In this document: piece by piece, positions 1-64,000 of the stretch
How positions within the stretch are numbered: the stretch's first letter is position 1
Layout of the letters: every line of letters starts with the position of its first letter
IMG/VR virus record: IMGVR_UViG_3300037400_003073
Strand: one strand, 5' to 3'
From: an uncultured virus (IMG/VR IMGVR_UViG_3300037400_003073)
Lineage: Duplodnaviria > Heunggongvirae > Uroviricota > Caudoviricetes
DNA length: 64,000 nucleotides
The notes under the pieces: model-generated
What the model saw: the letters and a program-made list of their open reading frames with translations, nothing else
Told to the model about the DNA's origin: nothing
The model's database searches: none
Program-made: the position numbers and the translations under genes

Positions 1-345
1 AATAGAACAAAAACGGCAATTTCTGAAAAATATTTTTCAAAACTATTGACCGTGAACAAATAAATTTCTATATATAGAAATGTGAGAGCGATAAAGCCCC
101 ACAAAAAACAAGAGGTAACAAAATGAATACAAATGAACAAAAATTCGACTGCCTTTCAGTCACTCACGTCGAAGTTTCAGTTTTCAAGCAAGGGGCTTAT
201 CTTGGAAAGCTTCGCGGATTTGCTACGATTGTCTTGAACGGCCAATTGCAGATTCGCGGCTTGATGATCATGGATTCTGAAAATGGCCTTTACGTCGGTT
301 ATCCGACCGATCCGTATTGCCGCGAAGACTTCCAGCACATGGTTC
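1..345 (+). repeat. Duplicate of right-end early region: 1-127 = 59901-60027 and 110-345 = 60780-61015 (770-bp deletion allele)
   Basis: Base-by-base identity; the join lies inside the shared 18-mer aagaggtaacaaaatgaa; identity ends after ggttc (345/61015). Confidence 0.95.
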
Positions 346-404
346 CGTCGTCGTTCGCGGCCATGATGACTTCTTCTGCGACCTCGGCGCGCTTTGTAAT
401 GTAG
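123..404 (+). pseudogene. 3'-truncated/chimeric copy of the SpoVG-like gene
   Basis: Identical to 60793-61089 up to FQHMV, then runs into unrelated sequence. Confidence 0.8.
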
Positions 405-430
405 TTCTTGATGTCGGTGCGTCTCATTGC

Positions 431-530
431 GGTATCCTCTGTTTGTGTGGGTTGTTGTTTCTTACGTGTATAAATATAAAATAAGTTCCCGGGGTAGGGA
501 GCTTACATTTTGCTTACATGTTTCTTACAT
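431..530 (-). promoter_or_regulatory. Class I promoter with three TGTAAG boxes at 11-bp spacing, AT-rich -10 and AGAGGATAC RBS (copy 1)
   Basis: cttaca at 502, 513, 524; near-identical blocks at 8337-8433 and 29996-30095. Confidence 0.75.
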
Positions 531-1469
531 TATCGTGGGGCCCAAAAGTTCCTGCATGATTTCGCGGGCTTCCTGGGGCGTCATGTCCCCAGGGTCCTTG
601 AGGTTTCCGGCGGCGTCGCGGTTGTCGGTCCGGCATACTTCGACACGACATCCGGCGGCGGCAAGGTCTCGTGCATAGTCGCGTCCGTGTGCCTGGGCCG
701 TGTCTTCGGGATCGAACAGGAAGAAAACGCGACGCCACCGCGATAGCAGGTTCACCTGTTCCCGCGTGAGCGACGTTCCGAAGGTAGCGACGGCACCGGG
801 CCCGAGCCTCCATTGGTCGAAAATACCCTCGCACACGACGATGGAATCGCGGGCCGTGCAGGTTTCCGCCCCGTATAGCGTGTGCTTGTAGTGCATGAGG
901 CATTCCTCGACATCCGGGAACAGGTACCTCGGTTGCTGGACCTCGTCGTTTATGGCACGCGCCTGCCACGCCACGGCGCGCCCTTCAAGGTCATAAACCG
1001 GAATTACTATCCGGTACCCTACGTCGATGTCTTTCTTGCCCCAGCGCTCGATTAGCGTGTAGCGTATGCCGTGACGGAACTCCAGCTCGCACGGGTCGAA
1101 GTTTCGGCTCTCCAGGTACCGCCGGTGGCATGGGTAGCAGTGCGTCCCGCCCGGCAGCTTCAGTGACGTTGCGGAGGCCTTCTTTGCAGTGTTCCTGGAC
1201 GTTTCCGGAGCTTTCCCTGTGGTATATCGCGCAATGTAGCTGCTGGCGGTCTCTACCGGTATGTTAGCGGCCCTGGCAAGCGCTATCGACGGGGCGCCGC
1301 CCTTGCACCTCCAGCACGAATACGCACCGCGGTCAATGGAGAACCCGCCGTGGTTGCTGTGGTCGTCACAGAATGGGCACCGGATGTTGACGTTACCCGG
1401 TGCCACGTTCTTGCCGGCGTCCCAGTTAGGGACCCCCAGGTCGTTGAGCAGTTGCTTCCAGTCCGTCAC
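525..1469 (-). CDS. DNA primase (Zn finger + TOPRIM)
   Basis: CPFC..H...CWRC zinc finger, VVCEGIFD and FLFDPED...KDPGD TOPRIM motifs; start moved to GTG at 1469 just after the upstream stop. Confidence 0.85.
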   Translation of the reverse strand: MTDWKQLLNDLGVPNWDAGKNVAPGNVNIRCPFCDDHSNHGGFSIDRGAYSCWRCKGGAPSIALARAANIPVETASSYIARYTTGKAPETSRNTAKKASATSLKLPGGTHCYPCHRRYLESRNFDPCELEFRHGIRYTLIERWGKKDIDVGYRIVIPVYDLEGRAVAWQARAINDEVQQPRYLFPDVEECLMHYKHTLYGAETCTARDSIVVCEGIFDQWRLGPGAVATFGTSLTREQVNLLSRWRRVFFLFDPEDTAQAHGRDYARDLAAAGCRVEVCRTDNRDAAGNLKDPGDMTPQEAREIMQELLGPTIM

Positions 1470-1471
1470 GT

Positions 1472-1699
1472 CTAGAACCTGTTTTTTACTTGCTTTATCG
1501 CGGCCATGATGCTCTCGTGTTTCTTGTCCAGGTCTTCGGACTCGCATATTGCGTAGGCAACTTTCACCAGTTGCCCACCCACGACAACAAAGAACAGGGC
1601 GTACATGATGTCGGCCCCAAAGACGAAATACTCGACAATTCCGAAGACCCATCCAACGATGCCTAGCGTCATAATCAATAAGATAAATAAAGCTAACAC
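1472..1699 (-). CDS. Small two-TM membrane protein
   Basis: Two hydrophobic segments, GAGG RBS, packed in operon. Confidence 0.6.
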   Translation of the reverse strand: MLALFILLIMTLGIVGWVFGIVEYFVFGADIMYALFFVVVGGQLVKVAYAICESEDLDKKHESIMAAIKQVKNRF

Positions 1700-1712
1700 T
1701 TGAAAACCTCTT

Positions 1713-2546
1713 TTAAGTTTTAGATTGCCCCGGGTTCTTTTTCCTGTTGTCCTTATACGTGAATAACCGGTCCTCGCCCACGAGGGTCGGGCTTATTACA
1801 AAAACCTGCAGCCGCTTGACAAGTCCCCGCGCGTACAGGTGGTATATGGCGTCGGTCACATCGAAGGTCGATAGCCCCATAGCCTCCCCGATTTCCTTTG
1901 TTGTCGCGTGCGGGTTGCAGGCTACCCACTGTAAGACTCTCCCGCGAATACTCCGTAGGAACGCAGGACGGATCACGGGCCTGGCGTCGAACGTGAACGA
2001 CGGGTTCGGGAGTTCCCGGGCGTCCGGGACCTTCGGGCACTTGCGCCACATCCTCCCGCATGGATATAGACGCTGCGTGTACTTGAACGGGGACGGGGCG
2101 ACGCTCATGGCGTCCATGTCCCGCGCGGTGACGGGCGCCGCGTTAAACGCCCGGGTGATTTCCCGCAATTTTTTTACGGCCCGCCGGTTCAGCTCGTCAT
2201 CTGTAAGTTCCGCAGGCATTCCCAGCGCGGGGTTCTTCGGTTTCTTGAAGGGACGCCCCCGCATCATGGTCTTGCCGCCGTTCGGGATAAACGCCACCGG
2301 CTTGTAGTTGGATGGGGTTTCCACGGGGTCCAGCACGTCGCCCCATGCGGCGTACGCCTTGAGAAGACGCTCCGCCCGGACCGTACCCTCTTTCGCCATG
2401 TGCTTGATTTGCAGGCCGTGACGGAATAGCCAGTTGCGCGCCTCTCGGAGTTTCCAGGATGCGGGAACTACGCCCGCCTTGAGAAGACGGGCCTCCGTTT
2501 TCGTCGGTTCACGGAACAGGTCCGGAACTAGCGGGGAGTGTGCCAA
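1713..2546 (-). CDS. Hypothetical protein with C-terminal winged HTH
   Basis: NPHATTKEIGEAMGLSTFDVTDAIYHLYARGLV resembles a wHTH. Confidence 0.55.
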   Translation of the reverse strand: MAHSPLVPDLFREPTKTEARLLKAGVVPASWKLREARNWLFRHGLQIKHMAKEGTVRAERLLKAYAAWGDVLDPVETPSNYKPVAFIPNGGKTMMRGRPFKKPKNPALGMPAELTDDELNRRAVKKLREITRAFNAAPVTARDMDAMSVAPSPFKYTQRLYPCGRMWRKCPKVPDARELPNPSFTFDARPVIRPAFLRSIRGRVLQWVACNPHATTKEIGEAMGLSTFDVTDAIYHLYARGLVKRLQVFVISPTLVGEDRLFTYKDNRKKNPGQSKT

Positions 2547-2808
2547 TTACAGCCTCCTTGTTGTCGCTACAGTACGCAACCCGTTTTGCTTCCGCAAGAT
2601 CGGCGGACGCTTCCATGTATATGCGCTTGAGCGCCTTCAGTTCCTCGCGCGATACCTTGACCGGTTTCCCGTGTATCGCGTCGATATACAGAAAAGCCGC
2701 CGAGGCTTTCTTGTAGAAGCAGCGGCGGACACGTTCAATGGGGCTTATGGGCTTACGTGGTTGTGGCATCCAATTCACCCAGGGAAACGATGGAACCCAG
2801 CGCCGCAT
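2509..2808 (-). CDS. Hypothetical protein
   Basis: In-operon ORF; true start may be internal (MPQPRK). Confidence 0.45.
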   Translation of the reverse strand: MRRWVPSFPWVNWMPQPRKPISPIERVRRCFYKKASAAFLYIDAIHGKPVKVSREELKALKRIYMEASADLAEAKRVAYCSDNKEAVIGTLPASSGPVP

Positions 2809-3136
2809 TCAAGTGCTGATAGAGCTTGTCCAGTTCCTGCAGCTTCATGTGTTCCTGGAGAATCTTGAACGCTAGGGCGCTCTGTTCTTCCTGGAGTTTC
2901 TTCACGTTATCGTGCGCCGTAGTGCGTTCCTGTTCGAGGCGCTTGATAACTCCGTCGAGCTCCACGTTGCAGGCACGGACCGCGTTGCCGTCCTTTTTCG
3001 ACACGGCCACGCCCAGTTTAGAGACAAGGGCGACCGCCTGCTCGGTGAGCGTCGGTTCCTTCTTTGCCTGTTCGGTACCTTCATTCTTCGGGGCGTCTTT
3101 TACAGGTACTGCTGCGGGTTTCTTCTTTGTGCTCAT
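2753..3136 (-). CDS. Coiled-coil hypothetical protein
   Basis: AAGGA RBS, heptad-rich sequence. Confidence 0.65.
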   Translation of the reverse strand: MSTKKKPAAVPVKDAPKNEGTEQAKKEPTLTEQAVALVSKLGVAVSKKDGNAVRACNVELDGVIKRLEQERTTAHDNVKKLQEEQSALAFKILQEHMKLQELDKLYQHLNAALGSIVSLGELDATTT

Positions 3137-3262
3137 GGTGCTTTCCTTTTAGGTTGGGGAGCCCCGCTGGGGTGTGATCGTCCGGGAATGTGTCAACCCG
3201 GTGGACCCGGCGGGGCGGTTGAACTGTCGATATAAAAGGGCGCAAGACGTGCGAAATTCCAG

Positions 3263-3534
3263 CGTCTAGCCTCACGGGCTTCGGACCCGTTCGTGTTTTC
3301 GTAGCACTGGGAGAGTCGAACTCCCAACAGGTAGCCCCGGGAAAATCGTCAAAACCCGACTTGCCTGCATCCGCATGTGCCATAGGGACAAGACCCCGCG
3401 GGAGCTGATTAGGAATAAAGGAACGAAACACCCTTCACAGCTTTATGGAGTTCACTCTTGCGGAGCTCTCCGACCTACCCGAGGTCTTGTCTGTCGCGTC
3501 CATTCAGTCGGACGCTATGGGAGCAGGCTAGACG
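3263..3534 (-). ncRNA. Candidate structured RNA containing a tRNA-like (acceptor + T-arm) domain
   Basis: Perfect 10-bp closing IR (3263-3272/3525-3534); internal stems; GGGAG-TTCGACT-CTCCC T-arm with TGGCAC/GTGCTA acceptor-like stem at ~3303-3383. Confidence 0.55.
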
Positions 3535-3622
3535 GGCCATGTCCCAAACTTTGCGTGAACCTCACGCGGGCCTTACTTTTCGGCGGTTTCTTGCCGCTGG
3601 TATTCTTGCCACCGCAAGCCAT
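3515..3622 (-). CDS. MACGG micropeptide (MACGGKNTSGKKPPK...), paralog of 63812-63862; reads 35 aa here because of one missing A
   Basis: AGGAGG RBS; codon-level similarity to the right-end copy. Confidence 0.7.
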   Translation of the reverse strand: MACGGKNTSGKKPPKSKARVRFTQSLGHGPSSLLP

Positions 3623-3662
3623 AGCGTGCCTCCTGGTTAATTGTTGAACTTTCGTCGGTTCT

Positions 3663-3682
3663 AATATAACTAAACCACCGGT
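3663..3682 (-). promoter_or_regulatory. ACCGG-N9-TATATT promoter motif
   Basis: accggtggtttagttatatt; motif recurs about 10 times at gene boundaries. Confidence 0.7.
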
Positions 3683-3684
3683 GG

Positions 3685-4311
3685 TTACGTCGGGGAGCTT
3701 TCGGGGTCCCTGGCTTCCACGCGGGATTTGCCGCTTCCGTCCATCGTGACGCGGAACTCACGGTCGGGTACGATCGAAGTGCCCGCCACGTCCGCGACCA
3801 TTATAACCTGGATGCCCAGGCGATGCGAAATAAGCGTCAAGACCTCGCCCAGTCTTTGCCGTGCAGTCCCGCGTATTCTCGGGAACGGCTCGTCGAGCAG
3901 CAGCACCTTGTCGAACTTCGACATCGTGAGACAACACACACGGAGCGCAAGGGAAATCACATCGACCACGCCGCCGCCGCTGCTGTTTAGCGGGTTCATA
4001 CGGGCGCCGTCCTTGTCGAGCCACATGTCAAGCTCGGTACGTCCGCGACGCGCTACAAATTCAGTTTTAAAAGTGTAGGCGCCGGGGAACACGGCGTCGA
4101 GGGCGGTCTGTACGACATCCTCGATACGGACCCTCAGCTGGTCCTGTGTATCGCGTGCCGCCTTTTGGACGACAAGGACCAGTTCTTCCACCGAGGTCTT
4201 GCGGTCGTTGAGCCGGGACACGTCGCGCTCGGCGCTTTCGAGGGCTACCCGTGCGGCTTCACGGCGGCCCATCCAGGAGGCTGCCTTGACTGTCAATTCC
4301 TGGGCGTCCAT
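3685..4311 (-). CDS. SbcC/Rad50-like ABC ATPase, C-terminal half
   Basis: Coiled coil, SSGGG signature, LLLDEP Walker B; no Walker A. Confidence 0.85.
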   Translation of the reverse strand: MDAQELTVKAASWMGRREAARVALESAERDVSRLNDRKTSVEELVLVVQKAARDTQDQLRVRIEDVVQTALDAVFPGAYTFKTEFVARRGRTELDMWLDKDGARMNPLNSSGGGVVDVISLALRVCCLTMSKFDKVLLLDEPFPRIRGTARQRLGEVLTLISHRLGIQVIMVADVAGTSIVPDREFRVTMDGSGKSRVEARDPESSPT

Positions 4312-4313
4312 GA

Positions 4314-4565
4314 CTATCCCCCGATGCTGTTTTCGGCCTGGGCGATAAGTTCCCGCGCCTCGTCAAGCGTCGCGTTGTAACTGCTCGAAAGTTTTTCGAC
4401 GTCGCCTTCGATCTTCTTTACGATTTCGCGTATCTTTTCGGGGTCGTCGGTGCCAAATTCCGCGAGCCATTTCTTTTGAATGCTCTCGACAACACCCTGG
4501 GCTTTCGCCTTCTCGCCCTTGAGGGCATCCACGCGCTTGATCAGCTGTTCCACTTCGGTAGCCAT
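4314..4565 (-). CDS. Small coiled-coil protein (possibly part of split SbcC)
   Basis: Heptad pattern; directly upstream of the SbcC C-half. Confidence 0.6.
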   Translation of the reverse strand: MATEVEQLIKRVDALKGEKAKAQGVVESIQKKWLAEFGTDDPEKIREIVKKIEGDVEKLSSSYNATLDEARELIAQAENSIGG

Positions 4566-4620
4566 TGGGCCTCCTTGAATTTAAAAGTTTTTGCCGTCCA
4601 TAAGGTACAAGAACGACCGG

Positions 4621-5007
4621 TCATTCGATAGGGACGCGTTCGCCCCAGGTAATCACAAAATAAATAGTATAGGGGTCTCCGCCCCATTCCGGTTTTCCGA
4701 AATCGTAGCGCACCCGGGGTGTCTTGAAACGCACACGGGGAGAATCGGGGCGGTACCCGTTGCGGAACTCCACGAAATCGTAGCCCCGCATATCCTGGTA
4801 CATGTTATGCGATACGCCGCCGATAATGTTTCCGCCGTATAGCAGTTTGTAAGAACCGGGGAGCTGGTCGTCACGCTGGACTATAAGCCGGGCCTGCCAG
4901 TATGGCTTGTCCTCGCGGTATTCCTCCAGCTTTACGCCGTCCCGGATCATGGAGAACCACGGCTCCCGAACAACGAGGTGCAGAACGGTTCCGGGCTTCC
5001 TGGGCAT
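4621..5007 (-). CDS. ASCH-domain protein
   Basis: LHLVVREPWFSMIRDGVKLEEYR matches the ASCH GxKxxExR motif. Confidence 0.75.
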   Translation of the reverse strand: MPRKPGTVLHLVVREPWFSMIRDGVKLEEYREDKPYWQARLIVQRDDQLPGSYKLLYGGNIIGGVSHNMYQDMRGYDFVEFRNGYRPDSPRVRFKTPRVRYDFGKPEWGGDPYTIYFVITWGERVPIE

Positions 5008-5636
5008 TATACGGCCCCGGTGCAGTTTCTAAGGATAGTAAACACGCCGCGCACGGCTTCCACGTCGCCGTCGCAATATTTCCCGATGGGTGCCATGTCA
5101 TGACGCTTAAAGCATTCCCAAACATCTTCCCCGTCCATGTTTTCCTTCGGGTCATTGATCCCCAGCAGCAGGCACGCGGCACGCAGGCTCATGTTCGAGG
5201 AACCGAACTTCATGAGCTCCATCGTGTCGAGGTGCTGGATTTCCCAGGGTTTCTTGCCCAGCGTGTTCAATGACGCCGGGACGTGCAACCCGTGGGCCAT
5301 GTATCGTTTCGCTAAAAATGGAATATCGAAGCCCTTGATATTATGGCCCACAAGGGTTATGTTGTTGTCGAGGAATCCCCCGATACTTTCGAGAATATCG
5401 CGTTCTTCCTCGACATTCCCGGCAAGCTTGTGGCGTACCTGGGAGTCCGTGTCTTCCGCGTCAGCGTACGAGACGCAGCACACTTGCCCGAACTCCGGGT
5501 ACAGTGCAGCCATTGCTTCCAGTTTTTCGGAGTCCAGGACTCCGGGGTTCTTTTTCATGATCCACTCGGGGTACCATGTATCCATAATGCCCTCGTGGGG
5601 CACCGTCTCGATGTCCAGGGCGATAATTCTTGCCAT
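5007..5636 (-). CDS. Stand-alone DEDD 3'-5' exonuclease (PolB-exo-like)
   Basis: ALDIET, GHNIKGFDIPFL, YCDGDV motifs. Confidence 0.85.
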   Translation of the reverse strand: MARIIALDIETVPHEGIMDTWYPEWIMKKNPGVLDSEKLEAMAALYPEFGQVCCVSYADAEDTDSQVRHKLAGNVEEERDILESIGGFLDNNITLVGHNIKGFDIPFLAKRYMAHGLHVPASLNTLGKKPWEIQHLDTMELMKFGSSNMSLRAACLLLGINDPKENMDGEDVWECFKRHDMAPIGKYCDGDVEAVRGVFTILRNCTGAV

Positions 5637-5645
5637 TTCGGTCTC

Positions 5646-5903
5646 CTAGTTGTTGCGGGTGTGAATGATTAAAGGCTCGCCGGTCCCGATACGTGCAAGC
5701 CTTACGGCGTCGAGAAGCCTGTCGTCGTAGTCTTCGGGAGTGTCCCCGAAGTGTACGCGACCCAGGTCATAGTCATACACCGCGACGACGTTCGAACCGT
5801 TGAAGATGTAACCGACAAGGGCGGCGTCCCATTCCTTCGGGAGCGCCACGACTTGCAGGCCTGTTTCCTTTGAAACTTTCGAGAGGATGCGGCGTTCGAT
5901 CAT
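5646..5903 (-). CDS. Hypothetical protein
   Basis: Coupled ORF in operon. Confidence 0.55.
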   Translation of the reverse strand: MIERRILSKVSKETGLQVVALPKEWDAALVGYIFNGSNVVAVYDYDLGRVHFGDTPEDYDDRLLDAVRLARIGTGEPLIIHTRNN

Positions 5904-6853
5904 TTGCGGTCCTTGTTTAGTTTGTCCAACAATTCGGGGTACACGCGCTGGGCGTTCTTGTATTCCGGTTTGGCGATTTCCCGTTCGAGGTTGTCGGGGA
6001 ACGATAGCGACACGCCTTCCGCGTCACCTATTACCGAGAGCACTTTTTCCATGCGCTCGTCGCGTTCCTTTTCCGTCACCAGGTAATCGGTCACGATGTC
6101 CCCGCGGTGCCCTTCCAGGTACACGGTCTCGGCTTCGAGAGTGTCGGTGTCCAGGATATAGACGCGCGGGCGGTATTCGCACATGTCCGCCACCTGGATG
6201 TTAAGACACCCCGGAGTAATGACGCGCCGGTTCCCCTGGTTGTGGATATATCCGTGGTGATAGTCGCCGGTGAGGATCACGCGGACGTTCGGGGCGGCTT
6301 CCAGCAGGTCGTCCGCCGTAACACCCACACCTTCGACCGGGCGGTCCTTGTCGCTCGGGAACGTCAGCTGGTGCGTGGCCCATATATCGTTATTAAATAC
6401 CCGGAGACCTTCCATATCCTCGCGTCCGAACGGGGTCGCATACAGAGTGCGCCATTTTCCGTCGCGGGTCTTCAACTCAGTGTACCCCTCGTCGTCGTCG
6501 CCGTTGTCGGTTCGGAGCATGAGGTGGTGCGCCTGGTACACGATACCCAGGCTGCAGGCGTTGAGGTTGTCGAAATCATGATAGGGCAGGTCGTGATTTC
6601 CCGGAAGTATGCGGACCGGGCACACCTCGCTGATGCTGTTTAGCGCACCGAGGACCATGTTGACGGCTTCGGTTGCGCATCGGGGCTGGTGGAACAGGTC
6701 GCCCAAAATCCACACGGCGTTGACCCGATGTTCGAGTGCGACCTTTTTTACCGCCATGACGTCTTCCCGCTGGCTCTCGAGCCAGTTCTCGTCGGTTCTG
6801 CACCTGGGACGGTCGCCGCGTATGTGCCAATCGGCTGTTAAAAGTATTTTCAT
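5900..6853 (-). CDS. SbcD/Mre11-like metallophosphoesterase nuclease
   Basis: ADWH, GDLF, PGNHD, GDYH motifs. Confidence 0.9.
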   Translation of the reverse strand: MKILLTADWHIRGDRPRCRTDENWLESQREDVMAVKKVALEHRVNAVWILGDLFHQPRCATEAVNMVLGALNSISEVCPVRILPGNHDLPYHDFDNLNACSLGIVYQAHHLMLRTDNGDDDEGYTELKTRDGKWRTLYATPFGREDMEGLRVFNNDIWATHQLTFPSDKDRPVEGVGVTADDLLEAAPNVRVILTGDYHHGYIHNQGNRRVITPGCLNIQVADMCEYRPRVYILDTDTLEAETVYLEGHRGDIVTDYLVTEKERDERMEKVLSVIGDAEGVSLSFPDNLEREIAKPEYKNAQRVYPELLDKLNKDRK

Positions 6854-7245
6854 TTGTCCCCCTTGTAATAAGGAACCATTAAGGTACCACTCAAAAATGA
6901 ACTTTTGATGCGTCCAAAGTAACCCGACCCAAACTGGACACGCTTCACGGTGTATCCGTGAAAATGTGGGTCCGTTTCTCCATCATCAAGGGCACTCACT
7001 AAGAAGGGGGAATCTGTCCACGGCTGAATAATTTTTAAAATCAAATTTACGAAAATAACCCAAGGCTCCCGATAATAAATACTATCTTCGCCGGGGAACG
7101 GCGTTATCCCGTCTTTGAGTTTATAAAAGAATTTGTCTTTGTTTCGCATCCTGTCGATCCTGTTTAAAAATTTGTTTACGCTTTCGACAACTTCATACCG
7201 GCAAAGGTTGTCGGGCCTCTTGTCAGAACTGGAGTCTGTACACAT
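6850..7245 (-). CDS. Hypothetical protein (AT-richer, moron-like)
   Basis: AGGAGG RBS; own promoter motif at 7262-7281. Confidence 0.6.
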   Translation of the reverse strand: MCTDSSSDKRPDNLCRYEVVESVNKFLNRIDRMRNKDKFFYKLKDGITPFPGEDSIYYREPWVIFVNLILKIIQPWTDSPFLVSALDDGETDPHFHGYTVKRVQFGSGYFGRIKSSFLSGTLMVPYYKGDK

Positions 7246-7282
7246 GAACCTCCTTGGGGTTCGTATAGGTCAATGACCGGAG

Positions 7283-7495
7283 CTATTCGTCACCGGGTAG
7301 CAGTTCGAAAACGCACTCGGTACAGAGCCACGACCCTGGTTCTTCAAGATCGACGCCCCAACCGTCACGCAACAGAACCGCAGCGAGTGTCTTGTCCGAG
7401 GCAATTCCGCGCCACTCCCGACCGCATTTAGAGCACGTGGCCACCATTTCCCGGAGCTTGGGCTGCCTGGGAGGTCTAATCCTGGGGCGTGCCAT
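7283..7495 (-). CDS. Small CxxC...CxxC zinc-binding protein
   Basis: MARPR start coupled to upstream stop; CSKC and CTEC. Confidence 0.55.
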   Translation of the reverse strand: MARPRIRPPRQPKLREMVATCSKCGREWRGIASDKTLAAVLLRDGWGVDLEEPGSWLCTECVFELLPGDE

Positions 7496-8187
7496 TAGAA
7501 CGCCTCCGCGTGGGCGGGTATGAGCAGGCAGGGCAACTTGTCCTGCGTGTATAGCTTGAGTGCGCTTTTCAAGGTTTCGAACGCGCGGCAGGTGCGCTTC
7601 CAGGACCATCCCAGCTTGAGGTAGCGGCGCATGTATATCTTTTTTGGCGTCAAGTAGTTGTGGGCCTTGTTGTATGCCCTTGTCTTCGATGTGTCGGGCT
7701 TGACGTAGAAAAGGTTGTTCCCGAAGTCGCGGAAAATTTGGAGCGCGTCACCCTGGAGCAGTTCAAGGTAGGGTCGCATTTCCGGGGGATATTCCCCATC
7801 GATACCCAGGGAGCTGGAATACTCGTCGACTAGACCGGTAGAGAGAGCGGCGGCGAACGCTCCCGCGCTAGGGTCGCAGCAATCTTCCGTTTCCCCGTCT
7901 ATCGTATAGCTGCGGACGGGAGCGGGTCCACCGTGAATGCAAAGGTTCGGCCCGTGACATGCCTTTGTAATGATCTCGGACAAGGACTGGAGACATTCCG
8001 CCAGCCAGGTTCCGAAACTGGCCCTGCTCGGATGGTCCGAATCGTAGCTCTTGCAGGCCTCACAGAACACGAGACCTGCCTGCAGGTATAGGTCGTCGAT
8101 AAGTTCGGGAAACTGGACGGAATAGCGGGCCACCGCTTTTTCGATGACCCCGGCATATTTAAAGTAGAGTTCGTCGGTCGCTTCCAT
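7495..8187 (-). CDS. Sigma-factor-like protein (region 2-like N-terminus)
   Basis: DDLYLQAGLVFCEACKSYD...ASFGTW resembles sigma70 region 2. Confidence 0.6.
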   Translation of the reverse strand: MEATDELYFKYAGVIEKAVARYSVQFPELIDDLYLQAGLVFCEACKSYDSDHPSRASFGTWLAECLQSLSEIITKACHGPNLCIHGGPAPVRSYTIDGETEDCCDPSAGAFAAALSTGLVDEYSSSLGIDGEYPPEMRPYLELLQGDALQIFRDFGNNLFYVKPDTSKTRAYNKAHNYLTPKKIYMRRYLKLGWSWKRTCRAFETLKSALKLYTQDKLPCLLIPAHAEAF

Positions 8188-8189
8188 GA

Positions 8190-8333
8190 TTAGCCCTGCC
8201 CCGTCGTTCCCTGTTCCATAGGATTTACGGCGACGACAAATTCCGCGTCGTTTTCTATAATTACCTGGGAGAGCTTCGAGGCAAATTCCAGCGTGGCGCG
8301 ATTCAATTCCTGTTTGATGTTTTCTGCTTTCAT
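8190..8333 (-). CDS. Small hypothetical protein (47 aa, MKAENIKQEL...)
   Basis: Directly behind class I promoter and RBS. Confidence 0.55.
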   Translation of the reverse strand: MKAENIKQELNRATLEFASKLSQVIIENDAEFVVAVNPMEQGTTGQG

Positions 8334-8336
8334 TGT

Positions 8337-8433
8337 GGTATCCTCTGTTTGCAGGGTTGTTGTTTCTTACGTGTATAAATATAAAATAAGTTCCCAGGAC
8401 GGGAACTTACATTTTGCTTACATGTTACTTACA
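8337..8433 (-). promoter_or_regulatory. Class I triple-TGTAAG promoter (copy 2)
   Basis: cttaca at 8406, 8417, 8428; near-identical to 431-530. Confidence 0.75.
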
Positions 8434-9799
8434 TTTCGCAAGCGTGCATAGGTCGCCCGCAACAGGGGCACACCTTGCCTTCCAGGGACACGAGCGCGGA
8501 GCCCAGGGCACTCGATGCGTTCTCTAGGGCCTCCTGGGCCTTTTCATAACCAGATAGGCCCGAAGTCAAAGCCTCCAGCGTACCGCGGCACCCGGATAGC
8601 GCGGACGCTACACGGGAGAGACGAACGAGCTTGCCGTCGATGAGCTCGAAGTCCAGGTGCGCAAATTTCGCGAGGTCCATATATTCCCGGAGCCGGTTCT
8701 CTTCGATTATCCGATTCCCGCGGTCGATTTCGTCGCGGGTGTGGGAGAGTTTCGCAAGGATCGCGTCGAGCCTGTCAACGTCGATGGCGGCAACCTTACG
8801 AGCGGCAACGTAATCGGTCCGGTCCGTGGCGTATCGCTTGAGCATGTTTTCCAGGCGGTCCCGTTCGGAACCTGTGCGGGAAACTTCCTCGAGAAGCGAA
8901 CCGGCGCGCCGCAACTTGTCAAGACCCGCGGCGTTCCGTTTTTCCGTGTGGTATTCCCGGAACGACTGGCTGAGCTTGGTGCTTGTCGTAATGGCGCGGT
9001 CCAGTCGTCTTGATAGGTCATCCAGGCTTTCGAGGGTGTCGTCGATGCGGTCCAGGGCCGCCGCGAGCGATCCGTTGCGGCGGTTCTCGGTTTCCCATTG
9101 CTCCAGTTCATCGCGTAGCCGCTGTTCCTTGGCTTCCAGCACACGGAGGTCGCCTTCCATCTTTGCCGCGTCGGTTGCTAGTTCCTGGAGACGCGGGACC
9201 CAGTCTAGCGCGGAAAGTTTCTCGGCGCACTTGTCCTGGGCGCCTATGGCGTACTTGAGTTCGGAAACGGTATCGCGGTGCATCCCATTCACTGTGGCAA
9301 GTGCCTCGTCGATAACTTGCAGGTCGACCAGGCTGTTCACGTATCGGGCGGCTTCTCCGGGCGTCGCGGAAATAAGGAATGGCGGGTCCATCTGTTGCTG
9401 GATGTTTACCGCCCCGATGTTTAGGGTTTCCGCGATTTCCTTCGGGACGTCGGTTCTCAACGCTTCGAAGTCACGGGAACATCCTACGGGGCTCCCGTCG
9501 TCTTCCGTGTCCAGGTGATAGCCGTTGTATGCCTGGGAGCGTTCGCGTGTAACGACGCCGCCTTCGGAATCCAGGCGGACCAGGCAACGGCCCTTGACGT
9601 TACCCTTGTCGTCCTTGATCCAGTTGGAGAGGTGGGCGGTGCCCTGTGGGCCGTTGGTGATACACCACAGGATAGCGCGCATGACCGCGGACTTGCCACA
9701 GTCGGAATCGCCTACCAGCGCGTTGATGCGCGGATGGAGCTGGAGCCGTGTCTTTTCATGGCTTTGAAAATTTGCGATATCTACTTTAAAAATACTCAT
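8429..9799 (-). CDS. SbcC/Rad50-like ATPase, N-terminal half ending in zinc hook
   Basis: NFQSH, GDSDCGKS Walker A, Q-loop, long coiled coil, terminal CPCCG. Confidence 0.88.
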   Translation of the reverse strand: MSIFKVDIANFQSHEKTRLQLHPRINALVGDSDCGKSAVMRAILWCITNGPQGTAHLSNWIKDDKGNVKGRCLVRLDSEGGVVTRERSQAYNGYHLDTEDDGSPVGCSRDFEALRTDVPKEIAETLNIGAVNIQQQMDPPFLISATPGEAARYVNSLVDLQVIDEALATVNGMHRDTVSELKYAIGAQDKCAEKLSALDWVPRLQELATDAAKMEGDLRVLEAKEQRLRDELEQWETENRRNGSLAAALDRIDDTLESLDDLSRRLDRAITTSTKLSQSFREYHTEKRNAAGLDKLRRAGSLLEEVSRTGSERDRLENMLKRYATDRTDYVAARKVAAIDVDRLDAILAKLSHTRDEIDRGNRIIEENRLREYMDLAKFAHLDFELIDGKLVRLSRVASALSGCRGTLEALTSGLSGYEKAQEALENASSALGSALVSLEGKVCPCCGRPMHACEM

Positions 9800-10230
9800 G
9801 TCCGTTTACCTTCGAGTTCTAGCGCTTTACGAAAACACACGCGATGCGCCTTTAGCTTTCTTGCGTATCTTCTGTCTATGGTGTCGCCCGGTGTAAACAA
9901 GCCACCCGCCTTACTGTATAGGATAGCAGCGGCAAGGTCGTGAGCTATTGCGAGGGCTCTGTAGAATTTTGCTCGGAGGGCATTGTACTTTTTGTCCAGT
10001 CCCTTGAGAACCTCGTCTACTTCGGATTTGCCGTATGCCTGGAACGTCGGGTCGTCTTCATACGGAATAAATGCCTGGAGCACGTGATCCTTATAAAATT
10101 TTTCAAATTCTTTTAGTTGGCGAAATTCCCGTTCTGTTTCCCGCAGGCGCTTGTATTCGTCTTCGGGGATTTCGATGGTTTTTTGTCCATGTGTAAAGTG
10201 TACTGGGTATTCCTTATGGTATTGTTCCAT
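9796..10230 (-). CDS. Hypothetical protein
   Basis: AGGAGG RBS, coupled ORF. Confidence 0.6.
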   Translation of the reverse strand: MEQYHKEYPVHFTHGQKTIEIPEDEYKRLRETEREFRQLKEFEKFYKDHVLQAFIPYEDDPTFQAYGKSEVDEVLKGLDKKYNALRAKFYRALAIAHDLAAAILYSKAGGLFTPGDTIDRRYARKLKAHRVCFRKALELEGKRT

Positions 10231-10681
10231 GCGGTGCCTCCTTTTCCATTTTCTTGCGGCGTCGGTATTCCCTCATGTAGGCGTTGTGTTTTTCCTTGTA
10301 CTCGGGGTCGTTCTTGTGGCGGGCGCGGAACTTCCGCGCGTTCTCCCGGGCTTTCTCCGGGTGCTCCTGTCGCCACTTGCGGCTGCGTTCCTTCTTGCTT
10401 TCGGGATGCGCTGCCTCCCATCGGTCAATCTTGGCACGTACCTTTTCGGGATGCCTTTGTCTGTAACGTTTCTCGCGCTCCCTGGCACTCTTTCGGCCTT
10501 TGGGGCTGTGGCGGTATTCCTGTTTGGATTTCTTGCGCTGGGGCGTATTTTCTCGAGCGTTGCGGCGCGTCTTCGAGGCGGTTGCTACGTGTTCCGCGGC
10601 GGTTGCGATCTGCTCAAGCGTCGTCGACGCCACGCGGTTTCTCGCTTCGGTGTAAATGTCGGTTGTCATGCTATTTGCCAT
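10214..10681 (-). CDS. Highly basic helical-repeat protein
   Basis: Repeated KWRQEHPEK-like units. Confidence 0.55.
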   Translation of the reverse strand: MANSMTTDIYTEARNRVASTTLEQIATAAEHVATASKTRRNARENTPQRKKSKQEYRHSPKGRKSAREREKRYRQRHPEKVRAKIDRWEAAHPESKKERSRKWRQEHPEKARENARKFRARHKNDPEYKEKHNAYMREYRRRKKMEKEAPHGTIP

Positions 10682-11084
10682 TGGCTACCTCGGTTCGGGA
10701 TTTTCGGGGGCGTCCGATAGGTTTCGGGTTAGGATGGGTCTTGTGCCACCAGGCACGCTTGCGTTCCCTGTCGTATTCCCGGTTCGCCTCGCGCCATTTC
10801 TTGTTTTCTTCATGATTCTTGCGCTTGCCTTCCGGTGTGGCCCTGTATGCCCGTTTATTTGCGTTCAGTTCGTCGCGGTGTTCTTCACGGTACTTCCGTT
10901 GCTGTGCCTTGCGCTTCGGTGTGCCATTCCTCCGCTGGTCTCTAAGTGCGCGGTTACGTTTACTTGCGTCTTCGATCCGTTGGGGCTTGTATGTGTCGTG
11001 CTTTGCGGCACTTCTTTCAGCGATTAGGGATTCCCAGTTGACGCAGGCTTCTGTACCCATTAGAGGTTCTCCCGGCGTGCCCAT
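10671..11084 (-). CDS. Highly basic helical-repeat protein with AT-hook-like GRPRK
   Basis: KYREEHRDE/KWREANRE units; PIGRPRK. Confidence 0.55.
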   Translation of the reverse strand: MGTPGEPLMGTEACVNWESLIAERSAAKHDTYKPQRIEDASKRNRALRDQRRNGTPKRKAQQRKYREEHRDELNANKRAYRATPEGKRKNHEENKKWREANREYDRERKRAWWHKTHPNPKPIGRPRKSRTEVANGK

Positions 11085-11575
11085 TCAGCAATAAGCAGCG
11101 CGTCTGCATCCTTGTGCTTCTTTATCGTCGCGCTATGGGCGGGGAATAGCCGCATCCCGATGTCCTCGCTTGCACGCTTGAGTTCCGGGGCTCCCGTGCA
11201 ACCCGGGGGCAGCAGTTTCTTTTGCCATGCCCGGGAATCCGTGTACATGCGGGGAATGCCCAGGCCCTCCAGTACGATGAGGGTAGCTTCAAGCGCGCGC
11301 AACGCGGAACAGGATGCCATGAACCTCGCGGGGTTCACCATCGGGCGTTCTATCACCGCGATACATTCCTCGGGGGTTATCTGTTCCCGGTCCATGAGTT
11401 CGAACAGCACCGCCTCGAGGGCTTTCGTGTCGATGCGGGTCACGTTCTTCTTTTCGCGGGTGTAGTTCTGCTCGGACTTGACCGGTGTCTCGATAAATCC
11501 CGACGGGACAACGTTAGAGACCCAGGCGACGGTGCCGGTCACCCCATTGTCTATCCCTATGTATAGTTTGTGCAT
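11060..11575 (-). CDS. RuvC-like Holliday junction resolvase
   Basis: IGIDNG, VIERP, WQK, DADALLIA. Confidence 0.8.
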   Translation of the reverse strand: MHKLYIGIDNGVTGTVAWVSNVVPSGFIETPVKSEQNYTREKKNVTRIDTKALEAVLFELMDREQITPEECIAVIERPMVNPARFMASCSALRALEATLIVLEGLGIPRMYTDSRAWQKKLLPPGCTGAPELKRASEDIGMRLFPAHSATIKKHKDADALLIAEWARRENL

Positions 11576-11578
11576 GTT

Positions 11579-11752
11579 TTAAGCCTCCAAAGTTTTCAAT
11601 ATTAGAACGGGCATCATTGCTGTCGTGGCGACGGCCCACGCCACTTCCTCGGGCGTGAGCTCACCCAAGGCGATCATTTCCCGCGCCGTTTCTGTAGGGC
11701 GTTCCGCCTTCGGTATGCGCTTTAGTTTTTCCCACAACTTCAAGGTGTCCAT
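11579..11752 (-). CDS. Small hypothetical protein
   Basis: MDTLKLW start with AGGAG RBS. Confidence 0.45.
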   Translation of the reverse strand: MDTLKLWEKLKRIPKAERPTETAREMIALGELTPEEVAWAVATTAMMPVLILKTLEA

Positions 11753-11754
11753 GT

Positions 11755-13020
11755 TTACTCCTGGGAATACTTGCCAGGGCGGCCCGTCTTGATGCTGTCT
11801 TCGATGCGTTCCCACTTCTCTCGGACACGACGGGTCAGTTCCTCGCGCATGGCTTTGTTTTCCTTCTTTTCGATAAGGTCGATGAGTTCCACGCGTGTGT
11901 AGGTCTTGCCAAATTCCCGGTCGAAGGCTTCCTGGTGCTTCGTGTCAGCTTCCACCCATTCCAGGATGTCCGCAACGGAGAGGGACGACTTTGTTTTCTT
12001 TGTCGCGGCCAGGCATTCTTCGAGGAGCTTCTTTTCGGTTAGCCATGCGACAAAGTTGTCGCGGTTCTTTTCCCTTGCGGTTTCACTCCACGTGATTTGC
12101 TTCGCGGCTTTCGTAAGCTCGCCGTCCTTGCCGCGCAAGTCAAAAAGGAAATCCAGGTTAGAACCGATGTTGTCTATGCCGTAATCAAAGAAAATTGTAA
12201 AATATACGGTACGGTACGGGCGGGGAGTCTTGCTCTTTGTCGTGCTTGCCGAAACGTACACACCGATAACGCGGTCACCCTGTTTAATTTGATAGATGGT
12301 CTTTAAAAAAATTCGCGTATGTGCATAAAATTCGAGAGCCTTGCCACAGGACACTGTCCACTTTTGCCCGTACATACCGGCCTTCATGTTGTCGCGGATC
12401 TGTGAGACGATAATGACGGATAGCTGGGCGTCGCGCAGTTTCTTGTGCTTCGTTCGGAAGAACTGCTGGCTCATGAACTTCGCAATTTGCGCCCCGTAGT
12501 CACCCGGGTCTTCCACAGTTTCGCCCGCCTTGAGCAACTTGAGGCGGTTCGCCTCCATTTCCTCGCGTGTGGCGTCGCTCAAGCCGTCGAGGGAGTCCAA
12601 TGCGTAGATACCGACCTGGCCTGGTTCCATGCTTTGCAGCACCAGGGAGACCTGGGCGTCCATCTGTTCGACCGTGGCGCTGTCGCCTATGCGCTTGGGC
12701 CCTATCTTGTGTTCCTCGGGATGAAGATCCACATTGTAGAGTCGCATACTGTCGAAGGTATCGCCGCTTTCAGCGTCGTCGCTGTGGAATACAAAACGGT
12801 CGCGGAACTTCCAGTAGTTCGCTGCCACTATTTCGTTCTTTACAAAGGATTTTCCGGCGCTCTTGTCGCCTATGATGTTGAGGATAGTTCCATAGGGGAG
12901 CCCGTAGACTCCCTTGTCGCCACCGATTAGAAGGTCCAAGAGGTCGCAACCCGTCTGCATGTATTCCTGTTGGACTGGTGCGGTTACTTCCGGTTCTTTT
13001 TCTTTTTTCTTTGTTGCCAT
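11755..13020 (-). CDS. RecA/UvsX-like recombinase
   Basis: QTGCDLLDLLIGG, GDKSAGKS, ALDSL, SQIRD, GKALEFYA. Confidence 0.9.
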   Translation of the reverse strand: MATKKKEKEPEVTAPVQQEYMQTGCDLLDLLIGGDKGVYGLPYGTILNIIGDKSAGKSFVKNEIVAANYWKFRDRFVFHSDDAESGDTFDSMRLYNVDLHPEEHKIGPKRIGDSATVEQMDAQVSLVLQSMEPGQVGIYALDSLDGLSDATREEMEANRLKLLKAGETVEDPGDYGAQIAKFMSQQFFRTKHKKLRDAQLSVIIVSQIRDNMKAGMYGQKWTVSCGKALEFYAHTRIFLKTIYQIKQGDRVIGVYVSASTTKSKTPRPYRTVYFTIFFDYGIDNIGSNLDFLFDLRGKDGELTKAAKQITWSETAREKNRDNFVAWLTEKKLLEECLAATKKTKSSLSVADILEWVEADTKHQEAFDREFGKTYTRVELIDLIEKKENKAMREELTRRVREKWERIEDSIKTGRPGKYSQE

Positions 13021-13098
13021 GTATGTTTTTACCTCGTTTTCTATATAGGAAAAGCACCGGTCGCCCGGTGCCTTGTGTCTTGGCTCTTAACGGAGAAA

Positions 13099-14346
13099 CT
13101 ACCTGCCCGAGGCGCGCTTGCATCGTCCATAGATGGAATCGGGGCAATCCGGGCACATGGACTTGCGGTCACAGTCAGTGCCGAAACAATATCCGTGGGG
13201 GCACTTTTCTTCGGTGCTTGTTTCCTGGGGGCGCGTTTCCTGTGAGCGTTCCTGGTCGCGACCGCCGCGTTCAAGGTTTGTCGGCTGGTCCGGGAACGGG
13301 TCCTGGAAGTCACGGCCATCGGAACCGCGGAGCGTGCGTTCCTGGGGCTGTTCGTCACGCGGAGAACGTTCCTCGCGATCGGAACCGCGGCTCGGCTGTT
13401 CATCGTCACGACGGGACTGACCACGTTCATAGTCACGGCCACCTCGTTCCTGGTCCCTCGCGGTTTCTTCGCGGTCGCGTCGCAGGTCTTCGTAATATTC
13501 TCGACGGTCTTCGTTGCGGTCATAATCACGGCCACCGCGTTCCTGGTCGCGACCGCCACGGTTGTCGTTGTCGCGGTTGTCATTGGAAGGTCCGCCAAAC
13601 ATGGCAGTTTCGATGTCTTCCTTCGTCGAGACGACCAACAGGGAATCGAGACACGGAACGGCGTCAAGAACAGAGTCGGGGATTTCTTCACGGCGCTTGT
13701 TGAATGCGAAGTTCTTCGCGATTTTATACTTGCGGCCACCGCCCATTGATTCTTCGCCAATTTGGAACGACACCTCGCGTCCGGCGGCTCCAGGGTTCGC
13801 AAAGTCAACGACACCATCGCCGCGCATGCAGGCTGTGGACGCGTCCGTCAAGTCGTGGGTGAAGTTGTTATAGGCGCAATCCAGCAACATGGGCACATCG
13901 TCACCGCGTCCACGTTCGTCGAGAGGCTGGACGCACAGGAGGGAGCGCTTGCTGGCCCACATTCCCTTGGCGGCGTCGCTTCCGTTCTCGTCCGAAAGAC
14001 GCTGCGCTTCCTCGCACATCGGGCACGCCTTGCCGTATGTCTTTTTCGGGCAAATGTAGGTGCCCTTGTCGGGTCCTACGTTCTTGTGCACAAAGTAGTC
14101 GACGGAATAGTCCCAGTCGCCCTCGCGCAATTCACCGGCGACGACTGCTGGGTTGTTGCGGCCCACGCGGAACGGGAGGATGTTCACGTCGTAGTATTTC
14201 TTGACCTCTCCGAACTTGTAAAACTTGAGGTTTACAGAACGCGTGTCGAGGGCCTGGGTGCCACGGGCGCCAGTGTTGTCTTCGTTCGTTTCGGTACGGC
14301 GCTGGTAACGTCCGCCCATTCGGATTTCGTTGCGGTTAATCGCCAT
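13099..14346 (-). CDS. gp32-like single-stranded DNA-binding protein with low-complexity tail and C-terminal Cys cluster
   Basis: VH...ICPKKTYGKACPMCE zinc motif; between UvsX and UvsY; DQERGGRD repeats. Confidence 0.7.
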   Translation of the reverse strand: MAINRNEIRMGGRYQRRTETNEDNTGARGTQALDTRSVNLKFYKFGEVKKYYDVNILPFRVGRNNPAVVAGELREGDWDYSVDYFVHKNVGPDKGTYICPKKTYGKACPMCEEAQRLSDENGSDAAKGMWASKRSLLCVQPLDERGRGDDVPMLLDCAYNNFTHDLTDASTACMRGDGVVDFANPGAAGREVSFQIGEESMGGGRKYKIAKNFAFNKRREEIPDSVLDAVPCLDSLLVVSTKEDIETAMFGGPSNDNRDNDNRGGRDQERGGRDYDRNEDRREYYEDLRRDREETARDQERGGRDYERGQSRRDDEQPSRGSDREERSPRDEQPQERTLRGSDGRDFQDPFPDQPTNLERGGRDQERSQETRPQETSTEEKCPHGYCFGTDCDRKSMCPDCPDSIYGRCKRASGR

Positions 14347-14828
14347 TAGCTTCTCTCCTTGTTAAGATTTGCGCGGAGCGTGCTCCGTGAGGTTTCTTGT
14401 GAAAAATCGGACACCGCCCCGGTGCTGGATGTCTCGTAGTTACGGGAACATGTCATGCGGACCGCGCATTCTATCGCGGTCTTTTTGTGGTCCAAAGCCC
14501 GGACGATGCGGGACGCGTCGAGGAGCTTCCTGTTCGCGACTACTACTTCGTCACGGAGTTTTTCAAGTTCGGGGTCAGCAAGGACCAACGCCGCGATTTT
14601 CGCTTCGGTGAGCTTTTCGCCACGATCCGCGGCCCCCTTTCGGATGTCCAGTTCGCAGCGTGCGCTCTGTACGTCGAGCTTGTTCACGGCGCGGTCGCGC
14701 GCTTCACGTGCGTCGGCTTCCTTACTCGCGTAATAGTCGAAAAGGCTGGACTGTCGGGCGACCGCCGTTTGAAGGTCCGCGAAATCAAGATCGAGGTCGC
14801 GGTTCTCGCTTGGGTAAAATTCAGACAT
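14346..14828 (-). CDS. UvsY-like recombination mediator
   Basis: Helical; KLTEAKIAALVLADPE motif; synteny. Confidence 0.6.
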   Translation of the reverse strand: MSEFYPSENRDLDLDFADLQTAVARQSSLFDYYASKEADAREARDRAVNKLDVQSARCELDIRKGAADRGEKLTEAKIAALVLADPELEKLRDEVVVANRKLLDASRIVRALDHKKTAIECAVRMTCSRNYETSSTGAVSDFSQETSRSTLRANLNKERS

Positions 14829-14877
14829 TTAAATACCTCTTTTAGTTCTTCCGTCATATAGACAACCGACCGGTAGG

Positions 14878-15819
14878 TTACAGACCGCTACGCCATGCCG
14901 CCAGCGTTATACCGGGGAACCCTGTGTCATAAGTCGGGAGCGCGAATTCCTCAAGGACGCGGGCGGCGTGCTTGTCCATGCGCTTGAGCAATATGGCCTG
15001 GGCGTATCCCAGGATTCCTCGCCGCAACGTCTCGGGGTCGACCTTGCCCTTGAGTGGTTCCAGCGCGCTTGCAATTTCGGCCCATGCGGCACCCTTACAA
15101 AGCAGCTGGCACAATGTCCGAGTTTCGAGGTCCTCGTCAAAGGCCCCGCCTTCGAGCAGCTTGAGCTGGGCGGGCAAGTCGTCAACAATCGGCATGACCT
15201 TTTCGAGAGCCACGAGAGCCGCGCGCGGTGATCCTTCCGCGGACTGGACGATAGCTTCGAGAAGTTCGGGGACCAGCTTATAGTTTTCTTTTTCTGCGAC
15301 GCTGGACACCAGGCTGGTGAGTTGCCGTTTGTTGAGCGGTTCGACCTTCCATTGGGTGCAGCGTGTGCTTATGGCTTTTCCGGCGTCACCCTTGAGCAGC
15401 TTCGGCAGGTCCGTTGTACATAAGAAAAAATAAACATGGTCGGGGCATTCTTCGAGAGGCTTGAGGTACGCGGCCTTTTCGTCGAGGGTCATGCCGTGGG
15501 CTTCGTCGATGATATAGACGGTCGCCTCGCCTGTAAGCGGAAGGCATCCCATTTCGGCAATGATTTCGCGGGCCGTGTCGATGCCGCGGTTTTCCGCCTT
15601 GTTGATTTCGTGGATGCTCAAGTCGTCCGCATGAAGTATTGAACGGGCAATGCAACGGGCGAGCGTCGTCTTGCCGCAACCGCTTGGGCCGTAGATGATG
15701 TGGGCATGTGAGACCCTGGACGCGGGCTGCGCAAAGTGTTCGCGGATTCCGTTCACGACGGCGGTGTTGCCCTTGACTTCTTCGAGAGTTTTCGGGCGGT
15801 ATTCTTTGTATAGGCTCAT
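14878..15819 (-). CDS. dnaX: DNA polymerase III gamma/tau-like clamp-loader ATPase
   Basis: LYKEYRPKTL, GPSGCGKTT, IIDEAH, LKPLEE, STRC. Confidence 0.88.
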   Translation of the reverse strand: MSLYKEYRPKTLEEVKGNTAVVNGIREHFAQPASRVSHAHIIYGPSGCGKTTLARCIARSILHADDLSIHEINKAENRGIDTAREIIAEMGCLPLTGEATVYIIDEAHGMTLDEKAAYLKPLEECPDHVYFFLCTTDLPKLLKGDAGKAISTRCTQWKVEPLNKRQLTSLVSSVAEKENYKLVPELLEAIVQSAEGSPRAALVALEKVMPIVDDLPAQLKLLEGGAFDEDLETRTLCQLLCKGAAWAEIASALEPLKGKVDPETLRRGILGYAQAILLKRMDKHAARVLEEFALPTYDTGFPGITLAAWRSGL

Positions 15820-16028
15820 TTAATGATTCCCTCCGAAACGCCCATAGATACAAGGGCGTCCTCTATCTTGGTTTGTAGTGTTAGAACATCACCGGCGGAC
15901 GGCGTACCGCTCGTATAGTTACGGAGCAGGCCGTCAGCGGCGTCTTCAAGGTCAAGCGGCGACGGATCGTCGAGAGCGACCTCCGCACCACATTCCGGGC
16001 AATATATGAAATTTTCATTGTTTGGCAT
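15816..16028 (-). CDS. Small hypothetical protein (CPECG)
   Basis: Coupled ORF. Confidence 0.5.
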   Translation of the reverse strand: MPNNENFIYCPECGAEVALDDPSPLDLEDAADGLLRNYTSGTPSAGDVLTLQTKIEDALVSMGVSEGIIK

Positions 16029-16416
16029 TTTGGTTTTCCTGTTCTTTCTGCTTACGTTTAAGGCGTAACAATTTCTTGTAATGTCCGTAGGATAGCTCCA
16101 TACGCAGGTACGTGTTGTTACGGGCTACCCGTTGAAGGTACGCGGCACCGAGAGCCGTCCACTTGTAAAATTTTGATTTCTTGTCATATTTTAGAAGCCC
16201 CAGCTGTACGAACTTCGGGTGTTCCTTTGCGGTAGCCTTCGAATCTTTTTTAACGTAGCTTCCACCATACGGCAACCATGAATACTTGCCGTTACGCTGA
16301 ACCCGTCCTTGGATAGTTGCAGGGTTGCATAAAGGACCTGCGCACAAAATAAGTTCTTTTATTTCGGGGATGGTAAGTTCAATCCCGTAAAATTTCAATC
16401 TTGGAGTTTTAGCCAT
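16015..16416 (-). CDS. Basic hypothetical protein (AT-richer)
   Basis: AAGGA RBS; immediately downstream of the RNA cluster. Confidence 0.6.
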   Translation of the reverse strand: MAKTPRLKFYGIELTIPEIKELILCAGPLCNPATIQGRVQRNGKYSWLPYGGSYVKKDSKATAKEHPKFVQLGLLKYDKKSKFYKWTALGAAYLQRVARNNTYLRMELSYGHYKKLLRLKRKQKEQENQNAKQ

Positions 16417-16429
16417 TTAGATTCCTTAA

Positions 16430-16791
16430 AATGGTATGGGCGCGGTTACGGGTACTCCTTTCTAACCCTTGGCCGCACCCTTGTTGTAGGCCTCCAACGT
16501 TAGCCACCGCACCAGGCCTCGGTGGTGCGGTCCCGTCCGGTATTTCGGACCCGGCGTCGGCCCCTATTCTCTAGGCGGGCAACACTCCCACGGCGTTCAC
16601 CTACAACAACTGCAAGGAACCACACTGGTTGCGCAATTCCAGGAGCTGTAATTTGTACGCGGAACTTTGCGGGCCTTGCTTTTCGAGAATGGAGTCGAAC
16701 AAAGAAGGCTAGAAAAGGACTCCTTAACGTTGCCGGGCACCTGGGTGTCTATTGATAGGGGAGCAATAAGGAGAAAATCCCAGGTCCCGGC
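16430..16791 (-). ncRNA. Candidate structured RNA(s) downstream of the tRNA
   Basis: No credible ORF; stems 16438-16480, 16481-16490/16600-16609 (multibranch), 16611-16679, 16732-16791. Confidence 0.5.
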
Positions 16792-16794
16792 GTA

Positions 16795-16867
16795 TTGCAA
16801 CAGCGGGGCTCGAACCCGCAGCCTCGTCCTTCGGAGGGACGCGCTCTATCCATTGAGCTATGCCACA
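16795..16867 (-). tRNA. tRNA-Arg(CCG), CCA not encoded
   Basis: Cloverleaf: TGTGGCA/TGTTGCA acceptor, GCTC/GAGC D-stem, CGTCC-CTCCGAA-GGACG, GCGGG-TTCGAGC-CCCGC. Confidence 0.9.
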
Positions 16868-16927
16868 AGGGTCGCGTGGTTCGCAAGTCGAGGATACCAC
16901 TCACACCACTTGCGCCCCCGCGTTGTT

Positions 16928-17014
16928 AGTATAGGCAACCGACCGGTCTTCTTGTGGGGTTAGCTCGGCGGCGCCGTGCCGGTTGCCTATTCCCAATATA
17001 GAAACAACCCCGGT
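16928..17014 (-). promoter_or_regulatory. Two tandem ACCGG-N9-TATAYT promoters upstream of the tRNA/RNA cluster
   Basis: accggtcggttgcctatact (16928-16947) and accggggttgtttctatatt (16995-17014). Confidence 0.7.
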
Positions 17015-17017
17015 AGG

Positions 17018-17161
17018 TCATAGCCAGGTCACGGACAACGTGAGCACTCCCGCCGCGATCCAGTACACGGACATCCGCAGGTCGTGGTTCATGATGTAGG
17101 GAACCGCCGACAAAAGGTCCAAAATTATAAGGACGGTCGGGAATATCTTTTCTTTTGGCAT
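17018..17161 (-). CDS. 47-aa two-TM protein (MPKEKIFPT...SVTWL), paralog of 62622-62762
   Basis: AGGAGG RBS; about 70% identical to the right-end copy. Confidence 0.8.
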   Translation of the reverse strand: MPKEKIFPTVLIILDLLSAVPYIMNHDLRMSVYWIAAGVLTLSVTWL

Positions 17162-17169
17162 TTTGCCTC

Positions 17170-19908
17170 CTATGATGCCTTGAATACTTCGGGCCAGTCG
17201 GGTTTAACGATTCCATTTGGGCCCAGTTCGCCCACGTCCTTCATGTCCGCCCAGGTAGCGCCGACCGGTGACATTTCCGCCTCGATCACGAGCGGGACGC
17301 AAATCCAGGGGAACGCACGCGAGACGCGCTCCACGCCGTTCTGATATACGATGGCGGCGACCTGGTTTTCTTCACCTTCGCGGACAAGGGCAATAATGGC
17401 GTCGTGAATCTGTCCAATTATGCAGGACTGCATCCCCCGTTCCTTAGCCAGCTCGTTTATGCGCTGGACATCCCACGAGAGAGCTCGGAGCAGAATGTGG
17501 AATGCCGACCCCTGGATGCACCGGTTGGTCGCTTCGGTGTAGCCCATAGGACCACGGCACCGGAACCCCGTGTAGCTTTCGACGTACCCGAACGTTTGGT
17601 ACCGGTCCCATTCCTTTTTGCGCCATTGGTTATACACTTTAAAGCGTTGGTTCCAAAAGATGTCGTCGGCCTTTTCGACGTGGGCCTCCCATTTCTTGAA
17701 GGTATTGATGCCGCAATCTTTCGCCAGGTGTTCCTTCGTGTATGGCGGCATGTTCGCCCACATGCGGGTGGCGCATGACTTGTAGTTCGCACCATAGAAC
17801 GAGGCGAACACGTACCCGGACTTGATGGAGGAGCGTTCTTCCTTCGTCAGTATATCGGGGGTCCTTATGTACATATCGCAGGCCGTGTCGCGGTGCATGT
17901 CCGATTCCGGGTTCTGTAGGTAGTGTATCATTTGCGGGTCGTGGTGATAGCTCGCGGACACCATGACTTCCAGGCTCTTGTAGTCCATTTCCATGTAGCG
18001 GAACCCCGGCGGCGCGACGAACAGGTTCCGCAACATTTTTTTAACTTGCTTGTCACGCTTCGGGATGTTTTGAAAGTTCGGGCTGTCAGCGCTCGATCTG
18101 TAGGTACGCGGTCCCGCCTGGCTCTTTTCTCCAGTCGTGGTGCCGCTCTCGGAACCCGTCGAGAGGTTGAAGAAAGTACGGATGAGGTGGCAGCCCTTTT
18201 CCTCGTCCCAAACGGCCTCGCGCTGGTAGGATTCCAGGAACGTGTCGCGGATTTTCGCCCAGTGTCTCATTTCGAGCACATCCCGACACAACTGGGTCCC
18301 CAGTTTGGTGAGCGTGTCTTCCTTCACGTCTTGGGATTCCGCGGGCGGTTTCAGCTTGCACACGTCATAAAGAACCTCGCAGAGCTGCTTGTTTGAATTT
18401 GGATTGAAGTCCTCACCGGGGTGTTTCTGTTGCCATTTCTTGACATCGGGGGATGCCATTATCTTTGCGACCGCGGCGCCGAGCTTGACCCGCAGTTCTT
18501 CCTTGAGTTGCCTGGCCTTCTCAAGATCAATCGGGAGTCCTTCGGACTGGACGCGGGCCAGCGTATCCATACCTTCCATAAAGAACCGGAAGGCGCCCTC
18601 CATGCCAGAAAGTTGCCGCACCTGGGCGTCACGAATAAATAGCGTATAGAGTGAATCCTCCGAGCAATAATAGACCACATCGCCGCGCGGGATTCCCTCC
18701 CCGGAGTGTAAAAGGTTAAATGCGTTGCACCCGTACTTTTCCGCCTCTCCCTGGACCAGGGTGCGGATGTACTTGTCCGCCTTCGTGTCGTACCCCAGGA
18801 CCCCGAGTTCGCAATACGTGTGGAGCTTGAGCCCCACCTTTTGGTTGTTGTCGATAACATGGGCCGCCAGGCAAGTGTCCCAGCTCCAGTTGGTAGGCCA
18901 GTCGGTTCTCCCGTTCCCGATACCTCCGCGGAACCTGGTCCAGCACGCTTCGAAACTGGCATTGTGCGCCACGATCCCGATGCGGGGATGGTGTGTCAGT
19001 TCGTGCCATGCCTTCACAAGCCGTGGGTGGTTTCCGTCCCAAAGGAACCCGAACGCGTGATACTTGCCGTCCATGCGGTAAGCGACGGACGCAGCGTATA
19101 TGCGGTGCCCTTCTCTGTGAGGCTTGAGCCCGGTTGTCTCGTAGTCGATAGCCACGTCGACGACGCCGTCGGGGGCTGCCCCGAGAGCATTTACGGCGGC
19201 CCAGTACATGACGTCCTCGATCCATTCGGCGGCAACGTCGGGGTCTTCCGTCACCCGTATATCGTCGGGTATTTCGGGAAGCGGCTTGTCCTTCAATGCC
19301 CAGGCGTTGCGGACGTGCTGGGCTAGATACATGGCGGGGCAACTGTCCCGGCGTTGCCACGATATAAACTCGGGAGAATACGTCGGGCAAATCCAGGCGT
19401 TGTACTTCCGGTCGGGGATGCGTTTTCCGAAAAGGTCGCTCGGTTGGGTGTTCTTGATTCTACCCGCAAGCCGGTCCCAAATAAGGGCCTTCGTAGGTAT
19501 TACCCCCATTGGTATGATAACACGGGGCTGCAGCTCCCGGATTAGGCGGTCCAGGCGTTCGGAACAGCACGCGGGGTTTTTCGGTTCCTTACCTTCGGGA
19601 ACCGGGCACGGAAGGGCGTACCCTACCCAGGCATGGTCGAGGATACGCTTCGGTACGCCGCGGCACCCGGCCTGGTCGAACAGCACGTCGTAGAGTTCCA
19701 GCGAAAATACGTGGGCGGCGTCGTTCCCCTCGCCCCGTCTCGGGTAGTCGGAGAGGATCAAGACACGGTCCGCCCCCTTGCCCGCGAACCCCGACAACTT
19801 GCCGCTGCCGTCAAGTCCACAGGCCTTGCAACCTGTTGGCGGCGCCGCCCGTTTTGTTCGCGTCTTGTTGGCAAGCAGCATTTCCTGGCTAATATCGAAA
19901 AACCCCAT
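17170..19908 (-). CDS. polA: Family A DNA polymerase with N-terminal UDG-like domain and 3'-5' exonuclease
   Basis: IDYETTG, AHNASFE, PNFQNIP, MDYKSLE, RSSIKSGYVFASFYG, QIHDA; N-terminal CxxC...LQPRVIIPMG...PTYSP. Confidence 0.92.
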   Translation of the reverse strand: MGFFDISQEMLLANKTRTKRAAPPTGCKACGLDGSGKLSGFAGKGADRVLILSDYPRRGEGNDAAHVFSLELYDVLFDQAGCRGVPKRILDHAWVGYALPCPVPEGKEPKNPACCSERLDRLIRELQPRVIIPMGVIPTKALIWDRLAGRIKNTQPSDLFGKRIPDRKYNAWICPTYSPEFISWQRRDSCPAMYLAQHVRNAWALKDKPLPEIPDDIRVTEDPDVAAEWIEDVMYWAAVNALGAAPDGVVDVAIDYETTGLKPHREGHRIYAASVAYRMDGKYHAFGFLWDGNHPRLVKAWHELTHHPRIGIVAHNASFEACWTRFRGGIGNGRTDWPTNWSWDTCLAAHVIDNNQKVGLKLHTYCELGVLGYDTKADKYIRTLVQGEAEKYGCNAFNLLHSGEGIPRGDVVYYCSEDSLYTLFIRDAQVRQLSGMEGAFRFFMEGMDTLARVQSEGLPIDLEKARQLKEELRVKLGAAVAKIMASPDVKKWQQKHPGEDFNPNSNKQLCEVLYDVCKLKPPAESQDVKEDTLTKLGTQLCRDVLEMRHWAKIRDTFLESYQREAVWDEEKGCHLIRTFFNLSTGSESGTTTGEKSQAGPRTYRSSADSPNFQNIPKRDKQVKKMLRNLFVAPPGFRYMEMDYKSLEVMVSASYHHDPQMIHYLQNPESDMHRDTACDMYIRTPDILTKEERSSIKSGYVFASFYGANYKSCATRMWANMPPYTKEHLAKDCGINTFKKWEAHVEKADDIFWNQRFKVYNQWRKKEWDRYQTFGYVESYTGFRCRGPMGYTEATNRCIQGSAFHILLRALSWDVQRINELAKERGMQSCIIGQIHDAIIALVREGEENQVAAIVYQNGVERVSRAFPWICVPLVIEAEMSPVGATWADMKDVGELGPNGIVKPDWPEVFKAS

Positions 19909-19964
19909 TTAAAACCCCGCGATAAATATTGGCCGGGAACACATCCCGGCCCATGTGTTTTCGT

Positions 19965-21062
19965 TTATCTGTTTGCCTTTGGCACGTGAAGGCTTACCAT
20001 GTGGATGTATTCGCCCGCCTTGAAGACAAGGGAATCGGAGCGTGCACCCGGTACAAGCGAGAAGTCGACCGACTTGTTGACCGCGTCTTCCAAGAATTCC
20101 ACGTTGACCCATACGCTTACGTTGTTCGGGTCGTTGCTTGGTTTCGTGTCCCACGGGATTTCTTCGGTGGCTTCGCTCCCGTCCTTTTCGGCATGGAGAA
20201 CCAGCGCGTCGTTTGTAAACGTCATTTCAATGAGAGCTGCGTTGTTGCCGTCAAGACCGGACGCAAGAACCGCCACGCGGGCCACCGCTTCCTTGATGTC
20301 CGCAGGGAGCTTGCCTGTAAGCAACGGCGCCGTTGAAAGTGCACGGTCCACCGACTCGATAATTTTAGTAAACGGATAAACGCTGTGGTCCTTGCGCTGT
20401 GCGCTAAAAATAGTGCCGTCGGGGTAATGCAGGTGGAACCACGGACCGACAACCGCATAGCCGTCGGGGTCGCCGCACTTGAGGGCGTCTTGGATAACAG
20501 AATCGTCGAGCAGGAAACGTTCCACGGGTTCGGACAACTTCGTGAAGCTGATGCGCTTGGAATCCGACGAAATCACGGCGGCGGCATCCTGGTATTCGAC
20601 CGTAGCGACGCCCCGGATGGTGACGATGTTGCTCGGGATGCACGACACACGGAGAGCCGTCATGAACTTGTCCGGGACCTGCTTGAACTCTACGGAACTG
20701 TTGCCGACCGTCGCTACGTAGGCCTTGATCTTCGAAGGGTCGAGAAGCGGGAGCGTTGCGCGTGTTCTTCCGTTCTTTACCTTGATTTTGTTGTTTGCAA
20801 TTTCGAAAGATACCTGGTCGCCATTCATACGCGAGACCAGTTTAAAGAACTCCTGGCCCTTGACGGAAAATTCCTGACCCTGGGTATCGCATGGGGCGGT
20901 TACGGACACCACCCCGTTGCAGGAGTGGACGTTCGCGCCGTCGAAAAGTAGCTGCTCGGCACCGTTGTTGCTGCTTATCCCGTTAAGTTGTACGCCCTTT
21001 TCAACGCCGGGTATTACTTTCTTGATAGCTGCGAGAAGCGTCTCGCGTTCAATCGTTATCAT
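19965..21062 (-). CDS. dnaN: DNA polymerase III beta-clamp-like protein
   Basis: 365 aa; MITIERETLLAAI start, SSDSKRI, YP, three-domain pattern; next to polA. Confidence 0.7.
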   Translation of the reverse strand: MITIERETLLAAIKKVIPGVEKGVQLNGISSNNGAEQLLFDGANVHSCNGVVSVTAPCDTQGQEFSVKGQEFFKLVSRMNGDQVSFEIANNKIKVKNGRTRATLPLLDPSKIKAYVATVGNSSVEFKQVPDKFMTALRVSCIPSNIVTIRGVATVEYQDAAAVISSDSKRISFTKLSEPVERFLLDDSVIQDALKCGDPDGYAVVGPWFHLHYPDGTIFSAQRKDHSVYPFTKIIESVDRALSTAPLLTGKLPADIKEAVARVAVLASGLDGNNAALIEMTFTNDALVLHAEKDGSEATEEIPWDTKPSNDPNNVSVWVNVEFLEDAVNKSVDFSLVPGARSDSLVFKAGEYIHMVSLHVPKANR

Positions 21063-21964
21063 TTAGACAACTCCTTTATTGCGGCGGCGCGGTTCGCGTT
21101 CGCCTGGTTTGTTAGGTTCTGTTGGATTTCCTGTTCACGTTCGGACAAGCTGATTGTTTCGCAATAGGTGTCCCCGCTTTCAAGTACATGGGCAATGCAC
21201 CGGTCGTTCGATAGCTTGTCCGCGTCTTCCTTTTCTTTCTTGAAGCGCTCCACGGCACTGTCCGCAAGGATTAGCCCGTTCCCGAAAATATCCTGGCCGC
21301 AGTCCATCTTGCGTATGTATGCGCATTCGTCCTTGTAGATGTGGAACTCATGACCCTCGGGGAAATCACCACGGGCCAGGGTCCCGGTGCGTGCCATGTT
21401 TAGGATGGACGGGGGCCATTCCAGCTTTCGGACAACGCGGGACGGTTTCGCCCCGGTGTTCGCGTCGTCGATGGCATGGTACAGGTCGGTCGAGCAAATC
21501 AAGCGGGCGTCGCTAGGAAGGTTGGTGCAGAAACACGTAGCCACCTTTGCGCCGTTCGTGTAGGTGATCTGTTTACCCGCGACGATATAGGTCACGTCGG
21601 CCCCTATAACAAGGCCCGACAAGTACGGTCCGAAAATAAAGAACCGGACGCCCTTCGACAAGTACCAGCGCACAATATGCGCATAGAGGGAGAACGGCGG
21701 ATTGTCGAGCACCAGGCACCCTTCGGGGTATTCCTCGTTCTCGAAGTTCCTGCCGGGATAGAACGGGCGTATAATTTGTGTGTCCTGGGGCAAGTCCCAG
21801 CGCTTGAACACCCAATCCTTGATAGCCTTATAGACCGGCTCCGGCGTATAGCAGTCGTCGGTCGTCTTTTTCGGTTCGAACTTTTCTTCGAACTTCTTGT
21901 ACTCTGTAAACTTGTTTAATTTGTGGTAGGGTACGTTCGGTACGTCAAAGAACCCATCGGCCAT
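21059..21964 (-). CDS. Putative N6-adenine DNA methyltransferase
   Basis: DDCYTP and VLDNPPFS motifs. Confidence 0.65.
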   Translation of the reverse strand: MADGFFDVPNVPYHKLNKFTEYKKFEEKFEPKKTTDDCYTPEPVYKAIKDWVFKRWDLPQDTQIIRPFYPGRNFENEEYPEGCLVLDNPPFSLYAHIVRWYLSKGVRFFIFGPYLSGLVIGADVTYIVAGKQITYTNGAKVATCFCTNLPSDARLICSTDLYHAIDDANTGAKPSRVVRKLEWPPSILNMARTGTLARGDFPEGHEFHIYKDECAYIRKMDCGQDIFGNGLILADSAVERFKKEKEDADKLSNDRCIAHVLESGDTYCETISLSEREQEIQQNLTNQANANRAAAIKELSK

Positions 21965-22002
21965 TCGTGTTACCTCCAGCGGTTAAATATAGGGAATACC
22001 GG

Positions 22003-23454
22003 TCATCGGCGGGTGCGACGCCTCCCGGTGTATTTCGGTTGGTTTTCTTCGGCGGAATACGAGACCTCGCCCATATCGACACAGGATAGGCGTGCACATT
22101 CCAGGTAGGGGCGCCCGATCGCCAGGCAGTTCGTACACACCACCTCGTCAAATATAACACCGCCGTCGCGGGTAGTAGAGCACGAGATTCGGTATATGCC
22201 CCGCGCCTTTTCCTGTTCGGTTTGGTTGATCGCGACCAGTTTCGTCACGTGCGCGACTTTGCGGCGGTCTTCGGACACGTTCTTGGCGGATGCGTCCTTT
22301 TCGCCGTCCATCGTCTCGGTACCTGTATGCGACGCCGTGACGACCAGGCATCCCAGTTCAAGGCCCAGGCCTCTCAATGCTTGCCAGGTCATGTTTATCT
22401 GATGGCGGACCTCCACGCGGGAGTTCCCGTGGTCCATGATGTCCGCGGAATCTACAACCACGACGTCCGGAACAAAATTCTCGTATGTGCCCATTGTCGT
22501 GATTTCGGAGCGCAAGCCGCGGACGGACAAGGTGCCGGTAGGGAATGCCCGGAGCTCAAGGCGACCATGCCTTGACACACGGCGAACGCTCTCCTGGATA
22601 GCTTCGATGCCCTCGAAGGAAGTTTCCACCCGTTCTGTCTTTACTTCGCGGTCAAGGATAGACCAACGGCCCTCCCCGGTTTCCTCAAGTACAGGCCACG
22701 GAGCGCTTTCCCCGTAACGGGAGCACCCGTTTATCATTTGCCAAAAACGGCGCACCATCTGTTTCTTCGTCATTTCGAGAGACACGAAAAGCACGCGCTT
22801 TCCCTTGAGTGCGGCGGCAAACGCGGTGGCCATGAGCCACCAGGTCTTGCCGCGTTTCGGAGGCGCTATGTAAGCTATAAAGTCGTCCGTGGTGAACGGG
22901 CCCAATACGTGCCCCAGTTCTCCGGGGAATTGGAATTCGATCTCCTCCGTGTCGTCGAAGGCTTGCGCGATTTGTCTTGCGTCGCTAAAGATGGATACGG
23001 ACTCCTTGACCCGGACGTTCGGGCGCTGGAACTCCGCGACGGCAAGGAACCCCGCGGACGTGTCATGGTTGGAGAGAGCCCGACCTATGCGTTCATGGAG
23101 CATGGCCAGCGCCCGTTCCTGGAAATATTCGACCGCCATGTCTTCCGCCTGCTTGTCATTCGTCGGGAGCCATTCATCCGAACAGGTCTCGAGAAACACC
23201 GCGACAAGTTCCGCGTCGGATTCCCGCAGCTCGCGTTTACGGCGCATGTAAATATCCTTTATCGCTTTTCCCGGGGCGTCGCCGGTCCGGTCGAAAAATT
23301 CCCACACCCAGGTAGCGACGGCGCGGCTCATGGTGCTTTCGAACATGGCGGGGTCCCCCACTGTCCGTATCTTGGATAGCAGCGGGGTGGACATTATAAG
23401 GTTTGAGAGCACGCGGCGCTCGATGGACAAGTCTATTTTTTCACGTGTAATCAT
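22003..23454 (-). CDS. DnaB-like replicative helicase
   Basis: APPKRGKT, VSLEM, VVVDSAD, VTASH. Confidence 0.85.
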   Translation of the reverse strand: MITREKIDLSIERRVLSNLIMSTPLLSKIRTVGDPAMFESTMSRAVATWVWEFFDRTGDAPGKAIKDIYMRRKRELRESDAELVAVFLETCSDEWLPTNDKQAEDMAVEYFQERALAMLHERIGRALSNHDTSAGFLAVAEFQRPNVRVKESVSIFSDARQIAQAFDDTEEIEFQFPGELGHVLGPFTTDDFIAYIAPPKRGKTWWLMATAFAAALKGKRVLFVSLEMTKKQMVRRFWQMINGCSRYGESAPWPVLEETGEGRWSILDREVKTERVETSFEGIEAIQESVRRVSRHGRLELRAFPTGTLSVRGLRSEITTMGTYENFVPDVVVVDSADIMDHGNSRVEVRHQINMTWQALRGLGLELGCLVVTASHTGTETMDGEKDASAKNVSEDRRKVAHVTKLVAINQTEQEKARGIYRISCSTTRDGGVIFDEVVCTNCLAIGRPYLECARLSCVDMGEVSYSAEENQPKYTGRRRTRR

Positions 23455-25628
23455 TTAAAATCCCTTGTATGAATGACGACACCGCGACGTTCGAGAAGTT
23501 CGCTCAACAGGTCCACGTCGGCGGCTTCCTTGCCGTCAAGGACTCCGTCGAGCATCTTTGCGCGGTCGTCCAGCACTTCCACGGCGTCCATATCCACGGT
23601 ACCCGGCGCCACCAGGTAATACGAGGTCACCGAGCTCTTTTGCCCGGACCGGTGCAAACGATCCTCCGCCTGTCGGTGTGCGTTCGGAGTGTGCGAAAAT
23701 TCAGCGAACGCCACATCGGAACAGACATCCTGGAACCCGTCGATGCCGACTCCGCCGGACTGGATGTTCGCCACCATTACGCGGCAGTCCACGTCTTCGA
23801 TAAACCGCCTGCGGGCATCCTCGCGTTCCGCCTGGTTCATTCCACCGTATATTTTCGCGGGATGGAAATCCCGGAGCGTCGAGAAAAGCAAATCGACCAC
23901 ATCGCGATGCCATGCAAAAAGGAGCAGCTTTCGACCGGAGTCCAGGAAGTCACGGACCCACTGGAGCAGGTTCTTTTCCTTGAGGGCATAGGCGGTACGC
24001 AAGAGACCCGCGACACGTTCCCGCATTTCCTTTTCGCTAGTGCCGTCCTGGGTGAAGGCGACGGCTTCCGCCATCTTGTAGTCCTGGAACGCCTTCGCGT
24101 CAACTTCGAGGGGGACGACCTCCATGACCTTGCGCGGGAGGTCCGTCATGACTTCGGCCTTTGTTCGTCGCAACATGCACCCGACAAACAGGGCGTGGAG
24201 TTCCTTCACGTTCGAGGCTCCGTTGAAAGTGAGCGAGAACCCGTTGTGCTTCGGTGCGCAATACCGGTACAGGTAGGAACGCTGGCTCTTGAATCTCTCG
24301 GGGTCCATTATGTTTAGAAGCGGCCAAAACTGGGCGGGCTTGCTCATGGCGGGCGTTCCGCTCATGCCTATCACGTCGGGAATTTTACGGGCCAGGCGCA
24401 TGAAGGCCCGGGAACGTTGCGAGCTAGGGTTTCCGATGGCTTGAACCTCGTCGCCTATTAGCAGCTTGAAGCCCAGGCCGGTCAATTCTTCCTCCCAGTC
24501 GCTCAAGATGTCCCAGTTGATAATGTAGGACACACCGGGCTCGAGCATGTAGGGCGTCTTGCCCTGGAGCACGGCGACGCGTGGCTTGTAGCCAGGGACG
24601 GACCCGACCCAGCGGTAATACGCGGACTGCCATTGGAGCTTTGTCGGGGCGTTCACGACGATAAGGGCGGGGAACCTGTTCGCGTAAACGAGCCACGACA
24701 AGGCCTCGACCGTCTTTCCGCAATTATGGACGACGACCCCGTCCGCCAGGAAGTTCGCATGGTTCAGCACCTTTACGTCGTAGGTGTGGCGTGTGCCTAC
24801 CCGTTCAATAGATACAGGGCGTACCGCCTTGGGTGTGTTCGTGGAGTTAATATTGCATACTACAGCACTGCCGCCTAAACGTTCCGCCGGAACCCAACCA
24901 CAGGATTCTGTGAGAACCTGGTGGTCGGGGGTGCATACCAACGTGCGCCCATCCTCGAACGTGACGCGGACGCATTCCCGTTCCCCGCTGTCGATCACGT
25001 CCACGACCTCCCCGAGCCTAAATACGCCGTCCTGGTGGATGCAGCGTATGAACCACGGGCGTTCTTGCAAGGTGTAAAGTTTGCGCGGGTCGTCGCTGTG
25101 GAACTTGCGGAAGAACGCCGCTAGGGTCATTCTCTTGGCGGCGCCGTGCCGGTTTACCTGTACCATGGCTTCACCGTCGATGCATCCCATTTCGTCGCCC
25201 AGGGCTACGCGCCCGCGCCGGATCGTCGCGAACTTGAGGAAGTCCAACTGGTACGAACGCAGGCCCGGTATCATGGGGGCGGTAGGGTCGAGCTGAACCG
25301 CGGCGATGCGCTTTCGCTGTTCTTCAACGGGGTCCACTTCGGGTACTTTTTCCGCCGAGGGCGGTTGGGCTTCGTACTTCCTGGGAGCAGGGAACCCCGC
25401 AACCTGGAGCCATTCGAGCATTTCAGCGCTCGCGGGGACCTCCCAGCGCTTGGTTGCCGCGTTGTACTTGCGGCGGGGCAGATTTCGGACCGCAGTGAGA
25501 ACTTTCTGCCAGTCCGCGCTCTCGTGTGCCACCCAGGCTATCGAAATCGTCTTGCCGCTTTCTTTGTATTCCGCGGAATACCGGACGCCAGGGACGGGCG
25601 AAAATGGTTGTAATTTTTGCGTAAACAT
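23451..25628 (-). CDS. SNF2/HARP-like helicase containing an intein
   Basis: LRSYQ, DEMG|CGKT, DEVQ, SGTP, LRRTK, QAEDRLHRSGQ. Confidence 0.9.
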   Translation of the reverse strand: MFTQKLQPFSPVPGVRYSAEYKESGKTISIAWVAHESADWQKVLTAVRNLPRRKYNAATKRWEVPASAEMLEWLQVAGFPAPRKYEAQPPSAEKVPEVDPVEEQRKRIAAVQLDPTAPMIPGLRSYQLDFLKFATIRRGRVALGDEMGCIDGEAMVQVNRHGAAKRMTLAAFFRKFHSDDPRKLYTLQERPWFIRCIHQDGVFRLGEVVDVIDSGERECVRVTFEDGRTLVCTPDHQVLTESCGWVPAERLGGSAVVCNINSTNTPKAVRPVSIERVGTRHTYDVKVLNHANFLADGVVVHNCGKTVEALSWLVYANRFPALIVVNAPTKLQWQSAYYRWVGSVPGYKPRVAVLQGKTPYMLEPGVSYIINWDILSDWEEELTGLGFKLLIGDEVQAIGNPSSQRSRAFMRLARKIPDVIGMSGTPAMSKPAQFWPLLNIMDPERFKSQRSYLYRYCAPKHNGFSLTFNGASNVKELHALFVGCMLRRTKAEVMTDLPRKVMEVVPLEVDAKAFQDYKMAEAVAFTQDGTSEKEMRERVAGLLRTAYALKEKNLLQWVRDFLDSGRKLLLFAWHRDVVDLLFSTLRDFHPAKIYGGMNQAEREDARRRFIEDVDCRVMVANIQSGGVGIDGFQDVCSDVAFAEFSHTPNAHRQAEDRLHRSGQKSSVTSYYLVAPGTVDMDAVEVLDDRAKMLDGVLDGKEAADVDLLSELLERRGVVIHTRDFK
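24723..25184 (-). mobile_element. Mini-intein (154 aa) in Walker A of the helicase
   Basis: C1 (CIDGE), block B CTPDH, block F TYDV, terminal VVHN followed by +1 Cys; no LAGLIDADG domain. Confidence 0.92.
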
Positions 25629-26648
25629 TTAGACACTAATCCCGTGGACATTTTTGGCCCAGCGTTTAAAATTGTTCCAGCGCTCCGTATTGGAACGGAC
25701 CCACCGCAATGGGTGCACCTCGAATTTCACGGCGTCCTTCCAGTCGCAAATGAGACGCAACAGGTCCCAGGAATTAGCCAGCCTGGATCGGTTTACCAAA
25801 TCCTGCATTAGTTCACCGCGGTGGTTGTTGTACCACTGGACAACCTGTGCAGCACCGGACCACATTGCGACAAGGGCGTCGCCCATGTAGTCGGTTTTTC
25901 GAACTTCGCGGTCGACAAGTTCGCGAGCCTGTGGTGGCAAAGTTTCCCGGTAGCCCATCCAGGTCATGTGCCAAAAGTACACCTCGATGAACGGCGATGT
26001 TTCGGACCCTTCGCGGGAACCGGAGACCAGGAACTCGAGCAGGGACTTTCGGACCCCGTCCTTGGGCCACCAAAATGTGCCGGTGCCTTCCCATCGGAGC
26101 TGGATGTAGTCGAGCGTTTTGGCGATGGCGTCGAGAACGGGCACCCCCTGGGAGAAACACAAGAATCGCGGCGAAGCTCCGTGGCTATAGAGCCGGGACA
26201 TCCAGGCGGCGTTCCAGTTGTGGAGCGAACCGAAGGTACCGTCGGCCAGTCGGGCTATTTCGCGGCAGGTCTTGTGCCACACCCCGCTGTCGGGTTTGGT
26301 ACGGGTCAAGATGTCCTGGTGGTTGTCTATGATCTCGCGGAGCCGCGTTTGCTGTTCCTGTGTAAGCATTCCCGCAAATTCCGAGAAGGGTTCTATCCCG
26401 AACCCTTCCGTTTGCGTTTTTGGCGCTTCCTGGGCTCGGTTTTTCTTCGGGGGTGTCTTTGCCTTGACCGTCACGTTTTCGGGAGCCACGCGAACGGGAA
26501 ACGCAGCGGCGATGTCGTCCTGTACTTTCTCGCGTATCTCGATACGGTCACGGCTTACGCGTACCGCTTCGAGCGAGGGGTAGTCCTTGCCGAGTTTCTC
26601 GTTTATGTCGTCGATTAGCTGTTGCGGTATCGTGAGGATTCCGACCAT
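25629..26648 (-). CDS. Hypothetical protein
   Basis: Start MVGILT coupled to upstream stop. Confidence 0.6.
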   Translation of the reverse strand: MVGILTIPQQLIDDINEKLGKDYPSLEAVRVSRDRIEIREKVQDDIAAAFPVRVAPENVTVKAKTPPKKNRAQEAPKTQTEGFGIEPFSEFAGMLTQEQQTRLREIIDNHQDILTRTKPDSGVWHKTCREIARLADGTFGSLHNWNAAWMSRLYSHGASPRFLCFSQGVPVLDAIAKTLDYIQLRWEGTGTFWWPKDGVRKSLLEFLVSGSREGSETSPFIEVYFWHMTWMGYRETLPPQARELVDREVRKTDYMGDALVAMWSGAAQVVQWYNNHRGELMQDLVNRSRLANSWDLLRLICDWKDAVKFEVHPLRWVRSNTERWNNFKRWAKNVHGISV

Positions 26649-27031
26649 TACAGATGCCTCCGTTTCCATTTCTCCAGGGTTTCCCGGTCTTCGGATTCCC
26701 GCGTGGGACACACGGAGTCGAAAATCTTGAACCACCCGCGGGTTCCAAGGGTATCCGTGTCTACCATGCTGTCGTTGACCGGCGGGAACGCGTCGCCCCG
26801 GTACGTCGGGTCGAACCACTTCGGGTTCGGCTTCCAGTTCCGATGCTTCATTTCCCGGAGTATGCGGGAGTGATACCAAACAACCACGCCCCAGGGAAGC
26901 CCGTATATCCACGGGTGCTTGCCGTCATAAGGACGCCACGGACCGGATCGGACGCGGCACATGTCGCGATGCAGCGCGCAAAGGAGCCTGCCGGGCAAGT
27001 CTTCCAGGATTTCTGGTCGCCAAAATTTCAT
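26648..27031 (-). CDS. TIGR02328-like (pyrimidine-dimer glycosylase-related) protein
   Basis: MKFWRPEILEDLPGRLLCALHRD...W...H resembles the family's MRLWH..L..LP.QQLLGQHRE pattern. Confidence 0.55.
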   Translation of the reverse strand: MKFWRPEILEDLPGRLLCALHRDMCRVRSGPWRPYDGKHPWIYGLPWGVVVWYHSRILREMKHRNWKPNPKWFDPTYRGDAFPPVNDSMVDTDTLGTRGWFKIFDSVCPTRESEDRETLEKWKRRHL

Positions 27032-27054
27032 TTTTACCTCGTCTGTTCCCCGGA

Positions 27055-27141
27055 TATTTACGCATACGACCGGTACGTTGCCGGAAATAAACAAAATTTT
27101 ACACGCCACGGGCCCCGAAGTACCGGCGGTGTTGCTATATT
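27055..27141. promoter_or_regulatory. Back-to-back ACCGG-N9 promoters (27055-27074 minus; 27122-27141 plus)
   Basis: accggtcgtatgcgtaaata and accggcggtgttgctatatt. Confidence 0.65.
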
Positions 27142-27147
27142 GGGGAA

Positions 27148-27765
27148 TAACCGGCGTCCCAAAGCAAGCGGACACCGGAGCACCCGGACCGGTAGATGGT
27201 AGCCCGGCAAGACGGTGCAAGGCGGAACCATTTCACAGCCCGCCGAACAGGGGCCCAGGAGCCCGGATGTAGAGCATACCGGTAGAGCCCCGCGCAAGGA
27301 TCGACGTCCGAGCGTGCATATAGTTGGGCTAGCTTGATTAGCACCGGAGGTGGCCTATCTTCAAACAGAGGGCGTCGCCCATACAGCCCCGGCATTGCGA
27401 CCGGGGTGGTCAGCGCAATAGATAGCAAAAGGTGGCAAGCCCGGTGCCGCGTGTGAAGACGCACGTCAGCCGGGAGCAGCATGGGCCTTCACCAGGTCGA
27501 GTCTTGCGACCAGTGGGAACACACGGCGCCCATATCCCGCCAAATGCCCGCGAGGGCAGTAGTGTGGCGCATAGCAGTCCCCCCGACCGGTTGACCTGGG
27601 GGGTTGGGAGCAATCCCAGTAAGCGCCGCTCCGGTCTAGTGCCGGTATAAAAGCAGAAAAAGTCGTACGCCGATGTCTAGTGCTTCGAACTACTCCCTTC
27701 CCTGGGGGTAGTTTGGCTCTTGTCCCCACCTCCGTCTAGGTGCTGCTATCGCAGCAATAGCTAGG
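27148..27765 (+). ncRNA. Candidate large (~600 nt) structured RNA
   Basis: Begins right after a promoter motif; no credible ORF; GNRA hairpins TGCCC-GCGA-GGGCA and TGGGA-GCAA-TCCCA plus many other stems. Confidence 0.55.
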
Positions 27766-27847
27766 TAGGAATAGGTGTATAACGCGCGTGTGTGCGCGCA
27801 CGTACGCGTATGCGCGCGTAAGGGAGGATTCCATCCAGGAGCAAAAA

Positions 27848-28074
27848 TGCCATTGAGGCCAATTTACATCCCCGACGGGTTCCACCGCGGCTCCGTCACG
27901 TTCCGCGCTTCCTGGGAATACTTCGACGAGCCGTGCGAACCCCCGCCTCCGCCCGACTACATCCCGTCGGGCCCTTTTTCGACTCCGGGAGTGGTGGGAC
28001 GCCCAGGCGGAGTTCTACGGGTGCCCGGTTCCCCCGTTTCCTGGGTGATCCTTCGGGACCGGCCCGCGTTTTGA
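27848..28074 (+). CDS. Small proline-rich hypothetical protein
   Basis: AGGAG RBS before MPLRPIYIP; C-terminus uncertain. Confidence 0.35.
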
Positions 28075-28181
28075 CGGATTGGGGGCTCCGTGGGCCTGTT
28101 TTCCTCCAGGCGGTGCAACTACACGGTCGGAGAAAACAGGGGCCCGTGGGGGCCCTTTTGGCAAAATTCCGGGATTTTCAC

Positions 28182-29564
28182 AAAAAGCGTGGGCAGGAAG
28201 ATGCCGTCCCTTTAGGGCGGCGTAGGAATGCCCACGAGAACACTTTGGGAACACTTTATTCCAATATTGCACCTAAAATGCTTGATTTGCAATTCGAAAT
28301 GTTCTAAACTTATAATTGAACACGGGTGAAATTCAGATGGCAGAACTGACCTACAATGCAGAGCTACGGTTCCGTACCAAGGAAGACCACGAATACTGGT
28401 CTAGTCTTCTTGCATTGTCCAGGAAAGCCTACAACAAGTGTGCGAACATCCTTGATTCCAACAATGTCCATATAGACTTGCGGTCAGTCCACAAGGCAGT
28501 GTATGATATTCTCCGTGAGGAATATCCAACCATTCCAAGCCAAGCCGTAATCAAGATATACAAGGAGTGCATATCGGCATTCCGTTCCATCAAGAGCAAC
28601 GGCCATAAGAAGCACAAAATACCAGAAAAGCATGGTCTATCAATGAGGCTGGACAAGCGGCTGTATTCTAAGTTCAATCGCAAGAGCATTGCATTGTGCT
28701 CCGGCAAGGCTTGCAAAAGAGCCGTAGCGGATATTGTCGGTTATGACAGGCTGGAGTCGCTGTTTGTGCAATATACCACAGCCGACCCGTTGATTTTCAT
28801 GCGAAATGGGCGTTTCTTCCTTTCGATAACATTCAATGTTCCCGATGTACCTCTATATGATGACAACTGCATCGGATTGGATATGGGCGAACGCCGTTTC
28901 GCAATTTCCTCCGATGGAATCATGTTCCACGACAAGGAATACAACAAGCGTAGACGCAAACTACGCTACTTGAAGCGTTGCTTGCAAAAGAAAGGAACTA
29001 AGTCTGCACGTAGGCATTCTCGTAAGCTATCCATCAAGGAACAAAACCAGTCTACCGATATGTGCCGAAAGATTGCCAATGCGGTAATCCAAAGCACGTC
29101 AGCTTCCATTATCGTAATGGAAGATTTAAGCGGAATTAAGCAGAAGACTTCAAAGTCTAAAGAGGGATTCAAACGGAAATCCCATAATCGTAGGATGTGC
29201 CAAATTCCATTCTACAAGTTCAAGCAAATCTTGTCATACAAGACACCGCTGTACGGTAAGACAGTGGAAACAGTTTCTCCGTTCATGACAAGCCAAACTG
29301 ATTGCACCACGGGCAAGAAGGAAGGTACTCGCAAGAATCGTAGATTCTATTGCAAGAACGGTACTGTCCTGGATGCCGACTGGAATGCTGCAATCAACAT
29401 AGCTCGGAAGAGCAAACATCCTTCCTCGTTCAAGATGCCCCTTGATGGCGCATTGAGAACTTGGAAGGCAGGGTGTATGTCAACCACCCAATCGTACATC
29501 AGTCTCCCTGCGGTAACAACGGGAGCCGTACAAGCTCACGCCCTTCAGGGCGTGGGTAGTTGAC
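28182..29564 (+). mobile_element. Non-autonomous IS200/IS605-family element (tnpB only), inserted 3' of TCAC
   Basis: LE: GAAG at +16..19 then hairpin GCCGTCCC-TTTA-GGGCGGC; RE: CAAG, hairpin CTCACGCCC-TTCA-GGGCGTGGG, ends TGAC; composition differs from flanks. Confidence 0.9.
28337..29563 (+). CDS. tnpB: RNA-guided endonuclease TnpB
   Basis: RuvC motifs IGLDMG, VMEDL, DADWNAAINI; TSQTDC; degenerate zinc finger. Confidence 0.92.
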   Translation: MAELTYNAELRFRTKEDHEYWSSLLALSRKAYNKCANILDSNNVHIDLRSVHKAVYDILREEYPTIPSQAVIKIYKECISAFRSIKSNGHKKHKIPEKHGLSMRLDKRLYSKFNRKSIALCSGKACKRAVADIVGYDRLESLFVQYTTADPLIFMRNGRFFLSITFNVPDVPLYDDNCIGLDMGERRFAISSDGIMFHDKEYNKRRRKLRYLKRCLQKKGTKSARRHSRKLSIKEQNQSTDMCRKIANAVIQSTSASIIVMEDLSGIKQKTSKSKEGFKRKSHNRRMCQIPFYKFKQILSYKTPLYGKTVETVSPFMTSQTDCTTGKKEGTRKNRRFYCKNGTVLDADWNAAINIARKSKHPSSFKMPLDGALRTWKAGCMSTTQSYISLPAVTTGAVQAHALQGVGS

Positions 29565-29992
29565 TTCTCGCGGGCCTCCAGCTCGACAATTCTGAACCCT
29601 TCCCGGTACTTGTTTCGCTTCTCGATGCGTTCGCGGGCGGCCTCGAGTTCCTTTTCGGTGGCTTCGCGGCCATAGTAGGGAACGCCCCTGGTGCAACCGA
29701 AGCTGCGGACCGATCCAGTGGCGACCTGTCCTATTTCCGCGTCGTGTTCCTTGAAGAAACGGACGGCCTCGTCGAGCTTGCGTGCCGGGTACAGGTAGAT
29801 TCCGGTGCGGATAGTGTCTTCGGTGTTGAATCTCGGGTAGTGGAAGAACGCCAGGCGCTCGATTTCCTTTTCCGCGAGCTGGAGAGATCCGCAGCAGCTC
29901 ACCGGGCTCTCGCCCGCCATAATCGCGTGCGTGTAGGTGTGTGTCCTGCTTGTGCGTACCAGCTTGTCGGTGCCTTTGATGTAGAACTTCAT
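29480..29992 (-). CDS. Hypothetical early protein; C-terminus extended into the IS
   Basis: Behind class I promoter; native end ...AREK* when the IS is removed. Confidence 0.7.
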   Translation of the reverse strand: MKFYIKGTDKLVRTSRTHTYTHAIMAGESPVSCCGSLQLAEKEIERLAFFHYPRFNTEDTIRTGIYLYPARKLDEAVRFFKEHDAEIGQVATGSVRSFGCTRGVPYYGREATEKELEAARERIEKRNKYREGFRIVELEAREKSTTHALKGVSLYGSRCYRRETDVRLGG

Positions 29993-29995
29993 TTC

Positions 29996-30095
29996 GGTAT
30001 CCTCTTGTTTGGTGTTGGTTGTTGTTTCTTACTTGTATAAATGTAAAAAGATTTTGCCGCCATGGAACTTACAATTTACTTACATCTTGCTTATA
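29996..30095 (-). promoter_or_regulatory. Class I triple-TGTAAG promoter (copy 3)
   Basis: cttaca/cttaca/cttata at 30068, 30079, 30090. Confidence 0.7.
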
Positions 30096-30133
30096 CTTGC
30101 GCCTGTAACCGGTCCGTTCCATACAATAAGGCC

Positions 30134-30361
30134 ATGAGCATGCCCACACCCCTCGATTTCCCCTTCTTAGCCATGTCCGTACGCGATACCGGCTCCACCT
30201 TCTCCACACTGGGGCATCCACTACCCAGCCGCATCCGTGGACCCCTGGTGGTCGAGACCGTCCTGGAAATAGACAACTCCGTAAGCAGGAGCCGTCGCAT
30301 CGTATACCCGCGCGACCCGTCGCTGAACCGGGTCCCCGACCCGCGTTCCTCAACTATCTAA
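30134..30361 (+). CDS. Small hypothetical protein, probably leaderless
   Basis: ACCGG-N9-TACAAT (30108-30127) ends 6 nt before ATG. Confidence 0.5.
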   Translation: MSMPTPLDFPFLAMSVRDTGSTFSTLGHPLPSRIRGPLVVETVLEIDNSVSRSRRIVYPRDPSLNRVPDPRSSTI

Positions 30362-30513
30362 ACAATTTATAAACACTTATTAGCATATTATTAACATTTT
30401 ATTAATGAGTGAAACGGGTTACTCGTTTTTAAAGTGTTAATAAATCGGGGAAATGCTGTCGGGAGCCGCGCTTGAGCCGTTCCAGGCCCCAAAAAATTAC
30501 TTATATTAAGGGC

Positions 30514-31311
30514 ATGGCACGAACGAAAACACAGGGCATCGCCGCTTCCTCTCCCCAGCACGGGCGCTCAAGCACCCGCGAGGCGCACACGTTGCCCAAA
30601 GTGAAGACGCTCAAGGCGTACGCTCTCCCCGATGGGTGCTCTCCCGAGGATTTCTTCCCCGACTGGAAGGCGGCGGGCGCGACGCTCCCCGAGGTGTATT
30701 TTGCCGTGGAGTACCTCTCTAACCACTTCGACCACGCCCAGGCGTACCACGCGGTGTTCCCCGACGAATCCAAGAGCCGTGCGAACATTTGCGGCCAGGC
30801 TTACTTGCGCCGCCCGACGGTCCAAAAGATCCTGGCGGACTATACCCGCGCATGGCTCCGGGGCCGCGTCGCATTCCTGGAGAAAGAGGTCATGGACACC
30901 ACCCTGGCACGGGCTCTTTACGACCCAGCCATGTTCTTGAACCCGGACGGCTCCCCCGCTTTTACCGACTGGAAGGACATCCCCGAGGCGTACCGCCGGT
31001 GCATCGAAGGCATCGACGTCCGTTTTTGGGGCAAGGACGCTGACAAGCAGACCGTGTCTTTCACTCTTGCGAATCGATCCGAAGCCCTGGGGCAGCTCAT
31101 GAAGCTGCTCTCGTGTATCAAGCAGGGCATGGATAGCGACCGCGCAGGGTCCGGTCTCACGAACGAGACCGAGCTCATGCTTGCCACCCTGTTCGCCCAG
31201 GGCCGCAAGGTGGACAACAGGACCCCCGAGGCCATCCGTTATTCCAGGGCCGCCCGCGCGGAATACACGCCGCCCTCCGTGCCCGAGACTGTCATCACGG
31301 GGCTTGGCTGA
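30514..31311 (+). CDS. terS: Terminase small subunit
   Basis: FAVEYL...AQAY..A...YLRRPTVQ HTH pattern; directly upstream of terL. Confidence 0.75.
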   Translation: MARTKTQGIAASSPQHGRSSTREAHTLPKVKTLKAYALPDGCSPEDFFPDWKAAGATLPEVYFAVEYLSNHFDHAQAYHAVFPDESKSRANICGQAYLRRPTVQKILADYTRAWLRGRVAFLEKEVMDTTLARALYDPAMFLNPDGSPAFTDWKDIPEAYRRCIEGIDVRFWGKDADKQTVSFTLANRSEALGQLMKLLSCIKQGMDSDRAGSGLTNETELMLATLFAQGRKVDNRTPEAIRYSRAARAEYTPPSVPETVITGLG

Positions 31312-32636
31312 TGTCGTTTTCATGGACTCCGCAATACGTCGAGAAGGTTCGCGATTATCCGCACCTTATCGGGCACATGGTAGGCAAGACGAAACTGACC
31401 CCCATGCACTCCGATTGGTGTAAGATGTTGTGGGACGCTGAACCGGGCCGCCACGTCGCCCTCATGGCACACCGCGGCGCCTACAAGACCACTGCGCTCA
31501 CCGAAGTGGGCATCCTCTATTATTTGCTTTTTCACCCGTCGGAACGTATCGCGCTTGTTCGCGAGAACTGGACCGAAGCGGCAAAGACCTTAGAGACCAT
31601 CAAGCAGTACATGAAGACCGAGGCCGTCGCGTCCCTGTTCCATTACCTCCACGGGCAATATCCCGACGAGACGCGCTCCCCGTTCGGGTCCGTCACCTAT
31701 TCGTTCAAGCGCACCATCACCAAAGAGGCATCCATCGACGCCTACGGCATAAACCAGGTGCCTACAGGGTCCCATTACGACCGCATCCATTGCGACGATA
31801 TTGTCACGATCAAGGACCGCCTCTCCCGTGCCCACCGCGAAATGGTCAAGCAGGGCGTGCTCGAAATCATGACGAACATCATCGACCCGGGCAAGTCTTG
31901 CGCGTTCGTGGGCACTCCCTGGCACCACGACGACGCCTGGAGTCTTCGGAATGAAGAAAAGCAGCTAATTATCCCCGAGCCCTGGAAGTACAGGCCCGAA
32001 GACACCCACATCTTGACGCCCGAGGAACTGGCAAAGAAACGAGCGACGACGACCGCTGCCCTGTTCGCGATCAACTACAACCTGGACACCAGCGTCAAGG
32101 ACGAGGGCCAGGTCTTCGACGATCCCATCTTTGGCGCCTGGGACTGGAACATCCGCCCCACCCGTATATTCGGGCACCTGGACGCCGCCTGGGATGGCAC
32201 CTGTACGAACGCCCTCACTATCATGGCAAAACGTCCCGACGGTATCATACAGGGCTACGGCAAAATTTATCCCGGCACCTTCGACGATTGCAAGGGCGAC
32301 GTCGCCCGGGTGTGCCATGAACGCAGGGTGCGCAACTTCTACATGGAAAAGAACCCCGACAAGGGCATGGCGGCGGGAGAGCTCCAGCGCATTCCGGGGT
32401 TCCCCACTGTCCACAAGTATTCCGAGAGCATGAACAAGGACATCAAAATCGTCGCGTACCTCAAGAAATACTGGCAGAGTATTGTGTGGGACCCGTCCAC
32501 GGACCCGGAATACCTGGCACAAATCACGGATTACCGCCCAGGGCAAGATCCTCGCGACGCTCCCGACTCCGGTGCGTCACTCTTGCGCCAGGCAATTTAT
32601 CGCGGGGGCGGTCCGTCCGCTCTCTACACAACATAG
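31311..32636 (+). CDS. terL: Terminase large subunit
   Basis: HRGAYKTT, IHCDD, VGTPWH, HLDAA, DAPDS. Confidence 0.9.
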   Translation: MSFSWTPQYVEKVRDYPHLIGHMVGKTKLTPMHSDWCKMLWDAEPGRHVALMAHRGAYKTTALTEVGILYYLLFHPSERIALVRENWTEAAKTLETIKQYMKTEAVASLFHYLHGQYPDETRSPFGSVTYSFKRTITKEASIDAYGINQVPTGSHYDRIHCDDIVTIKDRLSRAHREMVKQGVLEIMTNIIDPGKSCAFVGTPWHHDDAWSLRNEEKQLIIPEPWKYRPEDTHILTPEELAKKRATTTAALFAINYNLDTSVKDEGQVFDDPIFGAWDWNIRPTRIFGHLDAAWDGTCTNALTIMAKRPDGIIQGYGKIYPGTFDDCKGDVARVCHERRVRNFYMEKNPDKGMAAGELQRIPGFPTVHKYSESMNKDIKIVAYLKKYWQSIVWDPSTDPEYLAQITDYRPGQDPRDAPDSGASLLRQAIYRGGGPSALYTT

Positions 32637-32645
32637 GAGGCCTAA

Positions 32646-33968
32646 ATGGGCATTGTAAAAACTCTTTTCCGCATGGACGGCTGGCAGAACCTGTTGTCCG
32701 GGTTCGGATCGAAAAAAGACAAGGGGACGGTGCCCGAGAACTCCGTCGCTGGATTTAACCGTATAACCCCGGTCCAGCTGGGTGTTCTGTATCGCACGAA
32801 CGCGGAAATCCGGAACGCGATAGACATGCCTGCGGAAGATATGACCCGGTGCGGGTTCGAGGTAGAAGGGGACGACGGCACGCTGTACAAGGCGTTCCAG
32901 GGCATACACGGTCCCGCCGTCTTCAAGCAGGCCCTGCAGCATACGCGCCTCTACGGCGGCGCTATCGTGGTGCTGGACATCGAAGGCGCCGGTAGCTGGG
33001 ACACTCCCTGGAATCCGAAGAACGGCGGCAAGATACGGCGCCTCGTGGAATACCCGCGGACACGCGTCAACCTTGCCGCGATGGAAGTATCGAAGGTGCC
33101 CGGCTCCCAGTACTTCGACGACTTCGAAATGTGGTCGATATTTGGCGCGAGCGGTACTCCGTTCAGCGTCCATGCGTCCCGCATCCTGGTTTTCAAGTCC
33201 GGGAGCCGCGTGGACATCCTGGAACCGGGATACACCGACTACGAGCGGTATTGGGGTCTATCCGAAGTGTATCGCGGCCTTGACGACGCCTACGGGTTCG
33301 GGACCACAAAGCAGGGCACATCGCACCTCATGAAGGAATGCAGCGTCGCGAAGTACCGCCTCTCGAACCTTGAGAACCTGGTGGCCGAGAACGACTGGCA
33401 AAGCCTGGACAACCGCCTCGAAGCCATAGACATGCAGAAATCGGTTGTAAATGGCGTATTTTTGGGAGAAGGCGAAGAATACACCCGCGAGAACGTGACC
33501 TTCTCCGGGGTTCCCGAAATTTGGGACCGTCAAATGATGGCGGTCTCCGGGGCGTACCGCGTGCCGGTCACCAAGATGTTCGGGCGGTCCGCCGCCGGAA
33601 TGAACGCCACGGGCGAGGGCGACGACGATAACTACAACGCGTATATAGCGGGCCTGCAGGTGACACAAGAACTGCCGCCGTTGCTCCGTCTCATGGAGTG
33701 CTTGAACGCGCTGCTCAAGATCGTAAAACCCGACACAAAGGAAATGGACGCCCGGCTCTCCATCAACTTCAACCCGTTGAGCACACGCGACCAGCTCAAG
33801 GACGCCCAGGTCCGCGAAGCCATGAGCAGGGCCGACCGCAATTACGTCGAGGCGGGCATCCTGTACCCCGAAGACATAATCCGGAACCGCTTCCAGGGCG
33901 GTTACAAGGTGGACACGACGGTCGAGGAATTGCACACCCCCGACTTGACGATGGAAGGCGCTAAATGA
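32646..33968 (+). CDS. Portal protein (DUF1073/HI1409 family)
   Basis: DGWQN, IDMPAEDMTR, RLYGG, VHASR, PVTKMFGRSAAGMNATGEGD. Confidence 0.9.
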   Translation: MGIVKTLFRMDGWQNLLSGFGSKKDKGTVPENSVAGFNRITPVQLGVLYRTNAEIRNAIDMPAEDMTRCGFEVEGDDGTLYKAFQGIHGPAVFKQALQHTRLYGGAIVVLDIEGAGSWDTPWNPKNGGKIRRLVEYPRTRVNLAAMEVSKVPGSQYFDDFEMWSIFGASGTPFSVHASRILVFKSGSRVDILEPGYTDYERYWGLSEVYRGLDDAYGFGTTKQGTSHLMKECSVAKYRLSNLENLVAENDWQSLDNRLEAIDMQKSVVNGVFLGEGEEYTRENVTFSGVPEIWDRQMMAVSGAYRVPVTKMFGRSAAGMNATGEGDDDNYNAYIAGLQVTQELPPLLRLMECLNALLKIVKPDTKEMDARLSINFNPLSTRDQLKDAQVREAMSRADRNYVEAGILYPEDIIRNRFQGGYKVDTTVEELHTPDLTMEGAK

Positions 33969-35908
33969 CACCGATGACCAGGAACCTCCCCGCCCTGGTC
34001 GCTATGGCTGGTGGCATGACAAAGCAGAAGCTGCGGACGCTCAAGGCCCGCCGCTGGAAGTACCCGCTCTCCCTGGAGCGGCAATACGCGACCGCCATCT
34101 CCCGTTACTTTGACAAGGTGTGGCGCGATTATGCCCTGGTCGCCGTAGGTACGATGGTTCCGCACGGTGACGCCGTGGACTTGAACCCCGAAGGAACCGG
34201 TCCCGCCCTTGCCGCTATCGTGACTGTCGCGGAAGGTATGGACAAGTTCAACAAGAACGAGCTGGCGGCGTTCCAAAAAATAGCCATTGGCACGGCGTTC
34301 ACGGAAGACGAGCCCTGGCTTCCTGGGGTGCTTGACACATGGGCACGCGAGCAGGTGACGCTCATAACGAAGGCGTCCCAGGATATGCGGGATGCCGTGG
34401 CCCGCCGGGTCCGTGATGGCGTGAAGGAAGGCCTGCTGGCCCGCGAGGTGACGGACAACATCGCCCGCGACTTGCCGCGGATTTCATACAACCGGGCAAA
34501 GATAATCGCCCGTGACCAAACCGCGAAACTAAATTCGGACCTCACGCAGGGACGTATGGCGGACGCCGGTCTCGAGACGTACATTTGGGACACCGCCCAG
34601 GACGAACGGGTGCGCGGCAACCCTGGGGGCAAGTATGCGGACGCACTCCCGTCCCATTGGGTCATGCAGGGCAAGATTTGCCGCTGGGACAATCCCGCGG
34701 TGTGCCAAAACGAACAGGGGGAATGGGTATCCCGTCCGCCCGAAGCCCCGACCACGCACCCCGGTGTGGCGATCCTGTGCCGTTGCGTGGCTATCCCTAA
34801 CTGGCAGGAACTTGAGGGCGTCGGTGCAAGCGAATTGCCGGATATTGAGCCGACAGAGGCGCCTAAAACCGAAATCAAGGAAACTGAAATCGACGAGAAC
34901 TTAGGCGTTTTCACCGATGAAAATATTTTTATGGACATGCTGTCCGTAAGGTTCCCAGATTCCTCAAGGATTTCCAGTTCAGTAAAGAAAGACGCCTTTT
35001 CAAGAATAAAGCGGCTTGACGGAGCCGTACAGCTCGCATATTCCGATACATTTACAAAGTTTGTCAACAATGTAAAAAGCAGCAGCAGGAGTTCTTTTGG
35101 CGTATTCGGCAAGGAAGTCAAGATAAAGAAAAACGGCTCCACCGGTGGCGATGTTGTCCATGAGCTAGGCCATGCCCTTGACCGTAAGATAGGCGTTGCG
35201 CACAACGCTCTTTACGCTTCGAAAATAAGGATGTCAAAATATGGCAACAGGAACCTTGGCGAAATTGTCAAGGACGAGCTTGTAACTCCGATTGTCGAAG
35301 CCGTTACAGCCGAACGCAAGGATACTGTCAAGAGGCTGTTGAAGGAAATCCCGAATGAATGCAAGACGGCCTTGAAGGACGTTTTGAATAAGGCGGATTC
35401 TTCTCGATACGACTGGATAATGGCCGTTCGCAAGTCGGCAAAAAACATGGACGATTACAGCAAGGTCATTACGGTTGTAGGCGCCATTGAAGACAAGTCC
35501 ATGTTCGAGGCTCTTGTAAATGGTGAAAACAGTAAACTTGTTGACTATATCCTTGAAAGGCTTGAACGAAGAGAATTTGCCGGGAACCTTACGGCTGTTG
35601 ACCGTTACAGCAAGACTTTGAACGGGCTTGTGGAAATGTCAAAGAAGGGCGGTGACGAGCATTCTGTTTATGGCGCCTTGTCCGACATGTTCGAGGCCGG
35701 AACGGGCATACAGAACTACTTCGGCATATACGGTCACGGCTCAAGATATTGGAGAGGATTTGACGGCGACAGCAACAAATGCACGGAGGCGTTCGCGGAA
35801 ATTCTCGAAATGCTTTCAAGCCCAAACGATAACGCAAGGAAAATTATTGACAAGTACCTTCCGACGGCACGCGACTTTGTATTAGATTTGATAAAGGAGA
35901 CAAAATAA
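33965..35908 (+). CDS. MuF/SPP1-gp7 head morphogenesis protein with C-terminal HExxH domain
   Basis: IARDQTAKLN, DERVR, HPG...CRC; then HELGH...EAFAE. Confidence 0.88.
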   Translation: MTPMTRNLPALVAMAGGMTKQKLRTLKARRWKYPLSLERQYATAISRYFDKVWRDYALVAVGTMVPHGDAVDLNPEGTGPALAAIVTVAEGMDKFNKNELAAFQKIAIGTAFTEDEPWLPGVLDTWAREQVTLITKASQDMRDAVARRVRDGVKEGLLAREVTDNIARDLPRISYNRAKIIARDQTAKLNSDLTQGRMADAGLETYIWDTAQDERVRGNPGGKYADALPSHWVMQGKICRWDNPAVCQNEQGEWVSRPPEAPTTHPGVAILCRCVAIPNWQELEGVGASELPDIEPTEAPKTEIKETEIDENLGVFTDENIFMDMLSVRFPDSSRISSSVKKDAFSRIKRLDGAVQLAYSDTFTKFVNNVKSSSRSSFGVFGKEVKIKKNGSTGGDVVHELGHALDRKIGVAHNALYASKIRMSKYGNRNLGEIVKDELVTPIVEAVTAERKDTVKRLLKEIPNECKTALKDVLNKADSSRYDWIMAVRKSAKNMDDYSKVITVVGAIEDKSMFEALVNGENSKLVDYILERLERREFAGNLTAVDRYSKTLNGLVEMSKKGGDEHSVYGALSDMFEAGTGIQNYFGIYGHGSRYWRGFDGDSNKCTEAFAEILEMLSSPNDNARKIIDKYLPTARDFVLDLIKETK

Positions 35909-36150
35909 TGACAACCGACGAACTTCTGAAAAACAGCGAGCTCGAAGATTACTGCCTCTTGAACGGCTATTCAATAGTTTATAACAGATGGACCGATTCG
36001 CTTGTATTTTCCCGAGACGGTAATGATTACATTGTCAAGGAAGAATTTTCAGACGATGATGTCTTGAAGGCAATCGAAGGACTGCCCGAAGGCGATCCTC
36101 TGATTCAGTTCCTTGAGCAATACGAGCCGCCAGCCGACGAAATCTTGTGA
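35908..36150 (+). CDS. Small acidic protein, candidate immunity protein
   Basis: TAATG-coupled to muF; D/E-rich; same low GC as the extension. Confidence 0.6.
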   Translation: MTTDELLKNSELEDYCLLNGYSIVYNRWTDSLVFSRDGNDYIVKEEFSDDDVLKAIEGLPEGDPLIQFLEQYEPPADEIL

Positions 36151-36264
36151 TTTTTCAACGAGGGACGGTCTTGAAGGCGGTGTTTTGCCGTTTTCAAGGC
36201 CGTTTTTGTACATTATGCTTAAAATTTTGTTATTATTTTCTTAAAATAAAATTATATTTTGGGT

Positions 36265-37464
36265 ATGAACAAGAAAAAAGACTCTTTGCAGGTGTCCCAA
36301 AGCCGCCTAGACTGGTACCAGGACGCCATCGATTACGAGACGAACCCGGCTGAAAAGACCGCCGAGGGATTCTTGATTGCCCGTGCTCCGGTGACTTCCA
36401 TCGGTGTTTTTTCTTACAGAAACCCGGACGGTTCCGAACGCCGCGAGCTTCGCCTTCCCGAAGAAGTCTTTGCCGAAGAAAGCCTTGCGTCTTTAAAGAT
36501 GAAGCCGCTCACGCTTCTTCACCCTGACGAAAAGGTTACGCCCGAAAACGTCGGCAAGTTGTCCGTCGGTTCTGTAGGCTCCGACGTGACATCCGATTCA
36601 TACAGAGTTTATGTGTCTTTGACCGCGACGAAAAAAGACGCCGTTGACGCCGTTGAAAACGGTTCCGCGCGTTCCCTTTCTTGCGGCTATAATTGTGACA
36701 TCGAGTGGACTTCCGGTACGTGGCTCGGTATGTCGTACGATTGCATACAGCGCAACATCCGGTACAACCACGTGGCCCTGGTCCCCGCTGGGCGCGCTGG
36801 TGACGACGCACAGATTCGCATGGACTCCGCGGGAGTTCCTTGCGGAATCCCTCAAAATTTCAACGAAAAGGAAAACAACATGGCACTACAGACCATCCAC
36901 CTCGACGGGGCTGACTTCCAGGCGGAGCCCCATGTAATTGCCGCCCTGGGCACGGCTCAAACGCGGTGCGACGAATTGAGCAAGCAGCTCGATAAGCTCC
37001 GCAACGACGCCGCTGACGAAAAGAAAACCCTCGAGACAAAGTGCTCGACCCTCCAGGGCGAACGCGACACGCTCCAGGAACGTCTCGACGCTATGGAAAA
37101 GGAAATGCCGGGCAAGATTTCTGCCGCGGTCCAGTCTCGTCTTGAACTCGTGGGCAAGGCACAGAAGGCTGGCGTGGAAGTCCGCAACGACATGGCCGAC
37201 CAGGACATCAAGAAGGCGGTCATCCTCAAGAAGTTCCCGAGCGCCAACCTTGACGGCAAGGACGACGCATACGTGAACGCCCGCTTCGATTGTGCCTGTG
37301 ACCTTATTGACCAGGACGGCGAAGCACATAGCCGCCAGGACGCCGCGGAACATGTTGCCGCGACCCCGTCCCTCAAGACGGCCCAGGAACGCCTGGAAGA
37401 ATCTAAACGGAATTACAACGCCCGCCTTGATAGCGCGTGGCAAGACGATAACCCGAACAAGTAA
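36265..37464 (+). CDS. DUF2213 prohead protease/scaffold
   Basis: EGFL...LSCGY...QRNIRYNHVALVPAGRAG...RMDS plus coiled coil. Confidence 0.88.
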   Translation: MNKKKDSLQVSQSRLDWYQDAIDYETNPAEKTAEGFLIARAPVTSIGVFSYRNPDGSERRELRLPEEVFAEESLASLKMKPLTLLHPDEKVTPENVGKLSVGSVGSDVTSDSYRVYVSLTATKKDAVDAVENGSARSLSCGYNCDIEWTSGTWLGMSYDCIQRNIRYNHVALVPAGRAGDDAQIRMDSAGVPCGIPQNFNEKENNMALQTIHLDGADFQAEPHVIAALGTAQTRCDELSKQLDKLRNDAADEKKTLETKCSTLQGERDTLQERLDAMEKEMPGKISAAVQSRLELVGKAQKAGVEVRNDMADQDIKKAVILKKFPSANLDGKDDAYVNARFDCACDLIDQDGEAHSRQDAAEHVAATPSLKTAQERLEESKRNYNARLDSAWQDDNPNK

Positions 37465-37476
37465 GGAGGCCGCATA

Positions 37477-38208
37477 ATGGCAGCTTATGGTAACATGAAT
37501 AAGGGTTTGCCGGGTGGTCTCATCGGACTGACCGAAACCCATCAGATCGACTCCCGCCTCGCTAAAGGCGACATCCCGTACGGCGCCCCCGTTTTTGGCA
37601 CCGGTGACGGGGAACAGGTGACTCGCACCGGTTCTGCCCTTTTGGGCGTCGCTGGTCGCACCGCAAAGGACACCCAGGAATGGAAGGACGGGGACTCCGT
37701 GAACGTGGTCCGCACCGGCAAGGTGTGGGGCGTTGCAGGTTCCGCCCTTTCGGCTGACGCTGAAATCTCCGTCAACGCAAGCACCGGCAAGCTTGTCGAA
37801 AAGACGAGCGCCGCCGATGGCGCCGCTCGCGTTGTGACTATCACGGTCGCAGGAAACTCCGCCGCGGATAAGGTTGTGACCGTTCTCGTCGGTGACAAGG
37901 GCGTGACCTTGACGACCTCCGACGACGTAAAGAGCAACACCGCGGTCGCGGCTGCTCTCCAGGCCGCACTTGCCGCCATCGATATTCCGTTCACGGCAAC
38001 GGTATCGTCCGGCGTCGTCACCTTGACCGCAAAGGACAAGGGTGTGGCTTCCAACAGCGTCGCCATCGTCGCTAGCACGACGGACTCCACGCAGACCCTC
38101 ACGGTCGCCCAAACGACCGCGGGTTCCGACCAAATCTTGAACCCGGGCTGGTTCGCACGTTCCACCGCTGAATCCCAGGGCGATCTTGTCGCCGTGGACC
38201 TCGGCTAA
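37477..38208 (+). CDS. Head decoration/cement protein
   Basis: IPYGAPV, VVRTGKVW; position before MCP; inserted T/V/A-rich domain. Confidence 0.7.
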   Translation: MAAYGNMNKGLPGGLIGLTETHQIDSRLAKGDIPYGAPVFGTGDGEQVTRTGSALLGVAGRTAKDTQEWKDGDSVNVVRTGKVWGVAGSALSADAEISVNASTGKLVEKTSAADGAARVVTITVAGNSAADKVVTVLVGDKGVTLTTSDDVKSNTAVAAALQAALAAIDIPFTATVSSGVVTLTAKDKGVASNSVAIVASTTDSTQTLTVAQTTAGSDQILNPGWFARSTAESQGDLVAVDLG

Positions 38209-38225
38209 CTAAAGGAGTTTGAAAC

Positions 38226-39152
38226 ATGGAAAATAATCAGACCCGCCTAGACGCCTACGAACAGGCGTTCTTCGACGAACAGCTCGCCCTCGTAAAGTCC
38301 CGTACCTACGACGTGAAGCACAAGGCTCTTAAGGCCCTCCAGCTTTTGCCGGTATCGACTGAACAGGACCCGGGCGCCGACCGTATCATTTGGCGTTCCT
38401 ACGACCAGGTAGGCGTCGCCAAGATCGTCTCGGACTATGCAAACGACTTCCCGCGCGCTGACGTAGGCGGCGAGGAACACATAAGCCCGGTCAAGGACAT
38501 CGGCTCCAGCTATGGTTATTCCCTCAAGGAAATCCGCCGCGCCCAAAAGGCCGGGGTCTCTCTCGACGCAAAGAGAGCAGAAGCCTGCCGTCGTGCCATT
38601 GACGAAAAGCAGGACCGCATTGCCTGGTTCGGTGACGTAAAGGCAAAGCTCCCTGGCTTTATCAACGCTCCGGGCATCTCGGAATACGTGGCTGCCTACA
38701 ACGCAGGCAATACTTCGAAGGCATGGGCCTACAAGACCGCCGACGAAATTGTCGCGGATGTTGCTGGTATCATTACCGCTTCCGGTGAAGCCACGAACGG
38801 AATCGAGAACCCGGACACGCTCATTCTTCCGTTGAGCCTCTACAACAAGCTCAAGACCACGCCGTACGGCGCCAACCGCGACAAGACCATCCTCGGGTTC
38901 ATTCGTGAGAACTACCCGGACATCACCCGCATCGACTGGGTTTCTGACCTTGCAACCGCGGGCGCCGGTGGTACGTCTCGCGTCATGGCTTATAGCCGCG
39001 ACCCGTTGAAGGTCGAAGTCCAAATCCCGCAGCGCTTGGAACAGTTCCCGCCGCAGCAGAAGGGCCTCGCCTTCGACATCATTTGCGCACAGGCAACCGG
39101 CGGTACCTTGCTGTACTACCCGTTGTCCGTCGTGTTCTGTGATGGTCTTTAG
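38226..39152 (+). CDS. Major capsid protein (DUF2184-like)
   Basis: 308 aa; YGYSLKEI, IAWFGD...GFIN, PDTLILP, TGG..LYYP. Confidence 0.88.
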   Translation: MENNQTRLDAYEQAFFDEQLALVKSRTYDVKHKALKALQLLPVSTEQDPGADRIIWRSYDQVGVAKIVSDYANDFPRADVGGEEHISPVKDIGSSYGYSLKEIRRAQKAGVSLDAKRAEACRRAIDEKQDRIAWFGDVKAKLPGFINAPGISEYVAAYNAGNTSKAWAYKTADEIVADVAGIITASGEATNGIENPDTLILPLSLYNKLKTTPYGANRDKTILGFIRENYPDITRIDWVSDLATAGAGGTSRVMAYSRDPLKVEVQIPQRLEQFPPQQKGLAFDIICAQATGGTLLYYPLSVVFCDGL

Positions 39153-39198
39153 GATTACCTCCTAAAGGTCCCCGCCGGTGGGGTTCGCCGGTACTATT

Positions 39199-39243
39199 AG
39201 GGGCGCCGGGTTTTGTAGCCCAGCCCGGTCAGCCCCCTTCTTT
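39199..39243 (+). terminator. Putative intrinsic terminator after MCP
   Basis: GC stem followed by ttcttt. Confidence 0.45.
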
Positions 39244-39275
39244 ATATAGGGCTATAACCTTTTAGGAGTTAAATT

Positions 39276-39692
39276 ATGCTAGTAAATAACAGAGCCGCCC
39301 GCGTGATTACTGTTGGACGCGGTGAAGGTGTGCCGAAGCTCATTCTCGTTCCAGGCTTGAACGTCATCACCGACGAGCATTGGCAGGGCGTCGCTGAAAA
39401 GAGCCTCAAGGACCACATCGCCAAAGGTATCATCGTTCCCATCTACAAGGTGGAAAAGAAAACGGAAAAAGACGAGAACGGCAAGGAAAAGAAGGTCGAA
39501 GTCAACGTTCCTTGTACTCCCGACGAAATCCCGGCGGACAAGCTCGACGACGTTGTGAACGAAATCAAGAGCGAAGACCAGGCAACCAAGTTCGAGAAAG
39601 CCTCCAATAAGGAAGGCGTCCGGATCAAGGCCATGAACCGCAAGAAAGAAATCCACGACGAAATTGAGTCCCGGAAAACTTCCGAAACCTAG
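39276..39692 (+). CDS. Hypothetical virion-module protein
   Basis: AGGAG RBS; LVPGLN motif. Confidence 0.65.
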   Translation: MLVNNRAARVITVGRGEGVPKLILVPGLNVITDEHWQGVAEKSLKDHIAKGIIVPIYKVEKKTEKDENGKEKKVEVNVPCTPDEIPADKLDDVVNEIKSEDQATKFEKASNKEGVRIKAMNRKKEIHDEIESRKTSET

Positions 39693-39707
39693 TAAGGAGC
39701 CCGCAAT

Positions 39708-40130
39708 ATGTCCGCACCGCTATCCATTGAAGCATACATAGCCGCCGTGGCTCCGGGCCTTGCCCAGGACCCCGGTTGTTCCGTGTTCGTGGAAATGGCG
39801 GAAGAACGCACCCAGCGGAATTTTTACGGGCCTAAATATAACCAGGCCGTCGCACTCATGGCGGCCCACATTTGGTATCTCCTGGGCTCCGGTTCCTCCA
39901 GTGTTCCTGGCTCCGGGAGTTCCGAGGGCGGTTCCACCGGTGCTATTACTTCGAAGCGTGAGGGCGACATCTCCGTGAGTTACGGCTCCGGGGCGGTTGC
40001 CGCTACCGCTGTGAAGGTGGGCGATACTGACCTGGCGCAGACCCGTTGGGGTTTGCAGTTGCTTGCGCTCCGTAAGGGTTGCAAGCCGTTCATTGGTGTA
40101 TGCTCCGGGGGATTTAATGCCCTCCCCTAA
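39708..40130 (+). CDS. Head-tail adaptor (DUF4054-like)
   Basis: ALMAAH, GAITSKREGDISVSY, QTRWG. Confidence 0.8.
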   Translation: MSAPLSIEAYIAAVAPGLAQDPGCSVFVEMAEERTQRNFYGPKYNQAVALMAAHIWYLLGSGSSSVPGSGSSEGGSTGAITSKREGDISVSYGSGAVAATAVKVGDTDLAQTRWGLQLLALRKGCKPFIGVCSGGFNALP

Positions 40131-40632
40131 ATTTACACACAAGGACCTCGGCAAGGCTGCTCTAAAGAAGCAGCTGACGCTGTTGAAGCACCGTGCCGCT
40201 CTCGTGGGTATTCCCGGCGGTCTTTCGGCTGACGAGGGCAAGACGACCCTCGCAACCGTCGCCCTGGTGCTGGAGAAGGGCAGCGAGGTCATGAAAATAC
40301 CGCCGCGTCCGTTTATGCAACAGACCCGAGAAAAGGCCGAGACGGGCCGTTTCCCTAAGATTATGGCGGGGTTATACAAGCTGGTGGCCGATGGCAAGTT
40401 GAAGGCCGAGAAGGCTATAAAGACCCTCGGGATGGCATACGAGGGCGAAATGAAAAATATTTTTTTGACTGGTGAATTTGTCCCGAACTCCCCGATTACT
40501 ATTGGCGGTGGCTGGATGCGCAACCGCGTGAGCGGCAAGGCGTTCAAGGTGAAGGGCAAAGGCAGCTCCCGACCGCTTATTGACACGGGGCACCTCCGGC
40601 AGTCCATTACGAACAAGGTGGTCAAGGTATGA
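40117..40632 (+). CDS. Neck/tail-completion protein
   Basis: IPPRPFM, PNSPITI, KGSSRPLIDTGHLRQSIT. Confidence 0.75.
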   Translation: MPSPKFTHKDLGKAALKKQLTLLKHRAALVGIPGGLSADEGKTTLATVALVLEKGSEVMKIPPRPFMQQTREKAETGRFPKIMAGLYKLVADGKLKAEKAIKTLGMAYEGEMKNIFLTGEFVPNSPITIGGGWMRNRVSGKAFKVKGKGSSRPLIDTGHLRQSITNKVVKV

Positions 40633-41018
40633 GCACATTGTTTCCACGCACCATACAGGCCGAACATCGCACCGGGTCTTTTGTCCGGGGTGATTGGGTC
40701 GTTACCACTGTCGAAAATTTCACGTTTACAGGTAGCGTCCAACCCTTGACCGGCAAGGAAACGGAATTTTTACCGGAGAACCGGCGCGACACAGGTCTTG
40801 TAAAAATTTATTCAAACGCACCCCTAGCCGTAAGCCTTGAAGGCTCGAATACGGCGGGCGACGTCGTCATTTGGGCAGGCAAGCGTTGGGAGGTGGTGCA
40901 GGAGCTCGTGTACGCCAACGGGCTTGTCGAACATTACAAGTACATCGCCGCTTACATTGGACCCCAGGAAACGCAGAACAGCGCCACAGGAACTCCAGCG
41001 CAACAGGGGGATGCATGA
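40629..41018 (+). CDS. Head-closure protein
   Basis: GSVQP...LPE..R...GDVVIW motif; synteny. Confidence 0.65.
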   Translation: MSTLFPRTIQAEHRTGSFVRGDWVVTTVENFTFTGSVQPLTGKETEFLPENRRDTGLVKIYSNAPLAVSLEGSNTAGDVVIWAGKRWEVVQELVYANGLVEHYKYIAAYIGPQETQNSATGTPAQQGDA

Positions 41019-41524
41019 GCCAGGCGACCAGCATTTCTATTTTGTGGGGCGTTCTATACGACTGGGTGACCCAAGTGTTGCCTGGCATCGAAGTCGTGAA
41101 GGCCTATAAGGATGGTCCCGCCCCTTCCGGTGAATATATCGCGATAGACTACTCTGGCTCATGGCGTCCCGCGGGCACTACTCCTCACGTCGTAGCTGGT
41201 ACTGACGAGCACGAGACCCAAATCGGGCCCCGCGTATATACCTATACGGGGTCCGTTGTAGTTCGTGATGTTTGCGGCGACGGTGAATCGCTCCTGCTAC
41301 TGTCGGAATCCCTGGACAACCAGGAAACCGTGGATGCGTTCGCCGCCGCCGGTTTTTCCGTTTTGCGCACCCGTGGACCGGAGCAGGTTCCATCGCTGGA
41401 ACAGAGCCGCTGGCGTTCGGAGTCTATCCTTACGCTTGAAATGGCATGGGCCCGCGGATATGCCGGTACAACCCCGAGCATGAAATCCGTGGAAGTTACG
41501 AATGAATCCTTCCCGGGTTCTTGA
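41015..41524 (+). CDS. Tail terminator/neck protein
   Basis: Synteny before sheath; ATGA-coupled. Confidence 0.6.
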   Translation: MSQATSISILWGVLYDWVTQVLPGIEVVKAYKDGPAPSGEYIAIDYSGSWRPAGTTPHVVAGTDEHETQIGPRVYTYTGSVVVRDVCGDGESLLLLSESLDNQETVDAFAAAGFSVLRTRGPEQVPSLEQSRWRSESILTLEMAWARGYAGTTPSMKSVEVTNESFPGS

Positions 41525-41585
41525 TAAAAACGTTTGCAGGCGGTAAATTTTTTAAATATATTCATTGTAAATAGGAGGCCCACGT

Positions 41586-42635
41586 ATGGCGCTAAGTAAC
41601 ATTGTAACAGTCAACATCTCGCGGCAAACGACCTCGGTGGCGGTCGCTTCTTTCAACGTGCCGCTCATTCTTTCTACTTTTGCCACGAGCAAGACCACCA
41701 CGACGTTTACGCGCGCGCGCTCGTATGGCTCTCTCGCTGAACTTGTCGCGGACGGCTGGGCAACTACCGACGCCGTGTATAAGATCGCCAACGTCATGTT
41801 TACGCAGGATCCTTGCGTGTCTCGCGTGGTTGTTGGTCGTGCTGACAGTAGCGACGCAAATGTTGCGGCTAGCTTGAACGCGATATTTGCCGAAGATAGT
41901 TCCTGGTATGGTATTGTTGTGGACCAGGCAATGGCTACCGACTTCGACGACGTTGCGGCATGGGTTGAAACCGCCCGTCGCTTCGCAATTCTGTGGACCA
42001 CCGACGCGAACACCCCGGACGCCACAAAGACCACCGACCTCGCCAGTGTTCTCAAGGCGGCAAAGTATGACCGCTCCGCCGTGATTTATCGCGAAGCAAA
42101 TACCGCCGTGGACTACCCGGACGCCGCCTGGATGGGTGAGGGGTTCCCGTTCGATCCTGGTTCTTCTACCTGGGCATACAAGCAACTCAAGGGCGTGGCA
42201 CCGGAAAAGAGCATGACCGAGGCAAAGGAATCCGCGCTGCGGGGTAAGAATTGTAACTACTACTCCGAAGTTGGTGGAGTCAACGTCACCCAGGAAGGCA
42301 AGGTCGCCTCGGGTGAATGGATCGATATTATTATCGGGACCGACTGGATTGAAGCACGCATCCGCGAGGAAGTTTACGGCGCGTTTGTGAACAACCGCAA
42401 AGTCCCGTACAGTGACGTGGGCATTGGCATGATTAAGGGCCTCGTTAAAGCGGTGCTTTATCGCGCTGCCGCTATGGGTATCTTGCAAGAGAATAGCATC
42501 GAGGTGACCGCCCCGAAGTTTGCAGACATCCCGCAAGCTGACAAGATCGCGCGTAAACTTCCGGACGTACAATTCCGTGCACTTTACCAAGGCGCAATTC
42601 AGAAAACAGAAATTAACGGCACCGTTTCCGTTTAA
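41586..42635 (+). CDS. Contractile tail sheath (DUF3383-like)
   Basis: LSNIVTVNIS, TWAYKQLKGV, SGEWIDIIIGTDW, KVPY, GAI. Confidence 0.88.
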   Translation: MALSNIVTVNISRQTTSVAVASFNVPLILSTFATSKTTTTFTRARSYGSLAELVADGWATTDAVYKIANVMFTQDPCVSRVVVGRADSSDANVAASLNAIFAEDSSWYGIVVDQAMATDFDDVAAWVETARRFAILWTTDANTPDATKTTDLASVLKAAKYDRSAVIYREANTAVDYPDAAWMGEGFPFDPGSSTWAYKQLKGVAPEKSMTEAKESALRGKNCNYYSEVGGVNVTQEGKVASGEWIDIIIGTDWIEARIREEVYGAFVNNRKVPYSDVGIGMIKGLVKAVLYRAAAMGILQENSIEVTAPKFADIPQADKIARKLPDVQFRALYQGAIQKTEINGTVSV

Positions 42636-42649
42636 AGGAGGTTCAATAT

Positions 42650-43087
42650 ATGGCAGTCCCTAATGTTGGCGTCAAGACTTATGACCCGAAAATGGTCATC
42701 GTGACCTTCGGCACCCTGTCCTTTGCGGGCTATGCCGATGGTACATTTATCCGTGTGTCGCGTTCCGGTGACGCTTTCGGCAAGCGGAAGGGAGCCGGTG
42801 GCGACGTGGAAAGAATCAACCGGAACCAGGGCGACTTCGAAGTCTCCCTCACCCTGTTGCAGACTTCCAGCACCAACCAAGAGCTCTCCGCGATACTTGC
42901 CGCGGACCAGGTAACAAACGCCGGTGTATTCCCGTTGACTATCGAAGACCTCCTGGGCCATACCCTGTTCTTTGCTCCGCAAGCATGGATACGCAAGGAC
43001 CCGGATTGGGAGGATGGCGATGACCTCAACAACCGCGAATGGATCTTCGACACCGGCATCGCAACCAATACAGTCGGAGGCAACTAG
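42650..43087 (+). CDS. Tail tube (DUF3277-like)
   Basis: TYDP, GYADG, LLQTS..N, REW. Confidence 0.85.
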   Translation: MAVPNVGVKTYDPKMVIVTFGTLSFAGYADGTFIRVSRSGDAFGKRKGAGGDVERINRNQGDFEVSLTLLQTSSTNQELSAILAADQVTNAGVFPLTIEDLLGHTLFFAPQAWIRKDPDWEDGDDLNNREWIFDTGIATNTVGGN

Positions 43088-43089
43088 TC

Positions 43090-43593
43090 ATGATTTCCCC
43101 GGTCACTAAAGAAATCGGCGGTTTTGCTGTCCGGTTCCGCCCGTTGCCCGCGACTTCCGCGTTCACTTTGGCCAAGCGTGTAGGTGCATTGGTCTTGCCA
43201 GTCCTTAAAACTTTGGATTTGTCGAACTTGTCTGCGGATGTCGATTTAAACGTTCTAATTGACACCGCCGCCGCTATCTTGTCCGATACAACCGATGAAC
43301 GGGCGGTCGGCATTGTTGTCGATTCCCTCATTGGCTTGACGATAACGCCTCCGGGCGGTACTCCCGTCGAAATCACGGACCGGAGTACCGTTGACTCCGT
43401 GTTCTGTGGCGAACTTGAAGCGATGTACCAGATTGTTTTCGAGGCGTGGAAATACAACAAGCTCGCCCCTTTCAAGTTGGCGGCTCGCTTTGGTCTGCAA
43501 ACGAAAGTAACAGATTCCTCAAGCGAAGCCGCAGGCACAGAGACGAAACGTGGGCCGCGATTGGCAATGTCGGGAGTCTCGCCGATGAAGTAG
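43090..43593 (+). CDS. Tail assembly chaperone (G-like)
   Basis: Between tube and tape measure. Confidence 0.7.
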   Translation: MISPVTKEIGGFAVRFRPLPATSAFTLAKRVGALVLPVLKTLDLSNLSADVDLNVLIDTAAAILSDTTDERAVGIVVDSLIGLTITPPGGTPVEITDRSTVDSVFCGELEAMYQIVFEAWKYNKLAPFKLAARFGLQTKVTDSSSEAAGTETKRGPRLAMSGVSPMK

Positions 43594-43790
43594 AGGACAG
43601 GTGGCCCATATTGCGTTTGGTCGTAGATATGGGCGTTTCCTTGTCCGAGGTCGAGAAATGGGACCTTGACGATATAAGGCACTTCAATTCAATCCTTGAC
43701 ATGCGGCAGGATTGCGAGAGCGCGGCTGACGCATACCAGGCAGAACAGATGAAGAAGTCGCAACAACAGAGCAACGAACGGAGACGCTAG
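43467..43790 (+). CDS. -1 frameshift extension of tail chaperone (GT-like)
   Basis: In-phase slippery heptamer C CCT TTC at 43467-43473; -1 frame open to 43790. Confidence 0.65.
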   Translation, partial: PFQVGGSLWSANESNRFLKRSRRHRDETWAAIGNVGSLADEVEDRWPILRLVVDMGVSLSEVEKWDLDDIRHFNSILDMRQDCESAADAYQAEQMKKSQQQSNERRR

Positions 43791-43792
43791 GC

Positions 43793-45400
43793 ATGGTTAT
43801 CGAGGAACTATTTACACGGCTCGGCTTTCAGGTAGACCCGAAAGGAATCGACAAGGCGAAGGACGCGCTTGGTAGTTTCAAGAAGTGGGTCGGCGGTCTC
43901 GCTCTAGGCGCAGGCCTGATTTCTCTTGCAAAGACGGGCGTAGAAGCCGCAATGACGATGGAAGGGCTAAATGCCCAATTTACCGTCATGACCGGGAGCG
44001 CTGAAAAGGCGCGTGACGTAATCGCACAGATTGCGGACTTTGCGGCACATACTCCGTTCGACAAGCTCGGTCTTTCAAGTGCAGCAAAGACGTTGATGGC
44101 GTTCGGCCTTGAATCCGAAAAGGTGGTCCCGACGCTAAAGATGCTTGGTGACGTTGCGGGTGCAGACCAGAACAAGCTAAACGGTCTCGCTCTCGTTTTC
44201 GGTCAAATTCAGAGCACGGGCAAGCTGATGGGGCAGGACTTGCTCCAGCTCATCAACCAGGGCTTCAACCCTCTTACGGAAATATCGAAGCAGACCGGCA
44301 TTTCTGTAGCCAAACTCAAGGACATGATGTCGCAGGGCGCAATTAGCGCCGACATGGTGACGCTCGCATTCAAGAGCGCCACAAGCGCTGGAGGCCTGTT
44401 CTATGGCAACCTTGAATCACAGAGCCAGACCTTGCAGGGCCGCATTTCGACGCTAAAGGACAACTTTGTTACAGCGTTGCAGAACATGGCGGAGGCGTTC
44501 CTTCCGCTGCTAAAGAACGGCGTCGATATGCTTGTTGCGTATGATTGGACGCCCATTGTCGAAACGGTAAAATCTTTCGGAAACGCCTTGACATCAATTC
44601 CGTTCGAGACCGTCATTACATGGGTTAGGCGTCTTTCTATCGCCGTGATAGCATTTGCTACAAGGGATTTGCAGAGGACCTTGGTAACGTCTTTTGCAAG
44701 GGCGGCAGAAGCCGGAATGACGGCTTTCAGCAATCTTACTTTGTCTTTTACAAGTTTCAAGGGCATTGCCATTGGCGGTATAAAGTCTATCGGAATCGCC
44801 ATGAAAACGGCACTAGGTCCAATCGGTATTGCGTTGATCGCTATCGAAGGTTTTGTAGAGGCTTACAACTGGCTTGAAGGAAAGTCTAGGGAAAAGGCAA
44901 CGGAGGAACAGCGGGAATCCGCAAGACGCTATATAGCGCAGAACGTAGCCAAGGGACAAAAGACACGCGAACAGGTTGTTAGCGAAGTTGTAGTCCAGCA
45001 GGAAGGAATGAAGGCTAGGGCTAAGAAACTGCAGGAGCGTGCCGCTATGGGCGGCGATGAAGGAAAAGAAGCGTCCAAGGAACTTGAGTCTTTACAGATG
45101 AACATCCGTAAACGAGAATCCTTTGTAAACGCATTGAAGGATGTTTACAAGGAAAAGACCGGCATGGAGTTTGAAGTAAAGGCTGGTGTAGTCAAGTCTC
45201 CGTTGTCCGGCAGTTCAGACTTGGCAAAGCAAATCGCCGAAATGACGAAGGCGCTAAACGAAAGTTCTAAATCGACGAAAAAGAACACGAAGGCGGTCGA
45301 GGACAACACGCGCAAGTTCAACATTAGCGATATTTCCAGACAGGCTTTCGATGCCGCCTTCAATACAAAGCTCAAGGAAGCCTTCATAACTACAATCTAG
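43793..45400 (+). CDS. Tape measure protein
   Basis: IEELFTRLGF, TPF, GQDLLQL, QSQTLQGRISTLKDN. Confidence 0.9.
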   Translation: MVIEELFTRLGFQVDPKGIDKAKDALGSFKKWVGGLALGAGLISLAKTGVEAAMTMEGLNAQFTVMTGSAEKARDVIAQIADFAAHTPFDKLGLSSAAKTLMAFGLESEKVVPTLKMLGDVAGADQNKLNGLALVFGQIQSTGKLMGQDLLQLINQGFNPLTEISKQTGISVAKLKDMMSQGAISADMVTLAFKSATSAGGLFYGNLESQSQTLQGRISTLKDNFVTALQNMAEAFLPLLKNGVDMLVAYDWTPIVETVKSFGNALTSIPFETVITWVRRLSIAVIAFATRDLQRTLVTSFARAAEAGMTAFSNLTLSFTSFKGIAIGGIKSIGIAMKTALGPIGIALIAIEGFVEAYNWLEGKSREKATEEQRESARRYIAQNVAKGQKTREQVVSEVVVQQEGMKARAKKLQERAAMGGDEGKEASKELESLQMNIRKRESFVNALKDVYKEKTGMEFEVKAGVVKSPLSGSSDLAKQIAEMTKALNESSKSTKKNTKAVEDNTRKFNISDISRQAFDAAFNTKLKEAFITTI

Positions 45401-45409
45401 GAGCGGGTC

Positions 45410-46087
45410 ATGGTTAGCGTACTCAATTCTATTTTTGGCGACAGGCTCGACATTAAGTCTCTTATACCTACAAGCCTATTTTACCCGAAAGAAGGCTACA
45501 GCGTAGGCGAAATTGACATTGACCTTATACTTGACGAGAACCATTCGAAACATGCCGTAGTGACGGAGAATCCGTTACAGGACGGGCGCGCTGTTAGCGA
45601 TGGCATTTATCTACAGCTCCGCGAAGGCTCACTCACTGCTCTTGTGTCTAACCATTCATTGAAGCACGTCCAGAAAATCGACGATGAAAAACAGAACGCC
45701 GAAACATTGATGAACATGGCGCAATGGAAAGACCAGCTCAAGAACCGCGCTAGAGACGCATGGAACGACTTGAAGGACTTGATGGACAAGAAACAGCCCG
45801 TCAAGATCGTTACATCGCTCGAAACTTACGACAACGTAGTCATTACTGACATCGAGACTGATCGAGACGGAGAAACAGGCGAAGCGCTCGAAATAAAGAT
45901 AAATTTCCGGCAGATTCAGACGGTAAGCCTAACGGAGACTGTAGTATCGGGGCCGGTTCAGCCGAAGGACATGAAGTCCGGCATAAACCGTTCTGCGGCG
46001 GTCGGCGTGAACAACGGACAGAAGGTAGCTGCGGAGCCGAGCGAGGCCGACAAGAATCAACTTATCATAGGCACAATAGTTCCGTGA
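45410..46087 (+). CDS. Baseplate/tube initiator (Dit-like)
   Basis: ENH...VTENPLQDG..VSD, VTSLETYDNVVI. Confidence 0.75.
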   Translation: MVSVLNSIFGDRLDIKSLIPTSLFYPKEGYSVGEIDIDLILDENHSKHAVVTENPLQDGRAVSDGIYLQLREGSLTALVSNHSLKHVQKIDDEKQNAETLMNMAQWKDQLKNRARDAWNDLKDLMDKKQPVKIVTSLETYDNVVITDIETDRDGETGEALEIKINFRQIQTVSLTETVVSGPVQPKDMKSGINRSAAVGVNNGQKVAAEPSEADKNQLIIGTIVP

Positions 46088-46097
46088 GGCTTTTACC

Positions 46098-46454
46098 ATG
46101 TTGCGTATTCCGTTTAATCCTTCCGTAAGTGCAGACCAGACCATAAGCGTACTTATTCCCGAACAACTTGTAATGACATTGCGCCTGGTATGGAGCGAAC
46201 GCGCAAAGGCGTGGGACATCGTTGTTTCATCCGACAACGGTGAACTGGGCATGTTCCGCATTACGGATCGGTTCCCCATATTGTACGAGCACAGGGCTAT
46301 TTCCCCGATAAAGGGCGACATAATCGCGCTTCCGTTGTCCGAAGGCAAGGGCAAGCCCCTTTCCGATTATGACGCTCTTGGCGATTCATGGGGCTTGTTC
46401 TACATCGACGAGAACGACTTGAAGGCATGGGAGAAGGCTAATGGCTTGGGGTAG
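46098..46454 (+). CDS. Small baseplate protein
   Basis: Synteny; LRLVW...W, LG..WGLFY. Confidence 0.65.
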   Translation: MLRIPFNPSVSADQTISVLIPEQLVMTLRLVWSERAKAWDIVVSSDNGELGMFRITDRFPILYEHRAISPIKGDIIALPLSEGKGKPLSDYDALGDSWGLFYIDENDLKAWEKANGLG

Positions 46455-47412
46455 AGTTGTACGCCTTGTGGCACAGAACCGCGACATGGTGCAGGTCGAT
46501 GTTTCGGCATTGCGTATTGACGCACGATGCGTCCGTTCTCGCGTTTTCAACGATAACGAGATGGAGGCGACAATTCTCAACGCCAACAGCGACACTATAT
46601 CGAAGTTTTTGCAACGCGGTACTAACATAATGCTTTACGCAGGCTACGAGCAGGGAGGTGAACCCGGTCTCATGTGGCAGGGTAACATTATAGACTCAAA
46701 GACTTTGAGCAACGGAACGGACACGGTGACTACTATTCGTTCCATCGCCTTGCGTTCTCTCAAGCGTCCGTTCACTTGCACTCCAGTATGTCTTGGATTC
46801 AAGCCCGGTGCAACCGCTGCCGATGTAATCGACTCCATTTGCGCAATATTGGGGCTTGTGCCGTATGGCAAGGAAATGGCTACAGAAGTTTCTTTCCCGT
46901 CCGGGTGGACTTTTGTAGGAAACGTGATTAACGCCATGAAGAAGCTCGCGCAGGATTTGGAGACAAAGGGCATGGGCATATATGTAGACCTTGCCGAAAT
47001 TGTCGTTTTCCGTCACAGGACGGACAGCTCCTATTCCATTGCGTACCTTACGCCAGACAGCGGCCTTCTTAACCTCGAAAACACAACAGACTATGTAGGC
47101 TTCGCGAGGACAAGCATTGACGACATGGCGAGCAAGGTAGGCGAGAAGCCGAAGAGAGGCGAAGTAGTCTTGAAGCCCGAAGATGTAGACGATGTTTACG
47201 CGCAGCTTGACAAGATTTTCACGAATATGAAAAAGACCTATTCCGCGAAAACGATTGTCACCCCGAAATTGCGCCCTAACGCTCTTGTGCGTATAAACGA
47301 CGAACGGCGCGGTGTGCATGACGGCCTGTTTGTAGTTGACAAGATGGAGGTAAGCGTTGGCAACGGCCCAAATTCTGCCTTCTCGATGGACCTTAACCTG
47401 ATTGAGGCTTAG
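46441..47412 (+). CDS. Baseplate hub protein
   Basis: ILN, LYAGY...WQGNI, LTPDSGLL. Confidence 0.75.
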   Translation: MAWGRVVRLVAQNRDMVQVDVSALRIDARCVRSRVFNDNEMEATILNANSDTISKFLQRGTNIMLYAGYEQGGEPGLMWQGNIIDSKTLSNGTDTVTTIRSIALRSLKRPFTCTPVCLGFKPGATAADVIDSICAILGLVPYGKEMATEVSFPSGWTFVGNVINAMKKLAQDLETKGMGIYVDLAEIVVFRHRTDSSYSIAYLTPDSGLLNLENTTDYVGFARTSIDDMASKVGEKPKRGEVVLKPEDVDDVYAQLDKIFTNMKKTYSAKTIVTPKLRPNALVRINDERRGVHDGLFVVDKMEVSVGNGPNSAFSMDLNLIEA

Positions 47413-47414
47413 CT

Positions 47415-48020
47415 ATGAGTATGCCATCAATGCTAGACGCTTATTTAGCGAACGCCTTGAGCGGAGTCCACACATCGCTTGTGGCGACTGTCACGGCATA
47501 CGACGAGAAAACGCATAGGGCCACTGTAAAGCCTTCCGTGCGTATGCTGATGGATAACGGAATACAGATTGAATTGCCGGAGCTTGTAGATGTCCCGGTT
47601 GTGTTCCCTAGTTCAAAGGCGTTTGACATGGAATTTCCTTTGGACAAAGGCGACGGTGTACTTCTCGTATTCCAGGAGCAGGATATTTCCGCGTGGAAGA
47701 ACGGAGACAGGAACGCGGCTCCTTCCGTATCTTCGAGATTCGGCCTTGATGCCGCAATTGCCATTCCTGGATGTTTCCCGAAGCCGACGAAGGGAAAGGC
47801 GCGCATTGTGGTGGACTCGGACGGGGTGATTACATGGGAAGCGAAGAAGATCGTATTCAACGAGCAAGTCGTTTTCAACGATGATGTAATCGCCCGTACT
47901 GACGTGTACGTAGGCGCTGGGGTCGGCCCCGGCGTATCGCTCAAGCAGCACACGCACATAACGCCTGCGGGACCGTCTAACGCACCGTCACCCATTACAC
48001 CCATACCGCCGGAGAAGTAG
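47415..48020 (+). CDS. Baseplate spike (Gp138/gpV-like)
   Basis: VHTSLVA, DVPVVFP, GDGVLLVF, DAAIAIPG, SLKQHTH. Confidence 0.85.
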   Translation: MSMPSMLDAYLANALSGVHTSLVATVTAYDEKTHRATVKPSVRMLMDNGIQIELPELVDVPVVFPSSKAFDMEFPLDKGDGVLLVFQEQDISAWKNGDRNAAPSVSSRFGLDAAIAIPGCFPKPTKGKARIVVDSDGVITWEAKKIVFNEQVVFNDDVIARTDVYVGAGVGPGVSLKQHTHITPAGPSNAPSPITPIPPEK

Positions 48021-48023
48021 AAC

Positions 48024-48299
48024 ATGGCATTGAACTTGACACAATTCAAGAAAGACCTAAAGGCGTCAATGAAAGCCGCCGCAGAGTCCAACAATGAACT
48101 TTCTCCGAACGACCCGGCAGCGGCTCTCGACAAGGCGATGGAAAACATTGCGAACGCCATAGCGGAAAAGGTGGACGCATACATAAAGACAATGACGATA
48201 ACGATTCCAATCGGTGGCGTTGTCGTTACGCAGACAACTACTTCGCCATCGCCACAGTCAAACGTCGATCCTATAGTCGTTACAGACTGCGTATCATGA
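48024..48299 (+). CDS. Hypothetical protein
   Basis: ORF after spike. Confidence 0.6.
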   Translation: MALNLTQFKKDLKASMKAAAESNNELSPNDPAAALDKAMENIANAIAEKVDAYIKTMTITIPIGGVVVTQTTTSPSPQSNVDPIVVTDCVS

Positions 48300-48307
48300 C
48301 GGATTAA

Positions 48308-48367
48308 GTCCGGGCAGGGTGAGCGCCAGCCCGGATTCGGGAGGCCATCTTGTCCGGGCGCCTTTTT
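48308..48367 (+). terminator. Putative intrinsic terminator
   Basis: Long GC stem followed by T5. Confidence 0.5.
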
Positions 48368-48427
48368 AGGTAACAAATTTTGTCATATATAGGAACGAAA
48401 TAAGTTATATTTAAAACGGATAAGACT

Positions 48428-48790
48428 ATGGAACTATCACTCGACAAAGCCACATGGGACTTGCATCTTGACGCAACGGGCAATATCGCCACCGTTGGCG
48501 AAGCCGATTTTCCGGCGTTGCTTTCGCAGCGCATTACGCACAGATTGCAGACTTTCAAGGGCGAGTGTTTCCTTGACCGTGAAATAGGGGTTCCCTATTA
48601 TGAGGAAATCCTAAAGAAAAACCCGGACCTTGGACGCATACGATCGCTTCTATCTTCCGTAATTTCGGGTGTTGACGGAGTGGACAAGATACTATCGCTT
48701 GATTTGTCGTTTGACAGAAAAACAAGACTGCTGTCTGTCACATTCCGAGTACTGGGTCAAGACGGATCAATCGCTACAGGAGAAGTTTAG
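48428..48790 (+). CDS. Baseplate wedge gp25/W-like
   Basis: RLQTFKGECFLD..IGVPY. Confidence 0.8.
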   Translation: MELSLDKATWDLHLDATGNIATVGEADFPALLSQRITHRLQTFKGECFLDREIGVPYYEEILKKNPDLGRIRSLLSSVISGVDGVDKILSLDLSFDRKTRLLSVTFRVLGQDGSIATGEV

Positions 48791-48793
48791 ATT

Positions 48794-50221
48794 ATGGGAA
48801 CTTATGTAACCGAAAGCGGTCTCAAGAGAAAGACCTTGCAGGAATGCCGCGCCGAAATCGAAAACGCATTAAAGCAGGCTTTTGGGACTTCATTCGAGAC
48901 ATCAGCCGATAGCCCGAACGGACTTTTGATTAGCCAGCTCGCTCTCGGATTCTCGAACGCCTGGGAACTCGCCTTCGAGGTATTCTCAAGCCGTGACCCG
49001 GCGCAAGCCGTAGGCGTCTCGCTTGACTTCGCGGCGGCCCTTAACGGCATTACGAGACAGTCTGCGAGGGCGTGCTCAGTGAACGCAGTCACCTTCACGC
49101 TCGATTCGTCGGCTACTATCCCTCAAGGTGCTACAGCCGTAAGGACACGCGGCAACCTTGACTTTACTCTTGATTCTTCCGTTACCGTAAGCCGTTCGGC
49201 TTGCGAAAAGCTCATGATTGAAGATGACGGAAGCCAGAAGAACACTGACTACGTTTTCCATTTCACTTTTGGCGATGTTACGCTTAACAACTCGACAGAA
49301 CAGAGCAACCTTTACAGGCTCCGACAGCTTATCATTGTAGCAGGAGGAAAGGCCGAATTTTACGGCGGACGGCTCGCCGTATGGGTTGACGGTTCTACCG
49401 TAGGCATAACGGGCCAACTTCCTGACGATTTCAACATCTATGCCGGAAATACAGGCTCGTTTACTGCTGTAACCGAAGGCTTGCAGACTTGCGACATCGG
49501 GGAACTCGATGCCGTTAGTGGCTCCGTTACCGGTTTTGACGCGGTGTATAATTTTGTCGTTGGCGTTCCCGGCCGTGATGCGGAAACTGACGATGAACTT
49601 CGCGTAAGGCGCGCAATCTATGCGCAATCCATCAAGTCCTGCGGTACAGACCCGTCAATCGAGGCGCACCTTCTTAACGATGTTCCTGGCGTAACGGCGG
49701 CATCCGTAACAAGCAACCGCAACATGACAACGGACAACGAGGGGCGACCTCCGAAGAGCTTCGAGGCGCTTGTAGGTGGCGGCGATGATTACGATGTAGC
49801 AATGTGCGTTTGGAAGAACCAGCCGAGCGGAATACAGCCATACGGCAACACGTCCGTAGAAATTGTTGACGAAGATGGCGACAGGCAGATGATCTCGTTT
49901 TCGAGACCATGCGCAAAATATCTTTGGGTGCGCGTAACGTACAGGCTCTATGACGAAGAGACGTTCCCAGGCATAGAAACGCTCAAGGCGGCAATCTTGC
50001 AGTGGGCAGACATCGAATACAACATCGGAAAGGACGTAATTCCAGACCGAATCTATCAAGGCATTTACGGCGTTCCAGGAGTGGGCCAATGCTCGATTGA
50101 GGTCGCATTGACGGAAAATCTGACGGACAGCCCAAACTATGTGACGGACACTATACCAGTTTCAAGCACGGATTACGCCGTTCTTTCTACCGACCGCATA
50201 ACGCTGACGCCGGCAACGTAA
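48794..50221 (+). CDS. Baseplate J-like protein
   Basis: DSPNG, AVGVSLD, GRDAETDDELR.R, VPGV. Confidence 0.88.
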   Translation: MGTYVTESGLKRKTLQECRAEIENALKQAFGTSFETSADSPNGLLISQLALGFSNAWELAFEVFSSRDPAQAVGVSLDFAAALNGITRQSARACSVNAVTFTLDSSATIPQGATAVRTRGNLDFTLDSSVTVSRSACEKLMIEDDGSQKNTDYVFHFTFGDVTLNNSTEQSNLYRLRQLIIVAGGKAEFYGGRLAVWVDGSTVGITGQLPDDFNIYAGNTGSFTAVTEGLQTCDIGELDAVSGSVTGFDAVYNFVVGVPGRDAETDDELRVRRAIYAQSIKSCGTDPSIEAHLLNDVPGVTAASVTSNRNMTTDNEGRPPKSFEALVGGGDDYDVAMCVWKNQPSGIQPYGNTSVEIVDEDGDRQMISFSRPCAKYLWVRVTYRLYDEETFPGIETLKAAILQWADIEYNIGKDVIPDRIYQGIYGVPGVGQCSIEVALTENLTDSPNYVTDTIPVSSTDYAVLSTDRITLTPAT

Positions 50222-50255
50222 ATCGTTGATAATAGTCTTACAGGAGTTTATTGCA

Positions 50256-53243
50256 ATGGAAACGATAGTACCTTACAAGGAAGAGTTCAAGAAGTACATC
50301 CCGGAACAGTACAAGAACAGCGAGAAACTTCTGGCTCTCGTCAATTCCTGCATGTCGCAATTTGACGACCTTGAGACTGCCTTTTTTGAAATTCTGCAAG
50401 CCTTGAACCTTGCCGACGCCATAGGACCCGCATTGGACTACTTGGGCGCAATCGTCGGCGTAAAGCGCAATCCTGGCGAAAGCGACACGCAATACCGCGA
50501 ACGGATCGTAAGCGGTTTGAACCTGTTGAACCTTCCGGGGCCGGAAGCGTTGCGCATGGTTATAAAGTTCCTCACGGGTGTAGATTCAGTCGGCCTTTTT
50601 CCGAACTGGCCCGCAGAAATGTACTACGTTCTTGACGGTGGAACGGACGCGGACTTGTCGAACCTTGAGAAGAACAGCATGACAAGCGGCGCCTCTCTTG
50701 TGCGTGGGACGTTCCTTTGCATGGAATCCGGTGAAGGCGGTTACATCGTGAATGACGATAACGGGATGCCGTTCGTTGTCGATTACGTGGACATTATGGA
50801 CATCCCCGACAACGTTTTACGCTTTACGTTCAGCCTGCCCGATTATGACCCGACCGTTGCAGGCGTTGGAACGCATGGCACATGGACAAAGGTAGAGTCC
50901 AGCAATCAAAACGAATGGGACTGGACCACGGAAGGCGTTAGCACTTCCGGGGAATTTAAGAACGCTTTTCACGATTCCGCAAATCTTGTAAGTGTCCGGT
51001 GTAAAGTCTTTGAAAGTTCGTTAAATGCGTATGAATTATTTTATAATAATTCTTCGCTAATAAATGCCGATTTACAGAATGTCTCGGGAATTTATGGCTC
51101 CGCAATATCATTTTTCGAAGGGTGCACAAATTTAAAAAATATTGTTCTTACGGGTGCGAACAACATAGAAACCACCTCGTACTTCGCAGGATATTGCTCA
51201 AATCTTGAAAGCGTGTATATTGATTCTCTTGAAAATTGCGCGTCTTTAAATGCGGCATTTACAAATTGTACGCAATTAAAAGATGTACGCATTGGGTATA
51301 TTCCGAACGTTACGAATTTATATACAATATTTAGAAATTGCTCAAGCCTTGAAAGCGTGTATCTAGATATTCCAAGTGTTACAACATGCTACCAAGCGTT
51401 TTATGGATGTTCAAAGTTAAAAAACGTTATTCTAAAAAATACGGGTAACGTAGAAAGTTTAAACGGAACATTTAGCCAATGTGTTGCGTTGGAAACGGCT
51501 CCTGATTTAGACACTTCATCGTGTACTAATTTTAACAGCCTATTTTTTAACTGTGAATCTTTGAAGGAAGTTCCGGACTACGAAACTTCAAATGGCACCG
51601 ATTTCAATTCGGCGTTTAAACAGTGCGAAAATCTAGAGTATATAAGAATAGATGTGTCTAGTGCGTTATCTATAGAATCAATGCTCGAAGATTGTACAAG
51701 TTTAATAGATGTAGAATTTATCGGAAATGCTGGAAACGTTGAAAATTTCAAAAAACTTTTCAACGATTGCCGATCTTTAAAGAATATTCCGTTCTTTGAT
51801 ACGTCAAGTGCCGAAAATGTAACTTCAATGTTTAAAGGGTGTATAAATGTAGAATCCGGGGCGGTTGAAATGTATGAGCAGATGAGCGCCTCTGCTAACA
51901 TTTCCGATTATGAAGACTGTTTTACTAATTGCGGCATAAACACCATCCGGGGCATTGGCGACCTTACGAAGATTCCGACAAGTTGGGGTGGCCTCGGTTC
52001 TATCCCGGAAAATTCTCTCTTGTTCAACTTCGGCGACCCGAGCTACAACCCGAATGAAACGACCACAAGCAACCACGGAACTTGGACAAGATATAGCACG
52101 GGATATGCAGATAACATATTTAATCTTTGGCTTTGGATTTATGACGGCAACGAATACGGATGGGCTAAAGAGTTCATGCCAGATATCTTCAGCAGTTATC
52201 TATCCGATTTCGATAATAACCCGGTGGACGTTGTTGCTCACGGCGATTTGACGGACATCAAGTGTTACGCGGACCTTTTCTGTAGGGCGTCCGCATTGCG
52301 CTATTGTTGCGACTTTGTCATCCCGGATGCTTCCGTAAATTTCCCCGGCTATAGTGGTTCGTTACAAGGTATGTTCTCAAGGTGCGACAATCTTGAAGTT
52401 TTCCCGCATATAGACATTTCAAATCTTAGAAGCGGAATCAGTTATCTCGCGGACAGTTGCACCAAACTAACCACGATAAAACCGCCTACTATACGTTCAA
52501 TAGTTGGAGGAAGCATTGCCACGATTAGTGCATTTGAAAATTGCCCGAATGTGGAACGCGGTGCAGCGGAGACATACTCGGTTTTAAAAAACATATCGAA
52601 TTCCGGCAGCCATGACTGCTTTACGAATTGCGGCGTGAATAAATTAACAGGCGTTTCCGACTTGTTCAAGATTCCGACAAGTTGGGGCGGTTTAGGATTG
52701 GTCTCGGAAAAAGCCATTGTCTTTGCGTTCGGTGACGAAAATTACAACCCGTCAACCGCAGGTGTTGGCGCAGGTGGTACATGGACTGAACTTGCCGATA
52801 ACCCGACAGAATTCAATATTTGGACGTGGACGAAATCCGGCAACGACTGGAGCGGCGAACTTGAAAACGCATTTACAGACGAAGTAAACAAGCCGTACAT
52901 ACTCGCGATAGGCTCAACAGGCCTCGTTTCAAATGTTGACAACTTCCTCAATGGAAGCACGTATGTTCGTCACGGCGCGCTCGATATGTATCGCCAAATG
53001 AGCGGACGGGCGACTCCTCCGAGCAACCACGAAAAGACGTTCCACGATTGCGGAAAACTTACGGAGCAGGGGCTTTTCGAACTTTTGCAAATTCCGGTAA
53101 ATTGGGGCGGCGATGTTTTGACATTCTGTATTGAGAACAACCTTGTCGCATACTTGCCGGACGAAAATCAAACGGAAGTTATCGTGCAGAGCATACGTTA
53201 CTATCAAGACGTTTTCCGCATGATGAAGAATAGCGATTTGTAA
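50256..53243 (+). CDS. Baseplate wedge (DUF2612-like) fused to three BspA/DUF285-like LRR modules
   Basis: AIGPALDYLGAIVGVKR..SDTQYR; xFxxCxxL repeats; three IP(T/V)(S/N)WGG caps. Confidence 0.75.
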   Translation: METIVPYKEEFKKYIPEQYKNSEKLLALVNSCMSQFDDLETAFFEILQALNLADAIGPALDYLGAIVGVKRNPGESDTQYRERIVSGLNLLNLPGPEALRMVIKFLTGVDSVGLFPNWPAEMYYVLDGGTDADLSNLEKNSMTSGASLVRGTFLCMESGEGGYIVNDDNGMPFVVDYVDIMDIPDNVLRFTFSLPDYDPTVAGVGTHGTWTKVESSNQNEWDWTTEGVSTSGEFKNAFHDSANLVSVRCKVFESSLNAYELFYNNSSLINADLQNVSGIYGSAISFFEGCTNLKNIVLTGANNIETTSYFAGYCSNLESVYIDSLENCASLNAAFTNCTQLKDVRIGYIPNVTNLYTIFRNCSSLESVYLDIPSVTTCYQAFYGCSKLKNVILKNTGNVESLNGTFSQCVALETAPDLDTSSCTNFNSLFFNCESLKEVPDYETSNGTDFNSAFKQCENLEYIRIDVSSALSIESMLEDCTSLIDVEFIGNAGNVENFKKLFNDCRSLKNIPFFDTSSAENVTSMFKGCINVESGAVEMYEQMSASANISDYEDCFTNCGINTIRGIGDLTKIPTSWGGLGSIPENSLLFNFGDPSYNPNETTTSNHGTWTRYSTGYADNIFNLWLWIYDGNEYGWAKEFMPDIFSSYLSDFDNNPVDVVAHGDLTDIKCYADLFCRASALRYCCDFVIPDASVNFPGYSGSLQGMFSRCDNLEVFPHIDISNLRSGISYLADSCTKLTTIKPPTIRSIVGGSIATISAFENCPNVERGAAETYSVLKNISNSGSHDCFTNCGVNKLTGVSDLFKIPTSWGGLGLVSEKAIVFAFGDENYNPSTAGVGAGGTWTELADNPTEFNIWTWTKSGNDWSGELENAFTDEVNKPYILAIGSTGLVSNVDNFLNGSTYVRHGALDMYRQMSGRATPPSNHEKTFHDCGKLTEQGLFELLQIPVNWGGDVLTFCIENNLVAYLPDENQTEVIVQSIRYYQDVFRMMKNSDL

Positions 53244-53280
53244 CAAAAAAAAAACTTATATTACTACTAGGAGATTTTAT

Positions 53281-54351
53281 ATGCCATACCCGCCGAGACA
53301 AATTCCAGATGCACCGCTCCCAATGTCGATGGCTCCGCAAGCGGAAACACTTACGGGGAACGACATCGTTGTAATCGTCCAGCCGCTGAACGCACCAGGT
53401 CGAAAAACACGTTCCATGACACTTTCTCAACTGGCATCGTTTATTGCTGCCGGTGAACTTGGAGAAATCGTTTTCGTGAACGTGAACGGCTTCCGCTCCA
53501 CGGTCGGAAAGAACGGCTATAGCTATCACCACGATGCAGACCAGTCCTACAACGCGAACCTCGACTACGCGATAGATAGCAACGGAATCCACGCCGTTCT
53601 TGCAATTTCGGGATATTCAAAGCGCTTTGAAGCCAACGGCAACAGCGTGTTATTTTCGAAGACAACAAGCGGGCTTGTGGACAAGGTAGAAATCTTCGAG
53701 AGCTGCATACAGATTTCGCACCAAACCAGGAACGGCGCCAATGTAATCACGCATACAAGCCGCATCGCTTGGGACCACATGAGGACGCCGGAAGTGCGCG
53801 TCATGCAGGACGAAAACAACTACATCCCGATAAAGTGGGACTCCGCAAATAACGAGTTCGTCGTTTGGCAAAGGGCAAATAGCGGGAAGGTGGCAGTTCC
53901 TAAACTCCATGTTTACGGTACGCTAGAAGTCGAAAAAGACACCACAATAAGAGCGGACGTGAACATAACCAAAACAATTACAGTAGCAGATAGAGCGGAC
54001 TTTAATGGAAACTTTACAGTTATAAAGAATTTATACGCAACTGATTACGCGGAAACTTATTGTAGGTTAAAAACGGCAAGACTCAATCTTAAAAATGAAA
54101 AAAGCTATTTTACAGTATCATCAAATACAAATATAAACACTTTAATTGCTGGAGTTTCCGAACAAATTGCAGTTGCCGAGGGTGATATTGTGACTTTAAG
54201 AAATAATAGTAACACGGATATAGAAGTTGTAATGGGTCTTCGCAAAGTTACCTTGAACGCTTTTTGCGCTATGCAATTTATATGTCATGGAACAGATGGG
54301 ACCAATACACAATGGGCACCACTTGGAAACGCCACGGTTACTTTGGCATAG
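53281..54351 (+). CDS. Tail fibre-like protein
   Basis: beta-rich; position after baseplate; AT-rich C-terminal part. Confidence 0.55.
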   Translation: MPYPPRQIPDAPLPMSMAPQAETLTGNDIVVIVQPLNAPGRKTRSMTLSQLASFIAAGELGEIVFVNVNGFRSTVGKNGYSYHHDADQSYNANLDYAIDSNGIHAVLAISGYSKRFEANGNSVLFSKTTSGLVDKVEIFESCIQISHQTRNGANVITHTSRIAWDHMRTPEVRVMQDENNYIPIKWDSANNEFVVWQRANSGKVAVPKLHVYGTLEVEKDTTIRADVNITKTITVADRADFNGNFTVIKNLYATDYAETYCRLKTARLNLKNEKSYFTVSSNTNINTLIAGVSEQIAVAEGDIVTLRNNSNTDIEVVMGLRKVTLNAFCAMQFICHGTDGTNTQWAPLGNATVTLA

Positions 54352-54453
54352 AGAATTTAAAAAAGAAAAACCTAAACGGAGGTTATACAAATGTCGAATA
54401 AAGAAATCCTGCTAGGAAATGCTACGGTAACTTGGTCGTAAAGGAGATAAAAT

Positions 54454-54885
54454 ATGGCGAATACATCCGGTGAATTTAGCGTTGTTCATTACTTTGATGC
54501 TGAAAAGAATGATCTTATGTTTGTCCGTTTTTGGGTAAACGGTCATGAGGTTCTCATGCCTTTGTCCGAACTTGTGTACGGGCTGAAAGACGGAAAAGAC
54601 ATTGAAGTCGTAATACCCGAAGATACAAGCGAAGAAAACAAGCTCGTAAACATGAACGAAGTCCTTGAGGCTATCGGGCGCTTGCAGGAAGTGACAACGC
54701 TTGCGGTTGCCAACAGAAAGGCGGTTGAAGCTACAAGGAAGAAGGCGCTTGAAGAAAGCAAGAAGAATTTGAACTTGAAGGACATCGCCGAAATTGAAGG
54801 CGTTGAACCCGATACGGATACCAAAGAAATTAAGGTTTCCGAAACAAAGAAATTAAACAAAGTACAGGAGGCAGAAAATGTCTAG
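54454..54885 (+). CDS. Paralog of the N-terminal domain of the next gene
   Basis: TSGEFSVVHY...IPEDTSEENKLVN vs TSGDLSIVHY...IPEGTSEQNPLVN. Confidence 0.7.
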   Translation: MANTSGEFSVVHYFDAEKNDLMFVRFWVNGHEVLMPLSELVYGLKDGKDIEVVIPEDTSEENKLVNMNEVLEAIGRLQEVTTLAVANRKAVEATRKKALEESKKNLNLKDIAEIEGVEPDTDTKEIKVSETKKLNKVQEAENV

Positions 54886-56359
54886 CAACAACGTATTGCC
54901 GCAGACCAGTGGCGACTTGAGCATCGTACACTATGCAGACGCTCAAGGAAACGAGAACTTTTTTATCCGTGCATGGGCGAAAGGCAGCAAAGTGCTTATC
55001 CCGTTGAAGGAAGTGATGGACGATGTAAATGCGTCAATCGAAAACATCAAGAAACTTATCCCTGAAGGAACAAGCGAACAGAACCCGCTTGTAAACAACT
55101 TAAAACTCTACAAGGAGTTGCACCGCGTACCCAACGGCGGCACCTTGCTTGCAGGTGCGAAGGTGGGCGACATCCTTTGGGTGGACCCGAATAACGGCGA
55201 CAAGTACTTCTTTGACAAAGCCGTCTATCCTGTATCGCAGGCAGTCTCTGACGGGCTTGAATCCGTTGGCGTGGTGGCGGACGTTGACGGAAGAAAGCTT
55301 CTTATTCTCCACAAGGACGAATCCGCCGATTTGCAGTTCGCCAACTGCTGGTTGTTCAAGGTAACCGGCATCAATCTTGACGGAACAACCAACACGCTCA
55401 ATATGCAGCAGCACGCATCCAACGATTCCGCGGTTCCGGCAGGAACATTCACGGACAGCACTTCCACGACGCTTGCCGAGTTCTGTACGGCGCTTGATAC
55501 GTGGCTTCGCGAGCACCAAACCGTGGCAGGGGCTTCCGAGACCGACTGGCATTGCGAACTGATGCCAGATGCCGATGGCGTGGACTCATGCTTCATCGTT
55601 GTAGATACCAACAGCTATCAGAACCGATTGGCACCGATTGCAAGCGGTTCAACGGCAACGGCTACACTTTATATGTGGCAATTTGCCGGACAGACGACTG
55701 ACAGAACAATGATACTTCGAAACAACGGCTCCAGTGTCTATTACGCCGGATGGAACAAGGAACGACTTATCGAATGGTTCAGCAACCCTGCTAACGCATC
55801 CATCTCGCCGACAAACGACCCGAACGGAGATGGACTGCTCAACTTGACGGACTTCAACGGCACAAACTATCCTGCCGTGAAGGAGTACTACGACGACTAC
55901 GAGACCTACATGGAGGCCATGATGATGAAGTGGCCGAGCGAAACTGGGTCACAGGCTGCATTTGCCGGAACGGGTAAAAACATCGGGCTTGTATTAGGAA
56001 CGCATACGCACAAGAACCTCGCTGGAGAATCGGTCTACACGTTCCCTGCTAACAGATACTCTTATACGAGAGCCACGGAAGCGACACGCAAGAGCGATGA
56101 CCTGGGCGATGGTGGTTGGTACTTGCCGGACGTTGTAGACTCGTTTAAGGTGTTTTCAAAGATGAAAGTTGACGGTACGGACGCGATAAACAATAGTTTG
56201 TCTGCAATTTCATCGCGCCGCGCGTTGTCGGTGTCGCGCTGGTGTGGCTCGCGTTATAACGGCAGTAGCAGTTGGTTTATATACTCCAGGGGCAATTTCT
56301 ACCGCTCCTACTTCTTCTATAGCGTTAGGTGCTGCGCGGTTGCGCTCTTGGAATATTAA
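54878..56359 (+). CDS. Receptor-binding-like protein with C-terminal CLec-type DGR variable region
   Basis: FPA...GGWYLP...RWCGSRYNGSSSWFIYSRGNFYRSYFFYSVRCCAV. Confidence 0.75.
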   Translation: MSSNNVLPQTSGDLSIVHYADAQGNENFFIRAWAKGSKVLIPLKEVMDDVNASIENIKKLIPEGTSEQNPLVNNLKLYKELHRVPNGGTLLAGAKVGDILWVDPNNGDKYFFDKAVYPVSQAVSDGLESVGVVADVDGRKLLILHKDESADLQFANCWLFKVTGINLDGTTNTLNMQQHASNDSAVPAGTFTDSTSTTLAEFCTALDTWLREHQTVAGASETDWHCELMPDADGVDSCFIVVDTNSYQNRLAPIASGSTATATLYMWQFAGQTTDRTMILRNNGSSVYYAGWNKERLIEWFSNPANASISPTNDPNGDGLLNLTDFNGTNYPAVKEYYDDYETYMEAMMMKWPSETGSQAAFAGTGKNIGLVLGTHTHKNLAGESVYTFPANRYSYTRATEATRKSDDLGDGGWYLPDVVDSFKVFSKMKVDGTDAINNSLSAISSRRALSVSRWCGSRYNGSSSWFIYSRGNFYRSYFFYSVRCCAVALLEY

Positions 56360-56373
56360 TTATTAACTTATTT

Positions 56374-56393
56374 GCAATCCCGTAAGGGATTGC
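56374..56393 (+). other. DGR-type hairpin 3' of the VR
   Basis: GCAATCCC-GTAA-GGGATTGC, 8-bp stem with 4-nt loop. Confidence 0.65.
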
Positions 56394-56403
56394 GGAGCTT
56401 AAT

Positions 56404-56556
56404 ATGAACAAGGACTACAAGGCAAAGCTTCTAGAAAAGGCTGGAATTTATGTAGACTGTTGCCAGCTTCTCAAGTGCGTGTACAAGTTGCTTTTTCAAT
56501 GCCGAAGAAAGACAGGGTTATTATCGGTGACAAGATTATAGAATACAACTTGTCCA
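56404..56556 (+). pseudogene. Truncated, frameshifted Avd-like (four-helix bundle) gene
   Basis: IYVDCCQLLKCVYKLLF/SMPKKDRVIIGDKI with one T missing in a T-run; similarity ends near 56556. Confidence 0.6.
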
Positions 56557-56685
56557 GTTATATAAAAATATTGAACAAAAACGAAGGATGTGGCTATTTG
56601 TCGAAAAGGCTTTGTCCAAGTTCAAAAATGTATTATATTGGAATAGTGAGAAAAATTCTTTTTCGACAAAGGAACTAAAGCACTC

Positions 56686-57024
56686 ATGACCCCGGAACTC
56701 ATTACCGCCATAATCGCTTGTCTAGGTGCCTTGACTGCATTTCTCAAGGCACGTTCCGACGTGACGGAAATCAAGAAGGAACGGACGGAAACGAAGACAG
56801 AACGTGACCGCGACTCGCAAGAACTGCACGACAACGTTATAAAGCTGCAATGCACGTGCGAGACACACAGGGCGATTATCGATAGGCAGCAGGAAATCAT
56901 AGACAAGAGCAACAACCAGATTTTCATGCTCAACAACCAGCTCGCGAAAGTTATCGTCAAGATGGAGAACATCATCGACTGCCTCAAAGAACTAAAGGAC
57001 GACTTCAAGGACAAGGGGAAATAG
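56686..57024 (+). CDS. Holin-like protein (N-terminal TM + coiled coil)
   Basis: ELITAIIACLGALTAFL; lysis-module position. Confidence 0.55.
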   Translation: MTPELITAIIACLGALTAFLKARSDVTEIKKERTETKTERDRDSQELHDNVIKLQCTCETHRAIIDRQQEIIDKSNNQIFMLNNQLAKVIVKMENIIDCLKELKDDFKDKGK

Positions 57025-57026
57025 AA

Positions 57027-57092
57027 ATGAACTTGTTGCTTGTAATATTCGCTATCGGTTTCGTTATAACGGAGTTCGTCAATGACGACTGA
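57027..57092 (+). CDS. 21-aa single-TM peptide
   Basis: MNLLLVIFAIGFVITEFVNDD; AAGGGG RBS. Confidence 0.45.
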   Translation: MNLLLVIFAIGFVITEFVNDD

Positions 57093-57162
57093 GTGGTTGC
57101 TTTTGGCAGCTTATGTCGCAAACATCGTCGCTTTCGTGTACTTTATCCTGGAGGAATCATGA
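57082..57162 (+). CDS. 26-aa single-TM peptide
   Basis: MTTEWLLLAAYVANIVAFVYFILEES; GGAG RBS; ATGA-coupled to the next gene. Confidence 0.45.
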   Translation: MTTEWLLLAAYVANIVAFVYFILEES

Positions 57163-57665
57163 GTAGAACAAAATGCACGGTCAAAAGCGTAAAGGCTTCG
57201 CCGTTCATTACAACAGCAGGTCGCCCGTTTACATTCATTGGCGCCGCGCGCATTGCGATAGAACTGGCTCGAACCTATACGGACGGCAAAACCGAAAAAG
57301 CGTTGCTTACCATAAAAATTCGTCCCGGCTACAAAACAGACGGGGCAAGCACATTTTTTCCTATTTCGTTGCTTGTGCCGCAATGGGTTCCAGGTGACGA
57401 CAATTACAACGCCGCCCCGGTTGCTCACGATGTGCTGTACATGCTCGGTGGTATAGTCGCGGGTGAACACGAGCCCGTGAAGTTGAGCCGCGAGGAAGTG
57501 GACGACATTTTGCGCGGAGTTTGGCGTTGCTGGGGAATGTCCCGCTTTGTTGCAGGGTGCGCAGACAAGGGCGTCGAGGTTTTCGCGGGCGGAAAAGATC
57601 ACTGGGGCAATGACGGGTACGGCGTGCGGCAATACGCAAGCGCAACATGGACGGTGCTGGAATGA
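57159..57665 (+). CDS. DUF1353-like protein
   Basis: PGYKTDGAS, AAPVAHDVLY, SREEVDDIL. Confidence 0.75.
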   Translation: MSRTKCTVKSVKASPFITTAGRPFTFIGAARIAIELARTYTDGKTEKALLTIKIRPGYKTDGASTFFPISLLVPQWVPGDDNYNAAPVAHDVLYMLGGIVAGEHEPVKLSREEVDDILRGVWRCWGMSRFVAGCADKGVEVFAGGKDHWGNDGYGVRQYASATWTVLE

Positions 57666-58081
57666 CCCTCGTGGAATATGCGGAAAAGTTTATCGGGCGT
57701 CCGTATGTTTGGGGCGGCGACGGCTCCGGTAAGTTTGGCGGCGGGTTCGATTGCTCGGGCCTGGTGCTCGAAGCTCTCAAGACCACGGGATATATCGGGA
57801 ACGGCCAGGATTTGACGGCCCAGGGCTTGCACGACGCCTTGAAGAAATCCGGGTGGGTGGAAGTGCCTCTCGCGCTAATGACGGCACAGGACGTGCTATT
57901 TTGGGGCAAGTCCGGGAAGGCTATCACGCACACGGCGATAGCTATTGGGCGCAGCCAGTACATAGAGGCGGGCGGCGGAGGTTCTAAATGCACCTCCCCG
58001 GAGAAATCCACCGGCATGGTCCGGGTCCGTCCATTAGGTGCAAGAGAGGCGCCCGTCGCGATCTTGAGGGCGCCTGTGTAG
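57662..58081 (+). CDS. NlpC/P60 (C40) peptidase, probable endolysin
   Basis: GRPYVWGG, FDCSGLV, DVLFW, HTAI. Confidence 0.88.
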   Translation: MTLVEYAEKFIGRPYVWGGDGSGKFGGGFDCSGLVLEALKTTGYIGNGQDLTAQGLHDALKKSGWVEVPLALMTAQDVLFWGKSGKAITHTAIAIGRSQYIEAGGGGSKCTSPEKSTGMVRVRPLGAREAPVAILRAPV

Positions 58082-58103
58082 ATTTGTTGGCCGGGGAACC
58101 AAC

Positions 58104-58138
58104 AGCGAGGGGCCGGGGAGAGATCCCCGACCCCTTTT
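58104..58138. terminator. Putative terminator ending the late operon
   Basis: aggggccgggga...tccccgacccc followed by T4. Confidence 0.55.
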
Positions 58139-58402
58139 ACTTCAACAGCTCCAGCAAGAGCCCCAGGAACTCCAGGGCGCACGAAACGGAGCAGGCAAGG
58201 AACATGAGTCCCAGGAACAGGAAGACCGCGATCCGACCGGGTGTTTTCTCTTTCCGTCCTTCATCGTAAGGGCGGATTGTCCCCGCTCACCTCCCAAGTG
58301 TTTATCTTATAAGGTATATATTTCTTTATTATTAATTTGCATAAGTGCAAATAAATTTCTATATTTGAAAAATAAAAAGAAAAAAAAAAGGACGTTTTTA
58401 AA

Positions 58403-58669
58403 ATGGCTATCATACAAAGTAAAGAAAGACTTGCAGCGGTGAGAAAGCACTACCCGGATGACGAATTGTTGATTGCTGCATGCGATCATCTTTTTAACTT
58501 GTTCGACAAGGAAGAAGACCTCAAGCGTGAGATCAACGTATGCAACGGTGCGTGGGTCCACTTTTTGCGCGGAAAATCACGGCAAGGGGTGCGGCTGGCG
58601 ATCATCAATCGTGCCGCTCGAACGGCCATTCATGACTGTCTGCTGGGTCATGAATGTAAAAAGACGTAA
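58403..58669 (+). CDS. Hypothetical protein
   Basis: AAGGA RBS; TTGCAT..TATATT promoter upstream. Confidence 0.55.
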   Translation: MAIIQSKERLAAVRKHYPDDELLIAACDHLFNLFDKEEDLKREINVCNGAWVHFLRGKSRQGVRLAIINRAARTAIHDCLLGHECKKT

Positions 58670-58739
58670 ACAAGATTGTGTTTTTTGAGCGAAAAACGGC
58701 AATTTCTGAAAATTCTTGAAAAAAATTTTGTTTTACCTA

Positions 58740-58768
58740 TTGACGGGCGGTTTAGAAAATTCTATATA
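58740..58768 (+). promoter_or_regulatory. Sigma70-like promoter TTGACG-17-TATATA
   Basis: Shares the upstream aaaacggcaatttctgaaaa block with 59946 and 46. Confidence 0.75.
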
Positions 58769-58818
58769 TAGAAACGTGAGCGGGAACGAACCCGCCACGA
58801 AAAACAAGAGGTAACAAA

Positions 58819-59121
58819 ATGAAAATCATCAATTACACTGTCAATACTAGAGGTTTTGACGAAACTTTTAAAACGCCTTCCTTCGAAACGAAATCCGATG
58901 CGAATGTAAAAATCCATGAAATTGAAGAAGATTTGTATGGTAAAAAGTATTACCTTAATCATGGTGAGTACGCACGCCCGGAATTTAAGGCGCAGCGATA
59001 CAAAGACGGTTGGGGTATAAAGGTTTTGTATCATTACCTTACAGGGACTTGCCACGCGCCAAAAGACGGAAGGTTTACTTCTAAAGATCGTTTTTTCGAA
59101 AGATTCTTCGATGAAGCATAA
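58819..59121 (+). CDS. Hypothetical early protein
   Basis: AAGAGGTAACAAAATG RBS. Confidence 0.7.
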   Translation: MKIINYTVNTRGFDETFKTPSFETKSDANVKIHEIEEDLYGKKYYLNHGEYARPEFKAQRYKDGWGIKVLYHYLTGTCHAPKDGRFTSKDRFFERFFDEA

Positions 59122-59178
59122 GGGGGTCGGATCATGAAAACGCAAATTTCCACTCTTCGGCCCTAGACAAGCCCGCCC

Positions 59179-59208
59179 GCCGGGGGCGTTCCCCGGCACA
59201 TTTTTTTT
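59179..59208 (+). terminator. Intrinsic terminator
   Basis: GCCGGGG/CCCCGGC stem followed by T8. Confidence 0.65.
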
Positions 59209-59226
59209 ACTCAAGAGGTACTGAAT

Positions 59227-59484
59227 ATGTGCATGGATGATTACTGTTTTCGAAAAGTCGAGAACAAGGACCGTGAACGAAACGAACGCCTTGACGCTGC
59301 CGTGTATGCCAGGAAAGGTGCGGAGATTGCCCGAACCTCCATACAAGAAGATACCGCCGAATACGTCATTTTGGCCGCATATCCGGGCGCGGACGATTTC
59401 GAGGTGCTGGGAGTAGGCACGAAGAAATTCGGCCTTGAATTGGGCCTTAAAATGGATCGTGACGTTAATCTTTTGTTTATGTAA
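59227..59484 (+). CDS. Hypothetical protein
   Basis: GAGG RBS. Confidence 0.55.
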   Translation: MCMDDYCFRKVENKDRERNERLDAAVYARKGAEIARTSIQEDTAEYVILAAYPGADDFEVLGVGTKKFGLELGLKMDRDVNLLFM

Positions 59485-59493
59485 GGAATTTAT

Positions 59494-59709
59494 ATGAAAG
59501 CAGTAATTACGAACAAAGAAGGCGGCTTCGTTATCAATTCCGATGGGTTCCAAGTCGAAATCCATCCCAATGGAAAAGGCGGCGTTGATGTTTGCTTTTT
59601 CGGCAAAGTGCCAAGAAAACTGAAATACGTTGTCGAGAAGCACAAGAACTTGTTTGTAAATCCCGACATTGCGAGGACGCTAGTTTGTAACGAAATTTCT
59701 CGATTGTGA
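59494..59709 (+). CDS. Hypothetical protein
   Basis: AAGGA RBS. Confidence 0.6.
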   Translation: MKAVITNKEGGFVINSDGFQVEIHPNGKGGVDVCFFGKVPRKLKYVVEKHKNLFVNPDIARTLVCNEISRL

Positions 59710-59715
59710 GTATTT

Positions 59716-59860
59716 GGCGAAGGCGGGCTTGTTACCTCATCACCTCAATGTTTCCCGCCTTCGCCTTCTGCTTTTCCCGCGCCCGATCCATTGCGCGGGT
59801 TTCTCCGCCCCGGAGTGGCTTCTTTGTTACCTTTTGGGCCGCTCCGGGGTCCTTTTTTTT
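59716..59860 (+). ncRNA. Three-hairpin element with anti-RBS loops, ending in a terminator
   Basis: 12-bp stem 59716-27/59754-65 with loop TTGTTACCTC; third hairpin loop TTTGTTACCT followed by T8. Confidence 0.5.
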
Positions 59861-59945
59861 ATGTTTCTTAAATGTAAATTTTATTTAATAAAGTGGCGAA
59901 AATAGAACAAAAACGGCAATTTCTGAAAAATATTTTTCAAAACTA

Positions 59946-59974
59946 TTGACCGTGAACAAATAAATTTCTATATA
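59946..59974 (+). promoter_or_regulatory. Sigma70-like promoter TTGACC-17-TATATA
   Basis: Identical copy at 46-74. Confidence 0.75.
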
Positions 59975-60022
59975 TAGAAATGTGAGAGCGATAAAGCCCC
60001 ACAAAAAACAAGAGGTAACAAA

Positions 60023-60241
60023 ATGAAAAGAATGACTTTCAAAACGATTTGCGAAAAGTTAGCCGCAAAATCCATCGTAAAGATTAGCACTACTTGGGGA
60101 TGGCAGATTTGCAAGTCCGAAGAAATTAAGATTGATTCCAAAAAGAAAATTTTCGAAATTCCTGCATTTAGCAAATATTGGGGAGCGTATATGCACCCCG
60201 TGCGTTGCGGCGAAGTCATTTCTATTGAGAATGCAGCATAA
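60023..60241 (+). CDS. Hypothetical early protein
   Basis: AAGAGGTAACAAAATG RBS. Confidence 0.65.
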   Translation: MKRMTFKTICEKLAAKSIVKISTTWGWQICKSEEIKIDSKKKIFEIPAFSKYWGAYMHPVRCGEVISIENAA

Positions 60242-60252
60242 GGGGGCGGATC

Positions 60253-60552
60253 ATGATTTCTTTGCATAACAGAATCGAACGCGATTTCCGCGAATGGCTC
60301 GCCAAGAACGGCGAAGCCGGGGCAACCTTCGGGGAGCAGGGCCGATATACGGTCATTACCCTTACCAAAGATGCAGAAGGTGATTTTGCCGCCTACCTCG
60401 AAGAATTTTGCAAGGCCGAAGCCTTCGACATTAAGAATTCGATTGGCCTTTATCGCTCCCCGGAATTTTTCTTCCGCGATGCAAAAACCTTGATGTTCCA
60501 GCGTCATTTCACAACGGAACGTCCCACGAAACAACTTTGTGAATTTATTTAG
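60253..60552 (+). CDS. Hypothetical protein
   Basis: Operon ORF with RBS. Confidence 0.6.
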   Translation: MISLHNRIERDFREWLAKNGEAGATFGEQGRYTVITLTKDAEGDFAAYLEEFCKAEAFDIKNSIGLYRSPEFFFRDAKTLMFQRHFTTERPTKQLCEFI

Positions 60553-60560
60553 GTGGAAGC

Positions 60561-60788
60561 ATGACACGCGAAGAATTTATCGAGTACACCAAAAGGGCCC
60601 TTGCGCCTACGCTGAAAAGGCGCAAGCTGAAAAACGGAAACCTCATGATTTTCTACATCAAGAATCAATACGTAGAAATCCCGCCGGAGGTTTGGAATTT
60701 CCAGCCGGAGGACACTTGCGAAGCTAAGCGTCAAGAACGCCTTGCAGGTGTTTTCTATGATCTTTTCACCGCAAAAAATAAGAGGTAA
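60561..60788 (+). CDS. Hypothetical protein
   Basis: Operon ORF with RBS. Confidence 0.6.
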   Translation: MTREEFIEYTKRALAPTLKRRKLKNGNLMIFYIKNQYVEIPPEVWNFQPEDTCEAKRQERLAGVFYDLFTAKNKR

Positions 60789-60792
60789 CAAA

Positions 60793-61089
60793 ATGAATAC
60801 AAATGAACAAAAATTCGACTGCCTTTCAGTCACTCACGTCGAAGTTTCAGTTTTCAAGCAAGGGGCTTATCTTGGAAAGCTTCGCGGATTTGCTACGATT
60901 GTCTTGAACGGCCAATTGCAGATTCGCGGCTTGATGATCATGGATTCTGAAAATGGCCTTTACGTCGGTTATCCGACCGATCCGTATTGCCGCGAAGACT
61001 TCCAGCACATGGTTCTTCCGATGACGCGGGCACTTCGCGAACACATCGAAAATTGCGTTCTTGAAAAATACCAGCAGGCGATAGGCTGA
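60793..61089 (+). CDS. spoVG: SpoVG-family nucleic-acid-binding protein
   Basis: VTHVEV...KLRGFATIVL...IRGLMIMDSENGLYVGYP...P.TRALREHIE..VLEKY. Confidence 0.75.
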   Translation: MNTNEQKFDCLSVTHVEVSVFKQGAYLGKLRGFATIVLNGQLQIRGLMIMDSENGLYVGYPTDPYCREDFQHMVLPMTRALREHIENCVLEKYQQAIG

Positions 61090-61091
61090 TT

Positions 61092-61925
61092 ATGGCGAAG
61101 TCTTCGACAAACGAAATAGCGAAAATTCTCGACCGCATACAAGGTTTCGATACTTACACGGTTATCCGTGACTTTTTCGAGATTTCCGCCATTTCGATTA
61201 GGAATAACGTAGATTATGGCAAGGAGCGCGATTCGTACGAACAACGTTATCTAGCCATAATCAAGAAGTACAGAAAGGAAGATTTGGCCGTATTTGTCGA
61301 AGCGTTGGGCGTGTTCATGGGATTGATTCAGAAGGCTATGGACGGCGATATTCCTTTTCGCGATTTCGCTGGCGAAATCTACATGGATTCGGGCACCAGC
61401 AGCGGCAAGGCCGGTCAATTCTTCACGCCTTACCATGTGTCGCACCTCATGGCCGAAGTCAACTTCGACAAGGACAAACTAAAGGCCGAAATCGCGGCGG
61501 ACCCGGATCACGTTATCACTATCGCCGAACCGACTTGCGGCGCGGGCGGGCTTATCGTCGCTGCAATCGACGTTCTCAAGGATGCGGGCATTAATTATGC
61601 TTGGAACGCCTTCGTGGATTGTGGCGACATTGACGCCCGATGCGTACACATGACGTATCTTACTTTGTCATTGCTTGGCGTCCCTGCCGTTGTGCGCCGT
61701 GGCGATGCGCTGGCCCTTGACTACTCCGAAACGTGGTACACGCCCGCGTATATCTTCGCTTGGCCGCACTTCAAGAGCCGTTTGCGTGGCGGCAAATATC
61801 CGTCAACCCCAACGGTGCAGGAAGCCCCGCAAGAGCCGCAGACGGCCCCGGTCGTTGAAGTTCCGCAGGTTGTCCCGGCTCCCATCCCGTTGATGGACGA
61901 GAACGGCCAACTTTCACTTTTTTAG
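61092..61925 (+). CDS. N6-methyltransferase-like SAM-binding protein (no NPPY motif seen)
   Basis: GQFFTP, EPTCGAGG, GDID, GDAL. Confidence 0.7.
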   Translation: MAKSSTNEIAKILDRIQGFDTYTVIRDFFEISAISIRNNVDYGKERDSYEQRYLAIIKKYRKEDLAVFVEALGVFMGLIQKAMDGDIPFRDFAGEIYMDSGTSSGKAGQFFTPYHVSHLMAEVNFDKDKLKAEIAADPDHVITIAEPTCGAGGLIVAAIDVLKDAGINYAWNAFVDCGDIDARCVHMTYLTLSLLGVPAVVRRGDALALDYSETWYTPAYIFAWPHFKSRLRGGKYPSTPTVQEAPQEPQTAPVVEVPQVVPAPIPLMDENGQLSLF

Positions 61926-61935
61926 CGAGGTAACT

Positions 61936-62238
61936 TTGCAGAATTGGGAACAACTTATTGCGGATAAGGTAGCTCCCGAATGGAGAAGGCACCGCCTAGA
62001 AGTTCAGAAGGCTTGGAAGGCAAGAAAAAGGGCAGAAAAAAAGGAGCTTGAAAAAATGAGAACAAATGCAAAAGTAGGCGACACGATCCGAATTATCGAA
62101 ATGAAGGGCGAACCGCGCTATGATGGAAAAATTGGTGTTGTCGAGCATATCGACGACATCGGACAAGTTCACGGCACTTGGGGCGGATGCGCTATCCAGC
62201 CGGAGCGCGACACCTTCGAAATCTTGCAACACGCATGA
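61936..62238 (+). CDS. DUF4314-like protein
   Basis: VGDTIRIIEM...GVVEHIDDIGQVHGTW. Confidence 0.65.
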   Translation: MQNWEQLIADKVAPEWRRHRLEVQKAWKARKRAEKKELEKMRTNAKVGDTIRIIEMKGEPRYDGKIGVVEHIDDIGQVHGTWGGCAIQPERDTFEILQHA

Positions 62239-62247
62239 GGTAAATAA

Positions 62248-62625
62248 ATGAAGTTTGAAGAAATTTATAAAAAAGTTCTTGATAGTGATAAAAAGTTTAA
62301 AGGGCTAGGCATCCCAATAAATTTAGATTTTAAGATTGAAGATTTGCGTGACGCTCTTATAGAATCAAATGATAAAATCGAAGAACTAAAATCCATTAAT
62401 AAAAAAGAGCTTGATGCGCTCCGAAAGGAAAACGCCTACTTGCGGCGGCTTGTAGCTCACGCCTTGAGCGGGTGGGCTATGGGAATGAGCATGGCAAACG
62501 TTTATCTTTCAAAAGGTTCAAGAGAAAAGCAAATTAAATATTATATGGTGTTCAAAAAATTCGAAAACCTGCACAATATCGAAAAGGACAAGTGGAGAAA
62601 AGAAAAAGCGGAGTCATACAAATGA
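62248..62625 (+). CDS. Hypothetical protein
   Basis: GAGG RBS. Confidence 0.6.
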   Translation: MKFEEIYKKVLDSDKKFKGLGIPINLDFKIEDLRDALIESNDKIEELKSINKKELDALRKENAYLRRLVAHALSGWAMGMSMANVYLSKGSREKQIKYYMVFKKFENLHNIEKDKWRKEKAESYK

Positions 62626-62762
62626 ATGAAAAAGTCTTCCCGACTATACTTATCATTCTCGATTTCTTCGCCGCCGTACCGTATGGCGTAAAGGGCGATC
62701 TCAAGATGTTTGTCTATTGGGTGGCGGCTGGAGTGTTGACTTTATCCGTAACTTGGCTATAA
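62622..62762 (+). CDS. 46-aa two-TM protein, paralog of 17018-17161
   Basis: MNEKVFPTILIILDFFAAVPYGVKGDLKMFVYWVAAGVLTLSVTWL. Confidence 0.8.
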   Translation: MNEKVFPTILIILDFFAAVPYGVKGDLKMFVYWVAAGVLTLSVTWL

Positions 62763-62772
62763 AGGAATACAA

Positions 62773-62958
62773 ATGAATAATGCAGAATTAAAAGGGAAAT
62801 ATCTTGAAACAGTTATTCGTCAAGAAGGCCGCCATGTTACACTTGAATTTTTTCCGAACAACAGGCATAATGCTTTTGTCTGTAACATGAAGCGGATCGC
62901 GAAAGAATTTCACCTCAAAGTAATTTGGAAACAAAAAGATTATGAAAAATCCAGCTAG
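62773..62958 (+). CDS. Hypothetical protein
   Basis: AAGGA RBS. Confidence 0.5.
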   Translation: MNNAELKGKYLETVIRQEGRHVTLEFFPNNRHNAFVCNMKRIAKEFHLKVIWKQKDYEKSS

Positions 62959-63151
62959 ACAACATAGGGCCGAATCAATGTGGTGCAAGATTGCTCCATA
63001 TCGTGACAAACTAAAAGAGGATTGCCCCCCAAAAATCAAGCTCATTTTAATGGTGAATAGATGGATCAACCCTTGGCACGCTTTGCAGGACCTCGAAAAA
63101 GAAATCCCGTTCAAGCGTAGGCAGGAATTGAAAAAGGTTATTGGCTTATGA
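62942..63151 (+). CDS. Hypothetical protein
   Basis: Overlapping operon ORF. Confidence 0.45.
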   Translation: MKNPARQHRAESMWCKIAPYRDKLKEDCPPKIKLILMVNRWINPWHALQDLEKEIPFKRRQELKKVIGL

Positions 63152-63321
63152 AAAATTCAGAACTACATAACGAAGGCTTTATAGAGTACATGGCTTGCCA
63201 GGTTTGCGGTTACGTCAAGTATTGCAAGGCAACGCCGCGCGGCTGGATTTGCCGTTCATGCGATAGAATCGCAAAGGAAAAGAAAAATGAGGTAATGACT
63301 GATGGCAGCGATTCCGAATAA
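63148..63321 (+). CDS. Small CxxC zinc-binding protein (57 aa)
   Basis: CQVC...CRSC; ATGA-coupled. Confidence 0.45.
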   Translation: MKNSELHNEGFIEYMACQVCGYVKYCKATPRGWICRSCDRIAKEKKNEVMTDGSDSE

Positions 63322-63634
63322 GATGTTTACGCATAAGCGAATACAGAAGATGCTGGAAGCATACCGCGACGATACAAGCGTTTTCGCGACAGAAACGGAA
63401 TACTATCTTGCCTTGTATGCAAAGGAAATGTGGCAGCGTTTGAACGCGCTGAAAGAGTGGACGGAGCGGTATAGGCTGAACACCGAAAGCATCGAAGCGT
63501 TCATGAAACGAGAAACGGCGAAGCCAAAAAAGAACCGCGTGGATTGGCCCACGTTTGAGAAGTTTATGCACAAGCGTAAGTTGGCCCTGCACGATTGCGA
63601 ACTTGGCCGACGCGAAATCATGGATATTGAATAA
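63302..63634 (+). CDS. Hypothetical protein
   Basis: GAGG RBS. Confidence 0.6.
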   Translation: MAAIPNKMFTHKRIQKMLEAYRDDTSVFATETEYYLALYAKEMWQRLNALKEWTERYRLNTESIEAFMKRETAKPKKNRVDWPTFEKFMHKRKLALHDCELGRREIMDIE

Positions 63635-63811
63635 AGATAAGGAATATAAAAATGAGCAAATTTAGTTGGTTCACAAGTACAGAACGATACGATGGCGGTT
63701 GGTATAAATGCAATGCCCGCGTAGAACTTATTGGTAATACGTTATCATTTACCGACTCTTGATCCTAAACGTATTAACCAAATTAACCGAATAAAAAAAA
63801 GGAGGTCGCAC

Positions 63812-63862
63812 ATGGCTTGCGGTGGCAAGAAATCCGGCGGCAAGAAACCGCCGAAAAAGTAG
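63812..63862 (+). CDS. 16-aa basic micropeptide MACGGKKSGGKKPPKK
   Basis: AAGGAGG RBS, terminator after, paralog at 3622. Confidence 0.7.
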   Translation: MACGGKKSGGKKPPKK

Positions 63863-63880
63863 CATTCGTTTGGATGCAAG

Positions 63881-63917
63881 AAGGGCGCATGGCTGATGCC
63901 GTGCGCCCTGTTTTTTT
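63881..63917 (+). terminator. Intrinsic terminator
   Basis: AGGGCGCATGGC/GCCGTGCGCCCT stem followed by T7. Confidence 0.8.
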
Positions 63918-64000
63918 AGGATTGGATTGATTGAGTTTGATATAATGTTTTATGCGAGGTTAACCGCGTCCGTCAAGTCTTCCTTGAGTACGTGAGAGTA

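Follow-up and report, generated by a model that had tools for sequence, protein, structure and literature searches.

We identified a conserved three-hairpin element at positions 59716-59860 (+) of a 64,000-nt stretch of DNA from an uncultured virus of the Caudoviricetes (IMG/VR IMGVR_UViG_3300037400_003073), which was analyzed as a whole and is called the window here. It forms the structured 3' terminus of the phage's first early operon, and it probably acts, with a likelihood that we put at roughly 0.55, as an anti-RBS regulatory RNA that would block translation of the early cassettes, either in trans or by 5'-3' UTR pairing. The predicted RNA carries up to three antisense segments, which cover one 19-nt leader stretch including the Shine-Dalgarno (SD) sequence. 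We infer that this RNA is made, that it pairs with the leader and that the pairing represses translation. An earlier note, made from the letters of this DNA, had read the region as a 3'-UTR-derived sRNA that shuts off a regulon with a common RBS, or host mRNAs with a similar one, and this reading is supported in part: a conserved structured RNA lies at the 3' end of an early operon, and its loops, not its stems or linkers, keep the complementarity to the RBS.

The early operon and its genomic context

The window covers all or much of a phage genome. The replication genes are annotated on the minus strand (525-27700) and include a family A DNA polymerase, a DnaB-like helicase, clamp and clamp-loader-like proteins, a RecA-like protein and an SNF2 helicase, and the ORF 525-1652 matches DNA primase PHROGs. 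The packaging and structural genes, including those for the small terminase, the portal, a Mu F-like protein and a cement protein, lie on the plus strand from ~30 kb. An NlpC/P60 lysin is encoded at 57647-58081, and small plus-strand genes, most of them without a Pfam or PHROG family, run from 58.4 kb onward. No integrase is found among the annotated genes of the window. The first early operon consists of a promoter, three small genes and the element (Table 1).

The window stretch is present in public bovine and goat gut metagenome runs, and a blastn search with 58300-62300 gives no match among GenBank phages. Searching a genome collection by protein returns no relative, and searching it by DNA pattern returns one contig (L138) of a metagenome-assembled genome (MAG) from goat reticulum, labeled Bacteroidales. 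A binned phage contig is not a safe basis for assigning a host, and we take the sigma-70-like promoters and AGGAG-type RBSs of the phage to be not Bacteroidales-like in appearance.

The 71-aa protein encoded immediately upstream always precedes the element and is confidently predicted to fold into four strands and two helices (pLDDT 90.3). It has no Pfam or PHROG family, and its model finds nothing in the PDB at E<=0.001 with Foldseek. The best VIA-align score (Z 6.8, rmsd 2.9 over 69 residues, to kinetochore RWD-like domains) is within the background of the tool, and the family and structure searches give no sign of an RNA chaperone role.

Table 1. Coordinates of the element, its operon and the predicted target sites in the window
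Feature	Position	Strand	Description
71-aa early gene	59494-59709	+	Stop codon 59707-59709, 6 nt upstream of hairpin 1; 7 relatives aligned
Hairpin 1	59716-59765	+	12-bp stem, arms 59716-59727 / 59754-59765; 26-nt loop 59728-59753
Hairpin 2	59776-59799	+	7-bp stem; 10-nt loop without leader complementarity
Hairpin 3, terminator stem	59808-59849	+	12-15 bp, arms 59808-59819 / 59838-59849; loop 59820-59837
U-tract (T8) of intrinsic terminator	59853-59860	+	Read directly from the sequence
Internal terminator-like hairpin and T-run between genes 1 and 2	59179-59207	+	8 pairs, 7 of them GC; same sequence in L001, L017 and L138
Anti-RBS motif A (TTGTTACCTC)	59729-59738	+	Complement of GAGGTAACAA; in loop 1
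Anti-RBS motif B (CACCTCAAT)	59741-59749	+	Contains CACCTC (59741-59746); in loop 1
Anti-RBS motif C (TTTGTTACCTTTTG)	59823-59836	+	In loop 3; 14-nt complementarity to CAAGAGGTAACAAA, 13 Watson-Crick pairs and 1 G.U
Early promoter 1 (TTGACG, 17-nt spacer, TATATA)	58740-58768	+	TCTATATATAGA occurs 3 times versus 0.03 expected
Early promoter 2 (TTGACC, 17-nt spacer, TATATA)	59946-59974	+	Next cassette; from repeat analysis
Predicted target 1: leader RBS CAAGAGGTAACAAAATG of 100-aa gene 58819-59121	58805-58821	+	First gene of the element's operon
Predicted target 2: leader RBS of 72-aa gene 60023-60241	60009-60025	+	RBS copy and start-site ranking
Predicted target 3: leader RBS of SpoVG-like gene 60793-61089	60779-60795	+	Promoterless; rank 6 of 75
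Predicted target 4: leader RBS of truncated, recombinant SpoVG-like ORF 123-404	109-125	+	RBS copy 112-121

The three-hairpin fold is conserved on the plus strand

A 166-nt stretch containing the element folds on the plus strand at -70.2 kcal/mol (z -6.64), and none of 200 shuffles folds as well. Hairpin 3 is followed by T8, as expected from the proposal of the earlier note that this hairpin doubles as a terminator, and the hairpin and the T-run are kept in all eight full-length relatives, which establishes the anatomy of an intrinsic terminator. The whole element lies in the 3' UTR, between the stop codon of the 71-aa gene and the end of the terminator, and this layout, in which the element lies downstream of the stop codon and has the terminator in common with the mRNA, is the same in every relative.

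Besides the MAG contig L138, the relatives come from two sources. Protein- and pattern-guided scans of IMG/VR give three contigs (L001, L002 and L017), and rumen-type metagenomes give L124, L125, L128, L129 and L130, plus duplicates. The metagenome scan yields 15 loci in total; L122 and L123 repeat L001, L126 and L127 repeat L017, and L131 stops short of the element. L132-L136 were dropped as weak 26-49-residue matches in unrelated GC-rich DNA. A first exact loop pattern has 0 matches in IMG/VR, and a loose loop pattern has at least 119 stretches; BLAST of 121 loci finds three contigs related among the matches listed. A tighter hairpin-1 pattern was also tried and matches 14 stretches of IMG/VR, 11 of which are chance occurrences with no model match at E<=0.01. 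Exact-pattern scans of IMG/VR find the element only alongside the leader cassette described below, on the same three contigs, and the cassette pattern matches no others. The gene order is constant in the relatives: after a cassette and a variable first gene come an internal terminator-like hairpin, the genes for the 85-aa and 71-aa proteins, the element and the next cassette.

A search with a covariance model of three sequences recovers, at E<=1e-8, 10 distinct sequences that carry the element, eight of them full length and two cut by contig ends, and finds a single copy in the window. Standard pairs occupy 92.2% of 257 cells of the alignment, compared to 32-56% after a shift of the 3' partners by 1-3 columns, and two-sided compensatory changes occur in 11 of 30 pairs. 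The covariation score is 0.207 versus 0.092 +/- 0.014 in shuffles, and 0 of 500 shuffles score as high. All of these numbers lean towards structure, because the alignment was fitted to the model and the relatives share descent. Helix 1 is paired in 100% of cells and has compensatory changes in three of 11 pairs; the corresponding counts are 3/7 for helix 2 and 5/12 for helix 3. Compensatory changes are also visible in the unaligned sequence, for example GGCGAAGGCGGG/CCCGCCTTCGCC versus GGTGACGGCGGG/ACCGCCGTCACC, and hairpin 2 is wholly rewritten in L125. The fold and its conservation are thereby established.

The strand is established as plus by the G.U pairs, which fit this strand only, and by the position of the U-tract. 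Pair 14-72 of helix 1 is G.U in five of nine sequences, and more G.U or U.G pairs occur in helices 2 and 3. The fold of the minus strand is weaker (-63.1 kcal/mol, z -5.25), and all flanking genes lie on the plus strand. The plus-strand loops carry the complement CCUC and not the GGA of a CsrB/RsmZ-type sponge.

No ORF is conserved on either strand of the 10 sequences; the plus-strand frames are often open but shift between relatives. At gathering scores, Rfam finds only a tRNA in the whole window. At E<=10, the region 59400-60100 gives eight weak rows at chance level, with C4 not among them and mir-483 scoring highest (21.8 bits versus a threshold of 60), and an Rfam search of the relative L001 likewise finds no family. 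We regard the element as a new predicted RNA family, so far found only in rumen phage contigs.

Loops 1 and 3 are complementary to the leader of the early genes

The early genes have a leader in common, AAAACAAGAGGUAACAAAAUG, and the loops carry three motifs that would pair with it (Table 1). The two loop 1 motifs pointed out in the earlier note, TTGTTACCTC and CACCTC, are present as described, and both lie within the 26-nt loop. The loop 3 motif TTTGTTACCT at 59823-59832 is also present, and its complementarity to the leader is longer than the note gives, at 14 nt (motif C). The calculated duplex of motif C with its target has an energy of -18.8 kcal/mol, compared to a shuffle mean of -7.7 kcal/mol. 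In most relatives, motif B reads ACCTCTTGTTTT, which is complementary to AAAACAAGAGGT over 11-13 nt, and Watson-Crick runs of this length are found in six of the 10 sequences. The first half of loop 1 (UUUUGUUACCUC) is complementary to GAGGUAACAAAA, and the second half reads ACCUCUUGUUUU in most relatives and is complementary to AAAACAAGAGGU. Loops 1 and 3 together hold two or three leader-complementary stretches of 8-15 nt; the perfect runs measure 8-14 nt, and their registers differ between relatives. The 19-nt leader/RBS stretch that they would cover is AAAACAAGAGGUAACAAAA(UG).

The duplex energy of each loop with the leader was compared with that of 300 composition-matched shuffles of the same loop. 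The results show that loop 1 beats its shuffles at p<=0.013 in all 10 sequences, with energies of -15.2 to -19.5 kcal/mol versus means near -8 kcal/mol; these per-sequence tests are not independent, as the relatives share descent. Loop 3 beats its shuffles in six of eight sequences, and the match is lost in L002 (p 0.78) and L017 (p 0.52), both of which read UUCUCCUUC. Loop 2 beats its shuffles in none of eight sequences. The complementarity of loops 1 and 3 to the leader is thus conserved and greater than chance. The sequence GTTACC (GUUACC in the RNA) of loop 1 is invariant in 10/10 sequences, and the linkers and loop 2 drift. The protein upstream of the element in L138 is only 46% identical to that of the window, yet loop 1 is nearly unchanged and GTTACC is kept. 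The loops would offer a conserved single-stranded seed complementary to target initiation regions, as 3'-UTR-derived base-pairing sRNAs do.

We also ranked 75 start sites of the window by their predicted pairing. The three promoter-leader sites tie for first place at -18.8 kcal/mol (median -10.3 kcal/mol), and the SpoVG-like start site is sixth at -16.2 kcal/mol. For target 1, one of the tied sites, the best duplexes are -18.8 kcal/mol with loop 3 and -15.3 kcal/mol with loop 1. Two unrelated phage start sites score -17.5 and -16.9 kcal/mol. Two features of the loops count against the anti-RBS reading: the lost loop 3 match in L002 and L017, and a CC insertion in motif A of L125 and L130 (GUUACCCCUC), which is matched by no visible RBS. 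Because the RBS is invariant across the phages, covariation between loop and RBS is uninformative here.

The leader lies on a repeated, recombining cassette

The leader belongs to a cassette that is present at 58690-58821 and 59905-60025 of the window. It consists of a conserved upstream block, a sigma-70-like promoter (TTGAC, 17-nt spacer, TATATA), a short 5' stem-loop and an A-rich leader ending in ...ACAAAAAACAAGAGGTAACAAAATG. The leader is predicted to be largely unpaired downstream of the 5' stem-loop. In the form AAGAGGTAACAA(A/C)ATG it does not vary among 20 sites from 10 distinct loci, ending in AAAATG at 17 sites and in AACATG at three.

The 10-mer GAGGTAACAA occurs five times in the 64-kb window versus 0.07 expected, and 0 of 100 shuffles reach five copies. 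Four copies are on the plus strand, each ending 1 nt before an ATG (123, 58819, 60023 and 60793), and the fifth is on the minus strand, inside loop 1. The earlier note had placed the RBS at genes 58819, 60023 and 60793; these sites are correct, and the list was one short, lacking the copy at 112-121. It had also taken one of the targets to encode a SpoVG-like protein, and gene 60793-61089 indeed matches Pfam PF04026 (E 1.2e-14). The 9-mer AGGTAACAA has eight copies versus 0.31 expected, and its only two minus-strand copies are those in loops 1 and 3.

The window begins with a third copy of the cassette. Positions 1-127 match 59901-60027 exactly, and 99-345 have 99.2% identity to 60769-61015. 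The window start is a recombinant in which promoter 2 leads straight into the first 74 codons of the SpoVG-like gene. In addition, one metagenome contig passes straight from 58795 to 60005 and lacks the whole operon and the element; it may represent variants without the element or an assembly jump through the repeat. Since recombination of the leader is visible at the window start and in this join, gene conversion may help to keep the leader uniform, and selection for pairing may not be the only source of its invariance.

Transcription of the operon

The RBS of target 1 heads the operon that ends in the element and lies ~0.9-1 kb upstream of the loops, with the internal terminator-like hairpin between them. 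The relatives have a second terminator-like structure, a ~130-nt conserved element upstream of the 71-aa gene. These terminator-like structures between the promoter and the element, two in the relatives and one in the window, count against the anti-RBS reading, as they may limit the amount of RNA that extends to the element. No convincing internal promoter is seen by eye in the operon sequence, so a free sRNA would need processing. A single metatranscriptome run gives one 151-nt contig (58885-59035) inside gene 58819 and none over the element, which speaks neither for nor against it; DNA carry-over is possible for this contig, and contigs cannot show RNA ends. When the 1087-nt operon RNA is folded, the minimum free energy structure pairs the A-rich leader with the U-tail, and nested folding cannot represent the pseudoknot that loop-leader pairing would form.

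Alternative explanations

The element could be only a structured 3' UTR with a tandem terminator that ends transcription and protects the mRNA from 3' exonucleases, its loops being kept for another reason such as the binding of a protein (SpoVG-like or Hfq-type), and the likeness of the loops to an inverted RBS reflecting common descent or recombination with the leader cassette rather than pairing. We consider this rather unlikely. It agrees with the canonical terminator formed by hairpin 3 and T8, with the U-runs that follow hairpin 1 in relatives and with the demonstrable recombination of the leader cassette. However, the loops of terminators are not normally conserved, yet GTTACC is invariant, and the matches to the 19-nt target come from two or three separate loop segments in differing registers whereas loop 2 and the linkers drift. 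Moreover, a simple inverted copy of the leader would not give three pieces, each in the loop of a covarying stem.

Action mainly on host mRNAs, or as a general anti-SD sponge that shifts translation towards the phage through the CCUC loops, appears improbable. Motif B (CACCUC) is a generic anti-SD-like sequence, and two of the phage start sites that pair strongly with the loops lie outside the leader. Most other phage genes also carry ordinary AGGAG-type sites, so the host evidently reads SD sequences. However, the conserved core of the loops is GUUACC, and the long complementary runs, of up to 14 nt, correspond to the phage-specific spacer and the A-rich leader upstream and not to a generic SD sequence. 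In the 3.5-Mb MAG assembly that contains a related phage contig, the RBS 15-mer has three copies, all on that contig.

A role at the level of DNA or transcription seems distinctly improbable to us. The AGGTAACAA boxes, which flank promoter 2 at about -220, -125 and +40 in both orientations, could be operators, and SpoVG-family proteins are reported to bind nucleic acids; alternatively, hairpins 1 and 2 could form a put-like antitermination RNA, and several terminators of the early region need read-through. However, the compensatory changes and G.U pairs favor a folded plus-strand RNA over duplex DNA sites, the element shows no similarity to any Rfam family, and a put-like role leaves the loops antisense to the RBS unexplained.

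It is barely credible that the minus strand is the functional one, with the loops, which read as a perfect RBS copy (GAGGTAACAA) on a strand that also folds well, driving micro-ORFs (the case that the earlier note had named as refuting its own reading) or titrating a repressor as RBS mimics in the manner of CsrB, since no ATG, GTG or TTG stands at RBS spacing after the motifs, stop codons interrupt the minus frames in 10/10 sequences, the G.U pairs would become C.A mismatches, and neither a U-tract nor a promoter is seen on a strand whose flanking genes all run the other way.

Comparison with known regulators

In the immunity operons of temperate phages, c4 RNA lies upstream of its target, and RNase P excises it. 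In phages P1 and P7, as outlined in PMC12197685, it is a structured phage RNA that comes from the operon system it controls, and its loops pair around a phage RBS and block translation. Like c4 in this outline (RF01695, which also covers the P4 CI RNA), the element has its complementary sequences in loops and aimed at a phage RBS. Unlike c4, it has no sequence or structure match to the Rfam C4 model or to any Rfam model, and it sits in a 3' UTR with the operon terminator, aimed at a leader that several early cassettes have in common; no integrase is found in this phage.

The icaR mRNA of Staphylococcus aureus reportedly has a 3'-UTR anti-SD motif complementary to the SD sequence of the same mRNA. 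Pairing between the 5' and 3' UTRs of icaR is reported in PMC3868564, and a 5'/3'-UTR interaction in Bacillus subtilis hbs in PMC5737220. As in icaR, the operon of the element carries the target RBS on its own first gene; unlike icaR, the element has several predicted targets on other transcripts, three anti-RBS sites and a phage setting. Loop-exposed, C/U-rich anti-SD seeds are also known from the hairpins of S. aureus RNAIII, from RsaE/RoxS and from Listeria LhrC. The element resembles these RNAs in having several loops with a pyrimidine-rich seed for the SD regions of several mRNAs, and it resembles 3'-UTR-derived sRNAs in lying in a 3' UTR and having its terminator in common with the mRNA. 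Unlike the seeds of RNAIII, RsaE/RoxS and LhrC, its seeds extend well past the SD sequence into the phage-specific leader, up to 14-15 nt.

The T4 proteins RegA and RegB, according to the summary in PMC3014915, act on the initiation regions of many early and middle phage mRNAs and end their expression. The proposed logic of the element is like that of RegA and RegB so summarized; unlike them, its proposed effector is an RNA, and its regulon would be set by one repeated leader. A literature search at the level of abstracts finds no account of this RNA, nor of any phage RNA from a 3' UTR that is directed against the phage's own early RBS.

Proposed mechanism and significance

In the proposed anti-RBS mechanism, hairpin 3 and the U-tract would terminate transcription, and the single-stranded loops of hairpins 1 and 3 would pair with the accessible leader. 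This pairing would cover the SD sequence and the spacer and keep the 30S subunit off, and the duplex might be cleaved. Translation, and perhaps also stability, of the leader-bearing early mRNAs would then fall as the operon RNA builds up, resulting in negative feedback or early shut-off. Acting in trans, the effector could be a processed 3'-UTR sRNA or the whole mRNA. Acting in cis, it could form a 5'-3' UTR pairing with the RBS of the first gene in its own operon or, in a variant, pair with the following cassette, whose target lies 172 nt downstream in read-through transcripts.

Proteins such as sigma factors, repressors, RegA and RegB are the usual explanation for temporal control in lytic phages. 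A conserved RNA with several antisense copies of the RBS of the phage's own early cassettes would be a compact means of ending or buffering the early program after transcription. With one invariant 19-nt leader as the target and a 150-nt RNA as the effector, it would also be an unusually testable case. As a more tentative suggestion, the element could be an RNA-only early shut-off timer, that is, a trivalent anti-RBS RNA from the first early operon that silences every promoter-leader cassette, including that of the SpoVG-like gene, and forms an RNA counterpart of T4 RegA/RegB.

Recombination through the shared leader

The early cassette, which consists of an upstream block, a sigma-70-like promoter, a 5' stem-loop and an A-rich leader with its RBS, is also present at positions 1-404 of the window as a recombinant copy. 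Positions 1-127 match 59901-60027 at every letter, and positions 99-345 share 99.2% identity with 60769-61015; therefore, promoter 2 (59946-59974) is directly joined here to codons 1-74 of the SpoVG-like gene. Beyond these codons the resulting ORF (123-404) diverges from the SpoVG-like gene, and the crossover lies within the leader/RBS that is common to both sources. A contig from the metagenome run X2 links 58795 to 60005 with four other letters at the junction, omitting the 1209 nt that contain operon 1 and the three-hairpin element at its 3' end. This junction reflects either a natural variant with the cassette deleted or a jump of the assembly through the repeated leader.

Conserved parts of the early cassette

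The cassette contains about 100 nt of conserved sequence 5' of the -35 box, and in the relatives this upstream block carries a repeated TGTTTAAC box, which is possibly an operator or a UP-type element. In the first cassette of L138, the related contig in a goat-reticulum MAG, the 5' UTR stem-loop in the region 1505-1530 reads GCGGG-AGGTAA-CCCGC, and its AGGTAA loop is an extra partial copy of the RBS core within the leader hairpin.

Features of the window and of related IMG/VR contigs (L001, L002, L017)
Feature	Location	Strand	Remarks
Upstream conserved block of cassette	window 58690-58740, 59861-59945; L001 3372-3470		
GC-rich hairpin + T-run	window 59166-59207		between genes 1 and 2 of early operon
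Second conserved non-coding element, ~130 nt	L001 2848-2990; L002 ~2290-2430; L017 ~2120-2255		
TnpB/Cas12f-like ORF, 415 aa	window 28316-29563	+	Pfam Cas12f1-like_TNB, E 1.1e-16; OrfB_IS605
SNF2-family helicase, 725 aa	window 23451-25628	-	
Family A DNA polymerase, 912 aa	window 17170-19908	-	
tRNA-Arg (CCG)	window 16794-16868	-	adjoins family A DNA polymerase gene

Other genes of the phage

The TnpB/Cas12f-like ORF lies between the replication and packaging modules. Residues 273-302 of the SNF2-family helicase weakly match an intein-splicing domain (E 2.6e-7, under the Pfam cut-off), so the gene may encode an intein-containing helicase or one with an intein remnant. The N-terminal region of the polymerase shows a weak uracil-DNA-glycosylase-like match (E 1.1e-4).

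Further structures in the early operon

The second non-coding element, which has a long closing stem and a T-run after it, sits between the 85-aa and 71-aa early-operon genes in three relatives. It is absent from the window and has no match in Rfam, and its folding energy is unexceptional (z +1.15). The GC-rich hairpin with its T-run inside the early operon recurs with almost the same sequence in L001, L017 and L138. This hairpin is an internal terminator or attenuator, and expression of the downstream genes and of the three-hairpin element must require read-through of it.
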